The notes under the pieces were generated by a model that was not told the origin of the DNA, did no database searches, and saw only the letters and a list, made by a program, of their open reading frames with translations. Position numbers and translations under genes: made by a program. A stretch of DNA of 32,000 bases from an uncultured Opitutales bacterium (GTDB taxonomy: Bacteria > Verrucomicrobiota > Verrucomicrobiia > Opitutales > Intestinicryptomonadaceae). Positions 1 to 32,000 of the stretch are shown one piece after another (position 1 is the first letter of the stretch; the number at the start of each line of letters is the position of its first letter). The DNA lies in the NCBI GenBank assembly GCA_934613415.1, contig CAKTSY010000005.1:180001-212000 (forward strand), in the 5' to 3' direction.

Positions 1-1940
1 TTTTCGACCGCGAATACGGTTTCGAGCAAACTACAAGGGCGCTTTCCAGAATCTCGCTAGACGGCTTCGGCATAAAGAGGGAATTTGAGCCATTGGGAAC
101 GGCTGGAGCTTTGATATTTTATTCTGCCGAAACTTTAAGACACAGCCCCGTAAATTTGCGCTCGATAAAAAAATATGATTCGGGCAAATATATGTCGATA
201 GACGCCGCCACCCAGCGCAATTTGGAGCTTTTTAAGACTGTTTCCGGCTCGCGAAACGGCTCGGTTTTAAGCCTTATAGACTATACCCAGTCGGCGGCGG
301 GCGGCAGGTTGCTGGAATCTTATTTGGCGTCGCCGCTAATGGATTTAGACGAAATACGCCTAAGGGGGCAAACGGCAAAAGAGTTGTTCGACTCGCCAGC
401 CATCTGCGAAAAGCTGTTAAAAAGCTTAGGGCAGGTAAAAGATTTGCCGAGAATTTTAGGCAGGCTTAAAAATGGCGTAAAAAACCCGCGCGAGCTTGGG
501 GCGGTTGCCTCTACGTTAGACGAAATAGAGCCGATTAAAGAGCTTTTAAAATCGGTAGACGGCACTTTGTGCAAAGCTTTGGCGGAAAATATAGGAACAT
601 TTGCCGAATTAAAGGAACGCCTTAAAAACGCCCTTAACGACGAACTGCCCATAAAGATAGCCGAAGGCGGCGTTATACGAAGCGGCTTTAACCAAGAGCT
701 AGACGACACGCGCAACCTAAGCGTAAATTCAAAAAAATGGCTGTCCGACTTCGAGGCAAACGAACAGGCGCAAACTGGCATTAAAAATTTGCGCGTAAAG
801 CACACGGCCCCATTCGGGTTTTCCATAGAGGTAACAAAATCGTTTTTGCATTTGGTGCCCGCCCACTACATAAGAAGGCAAACCCTTGTAAACGCCGAAA
901 GGTTTACAACCGACGAGCTCCGCAAAAAGGAAACCGAAATTTTAAATTCCGAAGAAAAGGCATTGCAGCTCGAGCAAAAGATTTTCGACGAACTTGTAGA
1001 CTATGTTCTTGAAAGTTTCGACCCCCTTATAGACACCGCCGAAACCCTTGCAAAGGTAGACGTATTTTGCTCGTATGCCAAGCTTGCGCTAGATTGGGAC
1101 TATTGCCTGCCCAAAGTAGACAATTCCGACACGCTAGACATTGTTCAGGGCAGACACGTTGTGATAGAACAAATGCTTGCCAACGGCAAAACGGGGCTTT
1201 CCGACAAGTTTGTTCCGAACGATACTTTCCTGTCTTCAAGCGGCGAGCAAATTGCGCTTATAACGGGGCCGAATATGGCGGGCAAATCAACCTACATAAG
1301 GCAGACGGCGCTTATTGCAATTTTGGCGCAAATGGGTTGTTTTGTTCCAGCAAAAGAGTGCACAATGGGGCTAATCGACAAAGTGTTTAGCCGAGTTGGA
1401 GCTTCCGACGAGCTTTCGCGCGGCAACTCGACATTTATGGTCGAGATGAACGAAACGGCAAATATTTTAAACAACGCAACAAATAAGTCGCTTATTATAT
1501 TAGACGAAATAGGCAGGGGAACAAGCACCTACGACGGCCTTAGCATTGCCTGGGCAATAGTAGAATATCTGCACGGCGACGAAAAGTCGGGCCCAAAAAC
1601 TTTGTTTGCAACCCACTACCACGAGCTTACAAAGCTTGAAGGCCTTTTAAACAGGCTTGTAAACTACAAAGTTTGCGTAAGGGAATATAACGACGAAATC
1701 ATATTTGTAAGAACCATAGAGCGCGGCCAGGCCGACAAGTCTTACGGCATACAGGTGGCAAAGCTGGCGGGGCTACCCAACGAAGTTATAGAAAGGGCAA
1801 AAAGCGTGCTTAGCGAGATAGAAAACGAGGGCAACATTGTCGTTTGCAGGCTAGACTCGGCAAAGGGTGCAACACCCAAGCCGCGCCGCGAGCGCAAAAA
1901 AGACGCCCAAGGGGGAGCTACCCAGCTGTTTTTCCTTTAA
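1..1940 (+). CDS. mutS: DNA mismatch repair protein MutS, C-terminal ~645 aa (5' end lies upstream of the window)
   Basis: Frame 3 is open from nt 3 with no stop before the listed ORF (93..1940), so the gene runs off the left edge. The 'M' at 93 is a TTG inside the gene. Motifs: DAATQRNLELF (core), Walker A ITGPNMAGKST, STFMVEM, Walker B LIILDEIGRGTSTYDG, FATHYHELT. Confidence 0.95.
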   Translation, partial: FDREYGFEQTTRALSRISLDGFGIKREFEPLGTAGALIFYSAETLRHSPVNLRSIKKYDSGKYMSIDAATQRNLELFKTVSGSRNGSVLSLIDYTQSAAGGRLLESYLASPLMDLDEIRLRGQTAKELFDSPAICEKLLKSLGQVKDLPRILGRLKNGVKNPRELGAVASTLDEIEPIKELLKSVDGTLCKALAENIGTFAELKERLKNALNDELPIKIAEGGVIRSGFNQELDDTRNLSVNSKKWLSDFEANEQAQTGIKNLRVKHTAPFGFSIEVTKSFLHLVPAHYIRRQTLVNAERFTTDELRKKETEILNSEEKALQLEQKIFDELVDYVLESFDPLIDTAETLAKVDVFCSYAKLALDWDYCLPKVDNSDTLDIVQGRHVVIEQMLANGKTGLSDKFVPNDTFLSSSGEQIALITGPNMAGKSTYIRQTALIAILAQMGCFVPAKECTMGLIDKVFSRVGASDELSRGNSTFMVEMNETANILNNATNKSLIILDEIGRGTSTYDGLSIAWAIVEYLHGDEKSGPKTLFATHYHELTKLEGLLNRLVNYKVCVREYNDEIIFVRTIERGQADKSYGIQVAKLAGLPNEVIERAKSVLSEIENEGNIVVCRLDSAKGATPKPRRERKKDAQGGATQLFFL

Positions 1941-2001
1941 AATTTGTGGATATTTTTGCTTTAAAGCGGCATATATAAAAAGGCTTTAACCCGAAAATGC
2001 A

Positions 2002-3471
2002 ATGAACGAACAGCTTAAAGACAAAGTGTTGAATTTGCCCCACAAAAGCGGCGTTTATATTATGAAAGACGCTTTCGGGCAGGCGATATACATAGGCAAG
2101 GCAAAAGACTTAAAAAAGAGGGTTTCGCAGTATTTCCAAAAATCGCGCAAGCTGCACAGTTTTAAAATTCCATATATGGTAGACACCGTAGACGATTTGG
2201 AATTTTTTGAAACCAAAAACGAACAGCAGGCACTGATACTTGAAAGCCGCCTTATCGGCGAATGGAAGCCCCGATATAATACCGATTTAAAAGACAATAA
2301 AAACTTTTTGCTTTTAAGGGTTGAATATTTTAGAGAGCTTCCAGTATTTTCGCTTTGCAGAAATAGGATAGACGACAACTGCGCCTATTTTGGCCCCTAT
2401 CCTACAGCCGCGCGCATAAGAGAGGTTTTGGCGTTGCTGAAAAAAAACTTCGGGGTAATTTCGTCGGACGCAAAGCCCCAAAAAGACGCCGACGGCCTTT
2501 ACACCCTATACAACGATGCCCGCGCCGAAATATACGGCGAAAACAAAAAAATATCGGCGCAAGAATATATGCAAAGGGTAGACAAAGCCGTAGAGTTTTT
2601 AAAGGGCGACTCGCTTGAATTGCTGGACGACTTTGAAGAAAAAATGCAAAAGGCTTCGGAAAACCTTAAGTTTGAAGAGGCGGCAAAATATAGGGATTTG
2701 ATTTTTGCAGTAAGGGAAACCCTCAAGCTAAACCGAATGAGAAACTCGGCGGCAGACCTTTCGCGAAGTCCGAAAAAAGTGGCGCAAGAGGCAATTGCCA
2801 GACTAACCGAATGCTTGGGAGCAAAAGAGCCGATTTTAACTATGGAATGTTTCGACATTTCGCACATTTCGGGCAGTTTTTGCGTGGCCTCGATGGTAAG
2901 GTTCGAAAACGGGCTGCCGTGCAAGGCAAAATACAGGCATTTTAAGATTAAAAGCTTTGTCGGCAACGACGACTTTAGGGCTATGAACGAAGTTGTAAAA
3001 CGCCGCTACCTTAGGGTAGACACCCCGCCCGACTTGCTTGTTATAGACGGCGGTCAAGGACAGTTGTCGGCAACAAACAAAGTTTTTGAAGAAGTGCAAA
3101 ACCGCCCGAAAATGATAGTAGGCCTTGCCAAGCGCGAAGAAACCATTGTTTTGGCAACCGACTATTCCGAAATAAAGCTTCCCAAAAGCGACGAAGCCTT
3201 AAAACTTATGCAGCGAATACGCGACGAAGCGCACCGCTTTGCAAACTCCTTCAACGCCTTTTTAAGGGCAAAAAAGATAAGAGAAAGCGTGTTGGACGAT
3301 TTCGGAATGGGCGAAAAGCGAAAGATTGAGCTTTTAAAAAAATTCGGCTCAATAAGCGAATTGAAAAAGGCAACCCCGCAAAGCATTGCCGAAATAAAGG
3401 GTATTAGCCTAAACTATGCCGAAAAACTTTTAACATTTTTAAACGAACAGACAAATGCGCACAAAAGTTAA
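2002..3471 (+). CDS. uvrC: Excinuclease ABC subunit C (UvrC), compact 489-aa form
   Basis: N-terminal GIY-YIG (SGVYIMKD...IYIGKAKDLKKRVSQYF). UVR motif (FEEAAKYRDLIFAV). RNase H-like endonuclease region (ECFDISHISG ... LLVIDGGQGQLSA ... VGLAKREE). C-terminal helix-hairpin-helix pair (ELLKKFGSISELKKATPQSIAEIKGIS). Confidence 0.9.
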   Translation: MNEQLKDKVLNLPHKSGVYIMKDAFGQAIYIGKAKDLKKRVSQYFQKSRKLHSFKIPYMVDTVDDLEFFETKNEQQALILESRLIGEWKPRYNTDLKDNKNFLLLRVEYFRELPVFSLCRNRIDDNCAYFGPYPTAARIREVLALLKKNFGVISSDAKPQKDADGLYTLYNDARAEIYGENKKISAQEYMQRVDKAVEFLKGDSLELLDDFEEKMQKASENLKFEEAAKYRDLIFAVRETLKLNRMRNSAADLSRSPKKVAQEAIARLTECLGAKEPILTMECFDISHISGSFCVASMVRFENGLPCKAKYRHFKIKSFVGNDDFRAMNEVVKRRYLRVDTPPDLLVIDGGQGQLSATNKVFEEVQNRPKMIVGLAKREETIVLATDYSEIKLPKSDEALKLMQRIRDEAHRFANSFNAFLRAKKIRESVLDDFGMGEKRKIELLKKFGSISELKKATPQSIAEIKGISLNYAEKLLTFLNEQTNAHKS

Positions 3472-4336
3472 AATAATTAGCGGGCCGACTTGTTCGGGCA
3501 AAAGCGCAAGGGCTGTAGAATATGCTTTGCAAAACAACGCCGAAATTATTTCGTGCGACTCGGTTCAAGTTTATAAATATATGGACATAGGGTCTGCAAA
3601 GCTTAGCCCAAGCGAAATGTGCGGCATAACGCACCACTTAATAGACGTATGCGCCCCAAGCGAAATGTTCGACGTTTCAAAATATGTAGAATATTCAAAA
3701 AAAGCCGTTGCCGATATTTTGGCAAAGGGCAAAAACATTGTAGTTGCAGGCGGCAGCCCCTTTTATTTAAAGGCGTGGTTTTGCGCCGTTATCGACAACA
3801 TACAAGTTCCCGACGAAATAAGGCAAAAGGTAAGAAATATAGAGCTTTCGGGGGGAGCAGACGCCTTAAAAGAAGAGCTTTTAAAGCTAGACAATAGCGC
3901 CGCAAATTTTGTCGATATGGAAAACCCGCGAAGAACCGCAAGAGCCATTGAACGAATTTTGGCAAGCGGCAAAAAACTTGCCGATATTGTAGCCGAATTT
4001 AAGGCAAAGCCATGCCCCTTCGGCGACATAGAAAGAGACGTTGAAATTTTGGATTTCGACAATGCCGAAATTGAAAAGCGCATAGCAAAAAGAACAAAAA
4101 CAATGCTGGAAAACGGACTTTTGGACGAGTGCAAAAAACTGCTTAATTTGAACGTAAAAAACAACCCATCGGCCATGGGGGCAATAGGCTATAAAGAGTG
4201 TTTTGCCGCCATAGAAAGCGGCAATGTAGATGCCGATGCTTTATTTTGCGAAATTTCTAAAAACACCCTTAAACTTGTAAAAAAGCAAAGAAAATTTTTA
4301 AGGGGCATTTTGCGCCAAAATTTTCTTCCGCAATAA
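3455..4336 (+). CDS. miaA: tRNA dimethylallyltransferase (MiaA)
   Basis: P-loop ISGPTCSGKSARAVEYA, SCDSVQVYKYMDIGSAK, GGSPFYLKA. The ATG overlaps the uvrC 3' end by 17 nt. Confidence 0.9.
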   Translation: MRTKVKIISGPTCSGKSARAVEYALQNNAEIISCDSVQVYKYMDIGSAKLSPSEMCGITHHLIDVCAPSEMFDVSKYVEYSKKAVADILAKGKNIVVAGGSPFYLKAWFCAVIDNIQVPDEIRQKVRNIELSGGADALKEELLKLDNSAANFVDMENPRRTARAIERILASGKKLADIVAEFKAKPCPFGDIERDVEILDFDNAEIEKRIAKRTKTMLENGLLDECKKLLNLNVKNNPSAMGAIGYKECFAAIESGNVDADALFCEISKNTLKLVKKQRKFLRGILRQNFLPQ

Positions 4337-4374
4337 AAGTTCAAAAATGCAACTCATAAGTCGCCCTCTTGCGG

Positions 4375-5298
4375 CTATTTTTTTACCTGAACTTTTATTA
4401 CGGTTCTGCCCCCTTGCATTTCTTCGGGCACGCCAAGGCTGTTAAATTTAAAGTCGGTTTCCATTTCCTTCGACTGCCCTTTGCGCAATGTAATGGAAGC
4501 GTCGCTACCGTATACATTTCCGCCGCCCGTGTTGCTTTGTTGAACGGGTAACTTTTCCAGCTTGGGCAAGTCGGTTACCTTTGGGCGCACGGGCGTTTTT
4601 GGCACTTCAACAAAATTGCCGTCTTCGTCTATCGGCTTCGACGACATTGCCTTTGGTAGCGCAATCTTTAGCCTGTCGCGCTTTATCTGCGTATTCGAAA
4701 TATCGAACAAATCCAAAATGCTTTCGTCTTTTTGGTTTAGGTCTGCCCCCGCCTTTTTTATGGCTATGCCCGACTCGCCGTCGGTTGGCTTGCGCGAGTA
4801 ATATTTGTTTATGTCCGACATAGACCTTTCTATGTGGTCGTTATAGTCGGCGCGTATTTTGTTGTGAAAGCGACTGCGTTTTTCGGTGTCGAATCCGCCT
4901 TCGTATTTTTTCGACATATTGCGGTCGGCGTTGTCCAGAATAAAATCTTCGGGCACGCCGTTGTAGCGCGAAGTTTGCGAATATTGCGAAAATTCGGGGA
5001 CTGAATATTTTTTGTCGGAACCCGAAAAATTTTCGTCTGAAAACGCCGATTTTTGCCCGTTAATAGAGGCCATTTGGGAAGCCCCGCCCCAAGCTTTGTC
5101 GGCATTTTCGTTTTTAAAGCTTTTGTAGCGCATATCCGAGCCTTGAAAGCTTTTTTTAAAGGCGTCGCTTTCCTTGCCGTCGTAGCGTTTGTTAAGTGTG
5201 GCGTTTGCGCGCGTAAAGTCGGTGGCTTTTACCTGAGCAAAAAGCCCGTTTGCCGCCAACACGGCAAATAGCACAAAAACTGACGCCCTAAAAAACAT
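4375..5298 (-). CDS. Secreted hypothetical protein (~307 aa), no recognisable domain
   Basis: Listed ORF is 4375..5316. I prefer the ATG at 5298 (MFFRASVFVLFAVLAANGLFAQ looks like a signal peptide), which lies 1 nt after the parB stop (TAG-A-ATG). Lys/Asp/Ser/Asn-rich with no motif I recognise. Confidence 0.6.
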   Translation of the reverse strand: MFFRASVFVLFAVLAANGLFAQVKATDFTRANATLNKRYDGKESDAFKKSFQGSDMRYKSFKNENADKAWGGASQMASINGQKSAFSDENFSGSDKKYSVPEFSQYSQTSRYNGVPEDFILDNADRNMSKKYEGGFDTEKRSRFHNKIRADYNDHIERSMSDINKYYSRKPTDGESGIAIKKAGADLNQKDESILDLFDISNTQIKRDRLKIALPKAMSSKPIDEDGNFVEVPKTPVRPKVTDLPKLEKLPVQQSNTGGGNVYGSDASITLRKGQSKEMETDFKFNSLGVPEEMQGGRTVIKVQVKK

Positions 5299-5299
5299 T

Positions 5300-6247
5300 C
5301 TAAGCTTTAATTCCAATTATGTCCAATATGCGGGCAAGGTCGTCGTTGCCAACATAGTCGATTATAATTTTGCCCTTTTTGGAGGAATGCTTTATTTCGA
5401 CATTCGCGTTAAGCTTTTCTCTTATCTTGTTTTCCAAGTCGTGCAAAACCGCGCTTTGGCGAGTAGAAGAGCCCACCTTTGCGTCGGGCGAAGACGTTTT
5501 TGCGCTTTTAATTTTAGCCACGGCAATTTCGGTTGCCCTAACGTTCATATCGGTTTCTACAATACGGCGCGCAAGAGCCGCCTGCTGGGCTTTGTCGTCT
5601 AACCCAAGCAGCACTTTTGCGTTGCCAACCGACAACCTTCCCGCCGACACCAAATTTTGAACCTCTTTCGGCAGCGTAAGCAACCTTAGCGAATTTGCAA
5701 CAGCCGAGCGCGATTTGCCAATTCTACGCGAAAGCATATCCTGGGTAAGCTTAAAGTTTGCCATAAGGTTGGCAAAGCCCAAAGCCTCTTCCATGGGGTT
5801 TAGGTCGCTTCTTTGCAAGTTTTCTATAAGCCCCTTAACCGCCGACGACGCATCGGAAGCCGTTTGCACGTTTGCCATAATGCGTTTTAAGCCTAGCTGC
5901 TTGCACGCCCTCCAGCGTCTTTCGCCGGCAATAAGCTCGAAATTTCCGTCTGCAAGTTTCCTTACCACAATCGGCTGCATTAGGCCCTCCGAAGCAATGC
6001 TTTCGGCAAGCTCGTTTACCTCTTCGGGCAAAAATTCCCTTCTTGCCTGAAAGGGGCTGGGTACTATTTTGTCTATCAAAATTTCGCTATACAAATTTTG
6101 CGCCGAAAATTGCGAAGCCGGCGCGTTTGCCGCCTGCTTTTCGGGAGCTGCCGCCTGCGCTTTTACCTGCGGCTTTACAACCGCTTTGCCGCCGCCTGCT
6201 ATTATCGACGAAAGCCCCCTGCCCAACGATTTTCTCTCTTTAGCCAT
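5300..6247 (-). CDS. parB: Chromosome partitioning protein ParB/Spo0J family
   Basis: GRGLSSII N-terminal box, ParB box LIAGERRWRA, HTH region TQDMLSRRIGKSRSAVANSLRLL. Start moved to the ATG at 6247 (MAKERKSLGRGL), preceded by GGAG. The longer listed ORF (to 6292) would overlap the upstream gene. Confidence 0.9.
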   Translation of the reverse strand: MAKERKSLGRGLSSIIAGGGKAVVKPQVKAQAAAPEKQAANAPASQFSAQNLYSEILIDKIVPSPFQARREFLPEEVNELAESIASEGLMQPIVVRKLADGNFELIAGERRWRACKQLGLKRIMANVQTASDASSAVKGLIENLQRSDLNPMEEALGFANLMANFKLTQDMLSRRIGKSRSAVANSLRLLTLPKEVQNLVSAGRLSVGNAKVLLGLDDKAQQAALARRIVETDMNVRATEIAVAKIKSAKTSSPDAKVGSSTRQSAVLHDLENKIREKLNANVEIKHSSKKGKIIIDYVGNDDLARILDIIGIKA

Positions 6248-6260
6248 ATTAAACTTGCTC

Positions 6261-6830
6261 CTATTCCTGCGGGACAAACAACTTTTGCCCAACTCTTAAA
6301 GACGTGGGGTCCGAAATGTGGTTTGCGTCTTGTATCCAGCTAATTCTAGATTTTAGCTTGCGCGCAATTTTGCTAAGGCTGTCGCCGCTTTGAACAACGT
6401 AGGGAACGCCCGTTTGCGGGTATTCGTTAGAAAATGTTCTTTGCGGCTCGGCCTTGGGTTTTTCGTTTACAGCTCCCGCCAATTTTGCCATTGCGCTGTT
6501 TGTCTGCGAAGCCATAGAATCTAAGTCCTTCTTAACTTCCGAAATTATCTCGCGCTTTAACGCCGCCATTTTGGCGTCTACCGAAGTTTGCAACGAAGCC
6601 GACTGCGCCTTAACCGCATCGCTTGAAACCGAAGAGTTTTCGGCGGCTCTTATACGAGATGCCAAAGCTTCGTTCTCGCGCCTTAGCTGTTCAACCTCCA
6701 GTCTAAGCTGACCTACTTCGCGGCGCATAAGGGCAACGTCTTGCGTAAGGTCTGCCAAAGTAGATGTTTGGGCGTTAAGGGGTAGTGCCGTTGCTAAAAC
6801 GGCGGCCGAAAATAAAAATTGTCTAATCAT
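6261..6830 (-). CDS. Secreted coiled-coil protein with C-terminal LysM peptidoglycan-binding domain
   Basis: Start set at ATG 6830 (MIRQFLFSAAVLATALPLNAQ signal peptide). Coiled-coil-like LRLEVEQLRRENEALASRIRAAE. LysM: YVVQSGDSLSKIARKLKSRISWIQDANHISDPTSLRVGQKLFVP. Confidence 0.8.
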   Translation of the reverse strand: MIRQFLFSAAVLATALPLNAQTSTLADLTQDVALMRREVGQLRLEVEQLRRENEALASRIRAAENSSVSSDAVKAQSASLQTSVDAKMAALKREIISEVKKDLDSMASQTNSAMAKLAGAVNEKPKAEPQRTFSNEYPQTGVPYVVQSGDSLSKIARKLKSRISWIQDANHISDPTSLRVGQKLFVPQE

Positions 6831-6975
6831 AACTGCTATAAAGTTAAGCCAGATTACCGATATTTCAACGCTAAAAAGCAATATTCTTCTACAATTTGCA
6901 CAAAATTTGGCGCAAAAATAAATTTTCGGCAAATTTTTACTTTAAATTGGCGGCGTTTTCCTGAAAATATGCCCT

Positions 6976-8122
6976 ATGATTATAGATTCGCAAATACGCG
7001 CCGACATAGACGACATAAAAAAACGAGCCTCGCACCTGTGGAGGTTTCTTTGACGTAGAAGGAAAGCAAAAACTTATTACCGAAAAGGAAGCCGTTATGG
7101 CTTCGGACACCTTTTGGAACGACCAAAGCGCGGCGCAAAAAACCATAAACGAACTAAATTCGCTAAAGGCTGCAGTTGGCCCGCAGCTTGAACTAAAAAC
7201 CAAGCTAGACGACCTTCTTGTTTTGGAAGAGCTTGTAAAAGAATCGGAAAACGACCCCGATTTGGCGCAGGAACTGGCAAACGAATGCCAAGCTTTATAC
7301 AAGTTTTTGGACGAGGCGGAAATAAAGTCGTTTTTGTCGGGCCCTTTGGACGCAAACAACGCCATTATTACCATACACGCGGGAGCTGGCGGCACCGAAA
7401 GCTGCGACTGGTGCGAAATGCTCTTTAGAATGTACACGCGCTGGGTTGAAAAACGCGGCTGGAAGATGGAAATAGACGACCTGCAAGCCGGAGAAGAAGC
7501 GGGATTTTCGAAAATTACCGCAAGGATTATAGGCGACCATGCCTACGGCTACTGCAAATCGGAACGCGGAGTGCACAGGCTTGTAAGGATAAGCCCTTTC
7601 GACTCGAACAAGCGCAGGCACACCTCGTTTTGCTCGGTAGACGTTATCGCCGAAATTCAGGACGACCTTTTGGATTTCCAAATTCCCGACGAGGATTTGA
7701 GGATAGACACCTACCGCTCGAGCGGCAAGGGCGGCCAGCATGTAAATAAAACCGAAAGCGCGGTAAGGATAACGCACATACCTACGGGCATTGTGGTTTC
7801 CTGCCAAAACGAGCGCAGCCAAATAAAGAACAAAGCCACCGCAATGAAGGAGCTTAAAAGCCGCCTTTACGAGCGTATGCAAGACGAAAAGCGCGCCGAA
7901 ATGGACAAATTTTACGGCGAAAAGGGAGAGATTTCGTGGGGCAACCAAATACGAAGCTATGTATTTCAGCCCTACCAAATGGTAAAAGACCTGCGTACGG
8001 GAGCGCAAACGGGCAATATGACGGCCGTTATGGACGGCGACATAGACCTTTTTGTAAACGCCTTTTTAAGGGCGGGCTGCCCTACTTGCCGCAACAAAAA
8101 CATACAGATAGACGACGAATAG
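6976..8122 (+). CDS. prfB: Peptide chain release factor 2 (join 6976..7050, 7052..8122; programmed +1 frameshift)
   Basis: The listed ORF 7097..8122 has [13 protein letters not shown] and the GGQ motif ([20 protein letters not shown]). Its frame is open back to 7052. An upstream ORF in the -1-offset frame starts at ATG 6976 ([25 protein letters not shown]) and ends at in-frame TGA 7051..7053 within CTT TGA C. Shifting +1 gives ...[28 protein letters not shown], a normal RF2 N-terminus. Confidence 0.92.
7040..7054 (+). promoter_or_regulatory. RF2 autoregulatory +1 frameshift site: GGAGG-TTT-CTT-TGA-C
   Basis: An internal Shine-Dalgarno-like GGAGG (7040..7044) lies 3 nt upstream of CTT TGA C (7048..7054). 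This is the same architecture as the classical E. coli prfB site (AGGGGG-TAT-CTT-TGA-C). Confidence 0.9.
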
Positions 8123-8160
8123 GATTTACAAAATCAGGCAAATTAAAAATAATTGGCACC

Positions 8161-8826
8161 ATGAATAACCTGCAAAAGAATTTTATCATAGCAATGTGTC
8201 TTATAGCGTTTGTCTGCTGCATATTTGCGGTAAAATATGCACGGCAAAAGACCGAAACAATTTCGCTTGCAGAACGCGTAGAAAGTCAGGAAAGCCTGGC
8301 AAAAAGGCAGCAAAAAGAGGCTCAACAAATTAAGGACATTGCAGAACGCGCCCGAATTAAGGCATTAAGCGACCTTAAAAAAGCCGAGCAAGCCCGCAAA
8401 ATGCTTGAAAAAACAAAAGCCCAAAGCGAAAAGAACCAGCAAAAACTTTTGGCAGATTTAAACGCCCAGCTAGAAAGGGAGGCCAACGCCCGAAGCTCGG
8501 CCGAAAGCGCGTCTATTGAGCTTGCTCGCCAAAAAGAGGCTTTGCAAAAGGCGGTAAGCGATGCCCGACAAACCATTGCAAAGCTCCAGCAAACTACTAT
8601 GGGCAAAAACGACACCGACAAATTGCTGGATTTCTATAAAAACCTGATAAGGGAAAAAGACGCCGAAATTGCCGACCTAAAGCAAAAGCAGCAGGAGCTA
8701 GACCAGCTAAAGAAAAACGCCGAAGCCGCCCAAATTGCAACCGAAAAGGAAATTTTAAATAAGGGCGGCACAATTACACTGCCCAAAAGCCGCAGGCTGC
8801 TTTCGCCCAATTTTAGGGGAATGTAA
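8161..8826 (+). CDS. Membrane-anchored coiled-coil protein, function unknown
   Basis: Listed ORF 7936..8826 overlaps the prfB 3' end. I start at ATG 8161 (MNNLQKNFIIAMCLIAFVCCIFAV = N-terminal TM helix). The remainder is Q/K/E/A-rich coiled coil. Confidence 0.6.
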   Translation: MNNLQKNFIIAMCLIAFVCCIFAVKYARQKTETISLAERVESQESLAKRQQKEAQQIKDIAERARIKALSDLKKAEQARKMLEKTKAQSEKNQQKLLADLNAQLEREANARSSAESASIELARQKEALQKAVSDARQTIAKLQQTTMGKNDTDKLLDFYKNLIREKDAEIADLKQKQQELDQLKKNAEAAQIATEKEILNKGGTITLPKSRRLLSPNFRGM

Positions 8827-8844
8827 AAAATTTGCATTACCCGT

Positions 8845-8892
8845 AAAAAAGGAACGCCCGCTTGGCATAACACCAAACGGGCGTGTTTTTTA
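8845..8892. terminator. Bidirectional intrinsic terminator between convergent genes
   Basis: Stem acgcccg (8854..8860) / cgggcgt (8878..8884). It is flanked by an A-run upstream (aaaaaagga) and gtttttta downstream. It sits between the 8161..8826 (+) and 8918..9349 (-) genes. Confidence 0.65.
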
Positions 8893-8917
8893 TATACAAC
8901 CTTAGATAAGAAAGTTA

Positions 8918-9349
8918 CTACAAAGCCGCCAGCATTTTCAGCTCGTTTTCAAGCAAAGTTGCGCTTAGGTTGTCTATTTCGTTGCCCAACTTTTCTATTG
9001 AGCGGTTGTTGCGGTTATATTCAAGCTCGCAAACAACATTGTTTTGCATTGCATTTACCAATTCGGCGTCGCTGGGCAGAGGCTCTAAAGCGTAGTTTGC
9101 ATAGCCAAAATACAACGCCAAAGCGGCAGCCGCCGAAAGCACTGTGCCCCAAAACGCCCTTATTTTTGCGCTTTTGCCCTTTTCGCGCCCTATTTGCGCC
9201 AAAAGCTTGTCGGTAAATTCGTCGCTTAAGGCTATTTTTTGCAATGCTAAACATTCGTCTATTTTGGCGTCTACAAGCGTTTTTTGCACAAAATCGTCGT
9301 TCAACGCCACTTTGTTTTTCAAAAAAAGTTCGTCTATCTTATTATTCAT
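8918..9349 (-). CDS. Putative anti-sigma factor (single-pass membrane protein)
   Basis: The start overlaps the stop of the upstream ECF sigma gene by 8 nt. One TM helix (AFWGTVLSAAAALALYFGYANYA). No zinc-binding HxxxCxxC motif, so the function is inferred from context only. Confidence 0.45.
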   Translation of the reverse strand: MNNKIDELFLKNKVALNDDFVQKTLVDAKIDECLALQKIALSDEFTDKLLAQIGREKGKSAKIRAFWGTVLSAAAALALYFGYANYALEPLPSDAELVNAMQNNVVCELEYNRNNRSIEKLGNEIDNLSATLLENELKMLAAL

Positions 9350-9920
9350 ATTCCTTAAACGCCTTTCTAAGAGTTTCTCTTGCCCTGTGTATCCACGTCT
9401 TTACCGCCCCAACCGACGCCGACATAGCCTCGGCAATTTCGTCGTAGCTTAGCTGTTGCTGCTTAAGCAAAAGTATGGCAGTTCGCTGATTTTCGGGCAT
9501 ATCCTTTATCGTATTTTCAAAAAGCTCTTCAAGCTCGCTTGCAGAAGACGTGTCTTCGAACACCGCGCACGACTCCATATCGGAGGGGTCTACCGCCTCT
9601 ACGGGCTTTGCGCTTCGGTGGTTGTTGATAAGCACGCACCTTGCAATAAAGAAAAGATACGTCGAAAACTTTGCCTTTACCTTATACGAAGCCCTTGCCT
9701 TGTATAAATTTATAAAGGTTTGCCAGGTTAGGTCTTCCGACAAGAATGCGTCGTTTGTAGAGCGGAAAAAGTAGTTTATTATGGGATTTTTCCACTTTTG
9801 CACCAATATGCGAAAGGCATTGTCGTCGCCCTTCGATACCGAAAGCATTAAAACGGCGTCTGTATCGGTTATAGTGTCCATTACGTTATTTTCGGACATA
9901 TCTGCCAAAATCTCGTTCAT
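9342..9920 (-). CDS. ECF-type RNA polymerase sigma-70 family factor
   Basis: About 190 aa. Region 4 HTH: LSYDEIAEAMSASVGAVKTWIHRARETLRKAF. Region 2-like FRILVQKWKNPIINYFFR. Confidence 0.85.
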   Translation of the reverse strand: MNEILADMSENNVMDTITDTDAVLMLSVSKGDDNAFRILVQKWKNPIINYFFRSTNDAFLSEDLTWQTFINLYKARASYKVKAKFSTYLFFIARCVLINNHRSAKPVEAVDPSDMESCAVFEDTSSASELEELFENTIKDMPENQRTAILLLKQQQLSYDEIAEAMSASVGAVKTWIHRARETLRKAFKEYE

Positions 9921-10097
9921 TTTACGAGATTAAAAAAGATTTGCCGAAAAAAGTTTCAGTTAAAAATATTTTTACGGCTAAAAAAGTTATAAAAATGCCC
10001 TCTTTTTTAAAAATTTTAAAAAAAGACTGGACTAGACAAAAAAAACTGCTAAGTTTTACCTTTTAATTTTTATAAACATACATAGTAGGAAATCAAA

Positions 10098-10277
10098 ATG
10101 AGCGGTTTAGTACAATGGTCATCTAAAGCAAAGAATAAGCCCCAGACAAAGAGAGCGGGCAAAAAGCCCAATCCCCAGCGTCAACGCGCACTCGCGCTCC
10201 GCAAAAGGAAGGCAAACGAATCGGCGGTAAAGGCTATTGCTGTTGCCAAACGCAGAGAGCAAAAGGCTCAAGCTTAA
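10098..10277 (+). CDS. Small, highly basic 59-aa protein (below the ORF-track size cut-off)
   Basis: Hand translation: MSGLVQWSSKAKNKPQTKRAGKKPNPQRQRALALRKRKANESAVKAIAVAKRREQKAQA. AGGA lies 7 nt upstream of the ATG. It ends 25 nt before rpmB on the same strand. Confidence 0.45.
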   Translation: MSGLVQWSSKAKNKPQTKRAGKKPNPQRQRALALRKRKANESAVKAIAVAKRREQKAQA

Positions 10278-10302
10278 TTTTATAGGAAGGTATCTTAATA
10301 CA

Positions 10303-10533
10303 ATGGCAAGAATATGTTCAGTAACAGGTAAGCGTCCCGTAGCCGGCCGCAAAATCATACACAAAGGTCAAAGCAAAAAGAGCGGCGGTATCGGTTTGCA
10401 GCTTGTAAAACAGGTTAACCGCACTTTTAAGCCCAATGTTCAGCGTGTTCGCGTTCGCACCGAAAGTGGCGCAATTAAACGCGTTTGGGTAAGCGCAAAG
10501 GCTCTTAAAGCCGGCTTGGTAGAAAAAGCCTAA
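10303..10533 (+). CDS. rpmB: 50S ribosomal protein L28
   Basis: MARICSVTGKRPVAGRKIIHKGQ...NRTFKPNVQRVRV is the typical bL28 N-terminus. Start set at ATG 10303, preceded by GGAAGG. Confidence 0.9.
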   Translation: MARICSVTGKRPVAGRKIIHKGQSKKSGGIGLQLVKQVNRTFKPNVQRVRVRTESGAIKRVWVSAKALKAGLVEKA

Positions 10534-10554
10534 GCTTTTTAGTTCACACCTTTT

Positions 10555-10586
10555 AAAAAACCGCAATTCATGTTGCGGTTTTTTTG
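10555..10586 (+). terminator. Intrinsic terminator after rpmB
   Basis: aaccgcaa (10559..10566) / ttgcggtt (10573..10580), followed by a T-run. Confidence 0.8.
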
Positions 10587-10644
10587 TGCGCATATTGTGC
10601 ACATATTCTGCAAGCTTTACGCAAAAATATTTGCATTTTTATAT

Positions 10645-10676
10645 ATAAAAAAAGCGCGGATAAAAAACCGCGCTCT
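10645..10676 (-). terminator. Intrinsic terminator after the minus-strand GH28/phosphoesterase operon
   Basis: agcgcgg (10653..10659) / ccgcgct (10668..10674). On the minus strand the hairpin is followed by a T-run (A-run 10647..10653 on plus). Confidence 0.7.
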
Positions 10677-10710
10677 ATAAATTTTTGGAATTTGTCCCAA
10701 ATTTTGTGCC

Positions 10711-11655
10711 CTAGCAAATTGTGATTTCCTGAAGCTCTTTTTTAAAGGCGGCGTCTGCACAAGTTTGAACTGCACCGCTTTCGAAAGTATCGTTAATTTG
10801 CATATGCAAGTGCCCGCACAAAACGCCCTTTACAAGCTTTTCGCGCTTTATTTGGGCTGCAAACATTTCGGTAAACGCCGAAGCCCTCTGGCTTAGCACG
10901 CCCTTGTTGCCGAAATTTTCCGCCAAATATTGCAACTTTTCCAGTGGGGTTGCGCACAAATTGGGGCTTTTGTTTTCGGGGTCCGACAAAAACTGCTCGT
11001 AAAACTTTTGCGTATACAATGGGGTATGGCACAATATTATTATAGGCAAGCCCCTTTGCACTTCCTTTAAATACAATTCGTACTGGCGCGGCGTAAAATT
11101 CATATTGGCGTTGTCTATCGAAATTATATTTAGCCCGCCTACTATATGCGAGGAAAATTCCAAGTCGTACTTAAAACACGCCTTTGTTTTTTCTATAACT
11201 TCTTTTACGTTATATTCGGGCGCGGGGTTAACCCACCTAAAATATTCGTGGTTGCCCGAGCTAAAAACGTAGGTGTCTTCGGCAACCGATTCTTTTAAAA
11301 ATTCGTAGCCTTTTTGGGTGCCGAAATCTAAAATGTCGCCCGTGCAAAGCAGCGGCATATTGCGTTTTTTTGCATATTGCACAATGGGCTTCCACAAATT
11401 TTGCGGGTTGCGCATAAGCTTGTTTCGCCCGTGGGCTTTGGGCAGGCTTTTGGGGTCTCTTTCGTCGCATATGGCCATATGCAAATCGCTAATATGCAAA
11501 AACTTTAAAGGTTTTTTTAATCCCGCCTCAATGCGAACTTTTGTTATGTTAAAATCAGCATCGTCTTCTTCGGCAAAAGCCTTCGCAAAAAGCACTGTCG
11601 ACAATATGCCGACAGTGCCCTTTACTGCGCAATCTATAAAACTACGCCTTAACAT
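10711..11655 (-). CDS. Tat-exported metallophosphoesterase (calcineurin-like)
   Basis: Twin-arginine leader MLRRSFIDCAV...AKAFA. Metallophosphoesterase motifs LHISDLHM, GDILDFG, GNHEY, CGHLHM. The ATG overlaps the stop of the upstream gene (TAATG on the minus strand at 11653..11657). Confidence 0.8.
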   Translation of the reverse strand: MLRRSFIDCAVKGTVGILSTVLFAKAFAEEDDADFNITKVRIEAGLKKPLKFLHISDLHMAICDERDPKSLPKAHGRNKLMRNPQNLWKPIVQYAKKRNMPLLCTGDILDFGTQKGYEFLKESVAEDTYVFSSGNHEYFRWVNPAPEYNVKEVIEKTKACFKYDLEFSSHIVGGLNIISIDNANMNFTPRQYELYLKEVQRGLPIIILCHTPLYTQKFYEQFLSDPENKSPNLCATPLEKLQYLAENFGNKGVLSQRASAFTEMFAAQIKREKLVKGVLCGHLHMQINDTFESGAVQTCADAAFKKELQEITIC

Positions 11656-13091
11656 TATTTTTTTACAATCTTGTTGTTGAATTGGTAAACGTCTTTGCAG
11701 TCTATAAAGTTTATTGCGTCGGCGTCGCCTTTGGGTGCTTCAAAAATGCCGTTCATAATGCGTATCGAGTTTACGTCGTCGGCAACAATGGCGTGGCGGA
11801 ATTCGCCGCCTATGGCGTTTAGCTGAATGTTGTCTAGCGTTATGTTCTTCGCGTGCCTAATATAAAAGCCGTATCCCGGCAAGTTGCCAAACATTCTGTT
11901 TTCTGGGTAGCCTGCAATTTGTTCGGGAATTTTCTTTTCCATAAGCTTTTCGGCCTCTCTTTCTGGCATTGCGCCTTTCATATTAAATATGCAGTCGCGA
12001 ACGATAACGTTTTCCAACGCGTGCCCCGGAACAGAAGTTATGCTGTTTGAAAACCAGCTTTCCGAAGTTGCCGTAATGTTGCTTATAATAACGTCTTTTA
12101 TATAGCTTTTTTGCTCGTCTTTGTTGCGGTGCCCAACCCTTATAAATATGGGTGTTTGAACATCTGTCATTGCAAGGTTCGAAACCGTTATGCGTTCGGC
12201 AAAACCGCCGTCTACAGCCTCTATTGCAATGCCGCCTATGCCAGTTATCGGTGCGGTTACTCCCGCGCTTTTAAAGTGTGTATCCCATTTGCGGAAGTTC
12301 GATTGCGTGCATTTTTTTAGAACGCAGTTTGAAATTGCAACGTTCCTAAAACCGCCTTGGTTTGCAGTGCCAAATTTTATAAAGTTGCAGTTCGACGAAA
12401 TTATGCAGTTTGTGATGGTTATGTTTTCTACAATAAAGTCGCGACTATGGCTTTTTGGGCAAATTGCGTCGTCGTCGCAATCTATAATAGAGTTCGAAAT
12501 AACTACGTTTTTGGCTTCAATGTCTATGCCGTCGTTATTCCAGTTTGCATGCGATGTAAGGTGTATGTTGTTTATAAACACGGTGTCGCACCTTTGCAAA
12601 AACAAATTCCAGCACGAAGACGCCGTAATCTTTATGTCTTCTATCCTTACATTTTTGCAGTCGGTTAAAATAAACATGTGCGCCCTGCCGCCTACTTCGC
12701 CTATGGGAAAGTCCGCTCCGCTGCCGTCTACCGTGCCGCCGCCTTTAAGACCTATGTTTGTTGCGCCATTTGCGCTTATAAAACGCCCCTTGCCGAAATT
12801 TTTTGCATTTGCCTTTAATACCGTATTGGGCGAAAGGTTTAAGGTTACGTTGTCTTTCAAAAACAGCGTTTTGCTTAAAAATACGCCTCCGTCTTTTGGA
12901 AAAATAACCTCGCCGCCGCCCGTAGACGAGCATTCGTCTATTGCCGCCTGCAAGGCTTTTGTGTTGTCGGTTTTGCCGTCGCCTATAACGTTGCAAAATT
13001 CAAGATTTACGTTTTTAGCCTGCAAAGAAAGTGCGGCAAATACCGCGAACAATGCATAGGATACCTTTTTGAACATATTCGATTTCATCAT
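11655..13091 (-). CDS. Secreted right-handed beta-helix glycoside hydrolase (GH28 / pectate-lyase-superfamily, polygalacturonase-like)
   Basis: Signal peptide MMKSNMFKKVSYALFAVFAALSLQA. N-terminal GDGKTDNTKALQAAIDEC. Catalytic-region motifs NWNNDGIDIE and CDDDAICPKS. Repeated NxxI/V beta-helix rungs. Confidence 0.75.
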   Translation of the reverse strand: MMKSNMFKKVSYALFAVFAALSLQAKNVNLEFCNVIGDGKTDNTKALQAAIDECSSTGGGEVIFPKDGGVFLSKTLFLKDNVTLNLSPNTVLKANAKNFGKGRFISANGATNIGLKGGGTVDGSGADFPIGEVGGRAHMFILTDCKNVRIEDIKITASSCWNLFLQRCDTVFINNIHLTSHANWNNDGIDIEAKNVVISNSIIDCDDDAICPKSHSRDFIVENITITNCIISSNCNFIKFGTANQGGFRNVAISNCVLKKCTQSNFRKWDTHFKSAGVTAPITGIGGIAIEAVDGGFAERITVSNLAMTDVQTPIFIRVGHRNKDEQKSYIKDVIISNITATSESWFSNSITSVPGHALENVIVRDCIFNMKGAMPEREAEKLMEKKIPEQIAGYPENRMFGNLPGYGFYIRHAKNITLDNIQLNAIGGEFRHAIVADDVNSIRIMNGIFEAPKGDADAINFIDCKDVYQFNNKIVKK

Positions 13092-13235
13092 ATATATAAC
13101 AGATTAGTTTATAGAACTTTTGCATAATAACCTAATTTTTACAAGGCGTTCAAGTTTAAAATTTACGAAATCTCTTATTAGATAAGTTTGATTATGCTTG
13201 CAAAGTGCAGATTGCGGAAATACAAATCTAGGCAT

Positions 13236-14801
13236 ATGATGAAAAAAATATCGTATTTATTAACTTCGTTATTGTTGTCGGCCGCGGCTTTCGGCTCGAT
13301 TGAAATGCCTAGCATATTCTCCGACAATATGATGTTGCAAAGGAACAAGCCCGTTAAATTTTGGGGCAAGGCAAAACCGAATGCAACCGTTAAAGTGGAA
13401 TTTGCAGGCCAAAGCAAAAGCACCACAGCCGATAAAAGCGGTTTATGGTCGTTAAATTTAAACCCATTAAAGGCCAGCACAGAGCTTCGCAAAATTTCTA
13501 TATACGAAAACGGCAAGCTAGACAAAACCATAAACGGCGTGCTTGTGGGCGAAGTTTGGTTTACCGGCGGGCAATCTAATATGGAGCTTTCCGTAAAAAA
13601 CACCGACAATTTAAATGACGCCTTGGCCCGCGGCAAATATCCTACAATTAGGTACTTTAACCAAAATGCCGCCAGCGTAAGCAAAGAACCTTTGTTCGAC
13701 GCAAAAAAAGACAAATACGCCCCCTATTGGCAAATGCCCAACGGGAAAAACATAGCCAATATGAACGCAGTTGCCTTCTATTTTGCCGAAGCCCTTAACG
13801 ACGATTTAAGCGTGCCCATCGGCATAATAAAGTCGGCACTGGGCGCAACAAGAATGAGCTGCTGGGTAGACAAAGAAACCATAGGCAAGGTTGAAAGCTT
13901 TAAAATAGACCAAAAAACTTTGGACGACGCCCTAAAGAATTTCGACTACGAAAGGGATTTCCCCATTTGGCAAAAAGCGCGCAAAGAATACGACCAAGCT
14001 TTGGCAAAATTCAAAAAAGGCGAAGGCAAAAAGCCCAGAAACAGCGAATATTTGGCATATATGCCCATTCCCGAAAGCCCCTTTAGCTATAGAGGTATGC
14101 CCACGGGCTGCTTTAACGCGGTTGTTGCCCCCTTTGCGGGCTACACTGTCAGGGGCTTTTTATGGTATCAGGGCGAAGGCGACGCATTCGGCTACCGCGT
14201 AAAGAGCTTCGAAAAGGCGTTTACTTCGCTTATAGACTGCTGGCGCAGCCATTGGGGCGACAAAACTTTGCCCTTCTATTTTGTGCAGCTTACAGCCCAC
14301 AACCGCAGCACCGCCCAGTGGGGCGACGCGCGTTTTGCCCAGTATTTGGTTTCGCAACACGTTAAAAATACCAATATGGCGGTTACCATCGACTTGGGCA
14401 TGAAAGAGGAAATTCACCCGCCCTACAAAAAACCCATAGGGATAAGGCTTGAAAAGCTTGTGCTTAAAGAAGTCTACGGAGTAAAGAATTTAAACCCCTA
14501 TTTCCCGAAATTTAAGAGTGTTTCGGCAGACGGAGACGATATAAAAATAACATTTGAAACCTACGGCAAAAAGCTTGAATGCAAAGGCAAGCCGCGCGGC
14601 TTCGAAATTTTGGTAGGCAAAAAATGGATTAAGCCCAAAAAAGCCGAGTTTAAAGACAACGCCGTTGTTTTGACAGACCCGAAGGCTTGCGATGCCAAAA
14701 CGGTTAGGTATTTGTGGGAATCGTGGTGCGGCGACGACGTTTGCATTTTTGCCGACGACGGGCTGCCCGCAATGCCCTATAAGATGGATATAGACAACTA
14801 A
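13236..14801 (+). CDS. Secreted carbohydrate (sialate-type) O-acetylesterase, SASA domain
   Basis: Start set at ATG 13236 (MMKKISYLLTSLLLSAAAFG signal peptide). Catalytic-serine block VWFTGGQSNME. RGFLWYQGEGD block. Confidence 0.75.
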   Translation: MMKKISYLLTSLLLSAAAFGSIEMPSIFSDNMMLQRNKPVKFWGKAKPNATVKVEFAGQSKSTTADKSGLWSLNLNPLKASTELRKISIYENGKLDKTINGVLVGEVWFTGGQSNMELSVKNTDNLNDALARGKYPTIRYFNQNAASVSKEPLFDAKKDKYAPYWQMPNGKNIANMNAVAFYFAEALNDDLSVPIGIIKSALGATRMSCWVDKETIGKVESFKIDQKTLDDALKNFDYERDFPIWQKARKEYDQALAKFKKGEGKKPRNSEYLAYMPIPESPFSYRGMPTGCFNAVVAPFAGYTVRGFLWYQGEGDAFGYRVKSFEKAFTSLIDCWRSHWGDKTLPFYFVQLTAHNRSTAQWGDARFAQYLVSQHVKNTNMAVTIDLGMKEEIHPPYKKPIGIRLEKLVLKEVYGVKNLNPYFPKFKSVSADGDDIKITFETYGKKLECKGKPRGFEILVGKKWIKPKKAEFKDNAVVLTDPKACDAKTVRYLWESWCGDDVCIFADDGLPAMPYKMDIDN

Positions 14802-15088
14802 TGCAAAAAATCTACAAAAACGGGCGCGATTTTGCCATAGTAAGCCTTTTGGGCATTTGCAACTACCTGGCTGCGTTCTCGTTTTTGTATTTAAAAAGGG
14901 CAAAAATTGCAATGGCGCGCAACAACCGCCGCGCCTTTGTAGCCAACATAAAAAAGTCAAACGCCTTTGCATCTTGGGGCATTTTACCGTGCACAATTAT
15001 AAATTTGGCAATTTTGTATTTCTTTATTGTTTGGCTTATAAAATTTCTGCAACCTATTGCAAAACAGTTCGGTTTTTACATACCTTAG
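14801..15088 (+). CDS. Possible small two-TM membrane protein (95 aa)
   Basis: The ATG overlaps the esterase stop (TAATG at 14799..14803). Hydrophobic stretches FAIVSLLGICNYLAAFSFLYL and ILPCTIINLAILYFFIVWLIKFL. No homology recognised, so it could be a chance ORF. Confidence 0.3.
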   Translation: MQKIYKNGRDFAIVSLLGICNYLAAFSFLYLKRAKIAMARNNRRAFVANIKKSNAFASWGILPCTIINLAILYFFIVWLIKFLQPIAKQFGFYIP

Positions 15089-15108
15089 GCACTATTATCA
15101 ATAAAAGC

Positions 15109-15137
15109 TTGACAATGTGTGCATAAGAATACAGCAT
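15109..15137 (+). promoter_or_regulatory. Candidate sigma-70-type promoter for nusA
   Basis: TTGACA (15109..15114), 17-nt spacer, CAGCAT (15132..15137). The -35 is perfect and the -10 is weak. Confidence 0.25.
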
Positions 15138-15229
15138 TGTGCGAAAATTAAGTACTCTCGATTAGGAGTGGGGCGTTGGCTTCCACTTTTTTTTGTCAGT
15201 ACACAACCCCACTAGAAAAGAGGACACCC

Positions 15230-16483
15230 ATGAGCAACAACAACGGAGTTTTGGCACTTCTCGAATATTACGAGAAAGACAAGAATATAAGCAGAAGCGA
15301 TATGATAGAAATCATTATCGCCGCCATAAAAAACGCTGCGGCAAAACGCTATGCGGGTCAGGAGCTTAAAGTTGAAATCAACCCTAAAACGGGCGCGGTA
15401 AAAGCCTGGCAGGTGTTCACAATAACCGACTCGGTGGCAGACCCTGCAACCGAAATGCACATCGACAAAGCCCGCCTTTATACCGACAACCCCCAAATTG
15501 GCCAGCAGCTACTTAAAGATGTAGACTTAGACGTAATCTTGGGCAGAATAGACGTTAAAAACGTTCAGCAGATTTTGATGCAGAAAATCCGCAACAACGA
15601 AAAAGATCGCATTTACGAAGACTTTAAAGACCAAGTTGGCGACGTTGTAACTGGCATTGTGCGCCGCCGCGAAAAAGGCAACATTATTGTAGACTTAGGC
15701 AAGGCCGAAGCTTTGCTTTTAAAGCGCGAATGCATACCCGGCGAAGACTACGGCGCGGGCGACCAAATTCGTTGCCTTTTGCTTGAAATAGAAAACTCTA
15801 TGCGCGGCAACGAGATAATTTTAAGCAGGGCTTCGTATAAGTTTGTAAGAAGGCTTTTCGAGCTTGAAGCAAGCGAAATTGCCGATGGCTCGGTTACAAT
15901 AGAAGCCATTGCACGCGAACCCGGCTATAGAACAAAGATTGCCGTTTCTAGCGCAGACCCGAAAATTGACCCCGTAGGTGCTTGCGTAGGCGCGGGCGGC
16001 TCGAGGGTAAAGAGCATTGTAAGGGAGCTTAACGGCGAAAAGATAGACGTTATTAAATATAGCGACGACCCGAAAACACTCTTGGAAGAATGTGTAAAAC
16101 CCGCCCAAGTTAAAAATATAAAGATTTTTGAAGACCAAAAGCGCATATATTTTGAAGTTGCCGAAGCCGACTATTCTTTGGTTATAGGCAAGCGCGGCTC
16201 GAACGCAAAGCTTACTTCTAGGCTTTTGGGTTGGAAGCTCGACATTCAAAAAGAATCTCAGCAAGACACAACTTTGGAAGACAAAGTTCAAAGGGCTGCA
16301 GGTTCTTTGGCGCAAATTTTGCCGAACTTGTCGGAACATCAGGCAACGTTGTTGGCAAACAGCGGCATTAACAGTGCCGACGCCTTTGAAGGCGTAGAGG
16401 AAGCCGACTTGGTTGAAATGGGCTTTTCGCCCGCCGAAGCGGCAGAACTTTTAACGCAGGTAAACAAACACCTCGGCAAATAG
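15230..16483 (+). CDS. nusA: Transcription termination/antitermination factor NusA
   Basis: Start at ATG 15230, preceded by AAGAGGA. S1 domain GDVVTGIVRRREKGNIIVDLGKAEALL. KH domains GSRVKSIVRELNGEKIDV and VIGKRGSNAKLTSRLLGWKLDI. Confidence 0.92.
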   Translation: MSNNNGVLALLEYYEKDKNISRSDMIEIIIAAIKNAAAKRYAGQELKVEINPKTGAVKAWQVFTITDSVADPATEMHIDKARLYTDNPQIGQQLLKDVDLDVILGRIDVKNVQQILMQKIRNNEKDRIYEDFKDQVGDVVTGIVRRREKGNIIVDLGKAEALLLKRECIPGEDYGAGDQIRCLLLEIENSMRGNEIILSRASYKFVRRLFELEASEIADGSVTIEAIAREPGYRTKIAVSSADPKIDPVGACVGAGGSRVKSIVRELNGEKIDVIKYSDDPKTLLEECVKPAQVKNIKIFEDQKRIYFEVAEADYSLVIGKRGSNAKLTSRLLGWKLDIQKESQQDTTLEDKVQRAAGSLAQILPNLSEHQATLLANSGINSADAFEGVEEADLVEMGFSPAEAAELLTQVNKHLGK

Positions 16484-16515
16484 AATTTGTAGGTAGCAAA
16501 ACCAACAATTAAGGG

Positions 16516-16550
16516 AAGGCAGGGGTTTTATACCCCGCCTTTCTTTTTTT
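16516..16550 (+). terminator. Intrinsic terminator between nusA and infB
   Basis: aaggc(a)gggg (16516..16525) pairs with ccccgcctt (16533..16541) with one bulged A. It is followed by ttcttttttt. Confidence 0.7.
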
Positions 16551-16598
16551 GCATTCCGAAAAAATAGATATGCAAAAATTTCGGCAAACTCTTTTATC

Positions 16599-16626
16599 TT
16601 TACAAATATTTTGCTTTAAATATAAC
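16599..16626 (+). promoter_or_regulatory. Candidate promoter for infB
   Basis: TTTACA (16599..16604), 16-nt spacer, TATAAC (16621..16626), about 55 nt upstream of the infB ATG. Confidence 0.3.
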
Positions 16627-16680
16627 TGTTTACCTTACAAGTAAAATAAGGCGTATTATAAGCGGCAAAAAAAGGAACAA

Positions 16681-19179
16681 ATGAGCGTAAGAATATACGA
16701 ATTGGCAAAGGAACTTAACGTTCCAAACAAAGAGCTTTTGGCATTTATACAAGAGCGCGTTAAGCAGTACGACAATTTGGTGGTAAAGACACCGTCGAGC
16801 GGCATTATGCCCATATACGCCGATATGATTAAGGCCGACTACCTAAAATTTAAAGCTAAAGCAGCCGAAGCCGCCCCAAAACAAGAGGCTAAAAAGGAAG
16901 AACCCAAGCCTCAAGAGCAGACCACGGCGGCAAATACGGCTCCCCAAAAAGAAGAAGAGCCTAAAAAGCAGGAAGAAGCAAAAGAACAACCCATAGAGGC
17001 GAAAGCTGCAGAGGAAGTTCGCCCCGCGGCAAATAAGCCTGCAGTGGCTGTTCCCCCAAAGCCGGCAAGCAAGCCCGCAGTTGTGCCTGCACAAAAGCCC
17101 GTTGCGGTAAATAAGCCCGCAGTTGTTGTTCCGCCTGCACCAGGCAAGCCTGCAACTTTGGTACCGCCTATGGCAAAACCCGCAGTGCCCAACAAGCCTG
17201 CAGTGGCAGTTCCCCCGGTTTCAAGGCCTGCAACTCTTATACCTCCTAGCAGGCCCGCAACTGTAGTTCCTCCTTCCAACAAGCCTGCAAGCTTAGTTCC
17301 TCCAATAAAGGCAAGGCCGCAAACAATAGTGCCCCCCTCGCCTTCTGCCAACAAACCTGCAGTGCTTTCGCCCAATGCGCAAAGCCAGCAGCAAGCCGAG
17401 GCTCCAAAGAATAAAAACATTCAAATTAAGCCTCCTATTATTGTAAGAGACTTTGCAAAACTTATAGACCTAAAGCCCTTTAGGCTTATATCCGAACTTA
17501 TGGATATGGGCATTTTCGCTTCGATGAACCAAACTCTCGAAGAAAACATAGCCCTGAAAATTGCCGAAAAGCACGGATATGTTTTAGACATAAAGCACAG
17601 GGGCGAAAGTGCTCAACCCAAAGTTAAGGTTGAAAAACCCAAGTACGACGACCCGAAAGACTTGGCACCAAGGCCGCCCATTGTATGTATTTTAGGGCAC
17701 GTCGACCACGGCAAAACAACCTTGCTAGACACTATCAGAAACACGAATGTTGTTGCCGGCGAAGCGGGCGGTATTACGCAGCACACTGCAGCCTATCAGG
17801 TTGAATGCAACGGCAAAAAAATAACATTTATCGACACCCCGGGGCACGCCGCATTCTCTAAAATGAGGGAAAGAGGCGCAAACGTAACCGACATTGCAAT
17901 TCTTGTTGTTGCAGCCGACGACGGCTTTATGCCCCAAACCGAAGAAGCTTTGGCATTTGCACAAAAAGCTGGCGTTCCAGTAATTGTTGCAATAAACAAG
18001 ATGGACGCAAAAGGCGCAAACATAGACAACGTAAAACGCCAAATGCAAGCCCGCGGCATTTCGCCCGAAGACTGGGGCGGCGAAACTTTGTGCTGCCCCG
18101 TTTCGGCACTAAAAGGCACAAACATTAACGACTTGCTAGAACTTGTTCTTTTGCAGGCCGAAATGATGGAGCTTAAGGCAAACCCGAAAAGACCCGTAGA
18201 AGGCACAATTATAGAAAGCCAAGTTGAACAAGGCAGAGGCGCAACCGCAACTGTTATTGTACGCCAAGGCACGCTTAAGCCGGGCGACACAATTTACTGC
18301 TTGGGCAACTACTGCCGCGTTCGCGCCCTTATAGACGACAAGGGCAAGAAGATGGACAAAGCCCTGCCTGGCACCCCCGCCCTTGTTATGGGTTGGACGG
18401 GAGCCCCCGAAGACGGCGAAACCTTCTACAAAGCAGAGAACGAAAAGAAGGCACGAAGAATTACCGAAGAATATTTGGACGAAAAGAAAAAGCTTGAAAG
18501 CCAAAATCTTGCCCCCAAAGCCGCAAGCCTTGAAGACCTTATGGCGGCAATTGCCAACAAGAACAAAAAGATATTTAAGTGCGTTGTAAAAAGCGATGTA
18601 AGCGGCACGGTAGAAGCCCTTTGCGCCTGCTTAAAAGACATTAAATCTACAAAGGTAGATATGGAAATTATAGGCTCGTCGGTTGGGCTTATAACCAAAA
18701 ACGATGTGGAAATGGCGGCAACTTCGCAGGCGAACATTGTAGCCTTCAACGTAAAACCCGAAAACGGCGTTGTTGCCGAGGCAAAACACGCCGGGGTAAC
18801 CATTATAACCCACAATATTATCTACGAATTGCTAAACCAGGTTAAAGACGCAATGAAGAACCTGCTAGACCCCGAATTGCGCGAAAACAAATTGGGTATG
18901 GCACAGGTACGCCAAGTGTTTACGGTTTCAAAATTCGGCAATATTGCAGGCTGCATGGTAACCGAAGGCGTTATGAAAAGAGACAAGCTTGCCAGAGTGT
19001 TCCGCAAAGACAAAGAGCTTTGCAACGGCAGAATCGGCACGCTTAAACGCTTTAAAGACGACGCTTCCGAAGTTAAGGCGGGCTACGAATGCGGTATTAA
19101 CGTTAACGGTTTCGACGACTACAAGGAAGGCGACTCGATTGAGTGCTACGAAATTGTCGAAATTCGCCCCGACTTATAA
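16681..19179 (+). CDS. infB: Translation initiation factor IF-2
   Basis: N-terminal [15 protein letters not shown] domain [31 protein letters not shown]-terminal domains through ...[13 protein letters not shown]. Confidence 0.95.
17025..17375 (+). repeat. Imperfect tandem coding repeats (KPA[VT]xVPP units) in the IF-2 N-terminal linker
   Basis: Protein: [94 protein letters not shown] shows recurrent aa(t/c)aagcc(t/c)gca(g/a)(t/c)(t/g) units. Confidence 0.8.
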
Positions 19180-19200
19180 TAAAAAACTGCTTTTTAGGAT

Positions 19201-19554
19201 ATGGGACAGCGTCAATTAAGGGTAAACGAGCTTGTGTTAAGGCAGCTTAGCGAAAGCCTGCACCAAAAATTCAGACAGGAAAGCGTTACCATAACACTGC
19301 TCGAAGCCGATGTTTCGCCCGACTTAAAAAACGCGCAGGTATACTATTCGGTTATAGGCAATAGAACCGATGTTGCGGCAGCGGCCCGCCTTTTGGCAAA
19401 GGCTAAAAACTTTTTAAGGTTCGAATTGGGGCGCAAAGTTATTTTAAAATACACCCCCGAACTTAATTTTGTCTACGACCCTTCGCCCGACCGTAGCCAA
19501 AGGTTAATGCAAATTTTCGACGAAATTCAAAAAGAGGAAGATGGCAAACACTAG
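19201..19554 (+). CDS. rbfA: Ribosome-binding factor A
   Basis: 117 aa. RVNELVLRQLSESL and TPELNFVYD blocks. Conserved position directly after infB. Confidence 0.88.
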   Translation: MGQRQLRVNELVLRQLSESLHQKFRQESVTITLLEADVSPDLKNAQVYYSVIGNRTDVAAAARLLAKAKNFLRFELGRKVILKYTPELNFVYDPSPDRSQRLMQIFDEIQKEEDGKH

Positions 19555-20524
19555 CTTTTTCGAGAATCTGCACGGCGAATTTTTGAATATTTTAAACGCC
19601 GTAAAGGGCAAAAAAGTTGCAATTTTCGGGCATATGCGCCCCGACGGCGACTGCATTGGCTCGCAAACGGCAATGTATTTGCTGCTTAAAAACTTGGGCG
19701 TAAAAGACGTTGTTTGCGTAAATAAAGACCCAGTTCCCGCAATCTGCCAAAAATTTGCCGCCGCCGAATTTGTGCGCGCCGCAAATTTTAACGACACCGA
19801 CTACGAAATTATTTGCGTAGACTGCGCAGACTTTGCCCGAACTTTGGAAAACGCCGAAAACGTCTTTAAAAAGCCCTTGGCTTGCATAGACCACCACATA
19901 ACAAACAAAACCTATGCAACCTATAATGTTATAAACCCAAAGGCCGCAGCCACTGCCGAACTTTTGGCGGGGCTTATGCTAGACTTAAACATAAAAATTT
20001 CGCCCGAGCAGGCAAACGCACTATATTTGGGGCTTGCAACCGACACGCGTCAGTTTACCACAAATTCTACAACCGCAACATCGCTTAAAATTGCGGGGCT
20101 TTTGATTGAAAACAAAGCCGACATTGCCTCGATTTCCATAGAGCTTTACCAGCGCGAAAAGTTTGCAAAGCAAAAGCTTTTGGCAAGATATTTAGAATCT
20201 ATTAAGCTTTACGAAAACGGCAAAATTTGCGGCGGCACTATAACCTTAAACGACTACGCGCAAACAGGGGCAACAAAGGAAGATGCCGACGGGCTTGTAG
20301 ACTTTGCGCGCGCCATAGACGGCGTGCAAATTGCCTTTGTTGTAGAGGAATTAAAAGACGGGGCAAAGGCAAGCCTGCGCTCGAAAAGCGAAAAGTTTGC
20401 AATGAACGAAGTTGCCGGCTTTTTCGGCGGCGGCGGCCACGCGTGTGCCGCGGGTTGCAATGTTAAAATTGGCGTTGCCGAATTTACCGCAAAACTACTC
20501 GAACAACTTGCAAAAAAACTCTGA
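19541..20524 (+). CDS. nrnA: DHH/DHHA1 phosphoesterase (NrnA-like oligoribonuclease / pAp phosphatase)
   Basis: GHMRPDGDCIGS (DHH motif I/II region), CIDHH, DHHA1 GGGGHACAAG. The rbfA-adjacent position is known for nrnA homologues. Confidence 0.7.
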   Translation: MANTSFFENLHGEFLNILNAVKGKKVAIFGHMRPDGDCIGSQTAMYLLLKNLGVKDVVCVNKDPVPAICQKFAAAEFVRAANFNDTDYEIICVDCADFARTLENAENVFKKPLACIDHHITNKTYATYNVINPKAAATAELLAGLMLDLNIKISPEQANALYLGLATDTRQFTTNSTTATSLKIAGLLIENKADIASISIELYQREKFAKQKLLARYLESIKLYENGKICGGTITLNDYAQTGATKEDADGLVDFARAIDGVQIAFVVEELKDGAKASLRSKSEKFAMNEVAGFFGGGGHACAAGCNVKIGVAEFTAKLLEQLAKKL

Positions 20525-20530
20525 TATTGT

Positions 20531-21244
20531 ATGGATACCTACGAGGGAATACTTCTTATAGACAAGCATAAAGACTGCACTTCGCACGATATTGTAGATA
20601 TGGTGCGACGCTGCTATAAAATGAAGTCGGTAGGACACGCCGGCACTTTAGACCCCATGGCAACGGGCCTGTTGATTTTGCTTATAGGCAAAGCCACAAA
20701 GGTTTCGCAATATCTGATGAGTTCCGATAAAACCTACGAAGGCGAAATGACTTTGGGTTGCACAACCAATACGCAAGACGCCGAAGGCGAAATTACCGCC
20801 CAAAACGAAGTTCCGGATTTTACCCAAGAACATTTGCTTGAAAAAATGAAGTCTTTTTTGGGCGACCAATACCAAACGCCGCCTATGTTTTCGGCAAAGA
20901 AAGTAAATGGAGTACCCCTCTATAAAATGGCGCGCAAAGGCCAAGAGGTAAAACGCGAGCCGCGCTTTATTAGAATTTCCAAATTCGAGCTACTAAACTG
21001 GCAAAAGCCTCTCTTGCAATTTAGGCTAGACTGCAGCAAGGGAACCTATGTAAGAACCATTGCAAACGACTTTGGGCAAGCCTTAGGGTGCGGCGCAATG
21101 CTTAGCGCGCTAAGGCGCACAAAAAGCGGCTCGTTCGACGTTGCAAACGCAATTACAATAGAAGAACTAAAAACATTGCCGCCCTCGCAGCTTCAAAAAA
21201 GGCTAATCCCAATAAGAGACGCTGTTCCAAGCTTTGCGCTGTAA
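20531..21244 (+). CDS. truB: tRNA pseudouridine(55) synthase TruB
   Basis: Catalytic block [42 protein letters not shown]. Confidence 0.92.
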
Positions 21245-21247
21245 GAA

Positions 21248-22156
21248 ATGACTTTAAAAGCAAAAAGCGGCTCGGTTTTGGCGATAGGCGTTTTCGACGG
21301 CCTGCACAAGGGCCATATGAAACTGCTAAACACCGCAAAAAAGCTTGCGGGCAAAAACGGCTTTGCCGTGATGACTTTTAACCCCCACCCCACTTTTGTG
21401 CTTAAGGGCAAAACCCAAGCCTCAAAGCTTATTTTTTCGCCGCAAGAAAGGGTAAAAAAGCTGCAACTTATTGGAGCCAACAAAATAAGGCTGCAAAAGT
21501 TCGACAAAAATTTTGCGAACAAAAGCCCCGAAAACTTTATAAAATTTCTAAAAAAACTGCTGCCCGATTTAAAATATATTGTTGTAGGCGAAAATTTTAG
21601 ATTCGGCAAAAACGCAAGCGGCAACATAGATTGGCTAAAGACAAATGCCGAACGCTTTGGCATTGTTCCAGTTAGCGTAAAGGGCGTTAAAGTTGGCGGG
21701 CAGTTTGCTAGCGCAACGCGTTTGAGAACGGCTCTGCAAAACGGCGACTTAAAGACATTCGAAAAGCTTGCAAATGCGCGCTACACCGCCTGCGGCGTGG
21801 TAGAAAAAGGCGCGCAGCTTGGCAGAAAGCTTGGTTTTGCAACATTAAACATAAAACACGCTCCGCAATGTATGCCAAAGTTCGGAGTATACATAACAAA
21901 AGTTTTGTCGCAAAAAAGCAAAAAAGAATATTTTGCGGTTTCAAACTACGGGGTAAAGCCGTCGGTTGGAAATGCCAAAGTGCCCCTAATAGAAAGCCAT
22001 ATTTTGGGCAAAACAAGGCTTGGCTACGGCTCGGAAATTAGGGTTGAATTTGTAAAGTTTTTACGCGGCGAAAAAAAGTTTAAGAATTTAGACGAGCTAA
22101 AAGACGCCATTGCAAAAGATGTTTGCGCGGCAAAAAAATATTGGAAAATTAAATAG
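21248..22156 (+). CDS. ribF: Bifunctional riboflavin kinase / FMN adenylyltransferase
   Basis: N-terminal GVFDGLHKGH nucleotidyltransferase motif. C-terminal riboflavin kinase region (GFATLNI ... ESHILG ... VEFVKFLRGEKKF). Confidence 0.9.
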   Translation: MTLKAKSGSVLAIGVFDGLHKGHMKLLNTAKKLAGKNGFAVMTFNPHPTFVLKGKTQASKLIFSPQERVKKLQLIGANKIRLQKFDKNFANKSPENFIKFLKKLLPDLKYIVVGENFRFGKNASGNIDWLKTNAERFGIVPVSVKGVKVGGQFASATRLRTALQNGDLKTFEKLANARYTACGVVEKGAQLGRKLGFATLNIKHAPQCMPKFGVYITKVLSQKSKKEYFAVSNYGVKPSVGNAKVPLIESHILGKTRLGYGSEIRVEFVKFLRGEKKFKNLDELKDAIAKDVCAAKKYWKIK

Positions 22157-22179
22157 CCAAGTTTGAACTTTACCCATGC

Positions 22180-22219
22180 AAAAAAGGCGTTCCCCAAAAA
22201 CAGGAAACGCCCTTTTTTA
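22180..22219. terminator. Bidirectional intrinsic terminator between ribF (+) and dnaJ (-)
   Basis: ggcgttcc (22186..22193) / gg(a)aacgcc (22203..22211). A6 upstream and T6 downstream. Confidence 0.7.
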
Positions 22220-22239
22220 TTTACAGCTTTTTGCCGCGG

Positions 22240-23385
22240 TTAAAACATATTCTTAAAAAAGCCACCTTTGGGAACGTCGTCGCCGCAGGCCTTGGCAAAT
22301 TCTTCCAACGCCTTGCGCTGTTCCGAAGTAAGCTTTTTGGGAACTTCTACTACAACTTTAACGTATTGGTCGCCCACCTGTGTGCTGTTTAAAACAGGCA
22401 TACCCTGCTCTTTAATTCTAAACACGGTATCGGTTTGCGTGCCGGCAGGTATATTAAGAACCGCCTTGCCCCTTACGGTTTTAACCTCTATTTTGCCGCC
22501 CATGCAGGCAAGCGTAAACTTTATAGGAATTTCGCAATACAAGTCGCTACCCTGTCTTTCAAAGAAAGAGTCTTCGGCAACGTGTATTACAATGTACAAG
22601 TCGCCGCATGGCCCGCCGTCGGGGCCCGCGTTGCCGGCGCCGGTTTTCCTAAGGCGCGTGCCGGTGCCAACTCCCGCGGGAACTTTAATTTTTTCCTCTA
22701 AGCGTTCGCGAACCAACCCTGTGCCGCCGCAGTCTTTGCAGGGCTTTTCTATAATTTTACCCGTTCCCCCGCATTTGGGGCACGTTTGCGTAAAGCGCAT
22801 AAATCCGTTCGAAGAGGTAACTTGCCCGCGCCCCTTGCAGGTTGGGCATGTCTTTTTCTCCGACCCGGGTTCGGCACCCGTGCCGTTGCAGGTTTTGCAG
22901 TGCACAAGCCTGTTGTATTTTACGGTTTTTTCTACGCCGCTAACGGCTTCCTGCAAAGTAATTTCCAAATCAAAGCGCAAATCGTCGCCGGCAACGGGCT
23001 CGTTAGATGCCCTGCCCGACGAAAAGCCGCCGCCGAAAAACTGGTCGAATATGCCGCCGCCGCCCGAAGACGCGCCGCCGCCGAACATTTCCCTGAACAA
23101 GTCGAAGGGATCTTGATACGCGCCGCCGTGAGCTCCCGAAAAACCGCCGCCCATTGCGCCCGAAGTGTACGCTTCGTGGCCCATTCTGTCGTAGGCTGCG
23201 CGCTTGTCTTCGTCGGAAAGCACCTGATAGGCTTCCGAAACCTGTTTAAATTTTTCCTCGGCTTCTTTGTTGCCGGGGTTTTTGTCGGGGTGGTATTTTA
23301 AGGCTAGCTTGCGGTAGGCTTTTTTGATGTCTTGCGCAGTAGCGTCTTTTGCCACGCCCAAAATTTCGTAATAGTCCTGACTCAT
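22240..23385 (-). CDS. dnaJ: Molecular chaperone DnaJ (type I)
   Basis: J domain DYYEILGV...[11 protein letters not shown]-rich linker. Four CxxCxGxG zinc-finger repeats ([32 protein letters not shown]). Confidence 0.95.
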
Positions 23386-23388
23386 ATA

Positions 23389-24114
23389 TTATTTATTCTC
23401 CGCCTTTTTGCATACTACAACCGACGCGGGCCTTATAAGCCTGTCGTCTAGTCTGTAGCCCAAACGCACAACGTTTACAATTTTGTTGGCTTCGTGCTTT
23501 TCGCTTTCTATGCAAGAAACCGCCTCCTCGAATTTGGGGTCGAACTCGTCGCCCTCGTTCGGGTTAATTTCAACAACGCCGTGCTTTTCGAAAATCTGCT
23601 TAATTTGTTTTGCAAGCATTTCAAAACCCTGCGCCCAAGTGGGCGATTCCAAATGCTTGTGTATGTTGTCCATAGCCAATGCCAAGTTGTCTAAAACGGG
23701 AATCATATCTTCTACAAAGGGTATTACCGCCGTTTTTACCTGCATTGCCATATCTCTTTGCATTCTGCGCCTGTAGGTGTCGAAAGATGCAACTTCGCGT
23801 ATGTATAAATCCTTATTTTTTGCGGCTTGAGCCATCGCAAGCTCTAAATGGGCAAGCAATTCGCTTTCGCGTTGTTTGCATTTACATTCGTCGCCTTCGT
23901 TTTTTTGCTCTTGCCCGTTGTGGCAGCATTCGTGCCCGTCGTGATGGTGGTGACTGTGGCAACATTCGCCGCCATCTTCGTGGTGGTGATGGTTGCAGCA
24001 GCAATGCTCATCTTGCCCGTGCTGGGCGTTTTCGGCGCCGTTTTGCGCCGCGTTTTTGTTGTTTGTGTCGGAGGCATTTTCAGCCCCGTTTTTATTGTTA
24101 AATTCTTCCGTCAT
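23389..24114 (-). CDS. grpE: Nucleotide exchange factor GrpE with Cys/His-rich N-terminal extension
   Basis: C-terminal GrpE core (FDTYRRRMQRD ... EGDEFDPKFEEAVSCIE ... VVRLGYRLDDRLIRPASVVV). N-terminus contains HGQDEHCCCNHHHHEDGGECCHSHHHHDGHECCHNGQEQKNEGDECKCK. Confidence 0.9.
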   Translation of the reverse strand: MTEEFNNKNGAENASDTNNKNAAQNGAENAQHGQDEHCCCNHHHHEDGGECCHSHHHHDGHECCHNGQEQKNEGDECKCKQRESELLAHLELAMAQAAKNKDLYIREVASFDTYRRRMQRDMAMQVKTAVIPFVEDMIPVLDNLALAMDNIHKHLESPTWAQGFEMLAKQIKQIFEKHGVVEINPNEGDEFDPKFEEAVSCIESEKHEANKIVNVVRLGYRLDDRLIRPASVVVCKKAENK

Positions 24115-24135
24115 AAGATAGGGTTATCGTCTAAA

Positions 24136-24164
24136 ATACTCAAATTTAAAGAAAATTTTGTCAA
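24136..24164 (-). promoter_or_regulatory. Candidate promoter for grpE-dnaJ
   Basis: On the minus strand: TTGACA (24164..24159), 17-nt spacer, GAGTAT (24141..24136), in the 55-nt gap upstream of grpE. No CIRCE element seen. Confidence 0.25.
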
Positions 24165-24169
24165 TATAT

Positions 24170-26071
24170 TTAATTTTCCAAATATTTTGCCGAAAGCCGC
24201 TCTATGGCAAGTCTGCAAATTTGCGAAGAAGGTGATATTTGCTTGGCCCGCAAATAGTTCATTAGTGCCCGTGGGTATTCGCCCGCCTTTTCGGCCTTTT
24301 CGGCCGCGGCAACAAACTTTGCAAAATCGGCAACAAGGGGGGCTAACTGGGCAATGCGGCGCGCCAAAACGGGATCGTTTGCGTCTATTTTCTTCGCGTT
24401 TTCAAGTAGCTCCCACGCAAAATATTCGTTGTTTTGGGCTTCAAATTCTTTAGATTGCGCAATAAGCATATCTATTTTTGCAATGTTCGACACAATTTGC
24501 TTTAGCTTTTGCGCCCTTTTTTCGTCTTTTACAAACGCCATTGCATATTCTATAGATTCCGCCGAAATGTCTCGGTAGGCCCCGCGCGAATATAGCTCGT
24601 CGAACTTGGGAACATATTTCGAAATACCGTCGCCTAGACCTACAAGCTCTTCGTTAAGGCGTTCTATTGCGGGGTTTAATGGCCAAATTTTTGCGGCTTG
24701 GGTTAAGTTTTTGTCTATTTCGGGCAAATTGCCCGACAACGCCGCCTGCTTTGCCGCCATAACGCACATATTGCTTGCCCTTTTTGCCGCTTTAACCTTT
24801 GCAAGAGTTTCGGCATATGGAAAGTCGCTAACCGACTTTTTCATTTCCGACAAAATAGATTCTATTGCGTCAAAGTCGCGCGAGTCGGCAAGCTCTTTTA
24901 AGGTTGCCATATTTTTGTAGATTTTGTGCAAAACCTTTTTCTTTTCGTAGGGGTAGCTAAGCAAATCTGGCTCGTTTTCGCCAAGAGCAAAAGTTTCCAT
25001 CAACCTAAGCAAAGCTTCGTATTTTTCGCCCGAATCGAACAGAGTATCTACAGCCTTTAGCCCCGTTTTTATGTCGTTAGACGCCTCTTGGGCTACCGCC
25101 TGCAGCGTGTCGGAAGTCGGCACAAAATTCGAGATTTGAAAAAAATCGTGCATCTGCTTTTTGCCGACTTCCATATTTTGGAAAGACCCCTTGTAGGTGT
25201 TTCGGTAAAAGTCGCACGCAATTATTGTGTGAGAAAACCTGCGCGACAGCAGCAAATGAACTATTGTAGACTGAAACTGCAAAACCGACTTTGCGCCCAC
25301 GGCAACAGTTTCGGCCTGAGACGCCGTGTATTTTGCGCCTGCCTGCGCCGTTTTTTGAACGGCAATAGCCAAATCGGTTGGACCATGCAACGCCATTGTG
25401 CTGGAGGCGTTTGTGTTGCCCTTTTTGCCGCTTCGCTTAAACGCCATATCCGACGCCCTGTTTTCCAGATAGTTCGAAAAATTTATCTGTTTAGATTCCG
25501 CTTCTTTTAGGGCCTTTTTAAGCTCGTTTTCGGTAATAAGTTTCGACATTCTGTCGTCGCGCATTCGCCACGCGGTGTTTAAGGTGTTGGCAATTGCCAA
25601 AGATGCGTTGCCGTCGTAGTCGTATTCGGCGGCGTCGAAAAGCCTTTTTTGCGCATAGTCTATCGAAGCCGGCGTTATTTCTACATTCTTTACCGAAAGC
25701 GTCGCCGAGATTTCGCCTATAATGTCTTTATAGTCCGACAGGCTTTGCGAGGAAAAGTCTACCGCCAAATAACGCTCGAAACGCGCCTTGAACATGCGCG
25801 AATTACCTAGCGAAAATGTTTTGCCCTTCCAGTTTAATGTGCCGTTTTCAAGGTCTACAGAATCGCTTTTAACATCGAAAAGCCTGTCGGCAAAATTTTC
25901 AGAGGTTTTGCTTTCAAAAATATTGTCTTTAGAGCCTATGCCCACATTGTTTGTTGCAGGCTGCGCCGGTTGTTGCGCCGGGGTAGTTGCAGGCTGGGCT
26001 GCAGACGGCGAAACAACCTGCCCCATCGCCAACATCGGCAGCAAATATGCAATGTAAAAAATATTTTTCAT
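24170..26071 (-). CDS. Secreted 633-aa hypothetical protein (helical, TPR-like C-terminus?)
   Basis: Signal peptide MKNIFYIAYLLPMLAMGQV followed by a Pro/Gln/Ala-rich linker (AQPATTPAQQPAQPATNN). The long ORF is uninterrupted. No catalytic motif recognised. Confidence 0.7.
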   Translation of the reverse strand: MKNIFYIAYLLPMLAMGQVVSPSAAQPATTPAQQPAQPATNNVGIGSKDNIFESKTSENFADRLFDVKSDSVDLENGTLNWKGKTFSLGNSRMFKARFERYLAVDFSSQSLSDYKDIIGEISATLSVKNVEITPASIDYAQKRLFDAAEYDYDGNASLAIANTLNTAWRMRDDRMSKLITENELKKALKEAESKQINFSNYLENRASDMAFKRSGKKGNTNASSTMALHGPTDLAIAVQKTAQAGAKYTASQAETVAVGAKSVLQFQSTIVHLLLSRRFSHTIIACDFYRNTYKGSFQNMEVGKKQMHDFFQISNFVPTSDTLQAVAQEASNDIKTGLKAVDTLFDSGEKYEALLRLMETFALGENEPDLLSYPYEKKKVLHKIYKNMATLKELADSRDFDAIESILSEMKKSVSDFPYAETLAKVKAAKRASNMCVMAAKQAALSGNLPEIDKNLTQAAKIWPLNPAIERLNEELVGLGDGISKYVPKFDELYSRGAYRDISAESIEYAMAFVKDEKRAQKLKQIVSNIAKIDMLIAQSKEFEAQNNEYFAWELLENAKKIDANDPVLARRIAQLAPLVADFAKFVAAAEKAEKAGEYPRALMNYLRAKQISPSSQICRLAIERLSAKYLEN

Positions 26072-26072
26072 A

Positions 26073-26450
26073 TTAAAGTTTTTCTATTTTTTCGGTTATC
26101 AATGCGCCGTTTTTTTCTACTCTAACCGACAATATATATTTTTGCGCGCCGTTAATGTTTTCTGAAATTTTGTTGGGAACAAAAACCGCCAATATGCCGT
26201 TTTTTGTCTTTGCAGAAAGCACCACACCCGAATTTTGTTTGTTGTCGATAAGGGCCAAACGCGAATCTATTTTAGCTTCAACCCTGTATTTGTTTGGGAA
26301 GCACGATTTCGGGTTTTCGGCATACAGCTCGTAGGGGAAATCGGCATCTTGCGGCGACGATTTTTTAACGTAAAGCACGGTTAAAACCGTTAAAACCGCC
26401 AATACGGGAATTAGCAGGGCTATGAAAATCTGCGTGGATTTCGAATTCAT
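26073..26450 (-). CDS. Small membrane-anchored hypothetical protein (~125 aa)
   Basis: Preferred start ATG 26450 (MNSKSTQIFIALLIPVLAVLTVLTVLYV = TM anchor); ATG 26474 is also possible. The stop lies 1 nt from the start of the 633-aa gene. Confidence 0.55.
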   Translation of the reverse strand: MNSKSTQIFIALLIPVLAVLTVLTVLYVKKSSPQDADFPYELYAENPKSCFPNKYRVEAKIDSRLALIDNKQNSGVVLSAKTKNGILAVFVPNKISENINGAQKYILSVRVEKNGALITEKIEKL

Positions 26451-26638
26451 AATAATGTGGTAAATTTTCTGCATTTTTATGTTGTTTGGGTTAATAGTCA
26501 AACCAATAAAAAACAAGCGACTTCAATAGAATTATTCGCAAAAACAATACATTATCTTTTACAAAAACAAAGTATGCAAAAAAAGCTTGATAATATTTGC
26601 GCCATAAGGCATAACAAAAGGGATATTTTATATAACAC

Positions 26639-26726
<88 letters not shown>

Positions 26727-26740
26727 GTTTTTAAGCGTAA

Positions 26741-26778
26741 AAGGCAGATTTGCACTAAGTTGCGAATCTGCCTTTTCT
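26741..26778. terminator. Hairpin terminator usable on both strands (tRNA-Ser on +, mod-res operon on -)
   Basis: aaggcagatt (26741..26750) / aatctgcctt (26765..26774). tttt follows on the plus strand, and tttt(acgc) follows on the minus strand. Confidence 0.7.
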
Positions 26779-26912
26779 TATGGTACAACACCCCTGTTTG
26801 CAAATGCTTCATCATCAGGGTTCAACTGGTGCGTTTCACGCTCAGATGTGCGACCAAACAGCAACCTTGTCTCCGCAAAATCCGTTGAGGACGAAACTAT
26901 TATCCATCTTCC

Positions 26913-27167
26913 TTAATAGAGCTCAACATTTTTTTTGATGTGATTGTTATTTTCCAAATCGTCATCGAAAAATATATCTACTACACCATTACGCTTGGAA
27001 GATAGATAAATTATGTACATGAAAGAAATTTCCTCGTTTGGAGATATTGTATATGAATCCGAGATTTCTTCTATTTGCTCTATGTTATACATTTTTATTC
27101 GAACATTTCTTGCGGAAGATTGCCCGACGTTCTTTATAGCGATGTAGCCTGGTTTATTTGATGCCAA
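26913..27167 (-). CDS. Beta-rich small ORF (84 codons from TTG); probably the C-terminal part of a frameshift-split gene
   Basis: Its frame is open upstream to just past the A9 tract (…KKKANFEINVRRPLASNKPGYIAIKNVGQSSARNVRIKMY…). There is no ATG start or SD of its own. The NxGxxxAxNV pattern resembles Ig-like/CARDB-type beta-sandwich strands. Confidence 0.5.
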   Translation of the reverse strand: MASNKPGYIAIKNVGQSSARNVRIKMYNIEQIEEISDSYTISPNEEISFMYIIYLSSKRNGVVDIFFDDDLENNNHIKKNVELY

Positions 27168-27181
27168 TGGACGACGAACAT

Positions 27182-27385
27182 TTATTTCAAAATTAGCTTT
27201 TTTTTTAAAAGTAGTTCTTCTTTAAACTTAGAAAGCTTTAAATCATTAAGTTCAATCTCTTGTTTTTTAATTCGTTTATCATATATAAAAAATCCAATGG
27301 TGCAAAAAAGGAAACTGGATATAGAGATGATAAGAGAAATATCACTCTTCCCCAAAGAAGAAAAGATTTCGTATATTACTTGCAC
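27182..27385 (-). CDS. Small membrane-anchor/coiled-coil ORF (67 aa), translationally coupled to res
   Basis: GTG start at 27385, preceded by GAGGA with a 7-nt spacer (agcGAGGAtaatatcGTG). It overlaps the last 10 nt of res. TM helix ISLIISISSFLFCTIGFFIY, then a charged helix KKQEIELNDLKLSKFKEELLLKKK. Confidence 0.55.
   Translation of the reverse strand: MQVIYEIFSSLGKSDISLIISISSFLFCTIGFFIYDKRIKKQEIELNDLKLSKFKEELLLKKKLILK
27197..27206 (-). other. A9 homopolymer containing an in-frame A-AAA-AAG -1 slippery heptamer at the junction of the two small ORFs
   Basis: Minus strand: cta ctt tta aaa aaa aag cta att ttg aaa taa. Either a -1 slip on a-aaa-aag or one extra A reads ...KKK-ANFEINVRRPLASNKPGY..., fusing 27385..27198 to 27196..26913 (~157 aa). 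Confidence 0.6.
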
Positions 27386-30021
27386 GATATTATCCTCGCT
27401 ATTTCCGCCTTATATGAATCTTTGCGAGCCATAAGGAATAAGCATTTACCATTAGAACGTTCAGCCCATAATTCTCCTATTATTCTCTTCGCTTTTGAGT
27501 CATCATTTGAATAAAGATGTTCCCCCTTATATTCTATTGCAAAAATGCGTCCATCATTAAGAAGACAGATAAAATCAGGATAAAAACGTGTTTTCGCAGT
27601 AGGAAGCCAGAAAGAAGTATCTTCCTTTTTCTCTATATTCCTAATCCAATATTTCACTTCTGGTAAATTATCTATGAAGTGGGCACACTCTATTTCATCG
27701 GAATTCATAGATGCGACCTGCGGGAAATAATGCTTTTTAAAATTATTTTCGATTGGATCGCTTACTGGATACTTATCAGGGTTAAATACGAAAGCATAAT
27801 CATGTTCAGTTCCAGACAATTTTATTGGAGTGTCTTTTGAGTCTAACAAAAATTCAAGTTGTTTGTCGAAATATGCCGCTTCAGCCGTCTGTTTATGAAT
27901 TCTAAAAAGTTCACGAATATGGCGAATAAACCCCCACCTTTCCCTTACAAAGTCAGATAACGATGCTTCATACCTAATCATAGATTGTTGTAAAACATAG
28001 GTAATGAAAGCAACAGCGTTTTGTCTGTCTGTATCTGGGTGGATTATATTTCTATCAATCCATGATACTAACTGCGTTTCTGTCCAACTTTCAGGCGGAG
28101 TAATAATTCGCAAATCTTGCTGAATATCGCTTGTAAAATCGAGCTTGATTTTCCCGTCTTCGCCGATCGTTCCAAGAACGATATTGTTGTCTTTTGCATT
28201 TGGATTAAAAATGAAGTTTGTTGAATCGTCCTTATAATCAAGGATATTCCAGTCGCCGTCTATGATTCGCGTATCAGTATCAAGAAGTTCAAATTCACCT
28301 TGTACAAGGATTCCAAGTGTCGGTACTTTAAATGGCTCATTTCTTTCCGATGGTGATGAAAATATTTTTTCAGTAATTTCACGTTGTTGCTTTATTGTTT
28401 GTTTAACGATTTCCTTGTCAGTTTCATCTGAAACTAGATCCAAGATTTCTTTTTCTTGTTCTTCAGACAATACATTTTTTACCGAAAGTTCTTTTGTTTG
28501 AGGATTAAATTCTATTTTCTCTTTTAGTTCCATTGAAAACTTTTCAGTATTTAGTGGAACACTCAACGTACAAATCTTTTTAGGTATTCTACGTGTTTCT
28601 AAGGGTAAAGTTGTTTGTTGTCCTTCCCGAATAAAATCTGAAGCTTCCATTTTCTCAAAACCGCTTTCGATTAACGAATCACGCAACGAGCTAGCTGCTA
28701 ATTGGAAATTTTCAGATACCGCAAAAGCGTATGCACAATTTAATGCCAACGTTTCCTTTTTTGTAACACGTGGAAGACGTAAAATACGTCCTAAAATCTG
28801 TTCTACGGCTGTCTGTGAACGTTGCTCGGCAAGAGAACACAGGACATAAGCAAATGGACAATCCCACCCCTCTTTTAAGGAATCAACCGTAATTATATAA
28901 CGAATTTTGCATTCATCGGACAGCAAATCTTTACCTTTTGCTTCGCTTCTCTCGTATGCTTCCATTGCGATTTCGGCTTTAGGGATTTGACATTCTCCGA
29001 GCAGATAATCTTCTATTTTGTCCGTAGTGATATTTTCGGGGTGTGCTTGCTCCTTATTTTGCGCCTTTATTAGCATTATAGGACGTATATACTCTCCAGT
29101 CTTAATCTTTTCTATTTTAGCTAATTCATTCAGCACGTTAAGTTCCGCGATCGCGTGATTTAAAATGTCTTTCCAATTACGCTTTACTTCAAGGCGTACT
29201 GGAAGTTTTATCATATCTTCGGTAAATAATTCATGAGCGGAAACGTGATGTAATACATTGCTTGGCGTGTTATTACCTTCACCTTTTGAAGGCGTCGCTG
29301 TAAACTCTATAATTGCTGACGGACTAAAAGCCCTAAGCATATCAAACGAAAGCGGACTTCTAGCATTGTGCGCTTCATCAACTATTACAATCGGGTGGCG
29401 CATACGCAGGACATTTGCCAAAGAATATTCAATTAGTCCATTTTCATCTTTTAAAAGTTTTTCTGAAACTTTTGGATCAAGCCCAGAAAAATGCGACATC
29501 AAACTTCCGTTTTCGTCATAGGCTTTTCGGGATTCTTTGTTTCTTACTCGAAATGCTTGCATTGTGGAAACAATTATGGTTGTTGCGCCATCTAATATGG
29601 CTTTAGTCAGCCCATAGCATTCTTGAATTTCGCGGATTTCAATTTCGCCGAGAGTTGCGGTTAACGCTTGTCGATATGGGTGTTCTCGGTCTTTTAATGC
29701 GGTAAGTGTTTGAACTCTGATCGGATCACTTGGAACAAGCCATAACACACAAGCGTGTTCTTGCTTTAACAAATTGTCTTTTGCAATACGTATGGAATGA
29801 CATGCCAAAAGCGTTTTTCCACCGCCAGTAGGAAGCCTGAGGCAAACATATGGCATATTGGCGTCGAATCCGCTTATAGATTTGTAATCTCTATTTTCGC
29901 CAAACTTTTCATATATCGTATCGATAAAGGCTTTTCTGGCGTCGTGTATTTGGGAAACCTTATCGAAATATAAAGATAATGTATCAAGAGTCTCTTGTTG
30001 ATAATTCTTTAGCAATACCAT
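27376..30021 (-). CDS. res: Type III restriction enzyme Res subunit (SF2 helicase + C-terminal PD-(D/E)xK nuclease)
   Basis: Motif I LPTGGGKTLL, motif II VIVDEAHNA, motif III EFTATP, motif VI QILGRILRLP. C-terminal nuclease YPDF...IFAIEYKG. Starts 9 nt after mod. Confidence 0.88.
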   Translation of the reverse strand: MVLLKNYQQETLDTLSLYFDKVSQIHDARKAFIDTIYEKFGENRDYKSISGFDANMPYVCLRLPTGGGKTLLACHSIRIAKDNLLKQEHACVLWLVPSDPIRVQTLTALKDREHPYRQALTATLGEIEIREIQECYGLTKAILDGATTIIVSTMQAFRVRNKESRKAYDENGSLMSHFSGLDPKVSEKLLKDENGLIEYSLANVLRMRHPIVIVDEAHNARSPLSFDMLRAFSPSAIIEFTATPSKGEGNNTPSNVLHHVSAHELFTEDMIKLPVRLEVKRNWKDILNHAIAELNVLNELAKIEKIKTGEYIRPIMLIKAQNKEQAHPENITTDKIEDYLLGECQIPKAEIAMEAYERSEAKGKDLLSDECKIRYIITVDSLKEGWDCPFAYVLCSLAEQRSQTAVEQILGRILRLPRVTKKETLALNCAYAFAVSENFQLAASSLRDSLIESGFEKMEASDFIREGQQTTLPLETRRIPKKICTLSVPLNTEKFSMELKEKIEFNPQTKELSVKNVLSEEQEKEILDLVSDETDKEIVKQTIKQQREITEKIFSSPSERNEPFKVPTLGILVQGEFELLDTDTRIIDGDWNILDYKDDSTNFIFNPNAKDNNIVLGTIGEDGKIKLDFTSDIQQDLRIITPPESWTETQLVSWIDRNIIHPDTDRQNAVAFITYVLQQSMIRYEASLSDFVRERWGFIRHIRELFRIHKQTAEAAYFDKQLEFLLDSKDTPIKLSGTEHDYAFVFNPDKYPVSDPIENNFKKHYFPQVASMNSDEIECAHFIDNLPEVKYWIRNIEKKEDTSFWLPTAKTRFYPDFICLLNDGRIFAIEYKGEHLYSNDDSKAKRIIGELWAERSNGKCLFLMARKDSYKAEIARIISCK

Positions 30022-30030
30022 TTTGAAGCC

Positions 30031-31722
30031 TTATTTATCAAATATTGAATAGGGTATCTGACGAAACACTATATTGTTTTTGCGCAACATCATTTCGCTT
30101 AACCCGCAAGCCGTTCCGTATATAATTTTTACACCGTCGTGTTTTGGTAAATTTTTTAGGACTTTTTGAGTAAGACGATTTCCACCGTTTACGGAATTAT
30201 CGCCGAGAATACCGTTGTAAAGCAGGTATATAGCAACTCCGTTAGAAACTCCGATAAGAGGAGTTTTAAATTCCGTATTGTTATAAGCAAGCGGAGTTCC
30301 AGTGGCCATAAAGAAAACGTGTCTGGCTAAGTCGGCATATTTGATGTTCGGATTTATATCGCCGTCAGCCGTGTACATCGGCTCACCGAGTTTTGCGAAT
30401 TTAAATCCCGTTTGTTCCTGCAACCCATCGCGTTCTATTACACGTTTTGCGCGCTCCCGAGTAATTGATTCGGCGACTTGCGGCAACATTTCGCAAAGAA
30501 TGAATTTGCGGTTTCCTTTGTCTTCTTTATTAAGTTCCAATACCGCTTGCGCCGTTGTTCCGCTACCAGCAAAAGAATCAAGGACAAGGGAGTCTTTAAA
30601 ACTTGCTATTGACAATAAGTGAGCTATCAATGCTGATGGTTTTGCATAATTAAATTCCAATCCTAAATCTTCCAATTCTTGAGTTCCAATACTATTGGGA
30701 AACTCTTCTATAAAATCTTGCAATATTTCTTTTTTTTGAATTGAACCATTTTTATCTACAACTTCATCTTTAAAAATTTTTTTCCTGATTGTCCATTTTG
30801 ATTTGTTGCCATTTTCATCAATAAACGGTGATTTTTTTGATATGGAAAAATAAAAACGTCCAATCGCCTTTTCTTTCTTATATCGTTCTATACCCCAAGT
30901 CCAACATTTATCCTGCTGTGATTCTGGAAATACTTGGGCTCCATCAATTTTTTCTTTTGGCATAACATTCCCAGGAGGTATTATTAAAGAACCATCTGGA
31001 CATTCTATAAAATAACGTTGATTCTTTCTTACATCGAGTTTTGCCCTAAAAGGGATTTCTCCTTTTAGAAAATAACGAGTTTTGCTATTAAAGATTTCTG
31101 TTTCCCATTTATAGACTGATTCATTTATAATTTTACCAAAAGTATGTTTTTTAACAGAAGATATTTCTCTTGCGTAACATAATACATAATCTTTTTTAGG
31201 CTTTAAAAAGTCTCCTTTGTTCCCACCTTTTTTTGTTATTCGAGCAATGTTGCCAACAAAATTCTGGGAATCAAAAATTTCATCAGAAATCAACTTCAAA
31301 TTTGCATATTCTATATCGCCAATGCTTATAAAAATAAATCCATCTACAGTAAGAAACTCTTTCAATAATGAAAGCCTTGGGTACATCATACAAAGCCATT
31401 TGTCGTGGCGTGATAAGTCTTCCATTTCTTTACCTACAACTTGTCCGAGCCATTTTTTTATTTCCGGCGAATTTACATTGTCATTATAAACCCATCCTTC
31501 ATTGCCGGTATTATACGGCGGATCTATGTATATACACTTGACTTTCCCTTTGTAGTAGGGGAGCAAGGCTTTTAGCGTAACGAGATTGTCGCCCTCCACT
31601 ATAAGATTTCCGCTGTCTTTTTTACCAAAGCTTAAAGACTCATCCTCTTTCAAAATATGAAATGGAATCTCTCTATGGTGATTAACAACGGCTTTTTTTC
31701 CTATCCAGTCTAACGTTGGCAT
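30031..31722 (-). CDS. mod: Type III restriction-modification Mod subunit (beta-class N6-adenine/N4-cytosine DNA methyltransferase)
   Basis: N-terminal LDWIGK box. Catalytic motif IV IYIDPPYNTG precedes AdoMet motif I VLDSFAGSGTTAQA (beta permutation). A variable middle region is consistent with a target-recognition domain. Confidence 0.88.
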   Translation of the reverse strand: MPTLDWIGKKAVVNHHREIPFHILKEDESLSFGKKDSGNLIVEGDNLVTLKALLPYYKGKVKCIYIDPPYNTGNEGWVYNDNVNSPEIKKWLGQVVGKEMEDLSRHDKWLCMMYPRLSLLKEFLTVDGFIFISIGDIEYANLKLISDEIFDSQNFVGNIARITKKGGNKGDFLKPKKDYVLCYAREISSVKKHTFGKIINESVYKWETEIFNSKTRYFLKGEIPFRAKLDVRKNQRYFIECPDGSLIIPPGNVMPKEKIDGAQVFPESQQDKCWTWGIERYKKEKAIGRFYFSISKKSPFIDENGNKSKWTIRKKIFKDEVVDKNGSIQKKEILQDFIEEFPNSIGTQELEDLGLEFNYAKPSALIAHLLSIASFKDSLVLDSFAGSGTTAQAVLELNKEDKGNRKFILCEMLPQVAESITRERAKRVIERDGLQEQTGFKFAKLGEPMYTADGDINPNIKYADLARHVFFMATGTPLAYNNTEFKTPLIGVSNGVAIYLLYNGILGDNSVNGGNRLTQKVLKNLPKHDGVKIIYGTACGLSEMMLRKNNIVFRQIPYSIFDK

Positions 31723-31939
31723 ATTTTTCTAGTTCACTTTAAAAATTTTTTAATATTTTAAATAGCCTAACAAGCTTTGCGTTTTTTTCAAGCCTTGTTT
31801 CGGTTTTTATTACTACGACAGTTAATTTATTAAAATTAAAGTCTATTATATTTATCTACACACAAAAAATATTGCAACTAAACGCAACTAAGATTTTTTG
31901 CAAAATTGCAATATATTAAGAGCAAGGAAGTTAATAGTT

Positions 31940-31964
31940 TTCGACCTATTCCCTCTCTCTCCGC
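31940..31964 (+). repeat. Distal att-like direct repeat (displaced tRNA-Ser 3' fragment)
   Basis: ttcga-cctat-tccctctctctccgc. There is a perfect 15-nt match to the tRNA 3' end, plus the ttcga of the T loop with a 4-nt indel. Confidence 0.85.
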
Positions 31965-31969
31965 GTTTT

Positions 31970-32000
31970 AAATTTCACACGAACCCGTGTGAAATTTTTT
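31970..32000 (+). terminator. Intrinsic terminator immediately after the distal tRNA fragment (runs to the window edge)
   Basis: aaatttcacac (31970..31980) / gtgtgaaattt (31987..31997), loop gaaccc, followed by T's to nt 32000. Confidence 0.65.

Follow-up and report, generated by a model that had tools for sequence, protein, structure and literature searches.

Gene content and boundaries of the type III R-M islet

The 32-kb stretch of DNA that was analysed as a whole (hereafter the window) carries a small islet of restriction-modification (R-M) genes on its minus strand. The source names recorded for the DnaJ and RibF clusters point to a human-gut Opitutales lineage (Verrucomicrobiota). The mod gene (30031-31722, minus strand) is intact and encodes 563 aa, which matched Pfam N6_N4_Mtase and PADLOC MTase_III (E = 2e-154). 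The res gene (27376-30021, minus strand) is also intact; its 881-aa product matched Pfam ResIII and PADLOC REase_III (E = 6e-136). By their sequences, the two genes are assigned to a type III R-M pair. A third gene, which is split and is the main subject of this study, follows res.

The integration target is a tRNA-Ser(UGA) gene at 26639-26726 on the plus strand, identified by ARAGORN and scored at 52 bits by the Rfam tRNA model. We found an att-like 15-bp direct repeat, GCGGAGAGAGAGGGA, with one copy in the 3′ end of this tRNA gene (26710-26724, minus strand) and a second, perfect copy at the far boundary of the islet (31950-31964, minus strand); the number of such repeats expected by chance was 0. 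Judged from the sequence, the islet is thus a 5.24-kb att-flanked insertion in the 3′ end of tRNA-Ser(UGA). The GC content falls to 0.30-0.41 over most of it. The two copies of GCGGAGAGAGAGGGA enclose three genes only (mod, res and the split gene), and an integrase gene was not found among them. The islands of the relatives that we call type 1 below contain four further genes and a tyrosine integrase, with a Phage_integrase gene in L064 and L067. The distal repeat of the window is followed by a hairpin and a T run, which looks like the original, displaced terminator of the tRNA gene.

Three other features of the region were observed. The centre of mod (approximately 30598-31320) is not homologous at the DNA level to its counterparts in L001, L066, L068 and L069, and its flanks are 90-96% identical to theirs. 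The window's version of this centre is common to L064, L067 and L070. The pattern looks like target-recognition-domain swapping among alleles. Another contig with the same islet, L015 (from position 5216), is 100% identical to it over 5.2 kb, but has other DNA beyond the att core. As its junction DNA differs, the islet or its tRNA-side flank must exist in more than one arrangement. Outside the islet, the window encodes a GrpE homologue (23389-24114, minus strand) with a His/Cys-rich N-terminal extension, which contains HCCCNHHHHEDGGECCHSHHHHDGHECCH and is suggestive of metal binding.

A gene split at an A9 tract

The 5′ part of the split gene, ORF-A (27182-27385, minus strand), has 67 codons and overlaps res by 10 nt. 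It starts with a GTG at 27385-27383, encodes a transmembrane (TM) helix and a stalk helix, and ends at a premature stop. A Shine-Dalgarno (SD)-like GAGGA (27393-27397, minus strand) lies 7 nt upstream of the GTG, within the last codons of res, and is the same in L001. The frameshift site is an A9 homopolymer at 27206-27198 on the minus strand, seen as T9 on the plus strand; it is the sole homopolymer of at least nine nucleotides in the 32-kb window. Across this tract the zero frame of ORF-A reads TTA AAA AAA AAG CTA ATT TTG AAA TAA, so that an A_AAA_AAG heptamer (27197-27203, minus strand; register checked) is in register with it. The stop is the fifth codon past AAG, after four sense codons.

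The −1 frame stays open across A9 and ends with the stop codon 26915-26913. One and the same product of 157 aa, with the junction KKKANFEINVR, would result from a −1 slip or from an A10 tract. The 3′ half of the gene, which we call ORF-B (26913-27197, minus strand, −1 frame), encodes the beta-sandwich domain, and its 285 nt are all identical to a 145-aa gene that we call type 2 below. As start codons, ORF-B offers a TTG (27167) or an internal ATG. No SD-like sequence was found upstream of either, and separate translation of ORF-B from them was rejected for this reason. ORF-A, its overlap with res, the A9 tract, the heptamer and the open −1 frame had all been described in the first-pass annotation; these sequence-level statements hold, and the locus is on the minus strand.

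ORF-A and ORF-B belong to one conserved gene

ORF-A and ORF-B together make up a single conserved gene for a membrane protein of 157 aa. When the fused protein was used as a query, two kinds of relatives were retrieved. One was a cluster of 157-aa single ORFs, 76% identical overall and nearly identical over the first ~70 residues. The other was a 145-aa cluster, of which the last 94 residues are the same as those of the window. The 157-aa gene (type 1) lies directly after an 881-aa res in eight contigs, with the same 10-nt overlap and without interruption. At the site equivalent to the A9 tract, all eight of these loci read AAAAAAGAAA in frame, and therefore the window lacks one base: either the G has been lost or, which amounts to the same, it has become an A and there is one A fewer.

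The fused relatives are thus single ORFs, the outcome that the first-pass annotation had named as a check on its proposal of one gene. Its proposed coupling to a type III res also stands: in addition to the eight relatives with the 10-nt overlap, a 39%-identical family member follows a type III res whose product is 74% identical to that of the window.

More distant relatives gave the same picture. Among 1.84 billion representative proteins, 183 clusters matched the family profile at E ≤ 1e-3. Among the new profile matches listed, 140 of 148 were single ORFs of 130-175 aa, and most were matched over nearly their full length. The phage protein family phrog_6723 matched the fused protein of the window in one stretch over the break (residues 29-151 against 26-154 of 159, E = 4.6e-4); with the separate halves it gave nothing or an E-value of 0.09. 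The same family was matched by 31 of 33 family members (best E = 3e-20). The eight type-1 loci with a 157-aa single ORF, the profile matches, the phrog_6723 match across the break and a confident AF2 model (see below) together indicate one gene. The family can be described as widespread ~150-aa single-pass membrane proteins (phrog_6723, function unannotated). Nearly all of its members are uninterrupted ORFs of ~140-160 aa, and the window allele, which is split by a shortfall of 1 nt, is an exception among them.

Several searches were negative. The type-2 protein had no tblastn match in 50,697 phage records. Pfam, NCBIfam and PADLOC v2.0.0 contained no family for the protein, and PADLOC gave no meaningful match for P0001 or P0002. 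The DNA pattern of the type-1 junction was not found in the genome and metagenome contig collections that were scanned, and the lineage is absent from both. A related-locus search with a narrow family alignment found one Prevotella locus.

Two side observations concern the sequences retrieved. In P0042 (1480 aa), the beta domain of the family profile was matched in seven stretches, and hence the sandwich also occurs as a tandem repeat module. At the start of L016 (positions 1-60), a Nextera adapter, AGATGTGTATAAGAGACAG, has become joined to the type-2 gene during assembly, an artefact that makes an intact type-2 gene resemble a separate 84-aa ORF.

Predicted structure and topology

An AF2 model of the fused protein, built from a 33-sequence alignment, had a pLDDT of 90.3. 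In the model, one helix (residues 13-62) forms the TM segment and the stalk, and residues 66-155 form a seven-strand beta sandwich. The first-pass annotation had predicted a TM anchor, a coiled coil and a small beta domain for the joined ORFs, with structure prediction suggested as a check. The model supports a TM helix that continues into a long helix, followed by a beta domain of small size.

The TM segment of 140 relatives begins near residue 3; the Lys+Arg count is 0.2 ahead of this segment, compared with 4.2 in the 15 residues that follow. According to the positive-inside rule, these counts predict an N-out/C-in topology and a cytoplasmic sandwich. In the intact protein, a helical stalk would thus probably hold an Ig-like beta sandwich on the cytoplasmic side of the membrane. 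Conservation is seen in the motifs HDRKLKKQE, which follows the TM segment, KKA, where the stalk meets the sandwich, N-x-G-K-S-x-A-R-N, and WDDDF. The lysines of the KKA motif are encoded by the A tract.

Foldseek searches of PDB and BFVD returned nothing informative about function. The matches were generic Ig-like sandwiches (adaptin ear, MSP and a Bacteroides conjugative-transposon protein) as well as phage membrane proteins that lack annotation, and no TM-score exceeded 0.57. Matches to archaeal pilins and flagellins were rejected, because they shared the helix-plus-sandwich shape only, with an rmsd of about 13 Å.

The window allele as a recombinant of two paralogues

Comparison with the two types of relatives shows that the window allele arose by recombination between two paralogues, with the joint precisely at the A tract. 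From mod through res to the A tract, BLAST and alignment place the DNA with type 1, closest to L067 and L070. The res gene is ~99% identical to theirs (14 mismatches in the 2,600 nt compared), and ORF-A is ~99% identical to the type-1 res-coupled genes. From exactly 27206 onwards the DNA is homologous to type 2, which is represented by ten loci, and it remains so across ORF-B and the spacer as far as tRNA-Ser. ORF-B differs from the type-2 genes at none of its 285 nt and thus has no decay; in the adjacent spacer, 7-13 of 186 positions differ. The crossover zone is the segment AAAGCTAATTTTGAAATAAATGT (27178-27200, minus strand), which is identical in both parental gene types. Just upstream of this segment, the tract is A6-G-A3 in type 1 and T-A6 in type 2.

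The type-2 gene is usually part of a prophage-like integrative element, which also carries AAA_24, helicase and exonuclease-like genes, and occupies the end of this element that is nearest to the tRNA. In L004 and L007 it directly abuts tRNA-Ser. Tandem arrays of elements bearing the type-2 gene also exist, for example in L003.

We propose that two paralogues in the same orientation, probably within a tandem array at the tRNA-Ser hotspot, recombined with each other, and that the intervening DNA was deleted together with the integrases. The remnant would be the present 5.24-kb att-flanked islet, containing mod, res and the hybrid gene only. If the crossover was in register and fell between the T and G positions of the parental tracts, it would have removed both interrupters and created A10, and one replication slip could then have shortened A10 to A9. 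Direct loss of the G might be an alternative route to A9. The outcome would be a non-programmed frameshift, the main product of which would be a 67-aa stub of TM segment and stalk. A small fraction of full-length protein may persist, made when RNA polymerase slips on A9 or when the ribosome shifts by −1 on A_AAA_AAG.

From these sequence comparisons, we consider that the split is probably a recent, ordinary and lineage-specific frameshift, not a programmed one, at the recombination joint, caused by a one-base loss in a lysine-coding A tract and possibly leaky. Appreciable synthesis of the full-length protein might occur, as an A9 tract with an in-register A_AAA_AAG is about the most slippage-prone arrangement known. 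Nothing seems to point to selection for any such leaky product. The lack of decay in ORF-B fits a very recent event, and it fits equally well with selection on a product made by slippage.

The DNA of the type-2 gene itself (8001-8438) was 100% identical in ten contigs (L002-L011) with differing downstream contexts. The ~190-nt spacer between this gene and tRNA-Ser/att in the same contigs differs by ~4% on average. A recent sweep or gene conversion is a possible cause of the identity.

If the proposed history is right, the locus illustrates clearly how paralogous cargo genes that recombine at a tRNA hotspot can rid tandem islands of their integrases and fix an R-M cassette in place. The same recombination would merge two interrupted lysine tracts into a hypermutable homopolymer. 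By itself the frameshift is of small importance, and the gene family is the more useful result.

Sequencing error, phase variation and recoding

The first-pass annotation had offered three explanations for the split: a homopolymer sequencing error, slipped-strand phase variation and programmed −1 frameshifting. None of them fared well. Homopolymers are error-prone on some platforms, and an error of sequencing or assembly would mean that the true sequence is in frame. However, among the 18 contigs on record for the window allele, six were inspected for tract length (L012-L015, L017 and L018), and all six have A9. They come from different human-gut studies and assemblers, the same A9 being obtained in SPAdes-style, MEGAHIT-style and Logan assemblies of separate samples. 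Besides, the in-frame relatives differ from the window by a G inside the tract, not in the length of the run. An error is effectively refuted by these contigs, and we give it hardly any credence. The A9 contigs share nearly 100% identity over as much as 12 kb and thus belong to a single clone lineage, so that the fixation of A9 counts as one evolutionary event. Phase variation would make the tract a contingency tract created by recombination, with the full-length protein ON at A10 and OFF at A9. A homopolymer of nine within an ORF is mutable, and an in-register crossover of the parental tracts would be expected to give A10. Phase-variable genes are also common in type III R-M loci. The observations on tract length speak against such a switch: all six inspected human-gut contigs have A9 (as consensus assemblies, which would hide any minor A10 subpopulations within samples), no in-frame A7, A10 or A13 product was present among ~15 billion proteins, and the relatives show no tract-length polymorphism, their tract being interrupted by a G (A6-G-A3). 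Compared with what characterizes contingency loci, a simple tract in the ORF is present and length variation between samples is absent in the six contigs. Phase variation is, in our view, quite unlikely.

Programmed recoding, by a ribosomal −1 shift or by transcriptional slippage, would produce the short and the full-length form in a fixed ratio, as in dnaX or Citrobacter tssM. The heptamer lies in register within A9, and ORF-B is undecayed. A9 tracts are slippage-prone in many bacteria, in which slippage during transcription typically becomes significant from a run of nine (PMC1088944); with this threshold (~9 or more), the tract of the window is long enough for a transcriptional slippage site. 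In Citrobacter tssM, an A11 run rescues a split gene, and the poly-A tract gives two functional isoforms (PMC4256274). Moreover, the intact type-1 genes also contain an in-frame A_AAA_AAG, and a short isoform could be ancestral. Apart from the heptamer, the expected elements were not found. There was no GGAGG- or AGGA-like stimulator in the 25 nt 5′ of the heptamer, and the 126 nt downstream of it had a folding energy of −15.1 kcal/mol compared with a shuffle mean of −16.3 (z = +0.41; 128 of 200 shuffles folded as well). In the Rfam search only the tRNA exceeded the curated threshold, and a frameshift element was not found. The lack of an obvious stimulatory hairpin or SD had already been pointed out from the sequence, correctly. 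The split is not conserved either: it was seen in one clone lineage, and neither an A run longer than seven nor a split frame was present in 40 other family genes, the eight type-1 loci or the ten type-2 loci. Finally, the slippery site coincides with the recombination joint. Programmed recoding therefore seems improbable to us, and a non-programmed frameshift at that joint is still the reading that we prefer. For an unstimulated A_AAA_AAG, the available part of Sharma et al. 2014 (PMC4066793) gives no numerical efficiency.

The heptamer of the intact type-1 genes lies within 8173-8192 of L001 and at the equivalent positions of L064-L070, where the sequence reads TTA AAA AAG AAA GCT with A_AAA_AAG in frame. 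A −1 slip there is predicted to reach a stop three codons on and to give a product of TM segment plus stalk of ~65 aa.

Genomic context of the family

We surveyed the neighbours of family members in 36 loci, obtained from one viral and one metagenome motif scan, and in the other family loci of this analysis, which together gave 40 family ORFs; this census is biased by the motif and includes redundant elements, and it is not an enrichment statistic. In eight loci, one of them from Prevotella sp. CAG:1185, the family member belongs to a type I operon and is placed between hsdM and hsdS or next to them. Three loci have it after an ISP/IIG-like enzyme of 948-1316 aa and before a HEPN protein. The enzyme is an Eco57I-type methylase, and its 1316-aa form has an additional ResIII helicase domain. 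At the end of a methylase / ResIII-helicase / AAA_23 / HerA-like cluster, which resembles Hma systems, it was found in three further loci. One locus each has it adjoining a Dam-like methylase, a TIR protein, or DUF6361 with a PLD nuclease. Many other members have neighbours that are unrelated, non-defence or unannotated, and some stand alone. The family is thus linked to R-M and is not specific to type III, since operons of the type I, ISP-like and Hma-like kinds contain it as well.

In L028 (275-5496), L029 (1595-5712) and L036, the order of ISP/IIG-like helicase-methyltransferase, family member and 250-aa HEPN-domain protein is conserved. It is possible that these three genes constitute a composite defence module.

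Nesting within multi-gene defence systems has predicted new defences in other cases (10.1101/2024.01.29.577857; PMC11411939). The repeated embedding of the family in defence operons raises the possibility that the intact protein has an independent anti-phage or exclusion function, a tentative suggestion, worth following up, to which we give slightly less than even odds. A much broader proposal is that the family is a new class of defence accessory, namely a membrane-tethered, cytoplasm-facing Ig-like module of type I, ISP-like, type III and Hma-like operons. Such a module might be either an independent exclusion or abortive-infection factor acting at phage DNA entry, or a membrane anchor or modulator of restriction complexes, and in the present lineage it would have acquired a new A9/A10 slippage switch. 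Taken as a whole, this proposal is unlikely. An unannotated, confidently modelled membrane beta sandwich in R-M operons of at least four architectures is nevertheless an anti-phage candidate that is cheap to test, and the family is missing from the version of the defence-finder database that was searched (PADLOC v2.0.0, 2023).

Comparison with known systems

The gene of the window has the same A_AAA_AAG as E. coli dnaX, in the same zero-frame register. Unlike dnaX, it has neither an upstream SD-like stimulator nor a 3′ hairpin, and the arrangement is not conserved in its homologues. The consequence of a shift is also reversed, as the shift yields the short form in dnaX, whereas it would be needed for the long form here. 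The A9 of Thermus dnaX (PMC1088944) and the A11 of Citrobacter tssM (PMC4256274) share with the window a run of at least nine A just before a premature stop, with the remainder of the gene in another frame. In contrast to both, the tract of the window is lineage-specific and lies at a recombination joint.

For the intact protein, the lactococcal Sie2009-type proteins may be compared, which are small, membrane-anchored superinfection-exclusion proteins of prophages. As a lead only, the family resembles them in its size of ~150 aa and its one N-terminal TM helix, and the type-2 gene resembles them in its place at the att-proximal end of a prophage-like element. However, there was no sequence or fold match between them, and the charge distribution of the family predicts a cytoplasmic globular domain rather than an external one.

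The genes predicted from their embedding in other systems (Payne et al. 2024, 10.1101/2024.01.29.577857; TgvAB of Vibrio type I R-M, PMC11411939) are likewise small, nested accessory genes. The present family differs from them in that it is absent from PADLOC v2.0.0, lacks an enzymatic domain and can also have unrelated genes as neighbours. The closest named relative is phrog_6723 (PHROGs v4), whose full-length profile match is shared by the window fusion across the frameshift. This PHROG carries no functional annotation, and most of the family members analysed here reside in chromosomal R-M or defence operons and in integrative islands, not in phage genomes.
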